DNA of 64,000 bases from a virus (Duplodnaviria > Heunggongvirae > Uroviricota > Caudoviricetes > Thumleimavirales > Hafunaviridae): IMG/VR virus record IMGVR_UViG_2974793440_000001, positions 12,822 to 76,821 of that record, one strand, 5' to 3'. Shown in pieces: positions 1-64,000 of the stretch. The notes under the pieces are model-generated. The model was not told the origin of the DNA, ran no database searches, and saw only the letters and a list, made by a program, of their open reading frames with translations. Numbering within the stretch: the stretch's first letter is position 1; each line of letters begins with the position of its first letter. The position numbers and the translations under genes were made by a program.

Positions 1-1
1 T

Positions 2-217
2 GACGACGAGATTGACGCGCTGATGGAGAAGTGGGGCGAGGATACCGTCCGAAAGGCGTTCTGGTTACAGCGCCACATCAAGCACCACGGCGTCAAGGGG
101 ATTCACTTCATGCACCCCGGCCCGGACGGGGGCGAAAACGCTGAATCCCATATGCGGCAAGTCGGGCCGATGATGGCGAAACGAATCATCGAGGGTGAGA
201 TGGACGACGTTTACTAA
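2..217 (+). CDS. 3' end of a protein that starts upstream of the window (virion module), function unknown
   Basis: Frame is open from the window edge; ORF track 23..217; stop TAA at 215-217. Confidence 0.35.
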   Translation, partial: DDEIDALMEKWGEDTVRKAFWLQRHIKHHGVKGIHFMHPGPDGGENAESHMRQVGPMMAKRIIEGEMDDVY

Positions 218-253
218 CGCTACGTAGCCACTCTCTCCCGCCTCTTTTCTCCT

Positions 254-760
254 ATGTTTCCTAAAGAAGCAGTCACAACTCTAATCACGGAACTAAACAG
301 TCGTATTCCTCCACCCGTCCACACGGCGGGGATTCAGGAGGAGCGCCCGATTCCTGCGGTCTTAATCGACGGTGTAGACCTACGGAATCGAAATCATCAC
401 AACTCGAACTACGCGGGTTCCGAGTACGACTCGCAGGGACGCGAGACGAAGCAAATCGAGCGGTACTACTACTCACTTCGGTTCGACCTCGTTGTTCGAG
501 ACGACTCCGAAACGGGAGCCTACGATATTCTCACTCATCTTCAATCCGCGCTCGCGGATTTGAGTGACAGACCGTGGGAATCGTTCCACCCGGACGTGAA
601 CGACGCCCGGCTTCTCAGCTCGGGTTCGGTGAACTACACGTTCAACGAGCCTGCTGAGACTGAAATACACCAAGCCTTCGAGCTTGACTCGTTCTTCGAG
701 ACGGCTGACGACAACCTCGATGTTATCCAGTCTGTCTCCGACACAATCGAAATTTCCTAA
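254..760 (+). CDS. hypothetical acidic protein, possibly neck or tail-completion by its position just upstream of the sheath gene
   Basis: 168 aa, acidic; location only. Confidence 0.35.
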   Translation: MFPKEAVTTLITELNSRIPPPVHTAGIQEERPIPAVLIDGVDLRNRNHHNSNYAGSEYDSQGRETKQIERYYYSLRFDLVVRDDSETGAYDILTHLQSALADLSDRPWESFHPDVNDARLLSSGSVNYTFNEPAETEIHQAFELDSFFETADDNLDVIQSVSDTIEIS

Positions 761-769
761 TTCTAACCT

Positions 770-2062
770 ATGGCTGACTACGGCAACACTATCGAACCCG
801 GTATTGTTACGAACGTCAACTCGGCGCTGGCTGTCACTTCGAGTGGTGGCGCTCCCGCTGACGTTGGACTCGTTGGACAGGCTGACCTCGATGCGGGGAC
901 GGCGCAGGCAAACGCTGTCTATCAGGTCACTCGTGCGACGATGGCGCGTGAATGGTTCGGTGAGGACAGTCCCCTCACGCAGAACGTTCTCGATGCTCTC
1001 GCGGAGGGAGCCTACCCGGTCTACGCGGTCGCGGTTGACCTCGTGGACGTGACGGGCGAAGACCTCTCCGGTCTTGCCTCAAACACGGGCACGCTGGCCG
1101 AGGGGCCGGTGAGCGAGGACGCCGCCGACACGGTGTTCACCATCAACGGCTCCGACCTCACGACCGTTCTGAAGTACGAAGACCTCTCTACTCTCTCGCC
1201 GGGTGCTGGCGAGGTCTACGTCAACCCATCGACGCGAGAGTTCAAGATTGACGCCGACGTGACCGTGGGCAACACGGGCGACTCCGTGGACTACGCCTAC
1301 GGCGACTACGACGCTGGCAATCAGGCGCTCGCGGAGGGCGCTGGTGGCGCTGTTGACTTCTTCGTTCCGCTGAGCGAGGAAGCGACCGCGACTCAGGACG
1401 CGCAGAGTACGGTCGGGGCGCTCGCCTCCGAATACAACTTCGCAATCGCTATCGTCGGCGCTACTCCCGGCCTCGACCCGGAGAGCTACAACAACTCGTT
1501 CGACGATTCTCGCGTTCAGGTCGTCTACCCGGCCCGGAACGCGGAGGGCTACTCCACGCTCGGTTCCTACGCTGGACGCCGCGCGAAGCTCGGTATCACG
1601 ACCACGCCAATCAACAAGCGCCTCTCCACGCAGAAGTCGCTCGCTGTCAGTCTTGACCGCGCGGCCCGTGGTGCGCTGATTGACGAGCGCGTTGTTCCGC
1701 TGGCTGACGAGACGGAGGGCGCTCGGATTGCCGACGACGTGAACACCGTGAGCGACACGAACACGGAGGAGGCGGGCATCCGCTTCGGCTTCACCCGGCT
1801 CGTGATGGACTACGTTATCACGACGATTCGCGTGAACGAACAGCCCTTCATCGGTCGGCTGAACAGCCGTGCGGTGCGGGCGTCCCTTGAGGGGCTTCTG
1901 AGCAACCAGCTCAAGACCCTGAAGCGGTCGAACGCGATTATCGACTACAACGTGAACGTGTACCGTATCGACGCGACGAGCGCCGCCGTTGAGATTCAGG
2001 TTGAGACGGCCAAGCCGCTCCGCTTCATCGAGAACACGGTCACGATTGGCGCTTCGGCGTAA
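770..2062 (+). CDS. putative contractile tail sheath protein (P2 FI-like by size and gene order)
   Basis: 430 aa, followed by a 181-aa tube-sized gene, a chaperone pair and the tape measure; synteny inference, no motif check possible. Confidence 0.45.
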   Translation: MADYGNTIEPGIVTNVNSALAVTSSGGAPADVGLVGQADLDAGTAQANAVYQVTRATMAREWFGEDSPLTQNVLDALAEGAYPVYAVAVDLVDVTGEDLSGLASNTGTLAEGPVSEDAADTVFTINGSDLTTVLKYEDLSTLSPGAGEVYVNPSTREFKIDADVTVGNTGDSVDYAYGDYDAGNQALAEGAGGAVDFFVPLSEEATATQDAQSTVGALASEYNFAIAIVGATPGLDPESYNNSFDDSRVQVVYPARNAEGYSTLGSYAGRRAKLGITTTPINKRLSTQKSLAVSLDRAARGALIDERVVPLADETEGARIADDVNTVSDTNTEEAGIRFGFTRLVMDYVITTIRVNEQPFIGRLNSRAVRASLEGLLSNQLKTLKRSNAIIDYNVNVYRIDATSAAVEIQVETAKPLRFIENTVTIGASA

Positions 2063-2090
2063 AGACTCAACTTCCACTTTTTAACTCATT

Positions 2091-2636
2091 ATGTCTGCTT
2101 CTAACGTTGACCGGATTGAGAGCGCGGCAAACATCACTCTGAACATCTCGCGTGGTGGGTCGCAGGTTACGACGGATTCTGTTTCGGCTCCCGCTGACGA
2201 TGGTGGTAGCTTCACCGATTCCGAGCGTGCTGAGGCTGTTGATGCGGGTACTCTCCGAGTCCCCATCTCGCGGCTGGACACGACCAAGGACATTGAGATT
2301 TCCGAGATTCGGGAATCCTCGCTGAAGGCGAGTGGCTATTCGGTCACTTCCATCAGCTACTCCGGCTCGATGATGTTCAAGGGCGAGCGGGTTCACGGCC
2401 CGGACAACGAGCCGGTTTCCATCGAATCGCTCATCTACGACGAAGATGGCGTTCCGATTCCCTGCTCTGTCACCATCACCCACGAACTCTCTGGTAAGAC
2501 GGAGACGTTCGAGGACGTTCTCGTGACCAGCGATTCCTACGAGGTTCAGTCTGAGTCTGAGACTGAGACGGCTTTCGACTGGATTGCGATGGATAAGGTC
2601 ACGAAAGACCCCGAGACGGACTCCGAGAGTTCGTAA
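2091..2636 (+). CDS. putative tail tube protein
   Basis: 181 aa, sits between the sheath-like gene and the chaperone/tape-measure genes. Confidence 0.4.
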   Translation: MSASNVDRIESAANITLNISRGGSQVTTDSVSAPADDGGSFTDSERAEAVDAGTLRVPISRLDTTKDIEISEIRESSLKASGYSVTSISYSGSMMFKGERVHGPDNEPVSIESLIYDEDGVPIPCSVTITHELSGKTETFEDVLVTSDSYEVQSESETETAFDWIAMDKVTKDPETDSESS

Positions 2637-2690
2637 TCGCGCTTCTCGCTGAATCGCTCTACGACTAAATTTCTTTACACTTAACCTATT

Positions 2691-3161
2691 ATGACTGACG
2701 AAACCGACAACGACAGTAACGACGTTAACATCTCGAAGCTCCGCGAGCTGGCGCTCCGGGGGAAGAACTACCGCGAGGAGTTCGAGACGGAATACCTCGG
2801 TGAGAGTCTGACTCTCTACCTCAAGCCGCTCACCGACCTTGAGTTCCTTCCGATTGCGGCGTTCCTCGAAGACAAGCTGGACATGGACGCCGAGGAAGCG
2901 AAGGAACGCATCGAGGAGGAGCGCGAAGCCGGTGAAGACAACTCTATCGACGTGAGCAACTTCGACAAGGAGTTCGTCGGCATCATGCAGGAGGCCGCCG
3001 CGAAGGGCGTGGACACCACGCAGGGTGACGCCGAAGGTCTGGACGAGGATATGGTTCTGGACACCATCCGCTCGCTCATCGGTGGGAAGTCCATCGAGAT
3101 TGCGGAGAAGGTGCTGGACATTTCCAGCAACGCGGAGGACGCCAAGAAGTTTCGCAGATAG
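2691..3161 (+). CDS. putative tail assembly chaperone (gpE/gpG-like), acidic
   Basis: 156 aa acidic protein immediately upstream of the tape measure; 3' end is overlapped by an ORF in another frame. Confidence 0.4.
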   Translation: MTDETDNDSNDVNISKLRELALRGKNYREEFETEYLGESLTLYLKPLTDLEFLPIAAFLEDKLDMDAEEAKERIEEEREAGEDNSIDVSNFDKEFVGIMQEAAAKGVDTTQGDAEGLDEDMVLDTIRSLIGGKSIEIAEKVLDISSNAEDAKKFRR

Positions 3162-3474
3162 TGGGGCCGCAGGCATAATTTTCGGCCTCAAGTCTGAGGT
3201 AGGTGCTGGATTCGTCGGGTGCGACGACCAGCTCGAAATGACGCCGTTCCAGCGGCAGGTGTTCGAGGCCGAGAAGGTTCGAGAGCATCAAGAACAGGAA
3301 CGGCAGATGGAGGCCGCCCGTGGAGGTAATATGGGCGGTGGCGGTCGGACTCCGAACGCGGCTCACCCGAGCGTTCCGTCGTCCGGTAACACCCGCTCCC
3401 GGCGCGAGACGGTACGGTATGTGAACGACAGTCCCGACGAGAATCCAGAGGCGAACGTCACGTTCGTTGACTAA
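3025..3474 (+). CDS. overlapping +1-frame ORF: candidate frameshift extension of the chaperone (gpE'/gpGT-like), or an independent 78-aa gene starting at ATG 3238
   Basis: Open in frame +1 relative to 2691..3161 from 3025 on; ends 3 nt before the tape-measure ATG. Confidence 0.3.
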   Translation: MTPKVWTRIWFWTPSARSSVGSPSRLRRRCWTFPATRRTPRSFADSGAAGIIFGLKSEVGAGFVGCDDQLEMTPFQRQVFEAEKVREHQEQERQMEAARGGNMGGGGRTPNAAHPSVPSSGNTRSRRETVRYVNDSPDENPEANVTFVD

Positions 3475-3476
3475 TC

Positions 3477-5297
3477 ATGTCTGTTACTATTGACCTCGAC
3501 ATTCGTGCCGAGGACGTAATTGCGACCCTTGAGGGAGTCGAGGAACAGCTCGACCGCCTCGAAAACGACTTCGATTTCTCGCTCGACGGCGACTTCAAGG
3601 CGCAGTTGGACGACATTATGAAGTCGCTCGACAAGCTATCCAGTTCGCTTGTTGACGACCTCGATGAAGTTGCGTCCCGGCTCGAAGACCTCGAAATTGA
3701 CATTGGCGCTCCCGTGGGAGGGGGCGATTCCGGTGGCGACACCGGGAGTGATAGCGGAGATAGATACACCCCCGACGATTCCCGCCCGACGATGGGGCTA
3801 CGGGAGATTCTGAACCGGGTTGCTGGTTCGGATTACTCCGGTACTTCGATGGACGACCTCGCGGATACCGACCTCGATTTTGAAGTCGGACGGCGAAACA
3901 ACATCGACGGGTTGGCCGATGCCCTGAGCAACACGATTGGGGACGGCCTTCTCTCGGGAATCCTCACGGACAAAACGAACTGGGGGATGTTCACGAGTGA
4001 CCGTGACCGTGGACTCCCGACGTTCCTTGACGCGAAGGGACTCAAGCCGGGCGACCTCAAGTTCGGTCGTCTCGGTCAGTCGGCAAAGCGCCTGAGCGGG
4101 CGCGTCTCGAACCTCCGAGGGATTATCCGTAGTGCGATTCCCTCGATGGCGAAGTGGTGGCAACTCATCGCTCTCGCCCTCCCCGCCCTGATTGCGTTCG
4201 GTACGCAGGCGGCGGGTGTCGCGGCGGCTATGCTCTCGATGGCGGGTGCTGGCGCGGCGTTCATCGGCCTCGGTCTTGCCGGTCACGGCAACACGATGGC
4301 AGAGTCGATGCGGAACGCTCGGCAGGAAGTTCAGGACTTGAAGAAAGACCTGTACGAGACGTTCCAGCCCTCGATGCAGACCTTCGCTCCGATTCAGGGC
4401 GCGTTCTTCGACGTGCTTCCGGTTCGGCTTGAGAAGGTCAACGACGAGCTGAAACAGCTCGCCGGAACGAGCTACCAGTACGCGCTGTTCGACGCGCTGA
4501 ACGGAGCTACGGAGTTCGCGGCTGAGTTCATCCGAACGCTCCGCGAGATGGACGGCGTTGTGTCCCAACTCGGGATGCGGTTCGGTGACATAATCGGGAG
4601 CGCGATTCTCGACTTCTTCGAGTGGCTTGTGATGGAAGCCTACCAGAATCAGGAATCCCTGATTGCTCTCGGTGGGGTCATCAAGTCGGTCATTGAGATT
4701 ATCTACAATCTCGCTAAGATATTCGCGCACCTCGTTATCGTCTTCAAGCCGCTCATCGACTTCTTCGCGTGGCTGACCCGGATTCTCAGCAGTCCGTTCT
4801 ACCGGGCGCTCGCGGCGGTTATCGTCCTGTTCGGGATTATCGGGGTTGTGATGGTGAAGACTATCCTCATCATCTCGAAGCTCCGTATGGCGATGATGAT
4901 TCTCGGCCTCACGGGGTCGGGAGCGATGGCCGGGCTTGCTTCGAGCGCGGTCGGGGCAATGGCGACCGTGAAGACGGCGGTTATGTCGGCGGTCGCGTCC
5001 CTCGGTCTGTTGAAGGCCGCGTTGATTGCCACGGGGATTGGCGCTCTGTTGGTCGGTGGGGGTATCCTCGCCTACCAAGCGATGAAGCCGAAAGGCCCGC
5101 CCTCCGGGGGTAGCGACTACTCCGGCTACACGGGTGGTGGGAGTAACACGGTAATCAACGAGGGTGACACCTACAACTTCAACGTTGACGGTTCGACGGA
5201 CGGGCCGACGACTCAGAAGATGCTGGACGTAGCGAAGCTTGACCGCACGACCGATTCCACCCGGTCGCTCTCTCTTAGTGGTGGAAATGGACGATAA
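3477..5297 (+). CDS. tail tape measure protein
   Basis: 606 aa; N-terminal acidic coiled-coil-like region, central hydrophobic/Gly-Ala-rich segments (several predicted TM helices), C-terminal Gly-rich stretch; position after the chaperone. Confidence 0.7.
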   Translation: MSVTIDLDIRAEDVIATLEGVEEQLDRLENDFDFSLDGDFKAQLDDIMKSLDKLSSSLVDDLDEVASRLEDLEIDIGAPVGGGDSGGDTGSDSGDRYTPDDSRPTMGLREILNRVAGSDYSGTSMDDLADTDLDFEVGRRNNIDGLADALSNTIGDGLLSGILTDKTNWGMFTSDRDRGLPTFLDAKGLKPGDLKFGRLGQSAKRLSGRVSNLRGIIRSAIPSMAKWWQLIALALPALIAFGTQAAGVAAAMLSMAGAGAAFIGLGLAGHGNTMAESMRNARQEVQDLKKDLYETFQPSMQTFAPIQGAFFDVLPVRLEKVNDELKQLAGTSYQYALFDALNGATEFAAEFIRTLREMDGVVSQLGMRFGDIIGSAILDFFEWLVMEAYQNQESLIALGGVIKSVIEIIYNLAKIFAHLVIVFKPLIDFFAWLTRILSSPFYRALAAVIVLFGIIGVVMVKTILIISKLRMAMMILGLTGSGAMAGLASSAVGAMATVKTAVMSAVASLGLLKAALIATGIGALLVGGGILAYQAMKPKGPPSGGSDYSGYTGGGSNTVINEGDTYNFNVDGSTDGPTTQKMLDVAKLDRTTDSTRSLSLSGGNGR

Positions 5298-5861
5298 ATG
5301 GTAAACGCATTTGCGAATATCGGAGGTGGGGACACTTACATCGAGGAAGACCCCATTCAGGCAGGCCCGAACGAGGGTATCCAGTTCAAGGTTATTGCCT
5401 TGGGCCAGCCCGAGACTGACGACACGAACGACGTGTCGGCTCAAGAAAACAAGCCTGTTCTATTCGAGTTCAATCCGCTGTTCTTCCCTGACCGCTTCAA
5501 CCAGAGCTTCGACAAGGAGCTTCGGCGCGAGGGCCAGCAATGTCAGGGCGAGGACGTGTCTATCAAGAATCTGAAGAACTCCGAGTTCCACGCTACCGGA
5601 GTCATTCTTGAGGAAAACCTCCGAGTCGTCCAGAAGCTCGCTGAACACGAAGGCGTCGTGGATATGATTACTCCGATTTCCCCGAACGGCGGGATGGAGT
5701 GTTACATCAAGGGCGGCGACGTGGGCGAGCTGGAAGGCTGGAATCCGGTCTACCGGCAATGGATGTTCACGTACACGTTCGACTTCGTTTCGACCGGCCT
5801 CGATGAGTTTGGCAACGACACGGAGAACGACTTGGTGAGTAGCATCCTCGATAACCAATGA
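5298..5861 (+). CDS. tail protein, gpU-like by position
   Basis: 187 aa, directly after the tape measure (start overlaps its stop, TAAATG). Confidence 0.3.
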   Translation: MVNAFANIGGGDTYIEEDPIQAGPNEGIQFKVIALGQPETDDTNDVSAQENKPVLFEFNPLFFPDRFNQSFDKELRREGQQCQGEDVSIKNLKNSEFHATGVILEENLRVVQKLAEHEGVVDMITPISPNGGMECYIKGGDVGELEGWNPVYRQWMFTYTFDFVSTGLDEFGNDTENDLVSSILDNQ

Positions 5862-7300
5862 ACTGTGAAGACGCCGCTGTGACGCTTGCTTTCCTCGATG
5901 AGAGCAACGACCTCGATAGGCCCATCGTGGAGATTCGGCCTCTCGAAATGGACTTCCAGCGGAACTACAACAAGTTCGACTTCGTTCGGGCCAAGTTCTC
6001 GAAGGGAGTGGCTGACCACATCGAGGGGGCTGTCAAAGCCGACGATGGGGAGCTTCACCGCCCCCGGCCTGTCGTTGTGAAGTTCGGTGGGGAGGCTATT
6101 CACCGGATGCTCTACCTCCCCGACGCGGTTTACTTCGGGAACCATAACGTCACGATTGAGCTACACGACTGTCAGAAGTACCTTGACCGTGGCGTGGTGG
6201 ACTACCAGCGGCAGAACGTCAGCCTCGAAGATGCGTACCGCTACGTGTTCAATCAGCGGGACACCTCGAACGGCGAGATGTTCTCCGGTATCGAGTTTGA
6301 CGTTCCCGGTTCGGCCTACGAGTACCTACACAGTACGTACAAGGACGGCCCGTGGTTCCTCGAATTGAAGAACCAGCGAACGTGGGACTTGATTCGGGAA
6401 GCCCGGAGCGACCAGACCGGAGCGTTCCAGCCGAAGCACCAGAACGACGTTATCCGCGACCTCGAACGCGAGAACGTTCACAACATCATCGACGGGCACT
6501 ACGCCCTCGACTTCAAGCAGGTCACGCCGTGGGAAGCTATCCTCGAAATGAACGAGAAGTTCGGCGTGACTACGTGGGTCGCCCCGGACGGGAAGTTTTG
6601 GGTCGGTAGCCGTCACGCGACGGGCGTTGACCACGTTGCGACCCCGGACGACTCCCGCGTCTGGAAGCTTCTCGACTACAACATCAGCCCGCCGCGCGAC
6701 CCGATTATGAAGGTCGTCGTTCGGGGGAAGATGATTCACGACCCGAACGAGAGTTGGGGCGAACAGCTCGGGGAGATTGTGAACATGAGCCGGGGGACGA
6801 AGGACTACCGGGTGGAGGGCGTGGCCGAACGGCCCGACCTTGACTTTGGGAGAATCCTCGAACCCGAAGACCTCGAAGTGGCGGCTGACGGCTTGGAGGA
6901 CGTTGCGAAGCGTCGGCTACTGAAAGAACAGCGGAATCAATGGAGTGGGAACCTCGAACTTCTCCCGTCCCACTCGGGTTCTGCGTGGACGGACATTCGG
7001 TTCGTTCAAATCGGAGACAACATCGTGACGGTTCCGCCGGAGGATACCGGCGGGGAGTGCGAGTCGAAAGTCCGGTTGGAGAAGTTTATGATTACCGGCG
7101 TTCAGCACAATATCACGGAAAACGGAGAGTGGACGTGTAGGCTGAATGTTATCCCGATAATGGACGGACAGCTTCACCCGGACAGGGTGAAGACCTACAC
7201 TCGGTACTTCGACCCGCACAAGAAGGAATACATCTCCGAGGACGCCTACGAAGCCGACAAGAAGGCTGACGAGGGGATTCAACTCTCCGACTTCATCTGA
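5858..7300 (+). CDS. tail protein, gpD-like (late control D / hub-associated) by position
   Basis: 480 aa, overlaps the preceding stop; P2-like order T-U-D. Confidence 0.35.
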   Translation: MNCEDAAVTLAFLDESNDLDRPIVEIRPLEMDFQRNYNKFDFVRAKFSKGVADHIEGAVKADDGELHRPRPVVVKFGGEAIHRMLYLPDAVYFGNHNVTIELHDCQKYLDRGVVDYQRQNVSLEDAYRYVFNQRDTSNGEMFSGIEFDVPGSAYEYLHSTYKDGPWFLELKNQRTWDLIREARSDQTGAFQPKHQNDVIRDLERENVHNIIDGHYALDFKQVTPWEAILEMNEKFGVTTWVAPDGKFWVGSRHATGVDHVATPDDSRVWKLLDYNISPPRDPIMKVVVRGKMIHDPNESWGEQLGEIVNMSRGTKDYRVEGVAERPDLDFGRILEPEDLEVAADGLEDVAKRRLLKEQRNQWSGNLELLPSHSGSAWTDIRFVQIGDNIVTVPPEDTGGECESKVRLEKFMITGVQHNITENGEWTCRLNVIPIMDGQLHPDRVKTYTRYFDPHKKEYISEDAYEADKKADEGIQLSDFI

Positions 7301-7302
7301 TT

Positions 7303-7737
7303 ATGATTCACGGAATAGCTACTTCTACGGATTTCAAGTCCGGTATTCTACTGGTTGACGTTCAGGTTGCGCGGGCGGGGGTAACTTACAAGAACGTACC
7401 TGTTCTCCATCAGTTCCCCGGACACATCCAGTCTATCACGGAAGGCTCCCGTGTTGTCCTCGAACAGACGGAGGACAATCTGTGGGTCGTTCTCGGCGTC
7501 CTCGAAACGGACGATGAGCTTCTGACTGAGAAGCCGGAAGCCTACGAGCAGGTGATGGCCTTCGATGATGGAACGGAGATTAGTGTCAAAGAAGCCGAAT
7601 CCGGCGGATACGACGTGAATATCAACGCATCGAGCGAGTTGAACATCAAGGCGACCGGGGACGTGACTGTTGAAACTGAGGGACACCTTCAGTTCAAGTC
7701 GTCCTCGGTGGACTTCGACACCTCAGGTAGTGCATGA
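7303..7737 (+). CDS. small baseplate spike/hub-like protein
   Basis: 144 aa, immediately upstream of a PAAR-like ORF. Confidence 0.3.
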   Translation: MIHGIATSTDFKSGILLVDVQVARAGVTYKNVPVLHQFPGHIQSITEGSRVVLEQTEDNLWVVLGVLETDDELLTEKPEAYEQVMAFDDGTEISVKEAESGGYDVNINASSELNIKATGDVTVETEGHLQFKSSSVDFDTSGSA

Positions 7738-8099
7738 GCAAGAAAATCGCTGTTCACGGAGCGACGTGTGAGGCTGACGGCCACCCTTCGGAGTGCCAAG
7801 CTACGGTGACGGGACAGACGAAGGATGCTGACGGCGATACGTCGGTGACTATCAACGGGGTTCCGCTCACCGACCACGGCGACTCGATGCACTTCCCCTC
7901 TCACGCTCACGCATATAGTGGCGACCCACCGGCTTGTACGAGCTATTCTTCCCATGACCTCGTTCCCGACGAGTCTCCCTCGTTCACGGTGAACGGTCGG
8001 CCCGTCGTTCGGGTCGGTGACTCCACGAGCGACCCCGGTGCGGGGACGGCTCAGGTGGTTGATAGTGGTGGGAACGGCGCTGTAACGCACACGGAATAG
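7734..8099 (+). CDS. PAAR-like spike-tip protein
   Basis: 121 aa; 'VHGATCEADGHP...INGVPLTDHGDSMH...VNGRPVVRVGDSTSDPGAG' resembles the repeated PAAR motifs (..NG.P..R.GD...). Confidence 0.45.
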   Translation: MSKKIAVHGATCEADGHPSECQATVTGQTKDADGDTSVTINGVPLTDHGDSMHFPSHAHAYSGDPPACTSYSSHDLVPDESPSFTVNGRPVVRVGDSTSDPGAGTAQVVDSGGNGAVTHTE

Positions 8100-8163
8100 C
8101 TCACATCATATATAAACCCTTTACCATTAATAGTAGTAGAGAACGCCCTTCTTCACCCCTCTC

Positions 8164-8490
8164 ATGCTGGATTTAGCCCTAAATAGTGACTTCTCTGTTT
8201 TTCTCAACGAGAACGGCGACCTCGGTACGGTGAGTGGGCGCGAGGAGTTCGAGCAGTCGGTTGTAATTCTAATGACCGAGCTAATGCGTAGCTCGACCAT
8301 CGGAGAGTTCGACCAATCTACGATTGAGCAGAAGCTCAAGCTCGAAGCAACTCGGGTCGCACGGAAACACGATTTCCTCTCGGAGATTTCGGGAATCGAC
8401 GTTTCGCCGCACAAGGAGAACCCTCACACATACGTTGTAAGTATCGACTACAAAACAGACCGAATTTTCGAGGAGAATATTAGCGGATGA
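8164..8490 (+). CDS. baseplate wedge protein, gpW/gp25-like
   Basis: 108 aa, 'NGDLGTVSGREEFEQSVVILMTEL..GE' resembles the GPW_gp25 family; AT-rich promoter-like region upstream (8100-8160). Confidence 0.5.
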   Translation: MLDLALNSDFSVFLNENGDLGTVSGREEFEQSVVILMTELMRSSTIGEFDQSTIEQKLKLEATRVARKHDFLSEISGIDVSPHKENPHTYVVSIDYKTDRIFEENISG

Positions 8491-9722
8491 CGATTTCCCA
8501 AGACGGCTCTTTTGACGGCGACACCGAGGAGGAAATCCTCGATGCGATGATTGCCGACGCGAAGCAGTATTGGTCAGAGGACATTAAGGAGTCTGACCTT
8601 GCTGTAATCAGGCAGTTCTACCGGCCTATCGCTCGGCGTCTCGCACAGGCACAGGACGACATTGGACTTGTCCTCGAATCCACTCAGATTGACAACGCCA
8701 GCGGCTCGGCTCTCAGTCTTCTAACAGCACTCATCGGAGTGAAGCGACAGCCTTCCGTCCGTGCTACGGGCGAGGTCACGTTCTCTCGTGAGAACATCGC
8801 TGAGCTTGATTACAACATCCCGGCGGGGACAAAGGTTCAGACGGCCTCGGAGCCGCCGACGCAGTTCGTCACTACGCAGGGCGCGACTATCGAGCAGGGG
8901 ACTTCGAGCGCGACCGCTCCGATTATCGCGGTGGAACCCGGCGCTGACGGGAACGTTGGCGCGAACGCGATTTCGGTTCTTCCGGTTCCGCTCGCGGGTA
9001 TCGAGACGGTCACGAACGCGAACGAGACGGTCGGTGGCGAGAACGAGGAAACCGACGACCAGCTTCGCAAGCGAGCGAAGGAGGAGTTGGCCGAGGGTTC
9101 GAGCGCGACCGCTCCGGCGCTGGTGAGCGCGGTACAGAACGTGGAGGGCGTCACGTCCGTCAGCATCCTCGTGAACGACACGAAGGACGACAACGGGCGA
9201 GGACACAACCTCCCGTCTAACTCCGGCGAGCTGGTCGTCACGGGCGGCACGGACGCGGATGTGGCGCAGGCTATCCTCGAAACGAAGGGGATGGATTCGA
9301 CTCTCGTGGCGGGAGTGAACGGTGTGGCCGTTCAGGGAGTCCCGGCGAATCTCCCGAACGGTCAGACGCTCCCGATTGACTTCTCGCGGGCGAACCCCGT
9401 GACCATCTACATCGAGGCAGATGTTCAGGTCGATGCCAACTACGAGAGTGACGAGGATGTGCTGAACAACATCGTCGAGTATGTCGGCGGGCAGACCGTC
9501 GAAGGCTTCGAGCGCGACGGCGAGCTTGGCGTGACGGACGACGTTCTGTACGGCGAGGTCGAATACCGGATTCGGGAAATCCCCGGCGTGTACGACGTTA
9601 CCTCCCTCAAGGTGGACAGGGTTAGTCCCCCGACCGGGACGAGCAACGTCTCGATTAGCGATATGGAGGAAGCGACGACCGACGCTCGGCAGGACATTAC
9701 GATTACGACGAGCGAGGTGTAG
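8487..9722 (+). CDS. baseplate J-like protein
   Basis: 411 aa, start overlaps the gpW-like stop; typical W-J-I order. Confidence 0.5.
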   Translation: MTISQDGSFDGDTEEEILDAMIADAKQYWSEDIKESDLAVIRQFYRPIARRLAQAQDDIGLVLESTQIDNASGSALSLLTALIGVKRQPSVRATGEVTFSRENIAELDYNIPAGTKVQTASEPPTQFVTTQGATIEQGTSSATAPIIAVEPGADGNVGANAISVLPVPLAGIETVTNANETVGGENEETDDQLRKRAKEELAEGSSATAPALVSAVQNVEGVTSVSILVNDTKDDNGRGHNLPSNSGELVVTGGTDADVAQAILETKGMDSTLVAGVNGVAVQGVPANLPNGQTLPIDFSRANPVTIYIEADVQVDANYESDEDVLNNIVEYVGGQTVEGFERDGELGVTDDVLYGEVEYRIREIPGVYDVTSLKVDRVSPPTGTSNVSISDMEEATTDARQDITITTSEV

Positions 9723-9726
9723 CTGA

Positions 9727-10380
9727 ATGGCTACGCTTCACGAAGAAATCGAGGAACTGGTTGACTCCCTTCCGTCCTACTACGGGAACGGGGAGGACTC
9801 TGGTAACTGGAAACTGCTCGATGCGGTTGGTCGCCAAGTTGTAGACCTCGATGGTGACGTAGAGGAACTTGACCGAGAGACGACCGTTCAGGATGCTCTC
9901 GACGTAAACTCCCTCGAAGAACTCGCGGGGATGGTTCAGGTTCAGCGGTACTCCGGTGAGAGCCGCGACCACTACCGGGCGCGGGTTATCGCGGAGTACC
10001 AGCTCAACACGAGCGAGGGAACCACCGAAGACGTTTTCAACACGATGGCTACAATCCTCGGGTGCGAAATCGAGGACTTGTGGTTTCAGGACTGGCGATT
10101 CCTCTTTGGGGAAGTTCACGACCGAGTGGTGTGTTTCCTTCTCCCCCGTGACGACGTTCAAAACATCGACCTCTCGGGTGAGGAAATCTCGAAGGTCGCC
10201 CGGAAGCTCGCGCCGGTCGGGACGACGGTGAAGACTCAGTATAACGGCTCGCTCCGCTACAAGACGAAGGAGGACTTCGAGAGCGGGAATTGGAACGGTT
10301 ACGAAAACGGCTACGACGCTCTTGACTCCGAGGGCAACCCGACCGGAACGGGCGGGACAAAAGGAGGACTGATTCAATAA
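9727..10380 (+). CDS. baseplate/tail protein, gpI-like
   Basis: 217 aa, follows the J-like gene. Confidence 0.35.
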   Translation: MATLHEEIEELVDSLPSYYGNGEDSGNWKLLDAVGRQVVDLDGDVEELDRETTVQDALDVNSLEELAGMVQVQRYSGESRDHYRARVIAEYQLNTSEGTTEDVFNTMATILGCEIEDLWFQDWRFLFGEVHDRVVCFLLPRDDVQNIDLSGEEISKVARKLAPVGTTVKTQYNGSLRYKTKEDFESGNWNGYENGYDALDSEGNPTGTGGTKGGLIQ

Positions 10381-11790
10381 ATGGCGTACACTTCTAAACT
10401 AAAGACGTGGGGAGCCGCCGCTAACGAGCGGGCTGAGTTCCCCGATGGGTACAGGTACACGAAGGAAAACCCGCCCGTCACCCACTACGACAACTTCCTC
10501 GTCTACAATCTCATCGAGGACGTTCAGCACCTCATCGACCTCACGAACACCATCGACCCCGACAACGATGGGCAGGTCGCTGACGCCGAGACGATTCAGG
10601 GGAAGTCCCCCGAACAGCTTGGTGGGTTCAAGTTCATTCAGTCGGACAACCCGACCGAGAACACGCAGGGAACGACGTGGTTCAAGAACAGCAACCACCT
10701 TCTGTTCGTTTCTGACGGTTCGAGCTACGACGTGTTCCCCGACGTAGCGTATCAGGAGTACGACTCGATGGCGGATGGGGACTTGACGGTTCTCCACGAG
10801 ACGGTTCCGCGAACGAAGCTCACGAAGGACGGTCGGATTATGCTCATCAACGAGCAGACCGTCGCTGACTTCGAGGAAACATACGAAGCGAACCACGACC
10901 TTTGGGAGTGGACGAACGGAACGTCGTTCCTCTCCGCTCAGTCGGGAACGGTTCTCTCGGGAACGCAGTCGCTTCAGATTCAGGCAGTTGGTGAGCGTGC
11001 GACTCCCCATCTTACTCGGGAAGCCCCGATTATCCAAGACCTCGAAGTGGCTGTTCAGGTGGAGTCTGACACCGCGAACATCAACGACTTCGTTGGTATC
11101 GAGGTCTTCAGCGGGACGACTCGGATTCTCCGTATCCAGTATAACGACGGTGACGGAAACGTTGAGCTGTTTACTGGTAGCGGTACGACCGAGTTGATGG
11201 CGAGCTGGAATGTGGGAACTACCCACGCTTACGAGTTCGATTGGGACTTCGGTAACGACCAGTACGACCTCTACATCGACGGGGTTCTCGATGGAACCTA
11301 CTCGTTGGAGAGTGCGGCTTCTGGATGGGACGAGTTCCGAGTTGACAACAACGCGGCAAATTCCGGTAACACCCGGAACGTCTACGTTGACGATATTCAC
11401 ACGGGCGCTCGGGAGTACGGTGAGGCGGTCGTTAAGTTCCCGACCCCGGACGAGCGGATTCGAGATTGGGACTTGGTTCGGTACACCAAGACCCTCGCCG
11501 GAGAGTCCGTAATCATCGACGTGGAGGACGAAAACGGGAATGTCCTCGTTCCTGACGTGGACAACAACGGCGACCTCAGCGCGGCGGTTGATGGGTCGGT
11601 GAACCCACAGTTCCGCGTTCGGATTAGCCGGGAGGATATGGCTAACAACCCCTCCCTCAATGCGGTGTTCCGCAGGTGGACGATGCGACCCGGAGACGCG
11701 GGACTCTCCCCCGAGGATGAGGAGGAATGGAAAGCTCAGGACATGAGAGCGAGATACCGCCACACGCGGCTCGCTCGGCGGCAGGCATAA
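10381..11790 (+). CDS. tail fibre / receptor-binding protein
   Basis: 469 aa, follows the baseplate genes; beta-rich with a probable lectin-like jelly-roll segment. Confidence 0.4.
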   Translation: MAYTSKLKTWGAAANERAEFPDGYRYTKENPPVTHYDNFLVYNLIEDVQHLIDLTNTIDPDNDGQVADAETIQGKSPEQLGGFKFIQSDNPTENTQGTTWFKNSNHLLFVSDGSSYDVFPDVAYQEYDSMADGDLTVLHETVPRTKLTKDGRIMLINEQTVADFEETYEANHDLWEWTNGTSFLSAQSGTVLSGTQSLQIQAVGERATPHLTREAPIIQDLEVAVQVESDTANINDFVGIEVFSGTTRILRIQYNDGDGNVELFTGSGTTELMASWNVGTTHAYEFDWDFGNDQYDLYIDGVLDGTYSLESAASGWDEFRVDNNAANSGNTRNVYVDDIHTGAREYGEAVVKFPTPDERIRDWDLVRYTKTLAGESVIIDVEDENGNVLVPDVDNNGDLSAAVDGSVNPQFRVRISREDMANNPSLNAVFRRWTMRPGDAGLSPEDEEEWKAQDMRARYRHTRLARRQA

Positions 11791-11804
11791 TTAATTTCTA
11801 ATCT

Positions 11805-12995
11805 ATGGTCAACTACGGAAGTGGACAGCTCGGTGACGTAACGGTTAGTGCGAATACAACGAAGAAGAATCCTATTCTCGAATACACCAACCTCACCGTT
11901 GAGGATGGTGTCACTCTTACTCTACCATCCCGTTCCCGTCTGATGGTCACGGGAACTCTTACAGTCAATGGGGTTATCCGGGTTCAGAATGACATTGCTG
12001 GCTCGGGAGCTGGCGGCGCAAAGTCCGGCGGCAACCTCGAACTTTTCGCAAAGGAAATCACCGGAACTGGCGAAATAGACGTTGATGGAGCCACCGGAGG
12101 GGATGGGAATAGCTTTGGTAATCAGAACAACGGCGGTTCTGGTGCTGGATATAGTATTCCCGCTACTGGAAAAACTGGTAGTGGTGGGAGCGGTGGAGGG
12201 AAAGGCTCCGACGCATATTACGATGGCAATAGCTGGAATGGTAATCGGAATGGTGGTGGGGGTGGAAATGCCCATTCCTCCATCTATAACGACTCCACGC
12301 TGAAGGCATACATCGAGGACTACCTCATCTCCGGCGCTTACATCACTCAGAGTCCCATCGACACCCTACTTCCCGGTTCCGGTGGTGGTGCTGGTGGTGG
12401 TGGTTCTGAGCAACTTCGTAGGTACTCGAACAACAATAACAGCAATTACCGCGACCGCATTGAAGTTGGTGGGGGCGGTGGTGGTGCTGGTGGAAGTTTC
12501 ATTACCAAGGGTGGAGCCGCCGGAAATGGTGATGAACACTACGAAAATGACAATGCCCTTAGTGTCGAACCCAATGGGAACAACAACGGTAGTGCTTCAG
12601 TTAACTACCAAGGCGGTGAAGGAGGCGGCGGTGGCGGTGCTGGTGGCTTCATTCTTCTCGTGTCTGAGTCCGTTTCCCTTGATGTGACCTTCTCTGTTCG
12701 TGGGGGTGACGGTGGTGACGGCTACTGGGGTCGCCGTTCCGGTAATGAATGGGATGGAAACTCGTTCTCCAACTTCAACGAGGAACGCAACGATATGGAT
12801 GGTGGAGGTGGTGGTGGCGGCTCTGGTGGCCTCATCATCGGTTTCACCGACAAGACCCCAACTATCGACCTCAGCGGCGGTAATCCGGGTATTCCCGGCG
12901 GTCAGCGCCGGAATGGTGCGAACAATAACGCGAACGCTGGTAAGGTGGGCGAAGACGGCGCGACCTTCCTTTATGACGTGACGGAGTTGGTCTAA
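11805..12995 (+). CDS. glycine-rich tail-fibre-like protein
   Basis: 396 aa with six or more poly-Gly tracts (GGGGGAGG, GGGGGGGSGG and similar) separated by Asn/Ser-rich segments. Confidence 0.4.
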   Translation: MVNYGSGQLGDVTVSANTTKKNPILEYTNLTVEDGVTLTLPSRSRLMVTGTLTVNGVIRVQNDIAGSGAGGAKSGGNLELFAKEITGTGEIDVDGATGGDGNSFGNQNNGGSGAGYSIPATGKTGSGGSGGGKGSDAYYDGNSWNGNRNGGGGGNAHSSIYNDSTLKAYIEDYLISGAYITQSPIDTLLPGSGGGAGGGGSEQLRRYSNNNNSNYRDRIEVGGGGGGAGGSFITKGGAAGNGDEHYENDNALSVEPNGNNNGSASVNYQGGEGGGGGGAGGFILLVSESVSLDVTFSVRGGDGGDGYWGRRSGNEWDGNSFSNFNEERNDMDGGGGGGGSGGLIIGFTDKTPTIDLSGGNPGIPGGQRRNGANNNANAGKVGEDGATFLYDVTELV

Positions 12996-12996
12996 A

Positions 12997-13374
12997 ATGG
13001 TTCAGGAAATTACTGTTCTGGTTATGCCTCCGGGCTATGATGGCTCGGAAGTTGGCGACTCTCGAATTGACGAGGTGGAGGTTGACCCCGAAATCGAGGA
13101 CGCATATCTCGATGAGCGGATTGTACCCGATGAGGGTTCGAGTGCAGTTGACCGCTCTCTCGTTACTGACGAGCGAAAGCAACTAATCTCGGATTCTATC
13201 TCCGACTACACCGTTGAGACTTCCAAGGACGCTCCCGACCCACAAGTTCAACTCGCCGCTCTCGAAAAGGCGGTGTCCCTGATGTGGGATGTTGTGAGCG
13301 GAGAGGACGTGGGCTACGCACAGACCCTCGAAGACTCCGAAAGCTCCACTACTGACGACTCTACCTCGGCGTAA
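12997..13374 (+). CDS. hypothetical acidic protein
   Basis: 125 aa, start overlaps the preceding stop (TAAAATG). Confidence 0.3.
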   Translation: MVQEITVLVMPPGYDGSEVGDSRIDEVEVDPEIEDAYLDERIVPDEGSSAVDRSLVTDERKQLISDSISDYTVETSKDAPDPQVQLAALEKAVSLMWDVVSGEDVGYAQTLEDSESSTTDDSTSA

Positions 13375-13395
13375 GCCGGGGTTCTTTTTCTTTCT

Positions 13396-13887
13396 ATGTT
13401 CCCGAGATTTCTACTCGATAGTGACGACGATTGGCAAGAGGGTCTACGAGCGTGGCTGTATCCACGACTACACCCACTCCTAACCCCGTTCGGCGGATAC
13501 GGCGTTGGTGAAACAAGACTGAATCAGTACGTCGGTGCGTTCTCCGAAGGGGAGGAAAGCATCGAGTTGGAGTTGGTCGATGCTGGTTTCCGGCGGAATC
13601 CGATTGCGTGTTTCAAGTCGCTTCCCGATGGGCGCGAGAGTGAGGGGTCGTGGGTTCTCATTCCAGAGGACGCCCCCGACTACGTGGCTCCGGGGATGCA
13701 ACTACACGTTACGATGTTCAAGAGAGCGGATGGGCAGAAAGGCCGCGAGATGTACGCCCACTACGAAGACGATTGGCGTTCGGCTCCGTTCGCTCATCTC
13801 CGCGCAAAGAACTTCAGCGCCACCGCTGGCGTTGATATTGCACGAGATTACTTGGACAAGGAGACGTTCCTTGTCCGGCAAGAATAG
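13396..13887 (+). CDS. hypothetical protein
   Basis: 163 aa, last plus-strand gene of the tail module. Confidence 0.35.
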   Translation: MFPRFLLDSDDDWQEGLRAWLYPRLHPLLTPFGGYGVGETRLNQYVGAFSEGEESIELELVDAGFRRNPIACFKSLPDGRESEGSWVLIPEDAPDYVAPGMQLHVTMFKRADGQKGREMYAHYEDDWRSAPFAHLRAKNFSATAGVDIARDYLDKETFLVRQE

Positions 13888-13902
13888 TAGTTAATCAATT
13901 GG

Positions 13903-14739
13903 CTATTCGTCTTGGTCGTTGGGGAGCATCCGCGACCCCGGCTTCGGTTGCCAGCGACGGTCACGGTACGTGGAAACGTGAGAACTTAGTTCGTTCTTTG
14001 TTCGCTCACGTTCGAGCTGTTCACCCTCTGTCATTGCGCGACTGGTCGCATCCGTGAGAATCGTGTCACGTCGGAAGGGAATGACCTGAATGATGGGTTC
14101 TCCTTCGGGGATAACACCCTCGAAGTCACCGCCTGTCCACATGAACGGGGCGTTGACATTGTTGAAGTAGTTATCAATATCGACCACTCCCGAGAATGGG
14201 GTGAATGGCTGGCCCGGACGGTTGAGCGGATTCGTAATGAGAACCGAGTAGCCGTCTGGAACCTTCATACACCATTGATTGTTGAACTTCAGAATCGGCC
14301 ACTCGTGATTTGGGAACGCAGTTCCCCCGACCTGCCCCAAGTGGTGCTTCGAGATTAGCGGATTCGGAAATTCCCATTCGTACTCTACGTACCCATCTTT
14401 TGCGCTGAAGTGGATTTCTCCCGCGAGTGGGATGATGAACCCCATCGTCATTGCCTCCATGAACGGAGCGCAACGCTTGACGGTGGAGCGGCTAATTCCC
14501 TCTCTGGTATTCGTTGAGCCAAACTCGCCGTCGTTGGCGGTGTATTGGCCGAGCTTCTTGTACCAGTCCGGTAGAACCTTGTTTGCCGGTATTGGTTCGG
14601 GAATCGCTCCGTACAGTTCTTCGTCGGTCACGAACTCGATGAGCTGGTCTTCTTCCGGTTCTTCTTCTGCTGGCGTACCGTCCGGCCTCACGTAGTTAGA
14701 GAGGTCACTAACGGCGCTGGTTACACTCGAAAAATCCAT
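13903..14739 (-). CDS. hypothetical protein (278 aa) on the opposite strand, with its own promoter element
   Basis: Minus-strand ORF; canonical promoter/leader element with GGAGG immediately upstream (14744-14800). Confidence 0.4.
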   Translation of the reverse strand: MDFSSVTSAVSDLSNYVRPDGTPAEEEPEEDQLIEFVTDEELYGAIPEPIPANKVLPDWYKKLGQYTANDGEFGSTNTREGISRSTVKRCAPFMEAMTMGFIIPLAGEIHFSAKDGYVEYEWEFPNPLISKHHLGQVGGTAFPNHEWPILKFNNQWCMKVPDGYSVLITNPLNRPGQPFTPFSGVVDIDNYFNNVNAPFMWTGGDFEGVIPEGEPIIQVIPFRRDTILTDATSRAMTEGEQLERERTKNELSSHVSTYRDRRWQPKPGSRMLPNDQDE

Positions 14740-14743
14740 TTCT

Positions 14744-14800
14744 CCTCACTCTATTAGACGTGAAGCAAGGACTTAAAGATACCTCTTTGAGTCTTTAGTC
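14744..14800 (-). promoter_or_regulatory. canonical promoter/leader element driving the 13903..14739 gene (TATA-like CTTTAAG, then CGTCTAATAGAGTGAGGAG, then ATG)
   Basis: CCTCACTCTATTAGACG...GACTTAAAGATACC...GAGTCTTTAG; the GGAGG just before the ATG is Shine-Dalgarno-like. Confidence 0.45.
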
Positions 14801-14809
14801 CCCTACGAT

Positions 14810-14938
14810 ATGATACCTGAACTCGCAAACACCCCACCCCTCGTGGCGTGGGCACTCGGATTCTTCATGGCATTGGCACTCAAACGTGGCCGAATCGCGG
14901 CCATCCTCGACCGGCTACTCCCGACAGAAAACTAACAA
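14810..14938 (+). CDS. small hydrophobic ORF (42 aa, one TM helix) between inverted promoter elements
   Basis: ATG 14810, translation MIPELANTPPLVAWALGFFMALALKRGRIAAILDRLLPTEN, TAA 14936-14938; not in the ORF track (<60 aa). Confidence 0.25.
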
Positions 14939-14953
14939 ACTAAGACTTAATTC

Positions 14954-14993
14954 GGCATCTTTAAGTCCTTAGTAGCCGTCTAATAGAGTGAGG
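14954..14993 (+). promoter_or_regulatory. canonical promoter/leader element, inverted copy, upstream of nrdJ (about 180-nt leader)
   Basis: GGCATCTTTAAGTCCTTAGTAGCCGTCTAATAGAGTGAGG. Confidence 0.45.
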
Positions 14994-15174
14994 AACTTCG
15001 TGACGAACGGAGTGACTTCACTCGAACATCCATACCCCGTATTACCCACTTAGGGTAGTACGGGGTGTTTTTCACTCTAAGTAGTTCGCACAGTAGAGGG
15101 TAGGATAGAGACAAACCCCTCGATGTGTTGAATCACTCTCAGTAGTTCACATACTATACTAATATACTATACAA

Positions 15175-17595
15175 ATGTCCGTAGTCACAACTGAAGCAGA
15201 CGAAACCGAACAGACCATCGAAACCCCAATCAAGACCGTCGAGGATTCTCTCTCCGTAGAAGACCGCCTCACCGACAACGCACTCCACGGTATTCTCCCC
15301 GCTCGCTACTTCCGCAAGGACTCAGAGGGCAACATCATCGAGGATGCTAACGACCTATTCCGACGAGTCGCGGAGAACGTCGCGGGGGCCGAGGTATCCG
15401 ACGAGGACTTCGAGAAGTGGGCCGACGAGTTCCAGTACCAGATGGAAACCCTCCGGTTCACCCCGAACAGCCCGACCCTGATGAACGCGGGAACCGACAT
15501 GAATCAACTGAGTGCGTGCTTCGTGCTGGAACCCCGCGACGATATGGAGGATATTTTCGAGACGGCTCAGCAGGCCGCGCTGACGTTCCAGAGCGGGGGC
15601 GGCGTCGGGTATGCCTTCTCTCACCTCCGACCCAAAGGAGCGTTTATCAATTCGACTGGTGGCGAAGCGAGCGGCCCGGTGAGCTTCATGCGGGTCTTCG
15701 ATGAGACGTGTAATCAGGTGAAGCAGGGCGGCAAGCGCCGTGGCGCTCAGATGGGGATTCTTCGCGCCGACCACCCTGACATTGGGCGATTCATCGTGGC
15801 AAAGAGGAACGAGGGGGAGTTTGCGAACTTCAACATCTCAGTCGCTACGACGGACAACTTCATCGAGGCAGTTGAGGCTCAGGACTCCTACACTCTATTC
15901 GACCCGGAGACGGACTACGAGGAGCCGTACATAGTCCGAGAGGCGTCGGCCCACTTCTACTCCCCGGAGTATCAGGACAACCCGCGTGACGCTTTTGACG
16001 ACGGCGAGGGCGCGGTCGTGGAGGAGAACCTGTGGCGGGACTACGCCGACGAGATTGAGTGCGAGCTGTTCGGGGAGCGCGTGACGCTCCGTGAGAAGTG
16101 GGAGGAACACGAGGGTCTTCGCCTCGAAGTGGGGGAGCCGATGGAGCTTCCCGCCGCGTTCATTTGGGACGTGATGATTGACGGGGCGTGGCGGAACGGT
16201 GAGCCGGGCCTGTTCAACTTCGAGGAGTCGAACCGCCAGCACTCCTTCGACGTGGACGAGTACCCCGAGTTCCGAATGAACGCGACTAACCCCTGCGCCG
16301 AGCAGATGCTCGTGGAGTACGAGGCGTGCAACCTCGGTCACATCAACCTGAGCTTGATGCTGAACGAGGACGCCCCGACCTACGACGAGTTCCTGAGCGA
16401 CAAGCTGGATTCAATCGCTACGGGCGACCTTTCCACCCGCGAAGCCGTGGAGTGGTACTTCGAGGAGGTCACGAACTTTGAAGACCTGAATCGAACCATC
16501 GAGGCGGGTGTCCGATTCCTCGATAACGTGGTCACGCAGTCGGACTTCCCCATCCCCGAGATTACCGAGCGCGTCAACGGGATGCGGAAAATCGGACTTG
16601 GCATTATGGGCTTCGCTCAGATGCTTTTCCAGATGGGGATTCCTTACGGGACGCAGGACTCCTACGAGGTCGCGCGGTGCGTGATGCGGTACATCGACCG
16701 GAAGGGAACGTGGTCGTCGCACAATCTCGCTAAGGAGCGCGGCGTGTTCTCCTACTGGGACAAGTCGAAGTACGCCAACCCGACCGAGTACCCCGAGTGG
16801 TTCGCGGCCCGCACCGGGCTTGACCCGAACGACCACGCTGGCGGGTTCTTCATCCGCAACCACAACATTACGACAATCGCCCCGACCGGCACGACCTCGA
16901 TGCTGGCGAACACGACGGGCGGGTGCGAGCCTGCCTACAACGTGGCGAACTTCAAGAACGTCTCCGAGGACATTCAGGGCGACGACCTGCTCGTGGAGTT
17001 TGACGACTACTTCCTTCGGACGCTCGAAGCGAACGGCCTCGATGTGGAGAGCATCAAGGAGGAAGCCGAGCGGCTGATGCGGAACAACGAGTTTGAGGGG
17101 GTCAACGACCTCTCCATCCCCGAGGAAATCGCTGAAATCTTCGTGACCACGCAGGACTTGTCCTCCGAACAGCACGGCCTGATGCAGAGAGCGTTTCAGG
17201 AGTTCTGCGACTCGGGTATCAGCAAGACGGTCAACCTCCCGAACAGCGCGACCCACGACGACGTGAGCGAAGCCTACCAGCTCGCGCTCGATGCGAACCG
17301 GCGCGGCGCGGTTATCAAGGGCCTCACCGTGTACCGGGACGGCTCTCGGGACGTTCAGGTTCTCACGACGCGCGTGGACAACAATCTGGACGACGACGGC
17401 GACCGCGACGACGACCTGCTCGAACTATACCTCAAGGGAGAGGTCAGCGAGAAGGCGGCGGTTCAGCTCGGTATCGTTGGCGAGGACGACGTGGGTTCGG
17501 ACACGCTCACCTGCCCGGAGTGCGGAGACGGTGAGCTTGAGAAAACAGACGACTGTGCGGTGTGCCCGGAGTGCTGGTACAGTCCGTGTAAGTAG
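15175..17595 (+). CDS. nrdJ: ribonucleotide reductase, class II (adenosylcobalamin-dependent)
   Basis: 806 aa; 'NPCAEQ' active-site motif, catalytic-Cys context and a C-terminal CxxC...CxxC zinc ribbon typical of NrdJ; no intein apparent. Confidence 0.9.
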   Translation: MSVVTTEADETEQTIETPIKTVEDSLSVEDRLTDNALHGILPARYFRKDSEGNIIEDANDLFRRVAENVAGAEVSDEDFEKWADEFQYQMETLRFTPNSPTLMNAGTDMNQLSACFVLEPRDDMEDIFETAQQAALTFQSGGGVGYAFSHLRPKGAFINSTGGEASGPVSFMRVFDETCNQVKQGGKRRGAQMGILRADHPDIGRFIVAKRNEGEFANFNISVATTDNFIEAVEAQDSYTLFDPETDYEEPYIVREASAHFYSPEYQDNPRDAFDDGEGAVVEENLWRDYADEIECELFGERVTLREKWEEHEGLRLEVGEPMELPAAFIWDVMIDGAWRNGEPGLFNFEESNRQHSFDVDEYPEFRMNATNPCAEQMLVEYEACNLGHINLSLMLNEDAPTYDEFLSDKLDSIATGDLSTREAVEWYFEEVTNFEDLNRTIEAGVRFLDNVVTQSDFPIPEITERVNGMRKIGLGIMGFAQMLFQMGIPYGTQDSYEVARCVMRYIDRKGTWSSHNLAKERGVFSYWDKSKYANPTEYPEWFAARTGLDPNDHAGGFFIRNHNITTIAPTGTTSMLANTTGGCEPAYNVANFKNVSEDIQGDDLLVEFDDYFLRTLEANGLDVESIKEEAERLMRNNEFEGVNDLSIPEEIAEIFVTTQDLSSEQHGLMQRAFQEFCDSGISKTVNLPNSATHDDVSEAYQLALDANRRGAVIKGLTVYRDGSRDVQVLTTRVDNNLDDDGDRDDDLLELYLKGEVSEKAAVQLGIVGEDDVGSDTLTCPECGDGELEKTDDCAVCPECWYSPCK

Positions 17596-17603
17596 AACTG
17601 GTC

Positions 17604-17954
17604 TTAGTTATCTCCGAACTCAAAGCGGTCGCCTTCATCCTCGGGGTTCATATCGAGAACGACGAAGGTGGCAACATCCATTTCGTCTGTTCTCCCACTC
17701 GTCGCTTCGACGTACAATCCATTCCCAATCGTTCCGGTATCGAATCCTTCTGAGGGAGCTGGCGATGGGTTGGCGTCTATGTCGTATCGGACGGTAAACG
17801 GATAGAGCGTCTGTCCATAGTCGTTTTCTTCTTCTTCAGAGTAGTCTAAGAACTCGATAGTAACGTCTTCTTCATCTAATTCTTCTCTCGCAACGAGAAA
17901 TGCTTGCTCACAGATGCTCTCACATTCTTCCGGCGAGGGCTTGAGCGGTTCCAT
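17604..17954 (-). CDS. hypothetical acidic protein
   Basis: 116 aa, convergent with the RNR gene. Confidence 0.35.
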   Translation of the reverse strand: MEPLKPSPEECESICEQAFLVAREELDEEDVTIEFLDYSEEEENDYGQTLYPFTVRYDIDANPSPAPSEGFDTGTIGNGLYVEATSGRTDEMDVATFVVLDMNPEDEGDRFEFGDN

Positions 17955-17992
17955 TACCGGAGTCTAAGTGTATCTCCGAATATAGTTCTTGG

Positions 17993-18045
17993 GTTTAAAT
18001 AGGCAATCCCCCCATCGGGCTTCGGCCCGGTGGGGGATTTTTGTG
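17993..18045 (+). promoter_or_regulatory. TATA-like TTTAAATA followed by a GC-rich 13-bp hairpin and a T tract
   Basis: ATCCCCCCATCGGGC-TTCG-GCCCGGTGGGGGAT then TTTTTG; lies upstream of tbp. Confidence 0.3.
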
Positions 18046-18225
18046 TAGTGGTGTGGAGAAACCCCCTCGATGCGTCTGTTCACGAGAAGAAAAGAACTCA
18101 GAAAACAGAGAGGTTCATCGTGCGGCGGGAACTGCGGCTCTCGAACGGTAGTCTTCTAAGGCTGTGTGAACACCGTTCAAGCAGTATGGTGGCTCGTCTC
18201 TCTAAGGACAACACGGAGGCATCCT

Positions 18226-18840
18226 ATGAGCGGTGACTCAGAAATAGAATCCTTACCCGATATCGAGGTGGCGAATATCGTTGCGTCGGGAAAACTAAAC
18301 CTCGAATTAGACTTAGCGGCGGTGGCCGAAGACCTCCGAGAACTGGATATAATTGAGGACGTGGAACACAGCCGACGGCAGGGGAATCGGCTTCTAATCC
18401 ATTTTAGAGAGGGAGAGGCGCTTGGTATTCTCGCCCCAACTGGTGTCTACGTCTTCACCGGGGTTGATACCCACGAGGAGATACACAGCGCCAAGGAACA
18501 ACTCTTTAGCGCCCTCGCCTCATTAGGAATTATCTCTGGTGTAGATGTGGACGAGTCCGAAGTAGTCGATGAATTTCAGGTTCAGAACGTCGTTTGTACC
18601 GCCGAGTTGAGTGACCACCTGAATCTAAATCTTAATGCGCTCGCCATCGGGCTGGGACTTGAAAACACCGAATATGAACCTGAACAGTTCCCCGGTCTAA
18701 TTTTCCGACCGAGTAGTAGCAGTTGCACGATACTCATATTTGCGTCTGGGAAAGTCGTAATTACGGGCGTCAGAGAGGCAGATACGGCCCAAACCGAGTT
18801 TGTCGAACTCCGCGAGAAATTGGAGTCTCTTCTGGGTTAG
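18226..18840 (+). CDS. tbp: TATA-box-binding protein homologue, virus-encoded
   Basis: Start reassigned to the internal ATG at 18226 (MSGDSEIESLPDIEVANIVASGKLNLELDL...); second repeat 'LNLNALAIGLGLENTEYEPEQFPGLIFR...ILIFASGKVVITG' is near-identical to the haloarchaeal TBP consensus; first repeat is divergent. Confidence 0.85.
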   Translation: MSGDSEIESLPDIEVANIVASGKLNLELDLAAVAEDLRELDIIEDVEHSRRQGNRLLIHFREGEALGILAPTGVYVFTGVDTHEEIHSAKEQLFSALASLGIISGVDVDESEVVDEFQVQNVVCTAELSDHLNLNLNALAIGLGLENTEYEPEQFPGLIFRPSSSSCTILIFASGKVVITGVREADTAQTEFVELREKLESLLG

Positions 18841-19073
18841 TCGTCCATACTCTCGGCTTCAAGGATTAGTTCGCCCTTCTCGGTCAGCGAGTAGATGATT
18901 CTGCGGTCATCCTCTTCCCCCTCGATGTAATTCTCTTCCTCAAGGTCGTGGAGATGTTCATAGACCGTACTACCGTGTAAATCGAGTTCCTTTGCGAGTT
19001 TGTAGCCGTGTCTCGGCTCCTCGGCTAATAGATTTAGAATCCGCAATTTGGGCTTAGTCAGCGAGATTCCCAT
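18837..19073 (-). CDS. winged-helix (PadR/ArsR-like) transcriptional regulator, candidate controller of the adjacent R-M genes
   Basis: Start reassigned to ATG at 19073 (MGISLTKPKLRILNLLAEEPRHGYKLAKELDLHGSTVYEHLHDLEEENYIEGE..., 78 aa); divergent from the MTase; perfect palindrome CCAATGCATTGG in the shared intergenic region. Confidence 0.55.
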   Translation of the reverse strand: MGISLTKPKLRILNLLAEEPRHGYKLAKELDLHGSTVYEHLHDLEEENYIEGEEDDRRIIYSLTEKGELILEAESMDD

Positions 19074-19086
19074 TACGGGGATTTTC

Positions 19087-19098
19087 CCAATGCATTGG
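19087..19098. promoter_or_regulatory. perfect 12-bp palindrome CCAATGCATTGG, candidate operator
   Basis: Read directly; lies between the divergent wHTH regulator and MTase genes in an AT-rich region. Confidence 0.4.
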
Positions 19099-19116
19099 CA
19101 TAGATGTTTACGCAGG

Positions 19117-19150
19117 ATTATTCCCTTGTATGGGGAAATATCTATGTACC
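19117..19150 (+). repeat. direct repeat copy 1 flanking the R-M cassette (core TTATTCCCTTGTATGGGGAAATATC)
   Basis: Matches 21545-21580 (TTATTCCCTTGTACGGAAATATC) in the same orientation. Confidence 0.5.
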
Positions 19151-19251
19151 TGCTTTGCTTATGGGAACACGAAGCAGAAAGACCTAATGATGGGATACAG
19201 AACGATGAGAAAGAATATGACGAGCCTGAACCTTGGGAGGTATAAGAACTA

Positions 19252-20586
19252 ATGTCTGACGAGATGGGCGATATCTCCTTCAGAGCGAACAAGCGTCTGC
19301 CGATTCACTCGTGGTTCGGGTATGTGGCTGGCTACGACGCTAAGTTCGTTCGGAGTGTTATCGAAGAATACTGCGACGAGCCTGACGGGGATTACACACC
19401 TACTGTCTTTGACCCTTATTGTGGTTCTGGAACGACGGTTGTGGAAGCGATAGACTCAGGCCGAGACGGAATCGGGACTGAAATCAACCCGTTTATGGCC
19501 TTCGTCGCTCGGGCGAAGACCGACTGGCACACCTACCCGAAGGATGTTCGGACGGGTGCGCGTGAGTTCCTAAACGACGTGAAGCCGCAGGTTCTCTCTG
19601 AGTTCCCGAACGCAACTCTCGATACCTTCTCCGGTCAGGGCGCTGTCGAGGACGTTCGCATTAAGGCAAAATCGGAGGTTCCCGAGTTAGCGAACATCGA
19701 GAACTGGTACACCGACTCTGTCCTTGAGCAACTTCGGATTCTCAAGGGCAACATTATGGAAATCGAAACAGAGGGACTTCGGATGCTGGGTCTCATCTCC
19801 TTTGCTTCCATCCTCGTGGACGTATCTAACGGTGGCTACGACCCATCTCTGGGCTACCGAAGAGACAGCGACGGTAACATCATCGAGAACGAAGCAAACG
19901 TCGCCAAGGCGTTCGAGGAGAAACTGATGAACGTCGTGGAAGACGTTGAGGAGAAGGTACTCAACCGGGATGATTCCAACTCCTTCGGGGATGCCCTGAT
20001 AATGAACTCCGACGGCGAGGAACACCCAGCTCTCCAAGACGAGTGCGTGGACTTGCTTGTAACGTCGCCGCCCTACGCGAACAATATGAACTACATCCGG
20101 CAAACCCGGCCCCATCTCTACTGGCTTGACTACTGGGCCGACCGTTCCCGTCGGAAGTTCGAGGATAACATGATGGGTTCGTATTGGCAGATTGTTCGCC
20201 GGGAAGAGGTCGAGATGAAGTATCCGACTGAGACGCTGGAATCGGTCACCGACGAGATTCGGAAACAGGAACCCGAGCGTGAAGAACTCGGTGGGCCGGG
20301 ATGGGCACGATACGTAAACCGCTACTTCAACGACCTTGGGAATGGGTTTGAGCAACAGTACCGGCTCCTCAAACCAGACTCCCACGCGGTGTATGTCGTC
20401 GGGAACAGCGTCATCAAGGACGTGAACGTTCCTGTCGGTGAAATCATCGCGGAGATGATTGAGGAACACTTCGACTTTGAGGTAGTCGGGTCACCCGTTC
20501 ACTCGTCCAATACCCGTGTCTCTTCGTCGCTTCGGACAGAAGACCTGACCGACGTTGTCGTAACTCTCTACAAGCCCGAACAATGA
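19252..20586 (+). CDS. amino-methyltransferase (DNA N6-adenine/N4-cytosine type)
   Basis: 444 aa; AdoMet motif I 'DPYCGSGTTVVEA', motif IV 'LLVTSPPYANN' (SPPY); lower GC than surrounding genes. Confidence 0.8.
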   Translation: MSDEMGDISFRANKRLPIHSWFGYVAGYDAKFVRSVIEEYCDEPDGDYTPTVFDPYCGSGTTVVEAIDSGRDGIGTEINPFMAFVARAKTDWHTYPKDVRTGAREFLNDVKPQVLSEFPNATLDTFSGQGAVEDVRIKAKSEVPELANIENWYTDSVLEQLRILKGNIMEIETEGLRMLGLISFASILVDVSNGGYDPSLGYRRDSDGNIIENEANVAKAFEEKLMNVVEDVEEKVLNRDDSNSFGDALIMNSDGEEHPALQDECVDLLVTSPPYANNMNYIRQTRPHLYWLDYWADRSRRKFEDNMMGSYWQIVRREEVEMKYPTETLESVTDEIRKQEPEREELGGPGWARYVNRYFNDLGNGFEQQYRLLKPDSHAVYVVGNSVIKDVNVPVGEIIAEMIEEHFDFEVVGSPVHSSNTRVSSSLRTEDLTDVVVTLYKPEQ

Positions 20587-20801
20587 ATCCAAAATTCCAG
20601 TCCGTGATTCGATGCCCGGAAACGGATTGTCACGGCGATATTGAAATCACAGAACGGGCCGAAGAACACGCGGGTCAAATCGTGAAAGGCACGATGGAGT
20701 GCCAATCCTGCGGGAAGGAGTACCGTATCCGCGACGGCTTCCCGATACTACTACCTGAATCGCTGGACGACGAAGCAGAGGACTTAGGCGAAGTCAGTTA
20801 G
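20583..20801 (+). CDS. Trm112-like zinc-ribbon protein (methyltransferase partner family)
   Basis: 72 aa; 'RCPETDCHGD...ECQSCGKEYRIRDGFPILLPESLDDE' matches the Trm112/DUF343 signature (Cx2C...Cx2C..YPIrDGIPvLL); ATGA overlap with the MTase stop. Confidence 0.55.
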   Translation: MNPKFQSVIRCPETDCHGDIEITERAEEHAGQIVKGTMECQSCGKEYRIRDGFPILLPESLDDEAEDLGEVS

Positions 20802-21515
20802 TTCCCCGTCTTCGGCCCCGTCAACCTCCTCTTCTGTCACAGACAGGCTCTTCACGTTTTCACGCCGCCACTCAGCGTCTACTTTTGGTTGCACTTCTTC
20901 TTCCCAAACGTTCGGCTCTGTATCGCGGCGCGGGAGGTCTCGCTTCTCGACCCAGCCACGCCCCGGATGAAGGGTGTCCCACACGGAGCGTTCCTGATTC
21001 GCTCTTCCCTTTCCGGGGTCGTGGTCACCGAAACCGTCGATGTACCGATTCCACCACGGCTTGTAGTACGAAATGAGGGTCTGTTCACAGTACCGAATCC
21101 AGATGGAACTGGTAATCAGGTACTTGACCCTGAAGTTGTCTATGTCCAGATTCTCGGCCTGCTCGATGCTCTTTCGGTGTTCGAGAAGTCGTTTGTAAAT
21201 TCCACGCCCGGTAGAGGATTCCAAGTGCGCTCCCCCGGTACGCGAGCCGGATGGCACGGCTTTGCCTATGTAAATCGGGAAGTCGTACTCCCACTTGTCG
21301 TTCGAGACCGGCTCGTAGTTCTCGTAGTCACCGAAGTAATAAAGGCCGTAAACACCACAGCCGTCGAAGGGGTTGTAGGGTTCAGGAAGTTCCTCGCCGT
21401 CGTGTTCCTCAAATTCTCGGATAATCGTTTTGTTTAGTTCTCGTTGGGAAATACCGAGGTCATCCAAAGGATTCCAAGCAGATACTATCTGGTCATCCGA
21501 CATTGGATGGGGCAA
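20784..21515 (-). CDS. GIY-YIG family nuclease, candidate restriction endonuclease (Eco29kI-like architecture)
   Basis: 243 aa; 'GVYGLYYFGDYENYEP...PIYIGKA' GIY...YIG motif with downstream R and E residues; convergent with and overlapping the MTase/Trm112 gene pair. Confidence 0.5.
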   Translation of the reverse strand: MPHPMSDDQIVSAWNPLDDLGISQRELNKTIIREFEEHDGEELPEPYNPFDGCGVYGLYYFGDYENYEPVSNDKWEYDFPIYIGKAVPSGSRTGGAHLESSTGRGIYKRLLEHRKSIEQAENLDIDNFRVKYLITSSIWIRYCEQTLISYYKPWWNRYIDGFGDHDPGKGRANQERSVWDTLHPGRGWVEKRDLPRRDTEPNVWEEEVQPKVDAEWRRENVKSLSVTEEEVDGAEDGELTDFA

Positions 21516-21544
21516 AACCCGCAGACGCCGAAAAGATTGAATCC

Positions 21545-21580
21545 GTTTATTCCCTTGTACGGAAATATCCCAATACAGTC
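21545..21580 (+). repeat. direct repeat copy 2 flanking the R-M cassette
   Basis: See 19117-19150. Confidence 0.5.
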
Positions 21581-21633
21581 AACGTGTACCAAGGGGATAG
21601 GAACTAAATTGGACGGCGACAGAGACACCGTTA

Positions 21634-21915
21634 ATGAGCAATCCGGGTCTGATAGAACGGGTTGAATCTATGTCAGCCGCGTTAAATTACGCTTTCAATA
21701 AGAAATGGGCTGACAGAGTGGATTCTAACGTCACCCACCAACTATATCACGAGAATGGGGTTGTCGCAATTCCCGCAGAGACTGAGAAAATTGAAATCGA
21801 CGTGAGTGACCCGGACGGCTTGATAGTAGTCAGAAAAGGGAGACAGAAGGAGGAATTTGCGAACGAAAAGGAGGCCGCCGAGTCCGCCTTAACAAAATTC
21901 TTCAACTCCGACTAA
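21634..21915 (+). CDS. hypothetical protein
   Basis: 93 aa ORF. Confidence 0.3.
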   Translation: MSNPGLIERVESMSAALNYAFNKKWADRVDSNVTHQLYHENGVVAIPAETEKIEIDVSDPDGLIVVRKGRQKEEFANEKEAAESALTKFFNSD

Positions 21916-21975
21916 TCTACAAGGCAACCCGCTCTGGGGTCGCGGGCATTCCCGAAAAAGCCTCGATGCGTTGAT

Positions 21976-22164
21976 TCAGGAGAAGATTTCTTCGGGAGAG
22001 ATGTTTCCGTTGAGATGCTGTTGTTTCTCCCACTCGATTTCGCCGGAGATTTTCCCGTAGAGTTCTGCGGCGATAGTTCGGTCTTCGTAGTCTCGGTCGG
22101 GATTGTCCTTGATGTGTTCTAACTCGTGTTCGAGGAAAGCGAGTTGCTTCGGGGTGAGTTCCAT
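21976..22164 (-). CDS. hypothetical small protein (62 aa from the internal ATG)
   Basis: MELTPKQLAFLEHELEHIKDNPDRDYEDR...; TTTATAAA TATA box about 30 nt upstream of the ATG on the minus strand (22190-22197). Confidence 0.35.
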   Translation of the reverse strand: MELTPKQLAFLEHELEHIKDNPDRDYEDRTIAAELYGKISGEIEWEKQQHLNGNISPEEIFS

Positions 22165-22388
22165 ATAAAGAGTCACGCACCGGGGGTTTATAAAACGGGG
22201 GTTGGTAGGGGGTTCTTCATTTCCCAATATGAGTTATGGATAGAAAGTGGTACACGCACGGCATCCGGGGCTATACCCCCTGTTTATTTATAAGCAGAGT
22301 TGGTAGTAGAGTGTAGAGAAGCACGCCAAGTGGTGTGAACCCGGCAAGGAGTGCCGGAAGCTTAGCCACTCCCCGCCGGAGGCGAGCG

Positions 22389-22435
22389 CGTCCTTGGTAA
22401 GGACGAGAGCGCGGGTTCAAATCCCGCCTCAGGCT
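22389..22435 (+). other. attP-like site: 3' portion (anticodon arm to 3' end) of a tRNA-Thr(GGU) gene, no 5' half
   Basis: Anticodon arm CGTCC-TTGGTAA-GGACG, T arm GCGGG-TTCAAAT-CCCGC, acceptor 3' strand CTCAGGC; no matching 5' acceptor or D arm upstream; lies immediately 5' of the integrase gene. Confidence 0.6.
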
Positions 22436-22618
22436 TTCACGGGCTACACGGCCTGTATTCCCACTTTGCGTGCTTCTTGGGAGCGAAACAATGTACCCCA
22501 AGAAAGCACTCTACCCACAAACGTACACCCCCGCGCCGTCTTGCGATTCCGAGAGTTGTCAGGACACTATAACGCTGAGTCACACGAAAGCGCGTTTCCT
22601 CAACGTGGGGGCCGGACG

Positions 22619-23812
22619 ATGAACCGCGACGACCCCCTCGACCAGATGGAAATGAGCGCGGCATCCGAGGATATACCACCCGCGCCCAAACCCATCGAGT
22701 TCGGCTTCCCACTCGTGAGCCAACGGTCGCGCGAAGACCTCGAAGCGTTCGGCCTCAATATGGTTCAGGACTACCACGATTTCAAAGAGGAAGTCCTGAC
22801 GTGGCTCGGCAACTACGGGAAGAACCCCGACAAGCACGAGGGACTGGCTCGAACCACGCTTGAGAGTACCCACTACAAGCTCGAAACCGTCTTCCGCTGG
22901 CTATGGAAATACGAGGGCCAATACACTACCAAGTTCACACCCGAACACGCAGATAAGTTCATCTCGCTGTTGAATCAAGCCGACTCGATGATTGACAGCA
23001 CGGTGCTTCACCACGCGAAGGATATTCGCCGGTACTTCCGCTACTGTAACCACGTTCAGGGGAAGGACTACGATTGGGAACCCGACCTCGAACTCTCTCA
23101 GTCAAACGGCGACGAGCGAGAGTACCTACGTCGCGCCGCGTTTGAGCCGCTGTATCAATCCGCGCTTCAACACTCGTCGGTCAAGAGCTACTACTCCTGT
23201 ACCCCGGAGGAACGACAGGAGTTGAAGTCCTACGTCTCTCAGCGGCTTCAAGTCCCCAAGTCGAAGGTCGGGGCGGAGGAGTTCAAAAAAGCAAACTCGT
23301 GGAAGTACCCATCTATGATTGCGGCTACGCTGGACACCGGGCTTCGACCCATCGAGGTCGGACGCGCCAAGGTGTCTTGGGTGAACCTCCAAGATAACGA
23401 GCTGAACATCCCGAAGGACGAGTCCACGAAAAACGAGGGCCATTGGAACTGCGCGATACAGAAGCGCACGGCGAAGGCGCTCGAACGTTGGATAGACGAG
23501 CGGGCGACGATGGAGAAGTACGACGGTCGGGACGAGCTGTGGCTCACGCAGAAAGCCCGCCCCTACAACTCCGACTCGTGTAACGGCCTGCTTGACCGAA
23601 TCATCGAGTCGGGGAACGTCCCGATTCCCGAGAACCAGAAGAACAAAATCTCGTGGTACAGCATCCGCCACGGAGTCGCAACCTATTGGGCGAACCACGT
23701 TGGCCCGCACCACGCAAAGGAACAACTCCGCCACAAGAGCGTGACGACGACGATGAAGTACCTCCACTCGGACTCGGACACCCGAGGGAGCGCGGTCGAA
23801 CAAATCTGGTAG
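22619..23812 (+). CDS. tyrosine recombinase / integrase
   Basis: Start reassigned to ATG 22619 (the ORF-track start at 22394 is a TTG that reads through the tRNA fragment); C-terminal catalytic region '...WYSIRHGVATYWANHVGPHHAKEQLRHKSVTTTMKYLH' (R..HxxR...Y). Confidence 0.8.
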   Translation: MNRDDPLDQMEMSAASEDIPPAPKPIEFGFPLVSQRSREDLEAFGLNMVQDYHDFKEEVLTWLGNYGKNPDKHEGLARTTLESTHYKLETVFRWLWKYEGQYTTKFTPEHADKFISLLNQADSMIDSTVLHHAKDIRRYFRYCNHVQGKDYDWEPDLELSQSNGDEREYLRRAAFEPLYQSALQHSSVKSYYSCTPEERQELKSYVSQRLQVPKSKVGAEEFKKANSWKYPSMIAATLDTGLRPIEVGRAKVSWVNLQDNELNIPKDESTKNEGHWNCAIQKRTAKALERWIDERATMEKYDGRDELWLTQKARPYNSDSCNGLLDRIIESGNVPIPENQKNKISWYSIRHGVATYWANHVGPHHAKEQLRHKSVTTTMKYLHSDSDTRGSAVEQIW

Positions 23813-23877
23813 CCTGCGGTATATTCCTCTTTTTGACACCCGCAAAACTGATGTGTTGAGGTTTATACCTTTGAAGT

Positions 23878-23988
23878 ATGAGCGGAGACGATAGAGAGCC
23901 GTTTAAGAAATACAAGACCTGCTTAGAATCCGGTTGCGACAATCAGGTTGGCAAGGAAGACGATTACTGCCCTCTACATAGAGAATAA
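23878..23988 (+). CDS. mini zinc-finger protein 1 of a five-gene tandem paralogue array (36 aa)
   Basis: MSGDDREPFKKYKTCLESGCDNQVGKEDDYCPLHRE; Cx4C...Hx2-3C..H pattern; not in the ORF track. Confidence 0.5.
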   Translation: MSGDDREPFKKYKTCLESGCDNQVGKEDDYCPLHRE

Positions 23989-24098
23989 TGTCGGAAGATG
24001 GAAACCGACGAGAGTTACAAAAAGCGTGTAGAGAAGATGGCTGTGGTAGGCACGTTGGTCGAGAGCATGATTACTGTTTGAAACACCGTGAGGACTAA
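23988..24098 (+). CDS. mini zinc-finger protein 2 (36 aa)
   Basis: MSEDGNRRELQKACREDGCGRHVGREHDYCLKHRED; TAATG overlap with gene 1. Confidence 0.5.
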   Translation: MSEDGNRRELQKACREDGCGRHVGREHDYCLKHRED

Positions 24099-24109
24099 TC
24101 TGGTCAACT

Positions 24110-24226
24110 ATGTCTGACGATAAAGGAAACCCGAATATCGCCGCGAACGTCAAAGTGTGCCTCAAAGACGGCTGTAAAGCCAGCATTGGGCGAGAACACA
24201 AATTCTGTCCGAAGCATCGAGGGTGA
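24110..24226 (+). CDS. mini zinc-finger protein 3 (38 aa)
   Basis: MSDDKGNPNIAANVKVCLKDGCKASIGREHKFCPKHRG. Confidence 0.5.
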   Translation: MSDDKGNPNIAANVKVCLKDGCKASIGREHKFCPKHRG

Positions 24227-24228
24227 AT

Positions 24229-24342
24229 ATGTCTGAAGACGACCCCCTTGGAATAGACCAAAAGCTCAGTCTATGCGCTAAATCGGGGTGCGATACCCCG
24301 ATTGGGCGAGAACACGAATTTTGTCCACAGCATCGTGAGTGA
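24229..24342 (+). CDS. mini zinc-finger protein 4 (37 aa)
   Basis: MSEDDPLGIDQKLSLCAKSGCDTPIGREHEFCPQHRE. Confidence 0.5.
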   Translation: MSEDDPLGIDQKLSLCAKSGCDTPIGREHEFCPQHRE

Positions 24343-24344
24343 TT

Positions 24345-24455
24345 ATGTCTGACGACAAATTTGAAACTGATGCGTTACAGAAGACCTGTGCTGAATCGGG
24401 ATGTAAAAGCGCAGTAGGACGAGAACACGACTACTGCTTTGAACATCGGGAATAG
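24345..24455 (+). CDS. mini zinc-finger protein 5 (36 aa)
   Basis: MSDDKFETDALQKTCAESGCKSAVGREHDYCFEHRE. Confidence 0.5.
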   Translation: MSDDKFETDALQKTCAESGCKSAVGREHDYCFEHRE

Positions 24456-24459
24456 TTAG

Positions 24460-25035
24460 ATGATTTCCATAGGTGGGGTATATCTCGTTCTACTTGGCAT
24501 TTTCATATTCGTACCCACCGTCCAGATATTGATTAATCCAGTATCTATCAGCGAGGCTCCTTCATCTAAGGATTCAATGTCTGTGGTGGATAGGACAGCA
24601 TCCGAGTCGATTGCCCTGTTTGCTATTGTTTTAGTTATAATTCAATTTGTATTAGAGGATACTGAGTTGAGCTACTATCAGGAACTCACAGTTGGCATCT
24701 TGACCCTCTGTGCTGGTTTCTTGATGCTCACGTTCATTTTAGAACTCTTTAGCGATGTTCGAGTGGTTCTGTTTCACCTACAAATCACCGCTCTCAGATA
24801 TTCGGGTCTGCTCCTGTTCTCTGGACTGTTTTTCCTCCTCCAATCATACCAATTGAACCCGACCATCCAGTACCTATTCGCTGGATTTGTCCTCATCTCT
24901 TGGGGCGCTTGGATATTCCACGAACTGAAGTATCTATTCAGAATCCAGCTTCGAGAGTGGAATAGTAGAGGTTTAGAGCGAGGTAATTGGTTTCGTAAGG
25001 TGATTCGTCAAAAGGTTCCTTTTGTGCCTGACTGA
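24460..25035 (+). CDS. polytopic membrane protein
   Basis: 191 aa, about 5-6 hydrophobic helices; lower GC. Confidence 0.5.
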   Translation: MISIGGVYLVLLGIFIFVPTVQILINPVSISEAPSSKDSMSVVDRTASESIALFAIVLVIIQFVLEDTELSYYQELTVGILTLCAGFLMLTFILELFSDVRVVLFHLQITALRYSGLLLFSGLFFLLQSYQLNPTIQYLFAGFVLISWGAWIFHELKYLFRIQLREWNSRGLERGNWFRKVIRQKVPFVPD

Positions 25036-25039
25036 TTAC

Positions 25040-25564
25040 TTATAATTCATCAACCGAGCGCATTCCGCGCTCGTTCAGTCGGTATTCCTTCTTGCGACCG
25101 TCTTCATCGTGTGGCTGTTTCTCCACTACGTCGCGCTCCGATAGTTCCCATAGAATTTGACTCACATCGTCCGGGTCTATCTCGGAGTCCTCGGGGAGTT
25201 TCGATTTGATTTCATTCGTTGTGTGCCACTCATTCCCATTATTCTCATAGAGGAATTTGGCAAGTCGTCGCGTCCGTGAGCCTTCCTCGAATGAAACGAG
25301 GTCGGGGTCGTCCCCTTCGTCTTCACCACTTCGACGGGGGATTTCCTCTCCGGTGATGTATTCAGTCAAGTCTATCGGAGACTCAGCCTCAATAGTCACC
25401 TCGATGTTCTCGATGGAATCACCGAATCCAGCTTCCTCGATGAACTGATTAAACGCGCGAAGCCCCTGCTCTCCCGAAAGTTGGAGTGTCATTACTCCAT
25501 CCGGTTCATCAGACGACATATTCTGACTCTTGATTTGGCGTACTGAAAAACACCCGGCAATCAC
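25040..25564 (-). CDS. acidic protein with C-terminal winged-helix-like domain
   Basis: 174 aa; downstream of rtcB on the same strand. Confidence 0.4.
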   Translation of the reverse strand: MIAGCFSVRQIKSQNMSSDEPDGVMTLQLSGEQGLRAFNQFIEEAGFGDSIENIEVTIEAESPIDLTEYITGEEIPRRSGEDEGDDPDLVSFEEGSRTRRLAKFLYENNGNEWHTTNEIKSKLPEDSEIDPDDVSQILWELSERDVVEKQPHDEDGRKKEYRLNERGMRSVDEL

Positions 25565-25623
25565 ATCGTTCTAAAAACAAAAAGACCCCCGACCACGGGG
25601 GGTCGGGGGTGGCAAACAGGGTT

Positions 25624-26988
25624 CTACTTCTTGAAGTTCATTACGGGCTTCAGTCGGTCAACGACCATCGCCGTGGGGCCGAGGTGTTCCTCGATTAGCT
25701 CCGGGGACTTGTACGCCTGCGGAACTTCGTCGCCGGGGACGACCGCCGAGTACGTCCCGTTGTCGTACATCCGCTTCCGCGTAGCGTCGGCGTCAAACTC
25801 GGAGCGTGCCCATCCACGAGAACCAAGTCGCCCCGCGCCGTGGGGAGCCGAGTAGTTGTAGTCGGGGTTCCCGCGTCCCTGACAGAGTAGGGTTCCGTCC
25901 TCCATATTCATCGGGATGGCGAACAGCTCGCCGTCCTGAGCGCGGGTGGAGCCTTTGCGAATCATCATATCCTCGAAGTCCACGTAGTTGTGCGGGGAGT
26001 CGAGGAACTTGGTAATCGACGCATCGAGGGTTTCGGCCACCTCCTGAACCATCAGAAGACGATTGAAGCTCGCGTAGGTCTGAGTGAGCATCATATCGTA
26101 GTAGTAGCCGTAGGCTTCGCGTCCTTCGAGGTAATCGAGGTCTTTGTTCCGGTTCGCGTCGGGGGTGTAGGACTCAATCTCGGAGCCGATGCGCTCGATT
26201 TCCTTGCCGTCGTTGTAGAGACGAATCTTCTCCCAATCCGGGGAGCCGTCGCGGTTCGTGTAGTGCTTCAACCGCTCACCCATCTCGCCCCACTTCACGT
26301 CGGCGTCACGGTGTTCGGTCGCCTTCTCCTGCCAGTACGCCGCGACCTTCTGCCCGAGGTTACGGGAGCCGGAGTGAACGACCACCCACAGGTCGCCGGA
26401 CAGCTCGGACTCAGCCAGCTCGATGAAGTGATTACCGGAGCCGAGCGTTCCGAGCGAGCGAAGCGCGTACCGCCTTCCCGCCCCGACTCGGGTACACATC
26501 TTCTCGAAGTAATCCGGTCGGAACATCCCCTCGTCGCGGCTCTCGTAGTCGAAGTCCATCGCGTCGTAGAAGTGGAGTAGCTTCTCGTTCGCCTTCCACC
26601 ACGGGAACGACCACTCAAGTTCGACCTTCGGCTCTTTGTGAACGCGACCCGTTCCCATCGGAATCCGGTCGCGCACCTCGCTGTTCACCTCTCGGAAGTC
26701 GTCTATGTCGGAGGGATGGTCGGCTTTCGACACATCGAGGCGGGCCGCCGTCATCCCGCACCCAATGTCCCCGCCGACCGTCTTCGGAATCACGCGGTCA
26801 GTCAGCGGCATTGAGAACCCCACAATACAGGCAGGCCCGAGGCCTCCGTGACAGTCCGGCATAAACTTCACCGGATTCTGGAACGCCTCGTGGTCAACCA
26901 TCTCCTTGATTTCTTCTCGGAGTCCGTCTTCCACTTCTTTCTCTGGTAGATGTATCTCTGCTGTCGTACTGTCTCCTTCTACAATCAT
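25624..26988 (-). CDS. rtcB: RtcB-type RNA 3'-phosphate ligase
   Basis: 454 aa; metal/GTP-binding signature residues: 'MPDCHGGLG', 'GSGNHFIEL', 'VVVHSGSRNLG', 'SPHNYVDFE', 'SAPHGAGR'. Confidence 0.9.
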   Translation of the reverse strand: MIVEGDSTTAEIHLPEKEVEDGLREEIKEMVDHEAFQNPVKFMPDCHGGLGPACIVGFSMPLTDRVIPKTVGGDIGCGMTAARLDVSKADHPSDIDDFREVNSEVRDRIPMGTGRVHKEPKVELEWSFPWWKANEKLLHFYDAMDFDYESRDEGMFRPDYFEKMCTRVGAGRRYALRSLGTLGSGNHFIELAESELSGDLWVVVHSGSRNLGQKVAAYWQEKATEHRDADVKWGEMGERLKHYTNRDGSPDWEKIRLYNDGKEIERIGSEIESYTPDANRNKDLDYLEGREAYGYYYDMMLTQTYASFNRLLMVQEVAETLDASITKFLDSPHNYVDFEDMMIRKGSTRAQDGELFAIPMNMEDGTLLCQGRGNPDYNYSAPHGAGRLGSRGWARSEFDADATRKRMYDNGTYSAVVPGDEVPQAYKSPELIEEHLGPTAMVVDRLKPVMNFKK

Positions 26989-27202
26989 TAGTTCTGTTTA
27001 GATAGAGTGTATAACTCTGTGTGTTCTACTACGGTACTGTCTTAGTTGAGTGAACAACCCTCGATGTGGTAAAACTCAAAGTAGGTAACTATCAGTAGAT
27101 AACTACTAAGAGTATATATCTAAGATAGATATTTCGCGCGTTATGAGCGCCCGCGCCCTTCATTCGGATGTTTCGTCGTATAGTACCGATACGGTACTAT
27201 AT

Positions 27203-27229
27203 GACTTAAAGATGCCGAAATAAGTCTTA
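27203..27229 (-). promoter_or_regulatory. conserved promoter element copy (GACTTAAAGATGCC...AAGTCTTAG), oriented towards rtcB
   Basis: Matches the element family listed under findings. Confidence 0.4.
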
Positions 27230-27234
27230 GTGGG

Positions 27235-27447
27235 CTACTGGGGAGGCTCCAAATACCGAATCGGAACCGACCACCTCCCCTTCATCAGCCACACGAAGAA
27301 CCACGGGTAGAGGAACATCGTCGCCAGCATATTCAGAAGCGAAACCACCAACACCGCGTACAGCGCGGCCTTCACGAACAGAAGCGAGAAAACCTGAATC
27401 GTGAATCCAAGGTAGAACGAGTAGATGTAGGTATTCTCAGTCTTCAT
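27235..27447 (-). CDS. small membrane protein
   Basis: 70 aa, two hydrophobic helices. Confidence 0.3.
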   Translation of the reverse strand: MKTENTYIYSFYLGFTIQVFSLLFVKAALYAVLVVSLLNMLATMFLYPWFFVWLMKGRWSVPIRYLEPPQ

Positions 27448-27655
27448 CGGTGAGCGGTCTGGTGTGGTAGTTCACTCCGTGGTAGCCCGTCGTCGGAACA
27501 GGCTGGTCGATGCGCTCGATTAGCGGCCACGGAAGCTCATACCGCCCGAACAAGTAGCCGCAGATGTTTCCGTTGTGGTCAGTAATCGCTCGAACCTTCG
27601 CGTCCTCAGGAATGGAAGGCGTCGTCACGGCTCCATCACAGCCCGCGCGAGCCAA
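27437..27655 (-). CDS. hypothetical protein
   Basis: 72 aa ORF. Confidence 0.3.
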   Translation of the reverse strand: MARAGCDGAVTTPSIPEDAKVRAITDHNGNICGYLFGRYELPWPLIERIDQPVPTTGYHGVNYHTRPLTDED

Positions 27656-28065
27656 TGCTTCGCCGTCCGAATCGGATTGTCGTGTTCCCGGTACTCGGAC
27701 TCTGAGATACTGAACCGGATTTTGGATACCGGGTCGTGAGCATCGTAGCTCCGAAGGTTAGCCAACTCCATCGAGTCAACTTCACAACGCTCGAAGACCG
27801 CGTTCTTCGCCTCAGCCTCAAACTCGTTGCGGAGGTTGTAGAGTTCGTGTTCCGTCTCCGGGGAGAGCGCACTACGCGGTAGCTCTTGTAGGAGCGCGTT
27901 CAGGTGGCGGGCAATCCGAATATCTTGGTTCGGTTCGACCTCGGGAACGAACTGCTTGAGCGTCCCCACGTCACCAGCCACGCCGTTCTTGATGGGTTCC
28001 TCACCGAGCTTCGTCTGTTCCAGAAGCTCGTGGACTTGCTCAAGCCGATTCATCGAAGTCCTCAT
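27625..28065 (-). CDS. hypothetical protein
   Basis: 146 aa ORF. Confidence 0.35.
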   Translation of the reverse strand: MRTSMNRLEQVHELLEQTKLGEEPIKNGVAGDVGTLKQFVPEVEPNQDIRIARHLNALLQELPRSALSPETEHELYNLRNEFEAEAKNAVFERCEVDSMELANLRSYDAHDPVSKIRFSISESEYREHDNPIRTAKHWLARAVMEP

Positions 28066-28660
28066 ACAACCGCGAAGCGGTTGGCCCGGTCTGGTCGTTG
28101 TATTTGTTCCCGTTCTCCTTCGAGTACGCCACGTCCGGCTTAGTCTTCATATCGTGAAGCGCGAGCTGGCAAATCCGCATCCCGTCGCGGAGTCGAATCG
28201 GGTAGGGAGCGGCGTTGAACAGTTCGAGGGTGATTTGTCCTCGGAATCCGGGGTCGATGAAGCCCGCGTTGTGGATGAACAGGCCGAGCCGTCCGACCGA
28301 GCTACGCCCGTGGAGGATACCCACCTTGTCGTCGGGGACGGTGATGTTCTCCTCCGTGTGGGCCAGCGCGAACTTACCGGGAGAGAGCGAAAGCTCGCTG
28401 GTTCTTTCGTAGTGAGCCGGGTAGGTGTCGGCGTCGTTAACTTCGACCACGCCGGTCGCGGCAGGAATCCTAAGCTCCGACCCGAGGTGCAAATCCATCG
28501 AGGCAGGTTCGACGGAGAGTTGTTTCCCATCACCCCGAGTTGCACCGAGGTCGCCACGGCTAATTGCGTGCTGAATATCGTGCTGAGAGAGAATCATGGG
28601 GCGATGATTGAGTTGTTGTTCGTAACTTCCTCGTAGGCCGTGAAGACGAGCGGCGACCAC
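28040..28660 (-). CDS. dcd: dCTP deaminase (dUTPase superfamily)
   Basis: 206 aa; 'NAGFIDPGFRGQITLELFN' matches the Dcd signature. Confidence 0.8.
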   Translation of the reverse strand: MVAARLHGLRGSYEQQLNHRPMILSQHDIQHAISRGDLGATRGDGKQLSVEPASMDLHLGSELRIPAATGVVEVNDADTYPAHYERTSELSLSPGKFALAHTEENITVPDDKVGILHGRSSVGRLGLFIHNAGFIDPGFRGQITLELFNAAPYPIRLRDGMRICQLALHDMKTKPDVAYSKENGNKYNDQTGPTASRLYEDFDESA

Positions 28661-29298
28661 TCCTTACACTCGTCGAGGACTTGGGTGGCGAACTCACGGG
28701 CCTCCCATTGGGCCTTCATATTCTTCCGAAGGTCGAAGAAGTGCATCAGAGTCCGAGCGTTTGCTGAGAACGTCAGGTCAACCTCCACGCCGATAGGGAG
28801 TATGAACCGAGCGTCCTCCTTCGCCATTCCTTCCTCAATGAGCCGTTCGTACAGCTCTACCGAGTTGAGGAAATGCCCCTCGAAGGCGTCAGTTCCGGTG
28901 AAGTCCTCGGCGGGGCCGTCGTACTGGCCGAGAACCACGTCGGAGGCTCCGGGGTTGTTCTTGTCGCCCGGTGGGACGACGATGTTCTTCTCGGAGAAGT
29001 CGCAGTACCGCTGGCTCTGAACGTCGAACGACATATGGCGGTGTCGCGTCACCTGAGCCATAGCTGAACGGCTGAGTCCTTCGACCGCGAAGAACGCTTG
29101 GATGTGTTCAAATGGGCCGAAGTGACCACGGCGGAGTAGGTCAGCAATCAGTTCTTCCTGCGTCTTCGGCGTCCCGGCGAGGGCGTCCTCGATGGTCTTC
29201 CCGACGAGGGATTCGCTCATGTAGTCTCCGCGAGCGGCCATTACGGGAACGTCGTCGGGGTTCGGCGTGCTGTATTCTGTCTTGAGTTCGACTTTCAT
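28594..29298 (-). CDS. thyX: flavin-dependent thymidylate synthase ThyX
   Basis: 234 aa; ThyX motif 'RHRHMSFDVQSQRY' (RHRxxSxxxxSQRY). Confidence 0.85.
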   Translation of the reverse strand: MKVELKTEYSTPNPDDVPVMAARGDYMSESLVGKTIEDALAGTPKTQEELIADLLRRGHFGPFEHIQAFFAVEGLSRSAMAQVTRHRHMSFDVQSQRYCDFSEKNIVVPPGDKNNPGASDVVLGQYDGPAEDFTGTDAFEGHFLNSVELYERLIEEGMAKEDARFILPIGVEVDLTFSANARTLMHFFDLRKNMKAQWEAREFATQVLDECKEWSPLVFTAYEEVTNNNSIIAP

Positions 29299-29507
29299 TC
29301 GTGGTAGTAGACGAGATTGAGGTCGATTTCGGTCATCTCGGGGTTGAAGTGATGCGTTTCCTGAAACCCCTCGATGCGGCAGTCCTCTCGTAGTACGTCG
29401 CTGAGAACGTCAGCGAGCATTGATGCAAGTTCGTCCTGAGTAACGGGTGTGATGTATCTCATAGATGCGTCTCTCTGGTTCAGAAAAGCGGAGAAGTCGC
29501 TCCTCAC
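29295..29507 (-). CDS. hypothetical small protein
   Basis: 70 aa; canonical promoter element plus ACCAGAGAGA upstream. Confidence 0.3.
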   Translation of the reverse strand: MRSDFSAFLNQRDASMRYITPVTQDELASMLADVLSDVLREDCRIEGFQETHHFNPEMTEIDLNLVYYHE

Positions 29508-29557
29508 TCTAATAGACGGTATCTAATGACTTAAAGACTCCTATGTGAGTCTTTAGG
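29502..29557 (-). promoter_or_regulatory. canonical promoter/leader element copy upstream of the 29295..29507 gene
   Basis: CCTCACTCTAATAGACGG...GACTTAAAGACTCC...GAGTCTTTAGG. Confidence 0.4.
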
Positions 29558-29981
29558 CAATAGAAACGAGTTGACCTCTCTCGTTCAGCGTTCGCGTTTC
29601 GTAGTGATGTTTCGCGTGTTCAGCGTGGCCGAGAAGTTCGATGTTCTCCACTCGGTTGTCCAGCTTCATCGAGTTCTTGTGGTGAACATCATTCTCTACC
29701 ACGGCGTCGTAACCGTACTCGGCAACGGCGAGAAGCCGATGATGGAGGCACGAGTAGGTCTTTCCGTCGATGTTGACGGTGAGCTGTTCGTATCCATCGG
29801 AACGTTCCGTGACGGCGACGTTGTGCTTCCGTCCGGTTCTCTCGATACCGAATTTCTCCATCCAGTATCGAATCGTCTCCTTGGAACAGCCGAGGTCTGC
29901 CGCGACCTTTCGGCAGGAGCGGTGTGTCGAATACTTTTCTCTAAGCGTTTCCTCGTCTTGCCACGGTCTTTCTCGGGACAT
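29553..29981 (-). CDS. HNH endonuclease with N-terminal HTH domain
   Basis: 142 aa; 'NDVHHKNSMKLDNRVENIELLGHAEHAKHH' HNH motif; N-terminal 'RPWQDEETLREKY...LGCSKETIRYWMEKFG' HTH shared with ORF 50637..51062. Confidence 0.7.
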   Translation of the reverse strand: MSRERPWQDEETLREKYSTHRSCRKVAADLGCSKETIRYWMEKFGIERTGRKHNVAVTERSDGYEQLTVNIDGKTYSCLHHRLLAVAEYGYDAVVENDVHHKNSMKLDNRVENIELLGHAEHAKHHYETRTLNERGQLVSIA

Positions 29982-32572
29982 TAGCAGAACGCGGCGAGGC
30001 CGGTCTGACTCTGCCCCTCGATTGCGGCGTCCACATCAATGTCCACCGCGTCGAGAATATCTACCATCGGGTTCCGAACGAGCGTGTCCTGCATCCGCTT
30101 CACGTCCACGGTGAGGCGGTCACGGAGGTCGTCCAGTTGCGCTCCCCGCTCGAATCCAATCACATCGAGGGCGTCTTCTCCGAGCGTGGTGTGCTTGAGG
30201 TAGACCCGCTTGACCGTGTTCCCCTTCCCGAAGTTACAGTCCTTGATGAACTTGTTAGCGTAGAACGCCGCTCGGGGCGAAGCGCCCTTTGGCGTCCCAT
30301 CAGACCACGAGTAGTCTTCAAGTTCTTTTCCAAGACCGCCGGGGATTCCGATTAGGTCGAAGTCCGGGTTCGAGGCGTCAATGCGTTCGGCTCCTTCCCG
30401 AATGATGCGGCGAATCTCGTCCTTCGAGCCGCCGCGAACGATGGTTTCCAGCGTCTCTCGCTGAACCTCCTTGGTGAGCTGAGCCGTGTTGTTCTTCTTG
30501 CACGGGTAGCCGGAGATGGAGAGCTTGCCCTTGCCGTCCTTGATTTGGGCGTCATAGTCCATCCCTTCGTCCCACACCTTCACGTAGGCGTAGAACTTCT
30601 TTTGGCCGGACATGAAGAACCGAGAGGCGTACATCTCGATTTCAATATCGAACCGGCACGGGTCGGTCGGCATCCCGTACTCGGCGGCAAGTTCGACGTA
30701 CACCTCGTTGTTCAACGTGTCCGTGATTTCGTCGGCGGCTTCGAGGCACTCTCGCTGATTCATCGAACTATCAAATTCTATATAATTTGAGTCGGTGTCC
30801 CCGTATGCTACATTTGCGACACTTTCATCGTCCACGTACTTCGCGGTACGCTTGATTACTGCCTGCCCAGTAAGGGTGACAGCGGCGGCAATATCGGAGT
30901 CGTAGAGGAAGAACCGAACCCACCCCAAAACGCCGTAGATAGAGTTAACTATCGTCTTCCTGACACTATACTCCTCGCCCCATTTCGCCTTCTCCTCGGC
31001 GCTCAGCGAGTCGTCCTTCTTCATCTCGCCAGCGTGTTCCTTGAGGCGGAGAGCTTCGTCCACCAGTTCGCGGAACACGCCGTCGAAATCGAGTCGGAAG
31101 TAAACGTCGTTGGCCGCCTTCGCTACCGGCACGAGGTCGCCCCCTTCTTCGAGGACAGCGTACAGGCCGTCGTCGTGTTCTTCGACGTGGATGGGGTCAA
31201 CCTTCGTTTCCGGGCTGGCGTTCAGCATCCAGAGTGCGTTCGGGTACAGGGAAGCGAGGTCGATACCGACCACGTTCTCCTTGAGGCCGGTGAACGCCGG
31301 GAACACGTAGGCCCCGTCGTACTTACCGGAGTCCTCCGGCGGGTCGGCGGTCGGCCCGGCGTAGCCCTCCTCGTAGAGCTTCCGGCGAATCATCATCTCG
31401 ATGAACTCGTTGTTCGCCGTGGTCTGCTCGAAGTCCAGACCAATCGTGTCGCGCAGGGCCTTCTTGAACGCGAGGACGTTCGCGGCTTCGTTGATGCCGA
31501 CCGTGAGGAAAACGTCCTTCGTGTTGTAGTTGAGGAACTTGCGGGTGTTCTCCGAGTATAGCTCGTAGAAGCCCTTATCGGAGTGTTCGATTTTCGCGTC
31601 CTCCAACTCCATCTCGGCGGCGGAATCGAGGCTCCCGCTGACCTTCGTGAACTTGGTGTCCTTCCAAGCGTCCATCAGGTCGTAGCAGGTACGTCCCTGA
31701 ATCGTCGGGCCGCCGTACCCGGTGTAGGCGTTCCCGGTGCGGGAGAGGCGGTCAGCGTTGACACCGCGCTCTTTCATCCGCTCGATAACGAACGGGGTGT
31801 CGAACCCGTTGCTGTTCCAGCCAACCACGAGGTCGCTGTCCTTCTCGCTCACGTACTTGGCGAACTCCGTGAGCATCTTCCGCTCGTTCGGCTCGAACTT
31901 GAGCTGGTCGAGGTGGTCGAGGCCGAGGTCGCTCGGGTGGCTCACCGCATCGAGGTCTGCGTCGGGGAAGCGTTCCCCAAGCCCGTGACCGTCGAGGTCG
32001 ATGAACCCCACGTACTCGTCGGTGTAGTTGTCGTGAGCGACGATGCTCAGGATTCGAGCCTTCCCGTAGTCGGGGAAGCCCTCGCCCCGGTCGTCCGTCT
32101 CTATGTCGAACGTCAGAACGCGGGGTGGGGCGTCCAACTCCACCGGCTCAAGCTCGTCGGGAGTGACCCTGCCGGACGGGGCGCGAACGCCGGTCTTGAT
32201 TCCGAGGTCGATTCGGAGCCGGTCGGTGTAGTCCACGTCGGCTTCCCACGACTTCGAGAAGAACGACGCGACCTCGCCCATCTTCTTGGGGTTGTTCACG
32301 ACGACCTTCGCCAGCTCGTCTTGGTTCACGAGGCCGGTGAAGTCGGTGTCGTCATACCCCTCGATGTGGTCATTATCGAACGGGTCAACCTCGTCCTTCT
32401 CCTCTGCCGGGACGTAGAAGTAGGGGTCGAAGTTCTCCACCACGATAGAGTCCGGTTTCCCGGCTTCGGTTCGACCGAACAGTTTGACCTTCGGGGTGTA
32501 GTCTTCGTAAATCAGTTCGGTGTTCGTAACGTAGATTTCCTTCATTTTAAACGAGACAGGCGCTCCATCCAC
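29981..32572 (-). CDS. family-B DNA polymerase
   Basis: 863 aa; exo I 'FDIETD', polymerase motif C 'YGDTDS', motif A 'DLASLYP'; no intein. Confidence 0.9.
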   Translation of the reverse strand: MDGAPVSFKMKEIYVTNTELIYEDYTPKVKLFGRTEAGKPDSIVVENFDPYFYVPAEEKDEVDPFDNDHIEGYDDTDFTGLVNQDELAKVVVNNPKKMGEVASFFSKSWEADVDYTDRLRIDLGIKTGVRAPSGRVTPDELEPVELDAPPRVLTFDIETDDRGEGFPDYGKARILSIVAHDNYTDEYVGFIDLDGHGLGERFPDADLDAVSHPSDLGLDHLDQLKFEPNERKMLTEFAKYVSEKDSDLVVGWNSNGFDTPFVIERMKERGVNADRLSRTGNAYTGYGGPTIQGRTCYDLMDAWKDTKFTKVSGSLDSAAEMELEDAKIEHSDKGFYELYSENTRKFLNYNTKDVFLTVGINEAANVLAFKKALRDTIGLDFEQTTANNEFIEMMIRRKLYEEGYAGPTADPPEDSGKYDGAYVFPAFTGLKENVVGIDLASLYPNALWMLNASPETKVDPIHVEEHDDGLYAVLEEGGDLVPVAKAANDVYFRLDFDGVFRELVDEALRLKEHAGEMKKDDSLSAEEKAKWGEEYSVRKTIVNSIYGVLGWVRFFLYDSDIAAAVTLTGQAVIKRTAKYVDDESVANVAYGDTDSNYIEFDSSMNQRECLEAADEITDTLNNEVYVELAAEYGMPTDPCRFDIEIEMYASRFFMSGQKKFYAYVKVWDEGMDYDAQIKDGKGKLSISGYPCKKNNTAQLTKEVQRETLETIVRGGSKDEIRRIIREGAERIDASNPDFDLIGIPGGLGKELEDYSWSDGTPKGASPRAAFYANKFIKDCNFGKGNTVKRVYLKHTTLGEDALDVIGFERGAQLDDLRDRLTVDVKRMQDTLVRNPMVDILDAVDIDVDAAIEGQSQTGLAAFC

Positions 32573-32662
32573 AGTTCAGGCAGGTGCGGCATCCGCCCTG
32601 CGGGGCGATTCGGGGGTTGTTACATCCACACGGTGCGGCTTGCTGGTGACTCTGGTTCTGAC

Positions 32663-33136
32663 TCATCGTTGTTTGGTGATTGTAACCTCAGAACGCTCCC
32701 ACGTCGTGTTCGCCGTCGCTTCAGGAGCGACGTATTGTACGTCCTCGAACCCGTCGCGGTTCCGCTCTATCCGCTCCTCTCCTTCGATGATGGTGTTCGC
32801 TTCAGGGTCGTAGGCGACGACCTCGCCGTTCGTGAACGCCACGGGGTCGTACTCGATAACCCGGCTGTCGTCGCGCTCGATGATGAAGATGGAACTGACG
32901 CCCATCCCCTGAACCTGATTCAGAACATCCTCGGAGATTGCGTACCCTGCGTACTTGCGGAAGTAGTGCTGGTCGGCCTCCCCCTTTCCGTGACGGTTCC
33001 GGGGGAACGTAGCAACCCGACCACGGTGAGCGTCCTCTCCGAAGTGGCCGATTACAACGTCCGATTTACGTATCGGAGCAACGAGGGTCGTTTTCGGTGC
33101 TGGTGTGTCGGTGTAGTTGAATAGTGTGCTACTCAT
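32663..33136 (-). CDS. hypothetical protein
   Basis: 157 aa. Confidence 0.35.
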   Translation of the reverse strand: MSSTLFNYTDTPAPKTTLVAPIRKSDVVIGHFGEDAHRGRVATFPRNRHGKGEADQHYFRKYAGYAISEDVLNQVQGMGVSSIFIIERDDSRVIEYDPVAFTNGEVVAYDPEANTIIEGEERIERNRDGFEDVQYVAPEATANTTWERSEVTITKQR

Positions 33137-33317
33137 TCTCTCGTTGTCGTTCCCGCATTGTCGCGTTCTTCGCTATCTCCAAACAGAAGTGACAGAGCGA
33201 CTTACCGGGAATCGGCTCTCTATTTTCGCATTTTCGGCATTTCGTCATATCTCTGGATTCGTGCCGCACCGCCAGCGGATGCTGACGGCGTTTCGACCGA
33301 AACAGAGATTCAGAGAA

Positions 33318-34232
33318 TTAGAGATATGCCGGGGACTCGCCCCGGTATTCCTCCTTCCATTCGGGGTAGGAGAGCGTGTCGTCACGGTAGAAATACGCCC
33401 GACCGGGGAACGGGTGTTCCTCGTCCGGGCCGATACAGAGTTCGTCGCGGGAGTGTGGTCGCGCCTTCCGTTCGGTTTCGAGAACCGGAGGCGTCTGTGG
33501 GTGTTCGACCTCCCGCCGTCGCCGGTTCAGGAACGCGGAGTCAACGCGGTCGTCCTTGTTCCAAGAGAGTAGAACGTTCTCCATCGACCGCTCGATGCGG
33601 TCGTAGTAGTTGTAGCCGTCCTCACCCCACTTATCGCCCTGCCACACACTCCCGAATTGAGCCGCCTTCAGCGGTGAAGCGGTGTCCACGGAGTGAACAG
33701 GCACGTAGTGGGATAAATCGAATTGTCGGTGGGGGCTACCACCGAGGATGTGAACGCTTCGGCAGTTACGGTACTCCCATACAGGCCACGGTACACCACC
33801 AAAGCGGTCTTGAGCGGGGAGTCCGACGCGGAACCGAGAGGGTACACGGTCGGGCTTGACACCTTTCGGAACCACAATAATAACCTCTGCGTGGCGACGG
33901 AGACGGTCAGCCTTAGCAAGAGTAGAATCGAGGTCAGACTCGTCTCGAATATCAGGCGCAACAGCATATTTCGGCTGTTCGCGTTTCACCACATCGAGGT
34001 GGGCTTCCCACTTCTGGTCGAACGGAATATCATCTTGAAGGAACGGCCAATCCACGAACTCCACCGGAATCTCCCTCGGTGGTCGGGCTTTCGTACTTTC
34101 CATCCCCACGAGCGAGCCACCACGGTAGGCCGCTCGGGGCATATCCTCGCCGCCGCAGGACGTTACTATAACATCAATTCGGTCGGGTGAGCTGGTGCTG
34201 TCGCTGGTCGATGCGTACTCGGTGAGACTCAT
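33318..34232 (-). CDS. hypothetical protein; weak resemblance to the tRNA-guanine transglycosylase (TGT/DpdA-like) fold
   Basis: 304 aa; 'VHILGGSPH' and 'VHSVDTASP' loosely resemble the TGT 'LxGxGxP' and catalytic-Asp segments; no CxCxxC zinc site; low certainty. Confidence 0.3.
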   Translation of the reverse strand: MSLTEYASTSDSTSSPDRIDVIVTSCGGEDMPRAAYRGGSLVGMESTKARPPREIPVEFVDWPFLQDDIPFDQKWEAHLDVVKREQPKYAVAPDIRDESDLDSTLAKADRLRRHAEVIIVVPKGVKPDRVPSRFRVGLPAQDRFGGVPWPVWEYRNCRSVHILGGSPHRQFDLSHYVPVHSVDTASPLKAAQFGSVWQGDKWGEDGYNYYDRIERSMENVLLSWNKDDRVDSAFLNRRRREVEHPQTPPVLETERKARPHSRDELCIGPDEEHPFPGRAYFYRDDTLSYPEWKEEYRGESPAYL

Positions 34233-34245
34233 TAGGAATTTGTCG

Positions 34246-34419
34246 CTAACGTAGGCTGTGAGCGTGCTGTGCGTACAGGGTGTTGCGGATGGTTTCCGCC
34301 CGCTCCGCTTCCTCGTGCTGTCTCACCACACGCTTCATCTGAGCGTACTCGGTAAGCATCGAGGCGAGGTCGTCGAACGATTCGTTGTGTAGGACGAAGC
34401 TGAGGTTTCCTTCAGTCAT
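34246..34419 (-). CDS. small hypothetical protein (57 aa)
   Basis: MTEGNLSFVLHNESFDDLASMLTEYAQMKRVVRQHEEAERAETIRNTLYAQHAHSLR; not in the ORF track. Confidence 0.25.
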   Translation of the reverse strand: MTEGNLSFVLHNESFDDLASMLTEYAQMKRVVRQHEEAERAETIRNTLYAQHAHSLR

Positions 34420-34532
34420 TGTTTTTGTAGCGTCGGTATTCGCATCGCAGGTAGTCGTATATCGCTCCGAGTCCGTAGCTCAGAACGAGAACGCCGAGCG
34501 GAATCAGGCAGAGTCGGAGGAATACTTCCCCG

Positions 34533-34733
34533 TCACTCATCAAGGCCGAGTTGAGTGGGGATTTTCGTGTTGCCGAACGGAGCGCACCCGGTACAGTAGA
34601 CGACCGAGGCGGTCGCCCCACGGTAGCGGGCGCTTCTTTTCTGGACTACGTAGTAATCCTCGTTCGATTCAGGGTTCAGATAGTTGAACTCCTTGTCGCA
34701 CTTCGTACAGTTGTGAGGGAGATTGAAGTCCAT
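34533..34733 (-). CDS. small zinc-ribbon protein
   Basis: 66 aa; CTKC...CTGC. Confidence 0.35.
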   Translation of the reverse strand: MDFNLPHNCTKCDKEFNYLNPESNEDYYVVQKRSARYRGATASVVYCTGCAPFGNTKIPTQLGLDE

Positions 34734-35740
34734 TAGTAGGGATACCAGTTCTTCGCCCGCTTGTGCTTCGTAATCTCATCTTTGGGTTTCACGGAGCCGT
34801 CAGGCTCAGCGAACCCGTGGTAGCCTTCGCCGCCTTTCTTCCCCCACGTCGAAGCGCACTCGTCGTAGAAGAAGCACTTACCGTGGCCGTAGTGACACAG
34901 CGGGCCGGTTTCGAGGTCGTAGTTCTCCTCGGTCGGCTTCATCTGCATCCCGAGGACAGCCTTGCGGATGATGTGTCGGCGGTCTTCGTCCGGGTATGGA
35001 CTGACGACCAACTCATCCTCTTGCGGGTAGTACCCGGCGACTCCGGCGATTTCGTAGTCGAGGTCGTTCTCGAACAGCCATCCGTAGAACTCACCTTCGA
35101 GGTAGATTCCCTTGTGGCGGTACTTCGGGTCTTGAACCTTCCCGGTCTTGTAGTCGAGAATCACCACGCCCTCGTTGGCCTCGATGCCGGGGACGGTCGC
35201 GGCGTGGAGTAGGGCGTCGGCGTATCCCATCCACGGGAGGTTCCCGATAGGAACGTCGTCGCCTTCGAGTCGGCCTTCGACTTCGACCCCGATGGGGAGC
35301 CAAGCATCGAGGGCGTACTCCATCACGGTCTTGCCGTCGCGGGGGTCGTCCAGAGCGCGGAACTTCGCGGCGGCGTAGTCACAGGCCAGCTCCCACCGCT
35401 TGTCCTCGAACTTCCAGAAGTTCTCGATGTGTGGGTGAAGCCATTGTGCGTAGTCCTCCCACGGCCCCATCACATAGGCATACCACTCAGGGCGCTCTCC
35501 GTGTTCCTCAACGTACTCGATGAGGTTGAGATGGAAGTCCTCGTAGGCTCGGTGAATCTGACTGCCCTTCTCCGTGTGGTAGGAACCGGGCGTCCGGTTG
35601 TCCATCCAGTAGGAGTAGAGGAACTTCCGGGGGCATTGGAGGTACGTCTTGATTCGGCTCTTGGAGATGTGTTCGAGGCCGTTCTCGGCGTGGTCGTCGG
35701 GAACGGTGAGGTCGATTCCCGACGATTCAGCCTTACTCAT
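34733..35740 (-). CDS. PD-(D/E)XK nuclease, Cas4/RecB-like, with C-terminal Cys cluster
   Basis: 335 aa; 'VVILDYKTGK', 'QIHRAYEDF', C-terminal 'CHYGHGKCFFYDEC' (Fe-S-type Cys). Confidence 0.7.
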   Translation of the reverse strand: MSKAESSGIDLTVPDDHAENGLEHISKSRIKTYLQCPRKFLYSYWMDNRTPGSYHTEKGSQIHRAYEDFHLNLIEYVEEHGERPEWYAYVMGPWEDYAQWLHPHIENFWKFEDKRWELACDYAAAKFRALDDPRDGKTVMEYALDAWLPIGVEVEGRLEGDDVPIGNLPWMGYADALLHAATVPGIEANEGVVILDYKTGKVQDPKYRHKGIYLEGEFYGWLFENDLDYEIAGVAGYYPQEDELVVSPYPDEDRRHIIRKAVLGMQMKPTEENYDLETGPLCHYGHGKCFFYDECASTWGKKGGEGYHGFAEPDGSVKPKDEITKHKRAKNWYPY

Positions 35741-35933
35741 CGACCTCTACGACGACGCAGTATGCGGGGAACTTTCGACCGTAGCCGGGACGGTCAATCA
35801 TCTTCCCCTTCACGTTCGAGTAGGGAATATCGTGTTCCTCCGCGAATTGGCTCTTGGCGGTCGAAACAGAATGTTGTCGTCCTTCGAGTCGGTACACCTC
35901 GCTCCGAACGTCTGGTTTGCGTAGCTCACTCAT
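35733..35933 (-). CDS. small hypothetical protein
   Basis: 66 aa. Confidence 0.3.
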   Translation of the reverse strand: MSELRKPDVRSEVYRLEGRQHSVSTAKSQFAEEHDIPYSNVKGKMIDRPGYGRKFPAYCVVVEVDE

Positions 35934-36241
35934 TTTCTTCTTCCAGAACCTCTACGTGTTCCGTTATGTCCATCGCGTGAAGCTCGCCGTCACGCTTCTT
36001 GAACTCGATTACCGCCCTATCCTGCGAAGCCGCCCGCTGAAGAATATCCATCAGAATATCCTTCGTTTCCTGAGGGAGTCCGACGCTCACGAGAACAACG
36101 CCTCCGCTTGATTCTTCATCTCACGGGGTTCCGGGTCGAACACGCCCTCCCACTTCTTGTTTCGCTCCTTTGCTATCTTGATTGACCGCTCTATTTCGAG
36201 TGCGAGAGCGTCAATCTCGTCGTGTAGGTCTTCGTCTTCGT

Positions 36242-36586
36242 TCATCGTAGATTGCTGGCGAGATTGACGTAGCCAAGACGGTCGCGGTAGTCATCCTCGT
36301 TGTAGTCACCTCCCTGCGCTCGGGCCAGTTTGAACAACGCCATCATTTCAGCCACGTCAGCAGGCCGGATGTTTGGGTCTGGACACCCCGTACTGAGGAA
36401 GTAAGCGTTCCAGTAGTGGGCGATTCGTTGAAAGGAGTCTTCGGGAGCGCCGTGTGTTTCCGAACGCCCCTCGATGATTTCCTTCGCTTCATCGAGAAGT
36501 CTCCCGTTATTCACTTCGTCCATGTCGTACTCGGTCGTATTTGATTTCGTCCACGTCCATCCGGGCGTGGTCGGTCGCTTCTCCAC
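36242..36586 (-). CDS. hypothetical protein
   Basis: 114 aa. Confidence 0.3.
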   Translation of the reverse strand: MEKRPTTPGWTWTKSNTTEYDMDEVNNGRLLDEAKEIIEGRSETHGAPEDSFQRIAHYWNAYFLSTGCPDPNIRPADVAEMMALFKLARAQGGDYNEDDYRDRLGYVNLASNLR

Positions 36587-36893
36587 AAACCGGACACATC
36601 ATCTCGGTTTGCTCACCCCTGTCGCGCTGGCTGATTACGTCTGTCTCGAACTCCCCGCACTCCGAACAGCGGTAACGGTAGGCATCGTCAAGGCCGCGAA
36701 CTTGCGACCGGACGATTCGACCGCCCTGAATCTGCTTGAGTCCGTTCTCGTAGTAGAACTTCACCGTCCCATCAGGGAGGTTCATCACATCGAGGACGTT
36801 CTCGTACTCGCGGAAGTTCGTGAGATTACCGTCGTCGTCAACCTGAGCGAGATGGATGTTGTGACTGATTCCGTCTGTTCCAAAACTCATCAT
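36507..36893 (-). CDS. zinc-ribbon protein
   Basis: 128 aa; 'CSECGEF...CPVCGE'. Confidence 0.35.
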   Translation of the reverse strand: MMSFGTDGISHNIHLAQVDDDGNLTNFREYENVLDVMNLPDGTVKFYYENGLKQIQGGRIVRSQVRGLDDAYRYRCSECGEFETDVISQRDRGEQTEMMCPVCGEATDHARMDVDEIKYDRVRHGRSE

Positions 36894-36908
36894 TGGTGGT
36901 AGGGCCGG

Positions 36909-37286
36909 TTACTCGTCGTCCGGTGCGAAGTACCCGGAGTGCTTGCCGTCGCGCTCTCCGAGAAGTTCGAGGTCGCCGCGCTGAAGTCTGAGGTAGACGC
37001 CGAAAGCAGACTCCTTCATCCCTTCCAGAATCTCCACGAGCTGTTCGTCGTCGTTGCCCTTCGCCATCAGAATCCGCTCATCGAGGGCGTTACTCAGCTT
37101 GAGCGCCCCCGACTTGTAGGCGTCCAGCTCTTGATGAGCCGTCTTAATGTCACCTATCAGGTCGGAGAGGCGTTCGTCCTCGCCCCCGATTTCCACGGTC
37201 GTCTCGTTCATCAGACGTTTCAACTCCTCTGTCTTCTCGGTAGGGTCAGCTACTTCCATTTTAGATTCCACCAGATTCGGCGTCAA
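36909..37286 (-). CDS. hypothetical coiled-coil protein
   Basis: 125 aa. Confidence 0.3.
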   Translation of the reverse strand: MTPNLVESKMEVADPTEKTEELKRLMNETTVEIGGEDERLSDLIGDIKTAHQELDAYKSGALKLSNALDERILMAKGNDDEQLVEILEGMKESAFGVYLRLQRGDLELLGERDGKHSGYFAPDDE

Positions 37287-37686
37287 CGCGCCCCGCCGCT
37301 TTGGGGTCGTTCACGATTTCGTAGGTCGGTCGTCCTTCGTCGCAGATGAGGCCACACTCGGGACACACCGGCTCTCCGGTGTGAATCTTCCGAGCCGCTT
37401 CCTCACAGTCCGGGCAAGTGAGGGTTTCCTCCGTGACCTTCTTCTTGAGAACGCGGCCTCTCGGGGCGTCGTGAGCGACGGGAATGAACTCGTCGTAGTA
37501 GCCCTCCATCAGCTCGCCGTCAATCATCCGTCCGGGGTGGTAACGGCGAAGATGGGTGGGCATCCAGTCGTACTCGGTTTCGAGTGCGAACTTGTGAAGC
37601 GCCCAGTAATCATGGATTCCGGGGCCGCTTTCGATAGTAGTGGTGTCGGCTCTTGGCTTTCCGAAGAACTCGTCTTTGGCTTCCAT
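37261..37686 (-). CDS. zinc-ribbon protein
   Basis: 141 aa; 'CPDCEEA...CPECGLIC'. Confidence 0.35.
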   Translation of the reverse strand: MEAKDEFFGKPRADTTTIESGPGIHDYWALHKFALETEYDWMPTHLRRYHPGRMIDGELMEGYYDEFIPVAHDAPRGRVLKKKVTEETLTCPDCEEAARKIHTGEPVCPECGLICDEGRPTYEIVNDPKAAGRVDAESGGI

Positions 37687-37773
37687 TTAGTGTCCTGCTT
37701 GTTGCGTACTGCTAAGACTCGTAGAACGGTGCTTAACTCTTTGTAAAAGACTTGGCGCTATGTCTTCGAGTCT

Positions 37774-39054
37774 TTACGGCTGGTACTGCACGTCGTAGAG
37801 CCACGTAAGCGGGAGGCTGTCCGAGACGCCGTGGATGGTCGCTCCCGGCATAGACCACTCGGAGATGGATTCCTCGAAGTCACCCGGCGGCTTGATGGAA
37901 CCGGAGCGAATCACGGGGACGTTCATTACGCGGTCAACACCCTGCGTGTGGTAGTGCCCGGCGTAGGCAATCTCGAAGTTGTGCTGAAGGAGCCATCCGC
38001 GCCAGTCGCGCTTCGCGGCGGCAGTACCGATGTGTTCCGCCGCGTTCTGACCGTGGCGGATATGCGCCTTGTGGCCCCGAATCTCGAAGTTCGTGAAGCC
38101 CGTCCGGTCGTTTCGGATGAAGGTGATGTTGTCGTACTCAGACGCCCGAACAACCGCATCGAGCATCCGGTACACAATGTCGTCGCCGTTAGCCTGCTGG
38201 CTCGAACCGCTAATGCGAATCTCGCCGTGGTTGCCGGTCTGACACACCACCTGAACGGCGTCGAAGTTCTCCGCGAGAATCCGAATCTGCTCGAAGTGAA
38301 CCTGAGCCGCGAGGTCTACCTGCTCGTTGAAGTTCAGTTCGACCTCCCACGCCTGCCCTCGGTAGATACCGGAGCCGGTGATAATGTCGCCGCCCATCAC
38401 GTAGTGAACCGTGTGGAAGTCCCACCCGGCCTTCCGCTGGCGCTCAATCAGTTCGAGCGTCTTCTGCGTCCGGTAGCGGATACGTTCGAGAGCGATTTCG
38501 GTGTTGAAGACCTCGTTCCCGAACTCGTCTTCGAGAACGTCGCCAATGTGGTCGTCCGTGACGTGAATCACCACGTCTTCCTCACCACCCTCGGAGAGCG
38601 GGACGGCGCTAATAGCGGGTTCCGTGTTGTTCAGCACTTTATCGAGACGCCGCGAGAGCGACCCGGCGGCCTTGTTCAGCCGCTTCGTCTTGGTCGCCTT
38701 CGTGGTCGAACCGTACTCGCGGGTCTTGTTCTGGTTCGTGGGGTGTTCCTTCTCCACGTCCCGCATATACGCTTCGACCTTTCCCCCGTCGATGCGTCTT
38801 TTCGCAAGGGGAGCGCCCTTGCGCTCGATGCTACTGATGTGGTCACGGGCGGTGGACTCGGAGAAGCCGAACTCCTCGGAGAGCTGAGCGTAGCCAGCAG
38901 GCAGGTAGTCGATGATTTCCAGTTCGGTGGGAGTGAGATTCTGTTCGTAGTTCATTGAGTTACGTATTCTTCGTCGTAGATTCGGCAGGATTCGTCCGAG
39001 CGGTCGTTCATTCCGACACAGAACTCGCCGCCAGCGTCCCACACGTTCTGACAA
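37774..39054 (-). CDS. HTH-domain protein fused to a calcineurin-like metallophosphoesterase (Mre11/SbcD-like)
   Basis: 426 aa; N-terminal HTH repeats; 'VIHVTDDHIGD', 'CQTGNHGE' phosphoesterase motifs. Confidence 0.6.
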   Translation of the reverse strand: MSERVGRWRRVLCRNERPLGRILPNLRRRIRNSMNYEQNLTPTELEIIDYLPAGYAQLSEEFGFSESTARDHISSIERKGAPLAKRRIDGGKVEAYMRDVEKEHPTNQNKTREYGSTTKATKTKRLNKAAGSLSRRLDKVLNNTEPAISAVPLSEGGEEDVVIHVTDDHIGDVLEDEFGNEVFNTEIALERIRYRTQKTLELIERQRKAGWDFHTVHYVMGGDIITGSGIYRGQAWEVELNFNEQVDLAAQVHFEQIRILAENFDAVQVVCQTGNHGEIRISGSSQQANGDDIVYRMLDAVVRASEYDNITFIRNDRTGFTNFEIRGHKAHIRHGQNAAEHIGTAAAKRDWRGWLLQHNFEIAYAGHYHTQGVDRVMNVPVIRSGSIKPPGDFEESISEWSMPGATIHGVSDSLPLTWLYDVQYQP

Positions 39055-40190
39055 ACGAACGGGCCGTCGTAGCGAGAGATGAGGTCTTCAACCAGCGAGC
39101 GAGTCGTGGACTCGTTATACCCCTCGATGGGGCGAAAGAAGTTCACGATAACCTCGATGGGAACCTTCTTCTGAATCAGCTCCTTCATCACGTTAATCTC
39201 CATCACGCGGCTCTCAGAACCGTAGGAGTAGGAGTCATCGCGCTTGATGAACTCCATGATGCAGGGCTTGTTTGCGACGAGAAGCGGAATGTCGCTGACC
39301 TTGATTCGGTCGTTCGATTCTTCCCGGTATTTCTTCACGGCCTTCGGGTCTTTCACCGAGCCACGGCGTTCGCTGTACGTACCTTCGCCACCGCTGGCGT
39401 TCCGTACTTCGAGCGCCACTTCCCGGCGTCCCGCCTCTGAGGGCGACCGTTCCTTTTGGGGAACGGGCCGGGGGCCGCTGGTAAGTTCCAGATAGTCGTC
39501 CGGTGTGAGGTCTACCAGTTCCTCAATGCTCACCGGGACACACCAACTCGTTTCATCTCGATGCTCCGCACCGGGATGGGGCGTGTTCGGATGTCGGACG
39601 AGACGAGCGAGGTCGGAGCTGTCAACGTCAACCCACGGGTCGATGTTGATGCCACCTGCTATCTCATCCAGTTGCTCTATCATCTGGTTGCCGTACTTCT
39701 CAAGTCCACGCTTGAACTGAGTGTACGACCCGTTGGCTACGTCCACCGGCTCGAAGTCGAAGAATAGGTGGATTCCTTTGTGACCGGAGAGGGACGCTCG
39801 CCAATGCTGTTCTTTGCCGCCTTCGAGGATTGCCTCCGCGACCAACTGAACGCGAATCAGGAGGTCGCTCATCGAGCGTTTCCACGCATCGAGGGTTCGG
39901 TTCCGTTCGCGGTACTCGGAGTCAGCGGGAACGTCGAAGTCGATGAAGATAGTGTCTATCTTCGGGATGTTGTCCCCGTCGTCCGTGTGACCCCGAGGGA
40001 AGGAATAGGTGGATACGAACCCGTCCTTTCCTGCGCGACCGGCCTCAAGAAGACTGCTTACCAACTCTACTCGATTGTTCGCCGGTTCCTGTATCCTAAA
40101 CCGGGTGCTTACCCTCCGTGGAGCGTCCGGCCCCACGTCGGGACACCAGACCTTCGATGCTTCCCATAGAAGCTTCTCGTGATTTCCCAT
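38952..40190 (-). CDS. archaeo-eukaryotic primase (PriS-like / primase-polymerase) with C-terminal Cys-rich domain
   Basis: 412 aa; motif I 'IFIDFDV', motif II 'SGHKGIHLFF', motif III region 'VDVDS'; C-terminal 'PCIMEF...FVCQNVWDAGGEFCVGMNDRSDESC'. Confidence 0.7.
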   Translation of the reverse strand: MGNHEKLLWEASKVWCPDVGPDAPRRVSTRFRIQEPANNRVELVSSLLEAGRAGKDGFVSTYSFPRGHTDDGDNIPKIDTIFIDFDVPADSEYRERNRTLDAWKRSMSDLLIRVQLVAEAILEGGKEQHWRASLSGHKGIHLFFDFEPVDVANGSYTQFKRGLEKYGNQMIEQLDEIAGGINIDPWVDVDSSDLARLVRHPNTPHPGAEHRDETSWCVPVSIEELVDLTPDDYLELTSGPRPVPQKERSPSEAGRREVALEVRNASGGEGTYSERRGSVKDPKAVKKYREESNDRIKVSDIPLLVANKPCIMEFIKRDDSYSYGSESRVMEINVMKELIQKKVPIEVIVNFFRPIEGYNESTTRSLVEDLISRYDGPFVCQNVWDAGGEFCVGMNDRSDESCRIYDEEYVTQ

Positions 40191-40315
40191 TTGTGTGAGT
40201 GGTCATTCGGTACACCTCTCGGTGAAGCTCGTACATCCCGCGCTCTGACACTCGGGACAGTATTCAGCAACACCACCCGTCGATGCGTCACAACACCGGC
40301 AGTTCCAGCGCCCGT

Positions 40316-41800
40316 TCATCCGAGCGTGCCGCCAGCGAAGGCTTGCTCCGCGTCGGACTCGTCCTCAACATCGTCGGCTTCGTTGTCACCGCCGCCGTAG
40401 AGGTCTTGGGAGAACACGTCTTCCTCCTTCTCGGTCGCTTCTTCGACCTTATCTTCGAGGATGTTCTGCTTCGTGATGTTCAGCTTCTCCCCGGTGAACG
40501 GGTGGGTGACGAACAGGCCGTCTCCCTCACAGAACCGCTCAATGTATTCCTCCGCAATGTCGTCGGGGAGTGCCTGCCGAGCGGTCTTCTTCGTGTCTTC
40601 GACCATCTCCTCCCAGTTGAGGGTCACGTCACGCCGGGCTTGAGCCGCGAACTCGGACGCCTTCCACATCACGGGGTTCTCGTTCTGGTCTTTCCGCACG
40701 TAGCCCTTCGTGAGCATATTGTTCAGCGCGGAGTGAACGTCGCGGTTCGTGATGTTGAAGCCCCGGTCGCGCATCTCCATCTGAATCTCCGCCTTCGAGT
40801 ACCCGCTGTTCGTGTCTCGAAGCATCGACAGCATCTCGAAGTCGATTTCTCGGAGGTTCAACGCGGAGAGAATCATCTGTTCACCGAAGATTCGCATGGC
40901 GTACCACACGTCGGCGGGCGTGATTAGGAGAGTCGCCGTCTCCTTCCGGTCGGGGAGCGCCGGAGTCATTCGGTCTTTGTAGTGGAACAGCGCCACCGAC
41001 CGGCAGAAGTCCAGAAGGCGCGGGAAGTCTTGACGGGCTTCCGTGAAGTGCTGAGGGAGCGGATTCTGGTTGTTCAGCGCGACAGACACCGGGTTCAGCG
41101 TACCGCCGTTCGGCCCTTCGTCGGACGCGAACATCTTAACGGGGATGCCGGAGACGTACCGGCGAATCTCGTCGCGCTCCTCCTCGGTGAAGTTATACTC
41201 GACGAGGCCAGCTTCCTGCCGGGCCTGCCGTTCGTTCACCTTCTTCGTCAGCTCCTCGCTGGCGTCGATGGAGACGACGAGAGCGCGGTTCCGAAGTTCG
41301 GGGTAGTCATTGAGGTCTACCTGCTCGTTGTCCGAAGCCACGAACAGCACGAATGCGTCCGGGGGCTTCAGCTCGAACGACTCAGTTTGACCGCTCGTAC
41401 CGAGAGCGCGGGAGTGGGTAGCCGACTTGCCCTCTCCGTGGCGCTTCATAATTTCCTCCAAGTGCTGTTTGTCTTGGAGGGTCGCAATGTCCGGATAACG
41501 GTGGACACGGGCCGAGTTCATCTGGTCTTCCTTCATGTAGAGGTCGGTATTCGAGGTGGAGTCGGGGACTTTGAACACGAAGTCGCCCATCGTGCAGTAG
41601 TCAGCCGCGTCCACCACCATGTCCTTGCCACCTCGTGAGAGGCCGGTCATAGCGACGAACCCTCCGTTGAACCACGAGAGGAATACGGTCTGAAGGGTGT
41701 CTTCTTCCCCCATCAGGCCGAAGTCCTCTTTCATCAGAGTGAGGTCGTACAGGTTCGGAATGTAGGTGTCTTCCATCTGGTTGAGAACGGGAATGTGCAT
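40316..41800 (-). CDS. Walker-type ATPase with C-terminal winged helix: candidate replication initiator/helicase-loader
   Basis: 494 aa; Walker A-like 'TGLSRGGKD', Walker B-like 'AFVLFVASDNE'; wHTH-like segment around 340-400; acidic tail. Confidence 0.4.
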   Translation of the reverse strand: MHIPVLNQMEDTYIPNLYDLTLMKEDFGLMGEEDTLQTVFLSWFNGGFVAMTGLSRGGKDMVVDAADYCTMGDFVFKVPDSTSNTDLYMKEDQMNSARVHRYPDIATLQDKQHLEEIMKRHGEGKSATHSRALGTSGQTESFELKPPDAFVLFVASDNEQVDLNDYPELRNRALVVSIDASEELTKKVNERQARQEAGLVEYNFTEEERDEIRRYVSGIPVKMFASDEGPNGGTLNPVSVALNNQNPLPQHFTEARQDFPRLLDFCRSVALFHYKDRMTPALPDRKETATLLITPADVWYAMRIFGEQMILSALNLREIDFEMLSMLRDTNSGYSKAEIQMEMRDRGFNITNRDVHSALNNMLTKGYVRKDQNENPVMWKASEFAAQARRDVTLNWEEMVEDTKKTARQALPDDIAEEYIERFCEGDGLFVTHPFTGEKLNITKQNILEDKVEEATEKEEDVFSQDLYGGGDNEADDVEDESDAEQAFAGGTLG

Positions 41801-41869
41801 TGCGAGCGTAATTTCAGGAACCTATTTCATGGCCTAAGCTCGGAACTATTCTACCTCATCGAGCGGGGG

Positions 41870-42121
41870 TTAGTCGTCCGACTTTCGGACGTGCTTCTCC
41901 CACCGCTCCATGATGCTCCTCTCCGTGGCTTCCCAAGCGAGGTCTTCCAGCGCCTCGATTACCTCAGCCGGGTCGTCCACGGGGTCGCCGTTCTCGTCGT
42001 GGGGAATCTCGGCGGTCAGGAACGTGTGGGCTGTCGCTGGCTCGTACTGACCGAGCTGTTTCTTCTTGTCCGTACCGACCTGTACCTCCGTCACGTATTG
42101 CTTGGCGTCGTCCTTATCCAT
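41870..42121 (-). CDS. hypothetical small protein
   Basis: 83 aa; TAAAGACTC motif about 30 nt upstream. Confidence 0.3.
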   Translation of the reverse strand: MDKDDAKQYVTEVQVGTDKKKQLGQYEPATAHTFLTAEIPHDENGDPVDDPAEVIEALEDLAWEATERSIMERWEKHVRKSDD

Positions 42122-42172
42122 CTTCTAAGAGTTAGTGGGTTGTTTTTGAGTCTTTACACCGAGAAGGAACGC

Positions 42173-43117
42173 TTACATCCGGCGCTCAATCTCGGCAATC
42201 ACCGCGTCGAGGTCGTACTCGGCGTCACCGACCTCACCAGCGACAAGCTGTTCGACGTTCTCCGGCGTCGTCTCGCCCGTGTTCGCCATGAAGTCGATAA
42301 TCTGGTCGGCGGCCTGCGGGACACCCTCGGGAAGCTCGTCGTCGGAGCCACCACCGAGGGAACCACCGGAGTCGCCCGAGGACTCGTCGGACTCGTCGCT
42401 GTCGCCGCCGGAGTTGGCGATGGTGATACCGGCCAGCGTCTCGGCGTCGAGAACCTTCGCGTCCGTGTATTCCACGTAGTCGTCCTCGCTCTCCGCGTCG
42501 TCCGGCAGGAAGCCGTCCTTGTAGTAGGAGAGGATGATACGGCGGCCTTCGAGGTCGTCACGGAGTTCGAGAGCGTCCTCGTTCAGCCAGTTGTAGTTGT
42601 CGTCCTTGTCGTCCACAATGTCGTGACCCGCCGGGGTAACGACCTTGGCGAACGTGCGGTTCTTCGTCCCGTTCGAGAGCCACAGCGTGCAGTTGCCGAG
42701 GTTCACCGGGTCGTCGCCCTCCTGAACGGTGTCGGAGAGCTTGTACGTGAAGTCGTTGCTACCGAACTGCTCGTTGTGCCGGGAGGGAACTTCGTCGCCG
42801 CCCACGTCCTCGGAGAGAGCGCCGTTGTCGTCGGTGGCGAACCAAGTGTCCCACCCGAAGACCTTGACCGTATCATCGTCCGGGTCGCCGGGCGACCGCT
42901 CCATCACGATGCCGTCGATAACCTCCACGTCGTCGGCGTCCACGATGAGGGACTGCCCGTAGGAGGAACCCGTGTATTCCCCGAGACGGGAAATCTTGAA
43001 CGAGATGAAGGCGTAGTTGTTCATCTTCAGCGACAGCCGCTCCTCGAAGTCGCCGCCGTTCGCGCCGCTGTTGTTGTTGCTACCGCCGCTGTTGTAGTCG
43101 GTGTCGAAAAGGCTCAT
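42173..43117 (-). CDS. hypothetical very acidic protein
   Basis: 314 aa; Gly/Ser/Asp-rich termini; ACCAGAGAAAC motif upstream. Confidence 0.35.
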   Translation of the reverse strand: MSLFDTDYNSGGSNNNSGANGGDFEERLSLKMNNYAFISFKISRLGEYTGSSYGQSLIVDADDVEVIDGIVMERSPGDPDDDTVKVFGWDTWFATDDNGALSEDVGGDEVPSRHNEQFGSNDFTYKLSDTVQEGDDPVNLGNCTLWLSNGTKNRTFAKVVTPAGHDIVDDKDDNYNWLNEDALELRDDLEGRRIILSYYKDGFLPDDAESEDDYVEYTDAKVLDAETLAGITIANSGGDSDESDESSGDSGGSLGGGSDDELPEGVPQAADQIIDFMANTGETTPENVEQLVAGEVGDAEYDLDAVIAEIERRM

Positions 43118-43199
43118 TTGTTGAACTTAGGTTTCTCTGGTTCTGGTTTTCAGTCGGTTCAGCACGAGCTACGACATTGGATTCTCGCCGTAGCAAAAG

Positions 43200-43272
43200 C
43201 GCCGAGGACAGGACTCGAACCTGTGGCTACCTGATTAACAGTCAGGCGCTCTACCAACTGAGCTACCTCGGC
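43200..43272 (-). tRNA. tRNA-Asn (anticodon GUU)
   Basis: Minus-strand sequence GCCGAGGTAGCTCAGTTGGTAGAGCGCCTGACTGTTAATCAGGTAGCCACAGGTTCGAGTCCTGTCCTCGGCG folds as a cloverleaf; anticodon loop CTGTTAA; no encoded CCA; canonical promoter element at 43300-43338 upstream. Confidence 0.8.
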
Positions 43273-43299
43273 AAGAGAAAGGGAGGATTGGGTGCTTGT

Positions 43300-43338
43300 C
43301 CCTACTCTATTAGATGTGGGACTAAGACTTAAAGATAC
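43300..43338 (-). promoter_or_regulatory. canonical promoter element copy upstream of tRNA-Asn
   Basis: CCCTACTCTATTAGATG...GACTTAAAGATAC. Confidence 0.4.
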
Positions 43339-43435
43339 TTATTTAATTCTTAGAAGTCGTCGGGAGGGATACCCCGCTCGATGATGTTTGTAGCAAGTGG
43401 AGAACCACGACCGGGAGAGGAAATAGTAGAGAACA

Positions 43436-43645
43436 TCACTTGTCGAAGCGGTTGACCCACGTAGAGAGATTCTTGACACTCAGCCCGTCAGCCCGAATGT
43501 CGTCAGCGAGAGAATTGATAGCAGAGAGTAGAGTAGAGTCGTTCCACGAGGCTGGATAGTCGAGAGAGATGATGTCCACCTCGTCGCCGTTTCCGAAGGG
43601 TTCGATAGTCGCTTCGAGGTCGCCGGAGGTCTGAGTGTAGCTCAT
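43436..43645 (-). CDS. hypothetical protein
   Basis: 69 aa; ATGA overlap with an upstream 43-aa ORF (43648..43776). Confidence 0.3.
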   Translation of the reverse strand: MSYTQTSGDLEATIEPFGNGDEVDIISLDYPASWNDSTLLSAINSLADDIRADGLSVKNLSTWVNRFDK

Positions 43646-43768
43646 ACAGGAGTGTTGATTGGATTCACGACGTGGTTCGGCTCCGCCGTAGGAGCGAGCG
43701 GGACTTCCGGGCCGGATGGTTCGTTGAAGGAGACAGCGCCGACACCACCAGCCGGGGGAGAATCGTCG

Positions 43769-44185
43769 TCACTCATTCGAGGTGGCGAGAGCGTCGAAGT
43801 TCGGGACGACCGTGCCGTTCACTCGGTTGCCGGGAACGGACATTCCCGTAAGCTCGAACACGTCGGCCACCTTCTCGATACCGAACGCATCGAGTAGGTC
43901 GAAGAACTCAGCGGAAGCGTCCTCGATTCCGTCCGGCAGGTCGAACTCCAAGTCAGCGGGGTTCGGGCCGTTCTCGGTGTACGTGGGAATGACCACGTAG
44001 AGGTCTTCGGTCAGCTCACCACGGTCGATGAGTCTCGGTTCACCGAGCTGAATCTGCACCTCGAAGCCGGAGTCCGTGCGCTCCGTGATTGCGTTGAAGA
44101 CTGCCTCGGCCCCACCGAGGTCGAGGTAGTCGGAATTTTCGTCGTCGTTACTGCCGAACAGTAGGTTTCGGATAAAGCCAAACAT
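43769..44185 (-). CDS. hypothetical acidic protein
   Basis: 138 aa; ACCAGAGAGAAC directly upstream of the ATG. Confidence 0.35.
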   Translation of the reverse strand: MFGFIRNLLFGSNDDENSDYLDLGGAEAVFNAITERTDSGFEVQIQLGEPRLIDRGELTEDLYVVIPTYTENGPNPADLEFDLPDGIEDASAEFFDLLDAFGIEKVADVFELTGMSVPGNRVNGTVVPNFDALATSNE

Positions 44186-44367
44186 AGTTCTCTCTGGTTT
44201 CCAGCAGATAACCGCCGCTGGCGCGGTTTAGGTAGCGTAGTACCGAATCCCCCTATGACGGAGGGGAAGCGACCGGCGGGAATCGAACCGCGCCTTGACC
44301 CCGCCCACGCCCGTCGAGGGGCATGGTCACGGGGCCGCCATTGGTCGCAAGAAGGAGAACGAGCGTG

Positions 44368-44502
44368 CTACTCGTTCTTCATTTCGTACATCGTCTCCTC
44401 GTGTTCCAGCTCAGCCTGTCGCTGGAAGTAGCCGAACGCAACCACCGTAACCACGGTCACGAGGAACAGCCACAGAAGAATCAAGAAGACGACTTTGAAC
44501 AT
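44368..44502 (-). CDS. small single-pass membrane protein (44 aa), coupled downstream of the SPFH gene
   Basis: MFKVVFLILLWLFLVTVVTVVAFGYFQRQAELEHEETMYEMKNE; start 1 nt after the SPFH stop. Confidence 0.3.
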   Translation of the reverse strand: MFKVVFLILLWLFLVTVVTVVAFGYFQRQAELEHEETMYEMKNE

Positions 44503-44503
44503 C

Positions 44504-45379
44504 CTACTCGTCCTCGTCGTTCGTGTCCTTCACGAGAGTCGGAGTTTCGTCGGAGGGGAGGTAGATGGTCTTCCCGTCCGAGTTCTTGATTGCCTCGATG
44601 TAGCGAATCTGGATGAGTTCGGGGTTGTTACGAACGGACTCAGCGACGATGCGGTTCGCCTCTGCCTCACCGCGAGCCTTCTCGATTTCGGCGCGAGCTT
44701 CCTGCTTCGCCACCTCAACCTCGGCCTCAGCCTTCAGTTCGCGCTGTTGGGCGACCTCCTTCTCCGTGATGGAACGCTCGTAGGACTCAGGGAAGTTCAC
44801 CTTCGTAATCTGGACGGAATCCAGAACGAGGCCGGTGTCAGCGAACTTCTCCTCAAGCTGTTCCCGAGCGTCCATCGTAATCTCGGTCTGTCCCTGAGAC
44901 GTGTAGACCTCGCTCGTCGGCATACTGCCCGTGGTGACGAGCATCTGCTTGGCGAGCGTCGTCCGAATCATCCGCTTCTCAGCGTTCTCAAGAGTTCGGT
45001 AGTCCGTGTAGAAGTCAGTCACCGCCGCCGGGTCGTTCGGGAGCTGGTAGCGAACGGTCACGTCGAAGGTCGCCTCCACACCATCGGCGGTCTTCACCAC
45101 GATGGGGTCAGCGTAGTCCTTCGCGCCCTCTCCGGGGTTCGAGGTCATGGTGTACGCCTGCTGTCGGGTGGAGAGTTCCACCGTGTTGTGCTTGACCGGC
45201 GTAATCCAGTTCGCACCGGGCTGAAGAACCTCACCAGTTGCGTCACCCCACTCGGTGACGACCGCGACGTTTCCTTCCTCAACAGGCTCCCACGCCATCG
45301 CACCGACCGCACCGCTGGTGAGAAGGAGGAAAGCCATAGCGACTCCGATAGCCTTCAGTTTGAATGTAGTTAGTTCCAT
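44504..45379 (-). CDS. SPFH/band-7 (prohibitin/HflK-C-like) membrane protein
   Basis: Start reassigned to ATG 45379 (MELTTFKLKAIGVAMAFLLLTSG..., N-terminal TM); SPFH core then a charged coiled-coil 'EKEVAQQRELKAEAEVEVAKQEARAEIEKARGEAEANRIVAE'. Confidence 0.8.
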   Translation of the reverse strand: MELTTFKLKAIGVAMAFLLLTSGAVGAMAWEPVEEGNVAVVTEWGDATGEVLQPGANWITPVKHNTVELSTRQQAYTMTSNPGEGAKDYADPIVVKTADGVEATFDVTVRYQLPNDPAAVTDFYTDYRTLENAEKRMIRTTLAKQMLVTTGSMPTSEVYTSQGQTEITMDAREQLEEKFADTGLVLDSVQITKVNFPESYERSITEKEVAQQRELKAEAEVEVAKQEARAEIEKARGEAEANRIVAESVRNNPELIQIRYIEAIKNSDGKTIYLPSDETPTLVKDTNDEDE

Positions 45380-45564
45380 TTCGTAGATTTCTCTCTGGTC
45401 TGTTTCATAGGGCGATAAACCGCATCGAGTTGGGAGGAATCGAACCATCCCTCTATGCGAACCAGCAACTCGGAAAGGCCACCGCAGAGCAGTAGCTGGA
45501 CACCAACGAGTCAAACTATGACAGGATTCAGCCAAGCAAACGAGTCAAGGGGGCCACCGCGACC

Positions 45565-45621
45565 TCCTCACTCTAATAGACGGGAACTAAAGACTTAAAA
45601 ATACCGATTTGAGTCTTTAGG
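45565..45621 (-). promoter_or_regulatory. canonical promoter/leader element (copy upstream of the SPFH gene)
   Basis: CCTCACTCTAATAGACGGGAACTAAAGACTTAAAAATACC...GAGTCTTTAGG. Confidence 0.45.
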
Positions 45622-45673
45622 GAGAGACAAGCGATAGCAAAGACTTAAGCAAAGCAACTCCGTCTTTGTAGGC

Positions 45674-46225
45674 ATGGCTAAGACGAAGCACAAGAATCAG
45701 GAAAAAGTAGTCAAGTGTCCCGTGGAGGGGTGCGACCACGAGGGCCTATCCCGAGGGATGCACCTTCACGTTCGCCAATCGAGCGGTAACGGTCACGGGC
45801 CGAACGGGGATGTGCCGGACGGCTTAGATTTTAGTAATCTGGAAGTTGTGGGTACGAAAGAAGTTGAAATGGATTACCCGTCAGAACGGAAAGGAGAAGA
45901 CGTAGCCCGTCTCTGTCCCTTTTGCCGACGCCCGTTCAGCGGGTATCAGGGAGTGATGATTCACCTCGGGCAGATTCAGGGTAAAGAAAACCACCCCGAG
46001 GACGCGACCGAGCTGGTCGATAAGGGCGACTGCCCAGTTGCTCACGTTGATGAGAACCGGAACGTCGTTGAGGTTATTGAGGAAGGCGACCCCGACCTGA
46101 TGCCGTCCACGGAAGACCGGCGGGAAGGCTCTGTACCACGGGCCGACGTGATTGCCTACATCGAGTGGGCTGAATCCAACGACCACCTCACGGCGGCGAA
46201 CAAGGCCCGCGAGATGCTACTCTAA
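45674..46225 (+). CDS. C2H2-type zinc-finger protein
   Basis: 183 aa; 'CPVEGCDHEG...HLHV' and 'CPFCRRPF...IHL'. Confidence 0.5.
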   Translation: MAKTKHKNQEKVVKCPVEGCDHEGLSRGMHLHVRQSSGNGHGPNGDVPDGLDFSNLEVVGTKEVEMDYPSERKGEDVARLCPFCRRPFSGYQGVMIHLGQIQGKENHPEDATELVDKGDCPVAHVDENRNVVEVIEEGDPDLMPSTEDRREGSVPRADVIAYIEWAESNDHLTAANKAREMLL

Positions 46226-46716
46226 GTCTCGATTTCGTCGCGCCACTTATTCGAGAACGTCGTCGTCTCGTACTTCCACTTGTGGATAGACGGGTCTTTC
46301 CGATACATCCGATTCATCGCCTTCACTATTTCGTAGAAGCCCTGCTTCGACTGATGCTCTCCCTGAGCATACGCCGGGAGGATTTCGTCCACGAAGATTC
46401 CCACGACCTCGTGCTTCTGGACGATGTATGGGAAGAACGGCTCAAGGAACCGATGGATGTTGTCCGGCTCCGTGAGGTAGAACTCCATCGTCGTCCCCGT
46501 GTCGTTGTAGTTGTACCGAACGCCCTCATCGTGGCAGTATTCCTCGAACATTCCGAACACCGCCGTCTCCGGGTCGTTACGGCTCATCTTCACCCTCGGG
46601 GACATTTCGTACCCGAGCTTGTAGTCGTCGTCCTCTTTGATTTTCACACGGAATTGGCCGATTGAGTCAACCACTCCCGCGAGATACGCTACATCCTGCT
46701 CTTTCATACCACCCAC
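46222..46716 (-). CDS. hypothetical protein with degenerate LAGLIDADG-like motif
   Basis: 164 aa; 'YLAGVVDSIGQF' near the N-terminus, but the second acidic residue is replaced (I), so possibly inactive. Confidence 0.3.
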   Translation of the reverse strand: MGGMKEQDVAYLAGVVDSIGQFRVKIKEDDDYKLGYEMSPRVKMSRNDPETAVFGMFEEYCHDEGVRYNYNDTGTTMEFYLTEPDNIHRFLEPFFPYIVQKHEVVGIFVDEILPAYAQGEHQSKQGFYEIVKAMNRMYRKDPSIHKWKYETTTFSNKWRDEIET

Positions 46717-46774
46717 TTTCGGGGTGGCCTATGTTAATGCCGTCCATTGGTCTAACCTGTAAAGACTCATAATC

Positions 46775-46814
46775 GGTATCTTTAAGTCTTTAGTTCCCGT
46801 CTATTAGAGTGAGG
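46775..46814 (+). promoter_or_regulatory. canonical promoter/leader element (copy upstream of the 46999 gene, about 185-nt leader)
   Basis: GGTATCTTTAAGTCTTTAGTTCCCGTCTATTAGAGTGAGG. Confidence 0.45.
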
Positions 46815-46998
46815 AGTTCTTCCGAACGGACTACTAACCAGTATAGTACCTACTCTACTCTAACTACTCTGATAACACTCAGTTAGCTAAAGAGACTCGA
46901 TGTAGTAATCTACTATAAGTAATACACTTAGTAGTTATACTCTTAGTTATACTGTTAGGTCAGTTATCGGGGAACTCTACCCTCTGAGATGATTCTAA

Positions 46999-47478
46999 AT
47001 GGAAACCCTGACCGAGAAGCAACCACCTGACGTAATCACTCCCGACACCGAGAACGCAACGTACTTCGACCCGACCGAACGAAACGCCGATTCTGACAAA
47101 TTCAAGCGGCTGATGCTCTACAACCGGGGAACGTGGCTCGGCCCCGGCGAGGAAAACAAGAAGGTCACGCACAGACAGGACAACCTCGCTATCCTCGATT
47201 CCCTGAGCGGCCAACTCGAACTAACTCCCTTCCAGAAGGGGAAAGCCCGACGAATCTATGATGCTCTCGACCTACAAGACCTCGGCAAGCCTGCTTGTCT
47301 CGTTGCTTTCGGCGTTTGCGCTCTCGTTGCTAACGACGACGTTCACGACGGGACTCGCTACTGGCCGACCGCCAACGACACCTGCGAGCTGTTCGAGAAC
47401 ATCGCTGGCAACCTCGGGTTCACGGAGAATCAACAGCTCAGTATCATCCTCACCATCGACCACCGGAGGCCGGAATGA
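46999..47478 (+). CDS. hypothetical protein
   Basis: 159 aa. Confidence 0.35.
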   Translation: METLTEKQPPDVITPDTENATYFDPTERNADSDKFKRLMLYNRGTWLGPGEENKKVTHRQDNLAILDSLSGQLELTPFQKGKARRIYDALDLQDLGKPACLVAFGVCALVANDDVHDGTRYWPTANDTCELFENIAGNLGFTENQQLSIILTIDHRRPE

Positions 47479-47939
47479 GCGAGTTTACGATTCTCCGCGA
47501 TACTCGGGAACACGAGGGCCACGGTTACTGGTTCGAGGACTACCCCGTGGAAGTGAAGGAGAAGAAGCTCCGCACCGGAGACTACGCCGTAGAGGAACTG
47601 GGCTACTACGGGAAGCACGGAACCTATGTCCCGCCGTTCGCCGTCGAACGGAAGGCGAAGGGTGACTTCCTTAACTCCATCACTCACGAACGCGACCGCT
47701 TCGAGCGGGAGTTGAAGCGAGCCGACGATTGGGAAGCCCCGATGCCGGTCGTGGTCGAAGCTCCGTGGCTCGATTTCACGCAGGGCAATTACTGGCGTAA
47801 CATCAATCCCAACTCCATCATTGGGACGGTCGAAAAGTGGCCGGGCTACTACAATGTGGACTTCTTCTTCAAGCCGACCGATACTGACGCAGAGAGATTC
47901 ACCTACGAGTTCCTCAAGTGGTGGAACAATCGAGGGTGA
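47475..47939 (+). CDS. ERCC4-type (XPF/Hef/Mus81-like) nuclease domain protein
   Basis: 154 aa; 'ILRDTREHEG...LRTGDYAV...FAVERKAKGDFLNSI' matches the ERCC4 signature (RE...GDY...ERK..D). Confidence 0.55.
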   Translation: MSEFTILRDTREHEGHGYWFEDYPVEVKEKKLRTGDYAVEELGYYGKHGTYVPPFAVERKAKGDFLNSITHERDRFERELKRADDWEAPMPVVVEAPWLDFTQGNYWRNINPNSIIGTVEKWPGYYNVDFFFKPTDTDAERFTYEFLKWWNNRG

Positions 47940-48236
47940 ACGTGACCACCTCTGCCGACGAGTTTCTGCTCAAGCGTAATCGAATTACGATGCCGTAAAA
48001 GGCGCGTTTGACATTCTATGCCGCTACCATTCGGTGACTGTTCGTTTATCATACGTGGATAACTCAACGACCTTTCCAAGATGCAAGATTACTCGGTCGG
48101 TCGAACTCAACTTCACGCGGAGAACAAAGGGGGAGCGCGGGACGTTGTATAGCTTCTTTCTGGTGCTGTGCAACTCTTGGTCGATGAAAGTAGACATTTG
48201 GTGTTTGTCGTTCTGTGCAATCGGAAGGCAGTACCC

Positions 48237-48437
48237 CTACGCTCGAAGAACGTCAGACTGCGCGGCTTCGAGCGCAGAGACGGCCTCATCGAGATAATCT
48301 TCAGCGGCGTAACCAGCTATCTCGTCGTGACCTCTCACAAGGGAGAGAGCGTCAATAACATCTGAGAAGAAATCCGCTACGTTTTCAGTATCCTGTTCAT
48401 CCACATCGAGTCCTGTTACTTTTGCCTGAATTTCCAT
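48237..48437 (-). CDS. hypothetical acidic protein
   Basis: 66 aa. Confidence 0.3.
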   Translation of the reverse strand: MEIQAKVTGLDVDEQDTENVADFFSDVIDALSLVRGHDEIAGYAAEDYLDEAVSALEAAQSDVLRA

Positions 48438-48460
48438 CTAATCCGTTGTCACTCAGAGAA

Positions 48461-48610
48461 GCTTCTCATTTTCCAGTTGCTTCTCAAGTTTTGCGCGTCG
48501 GTCTTCGTTGCGCTTCTCCGAGATTTCCTTCTGAAGAAGGAACACGGGAAGGAGTGCGACTACCACGAGGAACATCGCCCCGAATACAGCGAGGCCAGCC
48601 ATCACGTCAC
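48461..48610 (-). CDS. small membrane protein (49 aa)
   Basis: MAGLAVFGAMFLVVVALLPVFLLQKEISEKRNEDRRAKLEKQLENEKLL; not in the ORF track. Confidence 0.25.
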
Positions 48611-48954
48611 TCACGGTTTTCAGACACCCACGTTATTGCCGTGCCGAGGGCGCTCATCATCTCCATGAAATATGGCCCGGTCTGTTGAGGGAAGACGGGG
48701 TAGCCGTCCTCGATATACTCGTCGGGAGTCCCCTCGTTCACTATCTCGAACTCTCGAACGACGATGTTGTATCCCTCGTCGGGGTCGTCGTTCTCAGGGT
48801 ACACCTCCACTTCAACGCACTTCTCGTAGTTGACGAGCCGGAAGTCGTATCCCCCGGTGGCCCCGCTGATTGGGACGTACTCCCAATCGTACTTCGTGAG
48901 GTCGGGGCCGACGTGGTTGCCGGTCGTGTCTGTCTTGACCGCCACTACAACCAC
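48607..48954 (-). CDS. hypothetical protein
   Basis: 115 aa. Confidence 0.3.
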   Translation of the reverse strand: MVVVAVKTDTTGNHVGPDLTKYDWEYVPISGATGGYDFRLVNYEKCVEVEVYPENDDPDEGYNIVVREFEIVNEGTPDEYIEDGYPVFPQQTGPYFMEMMSALGTAITWVSENRE

Positions 48955-49241
48955 CCGAGGTCTTCCGCAATATCCCTCCCGACCCTCGCCTTTCGGTCAG
49001 CGGCGTACTCATCCCCCTCGATGCTTTCGACCGCCGCGAGCCACGCTTGTCGGGCTTTCTCCTCGGGAATTACGGAGTGGGCGTTGCCCAAGTCCAGTTC
49101 CCGAACGTAGTAGTCGTAAGTCTCTGCTATCTCGGTGGACTCGTCGCCCGTGTTCGGAGAGAATCCCGCCGCGACCGCCGGGCAACAGCATCCACCAATC
49201 GTGTCCTTTCCGTAAGCGAAGTTCTTGTTTTGCGTACTCAT
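48945..49241 (-). CDS. hypothetical protein
   Basis: 98 aa. Confidence 0.3.
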   Translation of the reverse strand: MSTQNKNFAYGKDTIGGCCCPAVAAGFSPNTGDESTEIAETYDYYVRELDLGNAHSVIPEEKARQAWLAAVESIEGDEYAADRKARVGRDIAEDLGWL

Positions 49242-49762
49242 TGTTTGTAGACGACCTCGTACTTGTTACCGACTCGAACCCGAACGTACCCGTCACCGTA
49301 GTCGTTCGGCGGGTCAACGTCCAGAAGCTCGATTTCCTCGAAGTCCGTGATTTCCACGGCCACCAGAGCGTCCTCGTACAGCCGCTCGATGAAGCCCCAC
49401 TCGTTGTGGTGGTCTTCTTCCGACGCGAGGTAAGTCACGTCCGGCTCACCGTCGCGGAGCAGAATCACGCGCTCCACGTCGCACCGGAACCACCGGGTTT
49501 CCTCACACTCCCACCCCTCGCCGTAGCGACCTTCCGCATAGCCGCAGGCTTCGTGGAACATCGCCGCTCCATCCTCGAAGATGGGGCCTTCGGTGTCCCA
49601 CCACTCGTGTTCGTGGGAGTGGTCAGGCTGATTGTAGGGCGCTCGGGGGTCGTTCGCCGCCCCCGGTGGGTAGTTCCAGCCGAATTTCCCCATTAGTCTG
49701 AACACCTCGGACAACTTCGGCGGCTTCCGGGGACGGCTGGCTCCCTCCATGTGAACCCGCAA
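49238..49762 (-). CDS. hypothetical protein
   Basis: 174 aa. Confidence 0.35.
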   Translation of the reverse strand: MRVHMEGASRPRKPPKLSEVFRLMGKFGWNYPPGAANDPRAPYNQPDHSHEHEWWDTEGPIFEDGAAMFHEACGYAEGRYGEGWECEETRWFRCDVERVILLRDGEPDVTYLASEEDHHNEWGFIERLYEDALVAVEITDFEEIELLDVDPPNDYGDGYVRVRVGNKYEVVYKQ

Positions 49763-49795
49763 CTGAAACAGCGGCGCTCTCGGTCGTTCGGGTTG

Positions 49796-50137
49796 TTACT
49801 CCGCATTAGTCACCTCCGCTCGGGGCGTCGAGGACGGCCCGTAGCTCAGGATAGCCGAGAACGAGAGGGACTTTCGCTGACCACGATTCAGGTCGTGCTT
49901 CTCGGCGTGTTTCTCGACGATTTCTGTCTGCCGGTCGCCATCGAGGTAGTGTTCCGAGTACCACCCGGAACCGTACTCGTCGGGGTTTTCCAGCACATCA
50001 TCGAAATCGAGGGGCGGTTCTGCCTCCGCGTACATCTCACGGAGAACATCGTTGAGGACTTCTCGTAGGTTTGTCATAGGCTGAATCGCTCGTTCCACCG
50101 GGGATTGTCCATGAACGTCGTACCACAGTCGGGACAC
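49796..50137 (-). CDS. hypothetical protein
   Basis: 113 aa. Confidence 0.3.
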   Translation of the reverse strand: MSRLWYDVHGQSPVERAIQPMTNLREVLNDVLREMYAEAEPPLDFDDVLENPDEYGSGWYSEHYLDGDRQTEIVEKHAEKHDLNRGQRKSLSFSAILSYGPSSTPRAEVTNAE

Positions 50138-50214
50138 TCGAACGTCGTCTCACGTCCGTCCTGTAACACGGCTGTACCGGGGCAGTTGACGCAGGAGCGT
50201 GTCTCTGCCATCAC

Positions 50215-50634
50215 TTACTTGTAGACGACCGGGGCGATTGCGAGGTACTTCTCGGAGTCCTCGGGCTTCACCACGAGAATGAAGTTCCACTCGGGGTGGA
50301 TGAACAGCGCCTCCGTGTTCTCCCGAAGGTTCACGTCGAAGAACTCCTCGGCGTGGTCGAAGTAGGAGAACTGAACGCGAGTCTTCTTGCTCTCGTCGCC
50401 CTCCTCGGGGTAGAGGTCAACGTAGTGGCCGTTGTCCGTTCGCTGAACGTCCACCGGGTGTTCCGACGCGAGCTGGTAGTCCCACGTAATGTGGCTGTTC
50501 TTCTCCCTCAGGTCGTCGCCGTAGGTTCCAAGACAGACCGTGTTCTCCTCATTCTGAATTGCTCCATCGAGGTCGCTTCCACGACCGAATATCTCCTCGA
50601 ACTTTTCCTCATCTTCCGTAGTGGCAACACTCAT
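50215..50634 (-). CDS. hypothetical protein
   Basis: 139 aa. Confidence 0.35.
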   Translation of the reverse strand: MSVATTEDEEKFEEIFGRGSDLDGAIQNEENTVCLGTYGDDLREKNSHITWDYQLASEHPVDVQRTDNGHYVDLYPEEGDESKKTRVQFSYFDHAEEFFDVNLRENTEALFIHPEWNFILVVKPEDSEKYLAIAPVVYK

Positions 50635-50636
50635 TA

Positions 50637-51062
50637 TTACTTCTCTGAGTCTTTATCTCGAAGTTCGTACAACGTCTTCACGAACTCGGTCATTTCCTCG
50701 AAGCTACTCCGTTCGACCTTCTCGCCGTCGTAGTAGGCGGATTGATTGTCTCGAATTATATCGAGGCAGTCGTCACACAGACCGTTCCGGGGGCCGGGCG
50801 TCTCGTTGCCGCAGACCTCGTAGTATTCACACTCCCAATCCTCAGGTTGGGGTTCCCGCTGAGTTGAGCTGTGCTTCGTGTGGGTCGTATCGACTCCGAG
50901 CTTATCCATCCAGTAGGAGATTGTCCCGGCGGAACAGCCGAGTTCGTCTCCCATCTCGGACTGGTCAAGCCCTTTGTCGTGGTACATCTCGCGGAGAACT
51001 TCCGCGTCCTTCCACGGTTCTTTGTCAGGGATTTCCGCCCCGAAGTCAGCGAGCGTACTCAT
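50637..51062 (-). CDS. HTH-domain protein with C-terminal Cys cluster; N-terminal domain paralogous to the HNH ORF's N-terminus
   Basis: 141 aa; 'KEPWKDAEVLREMYHDKGLDQSEMGDELGCSAGTISYWMDKLG' vs 'RPWQDEETLREKYSTHRSCRKVAADLGCSKETIRYWMEKFG'; 'CEYYEVCGNE...CDDC'. Confidence 0.4.
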   Translation of the reverse strand: MSTLADFGAEIPDKEPWKDAEVLREMYHDKGLDQSEMGDELGCSAGTISYWMDKLGVDTTHTKHSSTQREPQPEDWECEYYEVCGNETPGPRNGLCDDCLDIIRDNQSAYYDGEKVERSSFEEMTEFVKTLYELRDKDSEK

Positions 51063-51209
51063 TTTATGATGCCGTGTTCATCGGATTCATCCCCTCGTTT
51101 CCCTCCATCCAGAAGATAGGAAAGGGGTGAGTCGGGAGTAACAATTCGGGAGGACATACCGAAGCTAATTGCTTCGGGTTCAACCCCGGTTCTTTCGGAG
51201 CGCGACAAC

Positions 51210-51476
51210 TTACCACCAGCCCTCGAATCCCATCACTTGACGGGCGAGATTGTCGATTGAATCCCGACCGCTGAGGAAAAGGACGTTCGACACCATCTGC
51301 TTGATAGCATCGAGGCGGGGGAATCGGACGTTCCGAATCTCCATCCACTTGTTCACGACCGACCGGATAGACCGGGCGGAGTCGTAGAACGCCGTCACCA
51401 GCTCAGCCGAGAACTGACGGGCGAGGTTCCACGCTTCGAGCTGTTCGAGGTAGCGTCCGTGAAGGCCGTTGTTCAT
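51210..51476 (-). CDS. hypothetical protein (88 aa from the internal ATG)
   Basis: ATGA overlap with the upstream gene. Confidence 0.3.
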   Translation of the reverse strand: MNNGLHGRYLEQLEAWNLARQFSAELVTAFYDSARSIRSVVNKWMEIRNVRFPRLDAIKQMVSNVLFLSGRDSIDNLARQVMGFEGWW

Positions 51477-51883
51477 ACCCGCACCTCCGGGGCGTGTTCG
51501 GGCCGAGTCGCGTTGATGCGGTACTCTCCGAAGACTTCGAGTAGGACTGCTTGGTTGTTGTAGTCGGCGCGGCTCCACGCTTGGTACAGGTGGCCGTCCC
51601 ACAGCGCCGTGAAGAAGTGGCCGCCGTAGGGAGTGAACTCCTCAGCGTTCTCCTCGGTGAGCGCCGGGCCAACGTAGTCGGTTCCCCGGACGTACTTCTT
51701 GACTTCTACGAGAGCGGAGTTACGGGTCACGGCCTTGCCGTCGTCTCGTCCCCGCTCCATATTCTCGATGTTGAACTCACACACCTCGATGAGTCGTTCG
51801 TCGGCTCCGGCCCACCGGAGTAGGCGTCGTTCGTGGTCGGTCAGGTCAGGCGTCGGGTCGGTGAAGTCGGTTAGTTCTGTCAT
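51473..51883 (-). CDS. hypothetical acidic protein
   Basis: 136 aa. Confidence 0.35.
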   Translation of the reverse strand: MTELTDFTDPTPDLTDHERRLLRWAGADERLIEVCEFNIENMERGRDDGKAVTRNSALVEVKKYVRGTDYVGPALTEENAEEFTPYGGHFFTALWDGHLYQAWSRADYNNQAVLLEVFGEYRINATRPEHAPEVRV

Positions 51884-51932
51884 TTCTTATGTTCCTCTAA
51901 GACTCAGAGCAGTATCTATAAGTCTTTATCGC

Positions 51933-53729
51933 TTATCGCCACGGTGCGGCTTCCGAATCGTTCCAATGCTCCGGGGGTTCATCCCGAATCGCCTCGGTGA
52001 ACCACTCCGGCGGCTTCGTCCTGTTCATCAGTTTGTTGAACGCCCCGTCGATGACGTAGTACGACGCGGCTTCACTCGGTTCGGGGCCACGAACAGCGCG
52101 ACCCACGGACTGCTGAACATCGAGGGAAGCGGATTCCATATACCACTTCCAGTCGTTCCGCTCATCGAGCAGGTAGGACACCCGGCTATCCCCGAGGTAC
52201 GGGTAGGGAACCTTCAAGAGAACCTGCCACCGGCAACGGTCGCCGTAGAGGTCAACGCCCTCCATCATCGACGGGGAGATGAGAATGTCCTTGTCGGAGT
52301 TAACCCACTCCTCAATCATCTCCTCCTTGTCCTTCTCTTGGTCTTGAACGATAGCGTTCTCACTCCCAAGAGACGCGCCAAGCTTCTCCGCTCGCTTGTA
52401 GGAGTTCGTGTGAATCAGCCCCTTCTCGCCTTCGTGGTGAGAATTGATTTCACGAATCGTCCTCACGACCTTGTTCCAGTTGCGTTCCTCTCCGTCCCCA
52501 CTCATCGAGCCGACGATAGTGTTCGTGTGAATCAGTCGGTGGGATTCGGGGAACGGCATCGTCCGGCTGATGAGCTTCGTAGAACCTTCGAGGCCAATCC
52601 GGTCGGCCCACTCCGCAATGTCCTCCCGGTACGGAATCGTCGCGGAGGAAATCACTCGCTTCCGACCGCGACTCCAAATGAACCGTTCGAGGAACTTGTC
52701 CACGTCCACCGGGCTGACGACCATCTTCTTCTGGTGGGACTTCCCGAACTTGCTCACCGTGACAGTCCACGGGCGGTCTTCCTTCACTTCGCGGTGACAG
52801 TATTCGACCTTCTTAATGAAGTCCTTACATTGGTCAACCTCAGCCTGCCGGTTCGGGGCCTCCTCGTGGCGGTCTACGAAGTTCGTCGCCCTCTCGTAGA
52901 GGCTGTTGAGGATGGGCGTAATGTCCTCGAACCGCTCAAAGTCCCACGAAATCCGGTCGCCCGTGTTCCGGTAGACCTCGTTCGGGAGAACCCACGGCGA
53001 GATAGTGAACCCCGCGAACAGCGAAGCCACTTGGCTCTCAAGCCCGTGGCCTTCGTCCACAATCACGAGGTCGCGGTTATCGAAGGAAATCTGTTCCTCC
53101 TGAACCTGATTCACCATAATCGTCGTCGGGAGGTAGTTGTCCACGACGAGCATAGCGAACGTGAGTGCCGCTATGTCGGCGTCCATCGCTCGGGCCTTCG
53201 CTCGCCAGTAGGTACACCCGGCGATAGTTCGGCAGGACTCTCCCTCCGTCTCGTCGGCCAGCGTACAATCCTTACAGTTGTCGCCGCTCGCCCCGCAGAT
53301 GTAGTCCTGCCGGGACTTCAGCATCGTGACGTATTCCTGAAGGTCAACGTCGTTGGCGAGCTGGTTTCGGAGTTGCTTCTGTGGGGTCGTGTAGAACGAT
53401 TTGCCCCCGTCGATGCCGTAGAGCTTGTAGTTGAAGTGGTCTTCAATCCGGCTCTTGTTCTTAGCGAGGTGGGAAACCACCCGGCCAAGCGTCACGTTGA
53501 TAGGAGACTTCCCAATCCCGGTGGGGCCGTCGATTACGACGTTCGTGTGACCGTCGATGAACAGGGCTTCGAGAGCATCCTTTAGGATTTCATCTTGGTA
53601 GTCACGGTAGCCGGGGAAGGGGAACAGGTCGTCAGCGAGGTCGAATAGGTATTCGCGGAGTCCGTCCCGGTTCCTCGAATAGTTAGCTAACGGTTCTACT
53701 CTCTGGTTCTGGATTGCTGTTGTGGACAT
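51933..53729 (-). CDS. XPD/Rad3/DinG-like Fe-S DNA helicase
   Basis: 598 aa; Walker A 'IDGPTGIGKSP', DEAH-like 'VIVDEGHGLE', Fe-S Cys cluster 'CGASGDNCKDCTL...CRTIAGCTYW'. Confidence 0.8.
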   Translation of the reverse strand: MSTTAIQNQRVEPLANYSRNRDGLREYLFDLADDLFPFPGYRDYQDEILKDALEALFIDGHTNVVIDGPTGIGKSPINVTLGRVVSHLAKNKSRIEDHFNYKLYGIDGGKSFYTTPQKQLRNQLANDVDLQEYVTMLKSRQDYICGASGDNCKDCTLADETEGESCRTIAGCTYWRAKARAMDADIAALTFAMLVVDNYLPTTIMVNQVQEEQISFDNRDLVIVDEGHGLESQVASLFAGFTISPWVLPNEVYRNTGDRISWDFERFEDITPILNSLYERATNFVDRHEEAPNRQAEVDQCKDFIKKVEYCHREVKEDRPWTVTVSKFGKSHQKKMVVSPVDVDKFLERFIWSRGRKRVISSATIPYREDIAEWADRIGLEGSTKLISRTMPFPESHRLIHTNTIVGSMSGDGEERNWNKVVRTIREINSHHEGEKGLIHTNSYKRAEKLGASLGSENAIVQDQEKDKEEMIEEWVNSDKDILISPSMMEGVDLYGDRCRWQVLLKVPYPYLGDSRVSYLLDERNDWKWYMESASLDVQQSVGRAVRGPEPSEAASYYVIDGAFNKLMNRTKPPEWFTEAIRDEPPEHWNDSEAAPWR

Positions 53730-54149
53730 TTCTTAGAAGGTTCTGGTCAGCTCGTCACAGCCGGGGCGACCAACTCCCGACGACGCCCCACGGTGGGGCG
53801 TTTCGCCGTTACTCCTGCCACCAACGACGCTCGATGTTGATTATCTCCGATACATCCCGTCGCGGAGCAGACTTTCCACGACGCCGCCAGCAAGCCTTCC
53901 GCCGTAGGGAGTAGAAATACTCGTAGTCGGCTTGCTCTATCTTCTCTATGTCTTCTCCTTCCATACTACCGTAAGTGACACCGCAAGTTGTTCGTCAGTA
54001 GTTACTTCGAGGGGACAGCTCGCCGCCGAGTCCCGCTGGCTCCGCCCTCGGAACCGGGCACTTCGTCGGTTCGAGCGTCATTTGGTCAACCCCGTGTTTC
54101 GAGAGAGGTTCACCACACCGACTACACCGCTCGTCTTCTCGGGACATTA

Positions 54150-54476
54150 CTACTCTGCCTCGAACCAGAACTTCACCCCGACTCCCTTCCCGGTGAGGGT
54201 TGCGAACTTGAACTCGAATCCGAAGTCGGAGAGCGTGTTTCGCTCCGTGTTCATCAGAAGGTGGGAGGATAGTTCGCCTTCACCATCCCGCCACGTCTGG
54301 TGGGGAATCAGAATCATCTGAACGTCCCCCATCCGACCTCGGCGGAGGTGGCTCAGCTCACCGAACCGCTCGGGAAGCTCGTCGAGGATTTGTTCTTCGA
54401 GGTCGTCGTAGTCCACGTCCTCGGTCGTCGGTTCGTCGGTGCTGGTGCTGTCGGTCGTGCTGGTAGTCGTACTCAT
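54150..54476 (-). CDS. hypothetical acidic protein (108 aa from the internal ATG)
   Basis: MSTTTSTTDSTSTDEPTTEDVDYDDLEEQ... Confidence 0.3.
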   Translation of the reverse strand: MSTTTSTTDSTSTDEPTTEDVDYDDLEEQILDELPERFGELSHLRRGRMGDVQMILIPHQTWRDGEGELSSHLLMNTERNTLSDFGFEFKFATLTGKGVGVKFWFEAE

Positions 54477-54483
54477 TGTAGGA

Positions 54484-55137
54484 TTACTCGCTGGTTTCTC
54501 GCTCTCGTTCCCGCCGGGCGCAGATGTTATCGAGGAACAGCTTGAGCGAATACTCGGGAATCGGTCGGTCGGCGTTCTCCACGGCAACCCGTGGGCTGAT
54601 TACCTCGAACGGCTCGCCGTCCGGGTCGTACATCCGCCACTCTCCTTGACCGAGAGCTTCGAGAGTGTACGTCACCGGGTCTTTCGAGGACAGCCGGATG
54701 TAGTAGTCGTACTCGTACCGAACTCCCCGAGAGTGAAGCGGCCCTTCGAGTAGCTGTATCGCTTCACCCAAATCCTCACGGGTTTCCTCGATGAATCGGA
54801 GCTTCGTGATGATGTCGTTGTAGAACCCGGCAAGGGCGAGCTGTTGAACCGACTCCTGCTGGTCTTCCGGGTCGTGGTAGAACCGCTCACCACCCTCGTT
54901 GTAGAACCCCTCCTCGGCGTGATAGATTACACACCGCTGGTAATACTGAATCAGCTCGTGGTTCTCCACGGCGGCTTCAGCGATAGTCCACAGAGGAATG
55001 TCGTCGGGAAGCTCGTCGGGGTCGAACGCCGAGCATCGTATCTCGTCACCTCCCTCTCGGGCGTAGTCGTAGTACCGCTTAGCGGTGGTCTGTACCTCTC
55101 GGATGTAACTCTCGAATGTATCGTACTTGTTGCTCAT
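54484..55137 (-). CDS. hypothetical protein (217 aa from the internal ATG)
   Basis: MSNKYDTFESYIREVQ... Confidence 0.35.
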   Translation of the reverse strand: MSNKYDTFESYIREVQTTAKRYYDYAREGGDEIRCSAFDPDELPDDIPLWTIAEAAVENHELIQYYQRCVIYHAEEGFYNEGGERFYHDPEDQQESVQQLALAGFYNDIITKLRFIEETREDLGEAIQLLEGPLHSRGVRYEYDYYIRLSSKDPVTYTLEALGQGEWRMYDPDGEPFEVISPRVAVENADRPIPEYSLKLFLDNICARRERERETSE

Positions 55138-55281
55138 AGGTAGGGTAACTCCGGTCGAATGACCTCGAACACGATTATCGCAATCCAGAGAACGAAGGAC
55201 GCAAGAAGAACCTCGGCAGGAATCATACCGGGACGGCGGCCCCGCCGCCACCCCGTCGCTTGAAGAACTCTCGTAGGAGGT

Positions 55282-56133
55282 CTACCACAGTTCCACCCCC
55301 GGAGTGTCCACGTACAGCGGGCCGATTAGTTCGGCCACCTCGCTGAAGTTCTCCGGCTTCACGATGAAGCCCCGCCAAGCAAGACTGAACTTCCCGAGGT
55401 CGCGCTCCTTCAGCTCGTCGTCCAAGACTCGGCAGATGTGTTCGTTGTAGAGCCGGGGAACCACGAAGAACCCCTGAGGGAACTGTTCTATCTGGAAGGT
55501 CGTCGGCTTCTCCTTCACGAGTGAACCCCACAGGTGGGTCTTCTCCGGGTCGCCGCCGTGTTGGGACACCCACATCTGAGTCACGAGGCTCCGGTAGCGT
55601 TCGTGAGTGTGGAGGGCTTCCACGTTCCTCGGCTCTTTCAACACATCGAGGGTGTCTATCTCATCGAGGTGGTGCTTGAGGTCGTCCACCACGAGGGCCT
55701 TTGCGATGTTCTCGTTCAGCTCCTTCATCGTCCCGTAGAGGGTGTCCGACGCCCACCCGTCCTCCACGGTCTGCTCGATTGTCTCCGGGTCGAGAACGAA
55801 CCGCCGGTAGTAGCCCCACACCTTCCCACCGACTGACTCGTAATACTGCTCGATGCGTCCGAACTCTGTCTCCCACACTTTCGGGTCGTCGTTGGCGGCC
55901 TCGAAGTCGGGGCGCTCCGTGTAAATCGTCTTGCTCTTGCCGTTGAAGATTTCCCGAATCCAGAAGTCGTCGTAGAGGGGCTTTGGGTCGTCCGGGTCAG
56001 TCAGTTGACCGGCCTTCCACACCGGATGAACCGGGTCGTCGGGCTTCAGGGTCGTCGTTCCGACGTGTTTGTTCTTCTTGAGTTCGACCAGCGATTCTCC
56101 GGCCTTCGTCTCGATAGGAGTTGGAACGCTCAT
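55282..56133 (-). CDS. hypothetical protein
   Basis: 283 aa; TTTAAAGACTCAAA immediately upstream of the ATG. Confidence 0.35.
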   Translation of the reverse strand: MSVPTPIETKAGESLVELKKNKHVGTTTLKPDDPVHPVWKAGQLTDPDDPKPLYDDFWIREIFNGKSKTIYTERPDFEAANDDPKVWETEFGRIEQYYESVGGKVWGYYRRFVLDPETIEQTVEDGWASDTLYGTMKELNENIAKALVVDDLKHHLDEIDTLDVLKEPRNVEALHTHERYRSLVTQMWVSQHGGDPEKTHLWGSLVKEKPTTFQIEQFPQGFFVVPRLYNEHICRVLDDELKERDLGKFSLAWRGFIVKPENFSEVAELIGPLYVDTPGVELW

Positions 56134-56142
56134 TTTGAGTCT

Positions 56143-56328
56143 TTAAATCATCCGCCGAGCCGCCATTCCACCAACGAACTTCTGGTGGTGCTGTCCACAG
56201 AGGATGAACCGCGCCGTGTCGTCCTCCGCAATCCGTGTTCCCTGATACGGGCAGGGGTCGTCGTCGGTCGCTACTTCTCGTCCGTGGTGGCACATCTCGT
56301 TGCCGTGGTAGTGTTCAAAGTCAACCAT
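56143..56328 (-). CDS. small Cys/His-rich protein (61 aa)
   Basis: MVDFEHYHGNEMCHHGREVATDDDPCPYQG...; 1-nt overlap with the upstream gene. Confidence 0.25.
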   Translation of the reverse strand: MVDFEHYHGNEMCHHGREVATDDDPCPYQGTRIAEDDTARFILCGQHHQKFVGGMAARRMI

Positions 56329-56504
56329 TAGTGAGTCTCCGCGTAGTGTTGTTCGTGGGTCTTTGCGCTGAACATCGGGAGTTTGTCCTGCCACCATCGC
56401 TTCCAGAGACAGCGGAAGTTCGAGCAACGTACTCCGTAGCTCCGTTCTTCGACCGTTGAATCGCAGGCAGGGCAGTTCTCCGGGTAGTCGTCGTGTGGTT
56501 CCAT
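56328..56504 (-). CDS. small zinc-binding protein (58 aa from the internal ATG)
   Basis: MEPHDDYPENCPACDSTVEERSYGVRCSNFRC... Confidence 0.3.
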   Translation of the reverse strand: MEPHDDYPENCPACDSTVEERSYGVRCSNFRCLWKRWWQDKLPMFSAKTHEQHYAETH

Positions 56505-56770
56505 TACTGAGTGACCTCCTTCGCACAGCTCCGGCAGTAGTATCGCTTGTCTGAATCGCTCGGGAAAGCAATTCGCCACTCTCCCGTCTCCTTATCCCGA
56601 GTAACAGGAGTTCCGTTCAGTCGGGGGCCGCCACATCTCTCGCACTCTAAGGCCACGTCCCACCCCGGAACTCGATGAAGCGCCCTTCGTCGTGGTCGTA
56701 ACCGCCGGTCAGTTGTCGGTAACAGTCCCGACACCGCCACTTCGACCTCATTCCCCGTCCGGCGAGCCAC
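56504..56770 (-). CDS. zinc-ribbon protein
   Basis: 88 aa; 'CERCGGP...YYCRSC'. Confidence 0.3.
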   Translation of the reverse strand: MARRTGNEVEVAVSGLLPTTDRRLRPRRRALHRVPGWDVALECERCGGPRLNGTPVTRDKETGEWRIAFPSDSDKRYYCRSCAKEVTQ

Positions 56771-56785
56771 GTCCGATTCTCGTGG

Positions 56786-57055
56786 TCACACATTGATGGT
56801 CAGCTCCAGAATCTCACTCGTTCGGAACGGCTTGCTCGGGTCTTGTCCCTGAACCGTGGACTCGATGACGACCTCCGCGACCTTCTCGTGAGGATAGTCC
56901 TTAGCGAACACCCCGGAGTCCTCAAGCCTCGATGCGACTTCCCGCCGGGTTTCCAGCGGGAGCTTGTTCGGCTTGAGGTGGAACATATGTCCACCACGGG
57001 AGTCGTTCTTCGGTCGGGCTATCACGTCGTGGGTCTTGGTGTGGGTGACGCTCAT
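56786..57055 (-). CDS. hypothetical protein
   Basis: 89 aa. Confidence 0.3.
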   Translation of the reverse strand: MSVTHTKTHDVIARPKNDSRGGHMFHLKPNKLPLETRREVASRLEDSGVFAKDYPHEKVAEVVIESTVQGQDPSKPFRTSEILELTINV

Positions 57056-57423
57056 CGGTTCTTGGGGTGGAAGATGTGGTTCTCGGGGTAGTCTCGGTCA
57101 GCCGACCATCCGAAGGACTTGAGCCAAACGCTCAGACAGCTCTCACAGAGGTAGACTGTCATATAGCCCCCGGCGAGTCCTCCGGTGTAATCGCTCAGCA
57201 CTCCTTTGTCCCGACCTCCCCGGTTACACTCCGGGCAACGGTCGTCGTGGTGGTATCCCTCGAAGTGAATCCCCGAAGGCATCGACCGGAAGGGATTGTC
57301 GTCCGAAGCGTGAGGCATCTCGAAGACCTCGGTATCCACGCCCCACGTTTCCACGAGGGCTTCCCGTCGCTCGATTCCGATTAACTCTCTATCACCGTCG
57401 CTGTCGTTGGTTTCAACACTCAT
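57052..57423 (-). CDS. zinc-ribbon protein
   Basis: 123 aa; 'CPECNRGG...CESC'; CTAAAGACTC about 20 nt upstream. Confidence 0.35.
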   Translation of the reverse strand: MSVETNDSDGDRELIGIERREALVETWGVDTEVFEMPHASDDNPFRSMPSGIHFEGYHHDDRCPECNRGGRDKGVLSDYTGGLAGGYMTVYLCESCLSVWLKSFGWSADRDYPENHIFHPKNR

Positions 57424-57441
57424 TATTGTCTCTCCGAGTCT

Positions 57442-58110
57442 TTAGACCGAACCGACGACCGTAATCTCGCCACTCTCGATAGCGGCGTCCAACTCCATCG
57501 AGTCCATCCAGACCTTCGAGCAGTCCTCACAGAACGCCTCCGCTCCGTGGGTTCCTCGGTCGGTCACTACGTGGTCGTGGTCACAGACCTCGTTCTGATA
57601 CCGGAATTTCTCCTCGCGGAGTTCGTCGATACGTTCCTCGACGGCCCAATGAAGTCCATTTCGGATGGAAGCCTCGATTTCGGCCTCGTTGACGCCGTTC
57701 TCGTAGGCATCCTTAATCTCTCCCGGCGTTGCCTCGACGGTGAACTCGACAGTCACCGTTCCCCACTTCTCCCCGGTGTATTCCTCACATCGGAGCTTCG
57801 AGCCGCCACGGGAGCCGTGCTTCATCTCCCACTTGCCACGGGAGTAGGGAACGACCTGCCAATCCGGGGAGCAGGAATACTTCGCCATCCCCTCGATGTG
57901 TCCCTTATGGTCGTAGGTCTTGAGGGTGACGTGGGGGAGCTTCACCCGGAGATGCTTCATATCCCTCGGGTACATCTCGAACCACCGACCCATCAGGCGG
58001 GCCTTCCGAAGCTTCTTCCACGCTTCTTCGTCGTTGGCGTGGAATCGGTAGTGGTAGTCCCGACCGTCCGGGTTCCCCATCCAGTCCTCGGGGTACTCTC
58101 GCCACGTCAT
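57442..58110 (-). CDS. hypothetical protein
   Basis: 222 aa. Confidence 0.35.
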   Translation of the reverse strand: MTWREYPEDWMGNPDGRDYHYRFHANDEEAWKKLRKARLMGRWFEMYPRDMKHLRVKLPHVTLKTYDHKGHIEGMAKYSCSPDWQVVPYSRGKWEMKHGSRGGSKLRCEEYTGEKWGTVTVEFTVEATPGEIKDAYENGVNEAEIEASIRNGLHWAVEERIDELREEKFRYQNEVCDHDHVVTDRGTHGAEAFCEDCSKVWMDSMELDAAIESGEITVVGSV

Positions 58111-58228
58111 TACTCGTCGTCCTCCGGTAACAGGTCGCCGTACTTCGTCTTGCTACGCTTGCTTCTCCGCTCGGCTTTCTCGATGCTTTCCAGCTCGTCT
58201 TCGCTGAGGGTATCTTCCAGAGTCGTCA

Positions 58229-58477
58229 TTAGCCTTCGACCTCCTCGATGGGGAGAACCAGCGGTTCGTTCTCGGTGTCTATCGGGTCTTCCGACCAGAA
58301 GAACACACCAAACGTTTCCTCGTCATACTGATGGAGGTCGTAGGCTTCGGTGTAGTTCTCATCATCATCGAAAGCCTCGTTGAACGCCACGACCGCTTCC
58401 TCCTCAGTCTCCGCAGTAACGGTGATTTCGTAGCGGTTCTCCTGTTCGGGGTGGTCAGTTAGTCCAAGTATTCCCAT
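58229..58477 (-). CDS. hypothetical acidic protein
   Basis: 82 aa. Confidence 0.3.
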   Translation of the reverse strand: MGILGLTDHPEQENRYEITVTAETEEEAVVAFNEAFDDDENYTEAYDLHQYDEETFGVFFWSEDPIDTENEPLVLPIEEVEG

Positions 58478-58587
58478 CTCTCACTCCACGATGTAGTGGC
58501 CGTTCGGCGTCTCGTAGACCGTTCCGGGCTTCACGTAGTCGTCGTCCTCTGCCATTACCTCGTCAACCGCGATTTCGAGAATGTTCA

Positions 58588-58860
58588 TTAGTATCCTGCC
58601 TCGTAGACCGCTTCCGCTTGCTCGAACGCCGATTCCTTCGCGTCGGTGAACACCTCTATCTCCACCACAGCACGGGGATAGCCCTCGGTGTCCACGTTGA
58701 AGCTCTCGTAGAGAATCCAGCGGCCATCGAGGTCTTCTTCGAGAAGGTCGCAGGCCGCGAAGATTGCTTCCACGTCGTCGCTTTCGTCCACGGCGTACTC
58801 CGTGGCGAACACGTCCAAGTCCTCCTTCAGCCGCTCGATGATGTGTTCTTCCAGACTCAT
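58588..58860 (-). CDS. hypothetical acidic protein
   Basis: 90 aa. Confidence 0.3.
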   Translation of the reverse strand: MSLEEHIIERLKEDLDVFATEYAVDESDDVEAIFAACDLLEEDLDGRWILYESFNVDTEGYPRAVVEIEVFTDAKESAFEQAEAVYEAGY

Positions 58861-59376
58861 CCCTTGATGATTTGGAGGCCACGGTTCGCTTCGAGGACGT
58901 GTTCCGCCGCCTCTTTCGAGGGGAACGACTCGATTATCTCGAATCGGGCTTCCTCGTTCGCTACGATTGGCTCGGTCGGGTCGATTAGGTGGTATCTCAT
59001 ACTGTTACCAGCTCAGGCTTCGCTTCGTGGGTCGGTTCTGCCGTGGGAGCCAAGCTTAGCTTGGGGCCGCTCGGTTCCCTCGTTACCATCACGGCTCCCG
59101 CCGCTGGTGGGTCATCGTCGTCGCCCCCTCCGCCCCGTGGATTGATTTCGAGAAGCGGATTCGCGTTGCTCTCGTCGTCGTCGCTCCCATCGTTCTCGGC
59201 GGATTGTTTGGGCAAGAATGTCACCACTCAAAGGTGTGCTACTTTCTCCATCGGGTCGTTGAAGCCGTCCAGTTCGTCCATATCGAAGCCGGGAGTGTCT
59301 CGGTCGTCGTAACTTGCCGCGTCGTTCATCTCGGGGTCGTGGAAGTCGGGGTAGTAGTTGTCGTACATCGTTCTCG

Positions 59377-59667
59377 TTAGAGGTCGTTCAGGGCGTTTTC
59401 CAGCTCTCGGTCGAACAGCGCCACCAGTTGCTCGATGTATTGTCCGTCTCGGGGAATCGGCTCTCGCATCTCCCCGTCGATGCCTCGAATCAGGTAGGAG
59501 TCGTCGCTCGGGATTACCTCGATGCCGCCCCACCAGATTTCGTCGTCGTAGAACTTCGCCACCGAAGCCCGGCGGAGTCGAAGCACGTAGTCTCCGACCT
59601 TCCGTTCGAGGTCGGGTTCGCTTAGGTCGATACGTCGGTCGTTGCTTGTCGCTGTTGCTACTGCCAT
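59377..59667 (-). CDS. hypothetical protein (96 aa from the internal ATG)
   Basis: Start ATG 59667 preceded by GAGTGACACCT and a tRNA-like leader. Confidence 0.3.
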   Translation of the reverse strand: MAVATATSNDRRIDLSEPDLERKVGDYVLRLRRASVAKFYDDEIWWGGIEVIPSDDSYLIRGIDGEMREPIPRDGQYIEQLVALFDRELENALNDL

Positions 59668-59769
59668 AGGTGTCACTCGGTAGTATGGACTACCGGAAGC
59701 CCCGCTACGGAGTCGAACCGTAGCTACCGCCACTCGGGGCAAAGGGTTAGAGTTGCTTACTTGAGTCTT

Positions 59770-59870
59770 TAGAGCCTATGGAATCCACGCCTCCGGTCGG
59801 CTCTCTCGGCTCGTTCGAGGTCACAGTACCAGCAGTTACACTCCGGGTTGAACGAATGTGGTTTCTTCAT
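59770..59870 (-). CDS. possible 33-aa Cys-containing micro-protein
   Basis: MKKPHSFNPECNCWYCDLERAERADRRRGFHRL; speculative. Confidence 0.2.
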
Positions 59871-59953
59871 TTGGGGTTAATCGCATCGAGTCGTTGTCCC
59901 CGAGAAAGGTCTTCACTCTCAAAGACAACGTTTGAGTATTAAGTCTTTGCTGT

Positions 59954-60301
59954 TCACATCCAAGCTCCGGTATAGGCCGCTCCGCGACCCTCCCGAACCT
60001 TTCGCTCGCGTTCCTTCCGTCGTTCCTCCTGCGTTCGGAGGGTCTTGAGCTTCTTTCCGGTTCCCCAGTAGGTTGAGACGATGTATTCGCTCTTGGGGTC
60101 AATCACGACCGTCATTACTGCTCCGCTCCACCTCGTTTCCAGCAGGACGTTTCCGCTATGTCCCTGATAGGCGTCTCCCTCCTCGATGGCTTGGTCTATC
60201 GCTTTCATCGGAATCCGTCGCTCGCGTCGTCGGTTCCCACCGTGGGAACGGGGATTGTAGTCGTAGCTCGATGCGTCTCGGCTGAATTGAATCTCGTTCA
60301 T
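59954..60301 (-). CDS. hypothetical basic protein (115 aa from ATG 60301)
   Basis: MNEIQFSRDASSYDYNPRSHGG... Confidence 0.3.
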   Translation of the reverse strand: MNEIQFSRDASSYDYNPRSHGGNRRRERRIPMKAIDQAIEEGDAYQGHSGNVLLETRWSGAVMTVVIDPKSEYIVSTYWGTGKKLKTLRTQEERRKERERKVREGRGAAYTGAWM

Positions 60302-60306
60302 CGTTG

Positions 60307-60636
60307 TCACTCGCTGTCGTGGTAGCTGGAATACCGTCGCTGGTACTTCTCGGCCTTCTTCCGCCGCTCGATTTCCACGTCACTCAGGCCGGAACCCTCG
60401 AAGCTCTCGGGTTCCGACTTCTTCTCGTGGTGAGGATGAATCTCACTCGGGTCGGGTTCTCCGTAGAGGAACTTCCGCAAGTCCTCTCCTTTCAGGAGCT
60501 TTCCCTCGCGTTTTTCCTCTACTATCGCTCCGAAGGCTCGATGCCTCTGGTCGATTTTGAGGTCGGCGCGGTGGCTCCATTGGTTCTCCTTCTCGCTATC
60601 GGTCTGCCGAACCGTCCCGAGTCGTGGCGAGAACAT
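60307..60636 (-). CDS. hypothetical protein
   Basis: 109 aa; preceded by a coupled 43-aa ORF (60637..60768) with a tRNA-like leader. Confidence 0.3.
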   Translation of the reverse strand: MFSPRLGTVRQTDSEKENQWSHRADLKIDQRHRAFGAIVEEKREGKLLKGEDLRKFLYGEPDPSEIHPHHEKKSEPESFEGSGLSDVEIERRKKAEKYQRRYSSYHDSE

Positions 60637-60870
60637 TTATTCGCTCGCTTCGCTATCCGCCGCGTTCAGCGCCGCTAACTTGTCCATCTCCCTCCGGTAA
60701 TCCTCGTCGCTGAGGGGGTTCGTGAGACTGCCAGCGCCGCCGCTACGTCGTGGATACTCTCGTTCCATAGGTGTCACTCACGATAGCTTTCGCTATCGTA
60801 GGCCCTTCCGGGGAGTCGAACCCCGGAGCCGCCGCTAAGGGTTAATGAAGCGCCTTTGAGTCTTTGCGCC

Positions 60871-61749
60871 TTACTCGGAGTTTTCGAGCAACTGCTGAAG
60901 GAGCGCGTCCTTCTCGCGCTGGCTCATCTCACTCACGTCGGGAACCTCCGGCTCGGGAAGCTCGACGTGTTCCTCGTAGTCCTCGTAGTTGATACTAACC
61001 TCATTCTCCACGATGAACTGAAGGAACGTCTCACCGAGGTTGTTCCCGATACCCTTCACTTCCGTAGGGTCGAAAAGGTCGTCGGGGAGGTCGAGGCCGG
61101 TGTCACTCTCGCCGTCGCTACCGCTACCGTCGTTGTTCTTATCGCTCGTTTCCGCCGTCTCATCGACTTCGATTTCTCCGAAGTAGTCACTCAGGAGGGT
61201 TTCGAGACGGGCCACGGCTTCCTCGTAAGTCGGGACGCTCCCGACCTCGAAGCCATCCGCCGCCTCTTGGCGACCCTCACTTGCCACTACCGGAACCACA
61301 GGCTCCCCGTCGCTGTTGATGGGAACCATCACGGTGTCGCTTGCCTCGATGATGTCTTGCGAGAGCAGTAGCTCACGCTGGAACTCATCGACCTCCGCAA
61401 GCGGCTTCACATCAATCGAGTCGTACTTGCCGCTAAACTGATTGTATTCAGAAGCGGTGTAATCGGTGGCCTTCCAGAAGGCACGACCGATAGAGCCGTC
61501 GCTATCGTTAGCGTCGGTCGGCTCGACGATGTTCACCTCACGGGGCGCTTCACACCACTTAGCGATTTCACTCTCGCCACCCTTCTTCACAGAATCCTCT
61601 CCGAACGCCTTACGAACCTCGTGAGCGAGGCTCATCACGGAGTGGTCATCCTTCTGAAGAATGTCGTAGAGGTCGCTAACAGGGTTAGCGCCGAGGGTGT
61701 TCACCGTGTTCTCAACGAAGTCGCCGTTGCTGTTGACTTTGACAGACAT
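60871..61749 (-). CDS. hypothetical very acidic protein; first gene next to the 2.2-kb non-coding region
   Basis: 292 aa. Confidence 0.4.
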   Translation of the reverse strand: MSVKVNSNGDFVENTVNTLGANPVSDLYDILQKDDHSVMSLAHEVRKAFGEDSVKKGGESEIAKWCEAPREVNIVEPTDANDSDGSIGRAFWKATDYTASEYNQFSGKYDSIDVKPLAEVDEFQRELLLSQDIIEASDTVMVPINSDGEPVVPVVASEGRQEAADGFEVGSVPTYEEAVARLETLLSDYFGEIEVDETAETSDKNNDGSGSDGESDTGLDLPDDLFDPTEVKGIGNNLGETFLQFIVENEVSINYEDYEEHVELPEPEVPDVSEMSQREKDALLQQLLENSE

Positions 61750-64000
61750 AGTTCGTTGGGTGTCACTTACGGCTTATTGGGTCAGGGAAGCCGCGAGAAA
61801 ACCTGAATCCGGCTTGAGAAGTCACTAAGTGACTCACTCAAGACCGTTGGGGTTGCTTAGCACGGGGCTTAGCCCCGTAAAGACCCTTAATGGGTACACC
61901 TTTCGGTGGAACCTTTCTTACCTATCCTTTCCCCCGGTTTACACCGGGGCCGGACATACTAACGACCGTTTTAAACGTGACACACATCCCTCAAAGCCGG
62001 TTGCTATACGCTACGCTATGTGAACTGCTCACTATGCGGAGCTTCAAACCTCAAAGAGTCTTTCGCGTTAATCGCTACTTTGAGCTGTTGCTCGGTGGAC
62101 TAATACGTTCGTCTCTCGCGCCTAATCTGTGGCATAGGTTATTCGTTCCATAGGCTAAGCTACTGCCTATTTTAAGTTGTAACCGGGGCGAGATTCACAT
62201 TTCAGTACCCTGTTGGTACTGTATGGCAAGCTATGAGCATTAATGCTCTTAGCGCCGGTTTTCGTCACTCTTTGCCCTAAGGGTCGGTCTTTGTCCGGGC
62301 CAAACTACCCCGTATCACCTGAAATACACACCGGAGCGTATGCTTTCCACCGTGGTAGGTTTCCAGCTACCCCGCCCGCTTAGCGGGCCGGGCCGTTCCG
62401 GGTTCGGGCCGTCACTACGAACGGGGGCGAGTTACCCCGTCCCGTCCGTTCGGGCCGTACCTACGACGTACCTCCGGGCGGGCCGTTCGGGGCCGGGCTT
62501 TGCTTACTCAACAGGGAACCCGGTGGCCCACCTTTGGCGTTTCGGGGCTAATCCGTCCCGTTCCGACTCACAAGAGCCTTTCCGGGCCGTTTCGCCCCAC
62601 GTTCCTACCCCCGTCCGACCGTTTCGGACGGGTTCCGTTCCCCCGTACTGGGTACGGGCTATGTGTCTTTAAATCAGGTAGCCACACCGGATACCCCCGT
62701 TGGGGCGACGTAAACACCGACTTACCTAACCGTCCCGTCTCTCGGGGTACTGGGGCGTCAATTCGCCGGGTTCCCCGCTAATCGCACAACTTTACCAACA
62801 GGTGTGTGTCGGGCCTACATTCCGTATCGGGTTCCGTTTCGGCCCGTGGTTCCGTCCGTCCGTCGTACCCCGACCGGGGCCGTTTCGTCCGAACCTACCC
62901 ACGGGCCTACTAACCCGCCCCCGACCGTTCGGGGGGAACGTGGTAGTAGTTCCGTCGTAGGGTGGTAGCGTACTGGGGAAACCTCGGAGGGATACGCATT
63001 TGGCGACGTACCCCGCATTTAACGGGTTTCCCGTCTTTGTCCCGGCCCCCGGAGGGGGGCCGTCTTTTTGCGTCCGGGCCACCGGGGGGCCACCGGAGGG
63101 ACGGACGCTTAGCGTCCGAACCCCGGAGGGTTCCCCCGACCGTGGGGCCGGGAACGTTCCGACCGTCCGGGCCACCGTAGGCCCGTCCGACCGGGGCGAA
63201 CTATCCCGGCCCGCTCCGAGAGGGGCCGGGGCCGCTTTCGTCAAGCGACATTCTACCCAAATGGGGGTAAGTATATAAAGGTTGTGTAAGATAAACCGAG
63301 CAGTCCTATTAATCCGTCGAACCCGGAGGGTACAAGCCCCGAGACGGACGGATAGGTGCGACACAAGACGGGAGTATATCATAAAACAGAGAGATATATA
63401 CAGTAAGAGTATATAAAGGATAAAAATTTGAAAGTGGCAAGCGCGGAGGGTACAAGCCTCGATGCGGTAAAACACGGGTAAAATAATCCCACGACAAACA
63501 CCCACATAGTCAGACACACACCGAATTAACAAAACACCTGTAAGTGGTGATACCGGGGGATACGGCCCCCGAGACGGACGGATAGGGGTAGCGCGGGCGA
63601 GACGGGACGAGACGGAACCCCGACGTACCCCGCGCGGGACGGACGAGAGACGGACGGACGGACGAGAGACGGCCCGTACTTGCCAAATGCGCCGTTTTCA
63701 GGTGGCCCGAGAGTCGGGATAACGGCCCGTATGGACGGTGTGAGACGGCCCAGTACGGCCCGCGCGGGGGGCGAGAGACGGATATACGGCCCAGTACGAC
63801 CGGAGCGACCGGAGCGACCGGGACGGGACGGGACGGGACGGGCCACCGGAGCGACACACCGACCGACCGACCGGGTACGCGCCCCGCGCCCGCGTAGGCA
63901 CAGCGATAACGTACATATCCGGGGGTACAAGCCCGAGCGAGGGGGCGAGGGGGCCACCCGGTTAGAACATTAAGGTGCTTTCCGCAGGCGCATATTTAGT
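61750..64000. repeat. 2.2-kb ORF-free, repeat-dense region; candidate replication origin or genome terminus/packaging region
   Basis: No credible ORF on either strand; dense short direct repeats (GGGCCG, CCGTTCGGG, GGGACGGGACGGGACGGG, GACCGGAGCGACCGGAGCGACC, GACGGACGGACGG); four or more copies of a roughly 30-bp unit CCGGAGGGTACAAGCCCCGAGACGGACGGATAGG separated by AT-rich stretches of about 80 bp. Confidence 0.6.

Follow-up and report, generated by a model that had tools for sequence, protein, structure and literature searches.

What occupies the right end of a tailed archaeal virus genome when some 2.2 kb there is dense in repeats and holds no convincing gene? The question arises at positions 61750 to 64000 of the window, the whole 64,000-nucleotide stretch of DNA analysed here, whose coordinates are used throughout. 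The window is nt 12822-76821 of Haloarcula virus HJTV-2 (MZ334513.1; Hafunaviridae, Haloferacalesvirus), a record against which the coordinates given for the region in the original prediction are correct, and thus 61750-64000 is the right genome end. That prediction, made from sequence alone, proposed a replication origin or a genome terminus. The region is instead probably a three-part composite, consisting of a terminal repeat, a control zone, and a structured minus-strand RNA that may act in its own right. Most of the 2.2 kb is apparently an RNA gene or leader rather than a replication origin.

The direct terminal repeat

The last 319 bp (63682-64000) are identical to nt 1-319 of MZ334513.1, and the match ends at the very next base. 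Because of this identity, 63682-64000 is the right copy of a direct terminal repeat. Thus, the idea of a genome terminus holds for these 319 bp, with their second copy, conserved end, and GTACTT border; a duplication at the other genome end exists for 63682-64000 but not beyond. All 19 of 19 complete relatives share the terminal ...TTTAGT, with the genome ending in every case as ...GGTTAGAACATT..TTTAGT. At the inner border of the right copy, on the plus strand, is the hexamer GTACTT (63676-63681), and its reverse complement, AAGTAC, adjoins the left copy. The same hexamer is annotated in HF2 (feature 305-310) as a 'putative nick site in genome replication'.

In sequence, then, 63682-64000 is the genome's direct terminal repeat, flanked by predicted nick-site hexamers as in HF2. 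The direct terminal repeats of HF1, HF2, and Serpecor1 are 306-320 bp long (PMC7230728). Repeat length, terminal sequence, and the GTACTT/AAGTAC inner borders are alike in HJTV-2 and HF1/HF2, and the repeats differ only in exact length and internal microsatellite content; the HJTV-2 repeat is a straightforward homologue. Its right copy contains G-rich microsatellites, a G-quadruplex-type motif (63820-63837), and a conserved GGGTACAAGCC box (63923-63933). One metagenome contig, L033, leads out of the RNA region, crosses one copy of the repeat, and continues into left-end sequence, a single-copy junction. The experimental concatemer data, cited in PMC7230728, concern HF2 only.

The control zone inside the terminal repeat

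Just inside the terminal repeat, 63250-63681 forms an apparent control zone of about 430 bp, in which a pair of TATA boxes is accompanied by 34-nt direct repeats in three copies, by GGGTACAAGCC boxes, and by purine repeats of variable length. The predicted promoter P1 (63245-63279, minus strand) consists of a TATA box, TTTATATA (63279-63272), a 22-nt spacer, and an initiator, AATGTCGC. Host RNA polymerase would start at about 63249 (a G), 22 nt downstream of the box, and P1 would be the promoter closest to the early-gene end of the genome. Box, spacing, and initiator are kept in all lineages while the spacer sequence varies, and the geometry agrees with that of mapped HF2 promoters (PMC8707807). 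The 12-mer AGTATATAAAGG is present twice, at 63270-63281 and at 63408-63419, where the second copy forms a TATA-like box kept in all relatives.

The 34-nt direct repeats (63323-63356, 63443-63476, and 63553-63586, plus strand) are spaced by 110-120 bp. Two of the three contain GGGTACAAGCC, a sequence that occurs three times against 0.07 expected and is confined to the last 700 bp. Across the genus, only the middle copy (GGGTACAAGCCTCGATGCGGTAAAACACGG) is conserved. Purine-rich repeats of the GAGACGG / GGACGG type follow at 63587-63675 (plus strand) and vary strongly in length among relatives. The microsatellite-like tracts noticed earlier in the terminal part are indeed present, as (GGAC)7, CGACCGGAG x2.8, CGGGA x4.8, and ACCG x4. 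A search for iterons returned the three 34-nt repeats and the AT-rich TATA-like boxes, with only one repeat copy conserved in other members of the genus. The mini-ORB consensus, with up to 3 mismatches allowed, matches four times in the window against 5.8 expected, and nowhere within 61750-64000. As a whole, 63250-63681 is a predicted promoter zone that could also carry an ori or a packaging signal.

Annotated reading frames

GenBank places four 'hypothetical' CDSs in the region, at 61890-62153 (plus), 62243-62383 (plus), 62340-62672 (plus), and 62792-63532 (minus), and one reading is that they encode four small proteins (gp137, an unnumbered CDS, gp139, and gp140). HJTV-2 does have open reading frames of 46-246 codons, as do the relatives that are 98% identical to it. 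Nevertheless, this reading is exceedingly unlikely. The products would have a pI of 9.8-11.7 with 2-4% acidic residues, whereas those of the neighbouring real genes are mostly acidic (pI 4-6.6, with one of 9.8, and 14-32% acidic residues). Start codons are lost from these frames in diverged relatives, with 1-16 indels that are not multiples of three and 1-10 in-frame stops appearing as well; even isolates that are 98% identical show a frameshift in gp140. None of the four products has a Pfam or PHROG match, in contrast to the adjacent real genes, which belong to PHROGs of unknown function. In the curated records of HF2, VOLN27B, HSTV-4, and others, the homologous 1.7-2.2 kb is free of CDSs. 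Thus, the earlier view that the region holds no plausible gene is borne out by the basic products, the broken frames, and the lack of family matches, and conserved translated frames, which would have spoken against it, were not found in diverged relatives, where neither frames nor start codons are kept. At least 20 CDSs of this kind appear to be spurious in five GenBank records (HJTV-2, HRTV-15, HRTV-24, HJTV-3, and HSTV-3). In GenBank, the RNA locus bears erroneous protein annotations or none at all, and the terminal repeat is unannotated and needs an entry.

A predicted RNA of about 1,500 nt on the minus strand

The minus strand of 61750-63249 encodes a predicted structured ncRNA or leader of about 1,500 nt, recognised by covariation, folding energy, and GNRA loops, with a multi-domain secondary structure conserved throughout the genus. 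It is predicted to extend from the start G at 63249 to the base that precedes the ATG of gp136, the first early gene, and corresponds to nt 74571-76070 of the HJTV-2 genome. The counterparts in other members of the genus are 1,360-1,419 nt long (HF2 nt 551-1969). Across Haloferacalesvirus, the RNA sequence has drifted to about 62% identity, and the secondary structure has been kept.

The predicted structure is divided into several domains, all on the minus strand. The 5' domain (62988-63249) forms hairpins from the first transcribed bases onward, if the predicted start is correct, and includes at about 63055-63170 an extra hairpin cluster, an expansion segment found only in the HJTV-2 clade. 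Covariation within this domain is exemplified by CCCGGCCC/GGGCCGGG versus CCGCCCCGG/CCGGGGCGG versus ATACCCGG/CCGGGTAT. The central domain (62460-62961) is closed by a long-range helix that pairs 62953-62961 with 62460-62468, 502 nt apart, and a second long-range helix is nested within it (62927-62940 with 62636-62648). The core domain (61950-62298), closed by a helix between 62285-62298 and 61950-61968, is the most conserved, with 70-91% identity to distant relatives and invariant blocks of 20-35 nt. Finally, a 3' hairpin series (61750-61949) includes GGGGC-TTA-GCCCC and CCCCGG...CCGGGG and ends in an invariant stretch of 19-25 nt (61750-61768) that abuts the start codon of gp136. A weak AATAAG / AAAGTA box is also present, 24-29 nt upstream of this ATG.

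Multiple tests of covariation argue for this fold. The RNA alignment comprised 14 diverged sequences, 13 of them distinct, which represent about eight independent lineages of one genus, plus one metagenome contig. The 381 alifold pairs are canonically paired in 94.9% of cases, compared with 35-46% when partners are slid. Compensatory double changes occur in 115 of the 381 pairs versus 25-32 with slid partners and 51 after shuffling, and none of 500 shuffles attained the observed value. Helices 5, 7, 29/30, and 40 are long-range and covary, and some of them join segments 300-500 nt apart. Of the 9 pairs in helix 5, 4 covary (100% paired), as do 7 of the 12 in helix 7 (97% paired) and 4 of the 14 in helices 40 and 41 (100% paired); in the 3' hairpin series, helices 60, 65, and 68 have 5, 4, and 4 covarying pairs. 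The four hairpins singled out in the original prediction correspond to conserved helices 65, 60, 46, and 45, the last two with 2 and 1 covarying pairs. Some long-range helices of the global fold, among them 36 and 47, are unsupported because they are invariant.

The 5' domain was analysed with the 12 sequences from outside the HJTV-2 clade because MAFFT misaligned the first ~200 nt of that clade, as a result of a 115-nt insertion. In the first 215 nt of these 12 sequences, 66 pairs are 99% paired, with 17 double changes versus 1-5 in the control. The same method applied to the gp136 coding region of the same genomes gave double changes in just 9 of 254 pairs, and in the terminal zone beyond the promoter, there were 14-16 in 97 pairs versus 4-10 when slid. 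Folding z-scores for the region are -4.25 and -9.89, compared with -2.54 for a CDS control. Together, these comparisons indicate base pairs that are kept by compensatory substitution above controls, as expected of a conserved structured RNA.

Several features point to the minus strand as the one that folds. GNRA tetraloops make up 33 of 96 on the minus strand and 0 of 108 on the plus strand, the alifold energy is lower for the minus strand (-797 versus -750), and G-U cells number 389 versus 219. The G-U asymmetry is weak (96 versus 74) when the count is confined to helices that both strand predictions share. In the RNA sense, 40.7% of unpaired bases are A, and this sense is also that of the downstream early genes. 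Judged by its GNRA loops, G-U pairs, and A-rich unpaired positions, the minus strand is the predicted RNA strand, G-U pairs alone being a weak guide.

Searches for relatives of the RNA

A scan of the whole window against Rfam 15, whose families include GOLLD, ROOL, OLE, group I and II introns, RNase P, SRP, and rRNA, gave no match in the region at gathering score, and 9 relatives likewise gave none. At E <=10, the region has five chance-level matches (E = 1-7.2, 13-24 bits), far below gathering scores. No RNA or function is mentioned for this stretch in the literature considered, which comprised papers on HF2, Serpecor1, and VOLN27B, the Liu 2021 collection, and reviews. The ~1,500-nt RNA is apparently undescribed.

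Public collections were also scanned with five conserved RNA or junction patterns. In IMG/VR, these patterns found known isolates only, and the metagenome scan yielded one true relative, L033. Another 29 loci from the pattern scans were set aside as chance, having no nhmmer match to the family profile, as were four bacterial matches from the genome-collection scan. In other genera of the Hafunaviridae, HRTV-27 and HRTV-25 have dense small ORFs right up to the genome end, and the mincapviruses have a sparse end of 2-3.3 kb with no detectable homology to the RNA region; at 96-98% identity among themselves, the mincapviruses are too alike to show covariation.

Transcription of the RNA and alternative explanations

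In the RNA sense, 61750-63249 contains no U5 run anywhere, and neither an oligo-U terminator nor a clear separate promoter was found before the gp136 ATG. Since neither interrupts the path, the RNA would form the 5' portion of an initial early transcript that continues into gp136, and it may be cleaved off later. The immediate-early region of HF2 covers nt 0-5 kb (PMC7230728), and sense RNA reaching 115 nt or more upstream of the first CDS was picked up in HF2 by RT-PCR (primer 1855-1868). The RNA is probably the first to be transcribed from the early-gene end and would run on into the first early gene.

In the original prediction, the entire 2.2 kb works at the DNA level as an origin and/or in packaging, by way of iterons, unwinding elements, and hairpins. 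Several observations favour it: the terminal repeat and nick hexamer exist, 63250-63680 alternates AT-rich boxes with 34-nt repeats, the GGGTACAAGCC boxes are confined to the genome end, and origins in T7-like phages are sited beside promoters. For 61750-63249, however, it is not the best account, as the hairpins and repeats belong to one large covarying fold. Helices that span 300-500 nt and keep pairing by compensatory change are a property of single-stranded RNA and inexplicable by a duplex DNA function. Moreover, the GNRA loops are strand-specific, and a scan for ORB-like boxes found none. The short GC-rich repeats once seen as iterons include CCGTTCGGG, which is present three times in the region and five times in the window versus 1.7 expected, a weak enrichment; such words fit better as stems and junctions of the RNA than as iterons. 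Little covariation and many indels are seen at 63290-64000, and therefore at most that smaller part could be an origin. As an account of the whole 2.2 kb, an origin is improbable. It is less likely still that the fold forms in single-stranded DNA or in plus-strand (antisense) RNA rather than in minus-strand RNA. Watson-Crick covariation is strand-symmetric, the G-U asymmetry of shared helices is modest, and HF2 does make long antisense transcripts, of which R52 extends to nt 1855-1868. Against this stand the strand bias of the GNRA loops, the lower energy and more numerous G-U pairs of the minus strand, its A-rich unpaired positions, a promoter and initiator oriented for minus-strand transcription, and a T5 run at 63065 on the plus strand.

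The alternative that deserves the most weight, though we regard it as rather unlikely, is that the RNA is only a giant cis-acting 5' leader of the early transcript. It might keep nucleases or termination factors away from an untranslated 5' stretch, or it might gate gp136 translation through the invariant 19-25 nt before the ATG. These are the same in all 14 of the 14 sequences, and in helix 36 they can pair with another invariant segment, 575 nt upstream. A leader is equally compatible with the continuity into gp136 and with the lack of a terminator, given that neither an oligo-U run nor a clear TATA box separates the structure from the gp136 ATG, that the U content is just 17%, and that the HF2 RT-PCR product is continuous from upstream into the first CDS. 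However, a multi-domain fold of 1.4-1.5 kb with covarying long-range helices and invariant junction blocks far exceeds the needs of known leaders, and the weak box upstream of gp136 could give that gene its own leaderless transcript. If the RNA acts in its own right, the favoured but speculative function, exerted at the RNA level, would be that of a folded scaffold or a decoy on which the earliest moments of infection depend. A broader proposal, in which the haloferacalesviruses, including HF1 and HF2, encode a new class of giant (1.4-1.5 kb) ornate RNA with a biochemical function of its own, for example as a scaffold or cage, a decoy for host defence or an RNA-binding factor, or a ribozyme, seems to us evenly poised. 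Under that proposal, the RNA would be the first product of the early-gene end, which with T7-like entry would be the leading end into the cell.

Relation to known RNAs and phage systems

Large structured ncRNAs are rare, and new classes such as RNase P, group II introns, OLE, GOLLD, and ROOL have revealed new biochemistry. Speculatively, the HJTV-2 RNA is comparable in kind to the ornate phage-associated GOLLD and ROOL (and also to OLE), being a very large multi-domain ncRNA of a tailed virus with GC stems and A-rich loops, recognised by covariation alone. However, cmscan with Rfam found no sequence or structure match between them; at 1.4-1.5 kb, the HJTV-2 RNA is about twice the size of GOLLD or ROOL (roughly 0.6-0.8 kb), and it belongs to a virus of an archaeal host and has a terminal locus that immediately precedes the first early gene, whereas GOLLD and ROOL lie near tRNAs. 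We know of no large structured ncRNA class from archaeal viruses. If the prediction is true, this would be the first, and among the largest outside rRNA and group II introns. The fold, 1.4-1.5 kb long, is present in every member of a well-sampled genus that includes the model haloviruses HF1 and HF2, and it occupies the most privileged position in the genome.

In phage T7, a non-coding leader with the host-polymerase promoters A1-A3 is followed by the first early gene. The HJTV-2 end has the same order as the T7 left end, that is, terminal repeat, several hundred gene-free bp, a host-type promoter, and an inward early operon; in addition, the first host-type promoter lies ~550-750 bp from the end, and nick sites at the repeat border would serve concatemer processing. 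T7, however, reaches gene 0.3 in less than 1 kb and lacks a large conserved RNA fold, whereas in HJTV-2, the promoter is separated from the first gene by ~1.5 kb of structured RNA. The phi29 pRNA is likewise a structured ncRNA beside a genome terminus, made from an early promoter, but it is only ~174 nt long and belongs to protein-primed phages, whereas HJTV-2 has a terminase and a terminal repeat, and the two RNAs have no similarity. ColE1 RNA II and the T7 primary origin offer another parallel, a long folded purine-rich transcript from a promoter beside a possible origin zone. A model of the RNA II type would reconcile the proposed origin with the RNA fold, but the pervasive intramolecular pairing in HJTV-2 argues that the RNA folds on itself.

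The analogy with T7 is drawn in the HF2 papers themselves (PMC8707807). In the same work, Russ et al. were unable to trace the HF2 left-end transcripts to any intergenic-repeat (IR) promoter (PMC8707807). The counterpart of P1, at HF2 nt ~522-529, is predicted to be a promoter that could explain these transcripts, and HF2 nt 551-1969 provides a defined target for experiments on the RNA.

Identity and coding content of the right genome end

Positions 61750-64000 are 100% identical to the final 2,251 bp of Haloarcula virus HJTV-2 (MZ334513.1), and the window as a whole corresponds to nt 12822-76821 of that genome. This linear genome of 76,821 bp (Hafunaviridae, genus Haloferacalesvirus) carries terminase, portal, and capsid genes at its left end and, on the minus strand of its right arm, small acidic genes of early type, of which gp136 (60871-61749) is the last. 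The HF1 and HF2 records are deposited in the opposite orientation; thus, the right end of HJTV-2 is the left, immediate-early end of HF2.

The view that this stretch contains no plausible gene is borne out. The four hypothetical CDS placed here in GenBank (gp137, an unnumbered CDS, gp139, and gp140) encode products with a pI of 9.8-11.7 and 2-4% Asp+Glu; for most adjoining genes these values are 4-6.6 and 14-32%. The starts of the four ORFs are lost in diverged relatives, and every ORF gains in-frame stops and indels that are not multiples of three; gp140 is frameshifted even between isolates with 98% identity. Searches of Pfam and PHROGs gave no match to any of the four products, and all four neighbouring real genes match a PHROG. 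Composition, lost starts, frameshifts, stops, and the lack of a family match together leave these CDS without credibility as proteins. Furthermore, the homologous 1.7-2.2 kb is free of CDS in the curated or independent annotations of HF2, Serpecor1, VOLN27B, HSTV-4, and others. Records MZ334512-MZ334516 each contain four such spurious CDS and leave the terminal repeat unannotated.

The terminal repeat

Positions 63682-64000 form the right copy of a 319 bp direct terminal repeat, identical to genome nt 1-319, with the identity ending exactly there. The original prediction of a replication origin or genome terminus is thus correct as to terminus for the last 319 bp; the bulk of the region is instead assigned to a structured RNA. 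Terminal repeats are known in HF1 and HF2 (306 bp) and in Serpecor1 (320 bp) (PMC7230728), and all complete relatives share the end ...GGTTAGAACATT..TTTAGT. A nick-type hexamer, GTACTT (63676-63681), abuts the right copy at the edge of unique sequence, and AAGTAC abuts the left copy, so that the two bracket the unique sequence. The equivalent hexamer in HF2 is annotated as a 'putative nick site in genome replication'. One metagenome contig continues through a single repeat copy to sequence of the left end, the arrangement that a concatemer or circle junction would give. The 64-kb window has just three motifs of the G-quadruplex type (four G3 runs), all of them within the studied region, at 62385-62408, 62476-62497, and 63820-63837 (+); one, (GGGAC)n, falls in the terminal repeat.

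Covariation in a predicted large structured RNA

On comparative sequence evidence, 61750-63249 is predicted to encode one large structured RNA. Across 20 genomes, the CDS-free end has an overall identity to HJTV-2 of only ~62%, and capsid protein identity across the same genus is ~95%. Despite their differing sequences, the aligned genomes retain pairing in successive hairpins, for example ACGGGGC-TTA-GCCCCGT, GTCGGTC-TTA-GACCGAC, and GAGGGTC-TTA-GACCCTC, or CCGGAAAGCCGCTTTCCGG, CCGTGGGGCCGCCCCACGG, and CCGAAACACCGTGTTTCGG. A formal count used the RNAalifold consensus of a minus-strand alignment of 14 sequences (13 distinct rows, ~8 lineages including the metagenome contig). Standard pairs filled 94.9% of cells, versus 35-46% with slid partners and 88.7% in shuffled alignments; 115 of 381 pairs were changed on both sides (25-32 slid, 51 shuffled), and the covariation score was 0.206 (0.04-0.065 slid, 0.102 shuffled). 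None of 500 shuffles matched any observed value.

Covariation extends beyond local hairpins to long-range helices. Helix 5 joins 62953-62961 with 62460-62468, 502 nt apart, and is 100% paired, covariation affecting 4 of its 9 pairs; helix 7, over a span of 305 nt, covaries at 7 of 12 pairs, and helices 29 and 30 at 9 of 14. Helices 40 and 41 (62285-62298 with 61950-61968) close the conserved core. The first 215 nt were scored on 12 sequences, leaving out the HJTV-2 clade because MAFFT misplaced its 115-nt insertion; here 66 pairs are 99% paired, with 17 double changes versus 1-5 in slid controls. The same procedure gave 9 of 254 pairs in the gp136 coding region, an imperfect control since it is more conserved (89% identity). 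Single-sequence folding yields z values of -4.25 for the 5' half and -9.89 for the 3' half, versus -2.54 for a coding control.

Within the HJTV-2 clade (five loci, and HSTV-4 included), the RNA core at 61890-62672 has no substitution, and 63290-64000 holds nearly all of the 5.5% difference. Genus-wide the pattern is mosaic, with fast sequence turnover at this genome end.

In HJTV-2 the RNA has a predicted length of 1,500 nt, compared with 1,360-1,419 nt elsewhere; the HJTV-2 clade has two additional hairpin clusters (~62347-62395 and ~63055-63170) that behave like expansion segments. Its first part is a 5' domain; then come a central domain that helix 5 closes, a short domain around an invariant AAGUACGGCCCGAACGG, a 3' core (61950-62298; 70-91% identity to distant relatives) whose invariant blocks include ACAAAGAGCGACCCUUAGGGCAAAGAGUGACGAAAA and UAGCGAUUAACGCGAAAGACUCUUUGAG, and 3' hairpins. 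For a C-rich segment, CGUUCCCCCCGAAC, two partners are possible, the adjoining GGUCGGGGG or GUACGGGGGAACG 300 nt downstream (segments 62927-62940, 62918-62926, and 62636-62648 (-)). Both partners co-vary with it in diverged lineages, and the arrangement may be a switch between alternative pairings or else two half-helices stacked coaxially.

Strand and predicted transcription

The minus strand has 96 tetraloop instances, 33 of them GNRA; among 108 on the plus strand there is none. The alifold energy is -797 for minus versus -750 for plus, and G-U cells number 389 versus 219. This last asymmetry is weak within helices predicted on both strands (96 versus 74); thus, loops, composition, and the orientation of the promoter carry most of the weight in the strand call. 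A makes up 40.7% of unpaired positions and G+C 67.5% of paired ones, as is typical for large structured RNAs.

A conserved TATA box (63272-63279; plus strand ATATAAA, minus strand TTTATATA) is followed on the minus strand, in every lineage, by exactly 22 nt of differing sequence and then a conserved AATGTCGC. Mapped HF2 promoters, with TATA at ~-26 and a purine start (PMC8707807), have the same geometry, placing the predicted start at the G at 63249 (HF2 nt 551), the base at which the first hairpin begins. At the other end, covarying hairpins reach to ~20 nt short of the gp136 ATG, and the last 19-25 nt before it are invariant in all 14 sequences. No U5 run in the RNA sense occurs anywhere along the RNA, and no good TATA box was seen ahead of the gp136 ATG. 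We infer that the first early transcript begins with the structured RNA, which may then be cleaved off. According to the papers surveyed, known promoters do not account for the left-end transcripts. With probing that started at HF2 nt 1855-1868, 115 nt ahead of the first CDS, Russ et al. found sense RNA running from there into the CDS.

The 19 nt directly 5' of the gp136 start codon (61750-61768 (-), AAGUGACACCCAACGAACU, invariant in 14 of 14) can form 10 pairs with the equally invariant GGUGUGUAUUU, 575 nt upstream (62322-62332 (-)). Since neither varies, this pairing has no covariation support; it could serve as a gate on gp136 translation. In HRTV-5, -8, -10, -13, -16, -19, -20, HJTV-1, and HCTV-7 and -8, the annotation of the first early gene has 57 nt too many and enters the 3' hairpins; the shorter form is backed by the match at protein level and by the start curated for HF2.

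A putative control zone

From an alignment of 13 lineages, 63250-63681 is a predicted promoter cluster. Outward of the TATA box lies a second conserved box, AGTATATAAAG, at a distance of 26 bp in most viruses and 138 bp in HJTV-2, where a ~120-bp unit is duplicated. Beyond it come a strongly conserved block, GGGTACAAGCCTCGATGCGGTAAAACACGG, and purine-rich GGGAC/GAGAC-type repeats whose length differs lineage by lineage. The tandem tracts noted originally were recovered by TRF, and the direct repeats of the terminal part by a repeat search. HJTV-2 has three 34-nt direct repeats spaced 110-120 bp apart, and GGGTACAAGCC, confined to the last 700 bp, occurs three times (0.07 expected), once within the terminal repeat. 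Covariation is low (14-16 of 97 pairs versus 4-10 in slid controls), and a mini-ORB consensus found no match in this zone. The zone may also carry packaging or origin signals.

Possible function and relation to known elements

A conserved multi-domain non-coding fold adjoins the terminal repeat. Host polymerase would transcribe it from whichever promoter lies closest to the early-gene end, the predicted one at 63272-63279, a position that would make it the first RNA of infection. Speculatively, it might then work as RNA itself, in the role of a scaffold or decoy; the analogies here are the ornate RNAs of phages and the position of Ocr, the anti-restriction protein that is the first product of T7. 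The main rival reading is a leader with a protective or regulatory role solely in cis, for which a place at the 5' end of the first early transcript would equally serve. As for a replication origin, with the bulk occupied by covarying helices, this reading survives only for the 430-bp zone beside the terminal repeat.

The large structured RNA apparently represents a new class, with no published description found. The surveyed papers on this virus group leave the stretch blank; older HF2 literature lies outside that survey and may mention it. Rfam 15 gave no family match to the element, whether in the window (gathering score; E up to 10) or for nine relatives, and sequence scans confine it to 41 Haloferacalesvirus records and, from metagenomes, a single ENA contig. 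GOLLD and ROOL, large ornate phage-associated RNAs, are closest in kind, and the T7 left end is closest in genome layout, but the element belongs to neither.

In the sister genus Mincapvirus, the same genome end has a gene-poor 2-3.3 kb in HRTV-7 (nt 65681-69048), HSTV-2, and HCTV-6, with many hairpins of GNRA type and a high purine content in the sense of the early genes. It showed no sequence homology to the Haloferacalesvirus RNA by nhmmer and may be a second, analogous large RNA; the three genomes, 96-98% identical, are too close for covariation.

As conserved non-coding features of this virus group, the surveyed papers name only tRNA-like elements and a hammerhead ribozyme, the latter known in HF1-group viruses (PMC7230728, PMC3088659). 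In the window, a Type II hammerhead ribozyme (Rfam RF02276) lies at 53742-53808 (-), with 45.4 bits versus a gathering score of 37. A weak tRNA-like element at 22353-22435 (+; 37.2 bits, no ARAGORN call) is probably the partial tRNA used as attP in this group, and tRNA-Asn (GTT) at 43199-43272 (-) is a good match.
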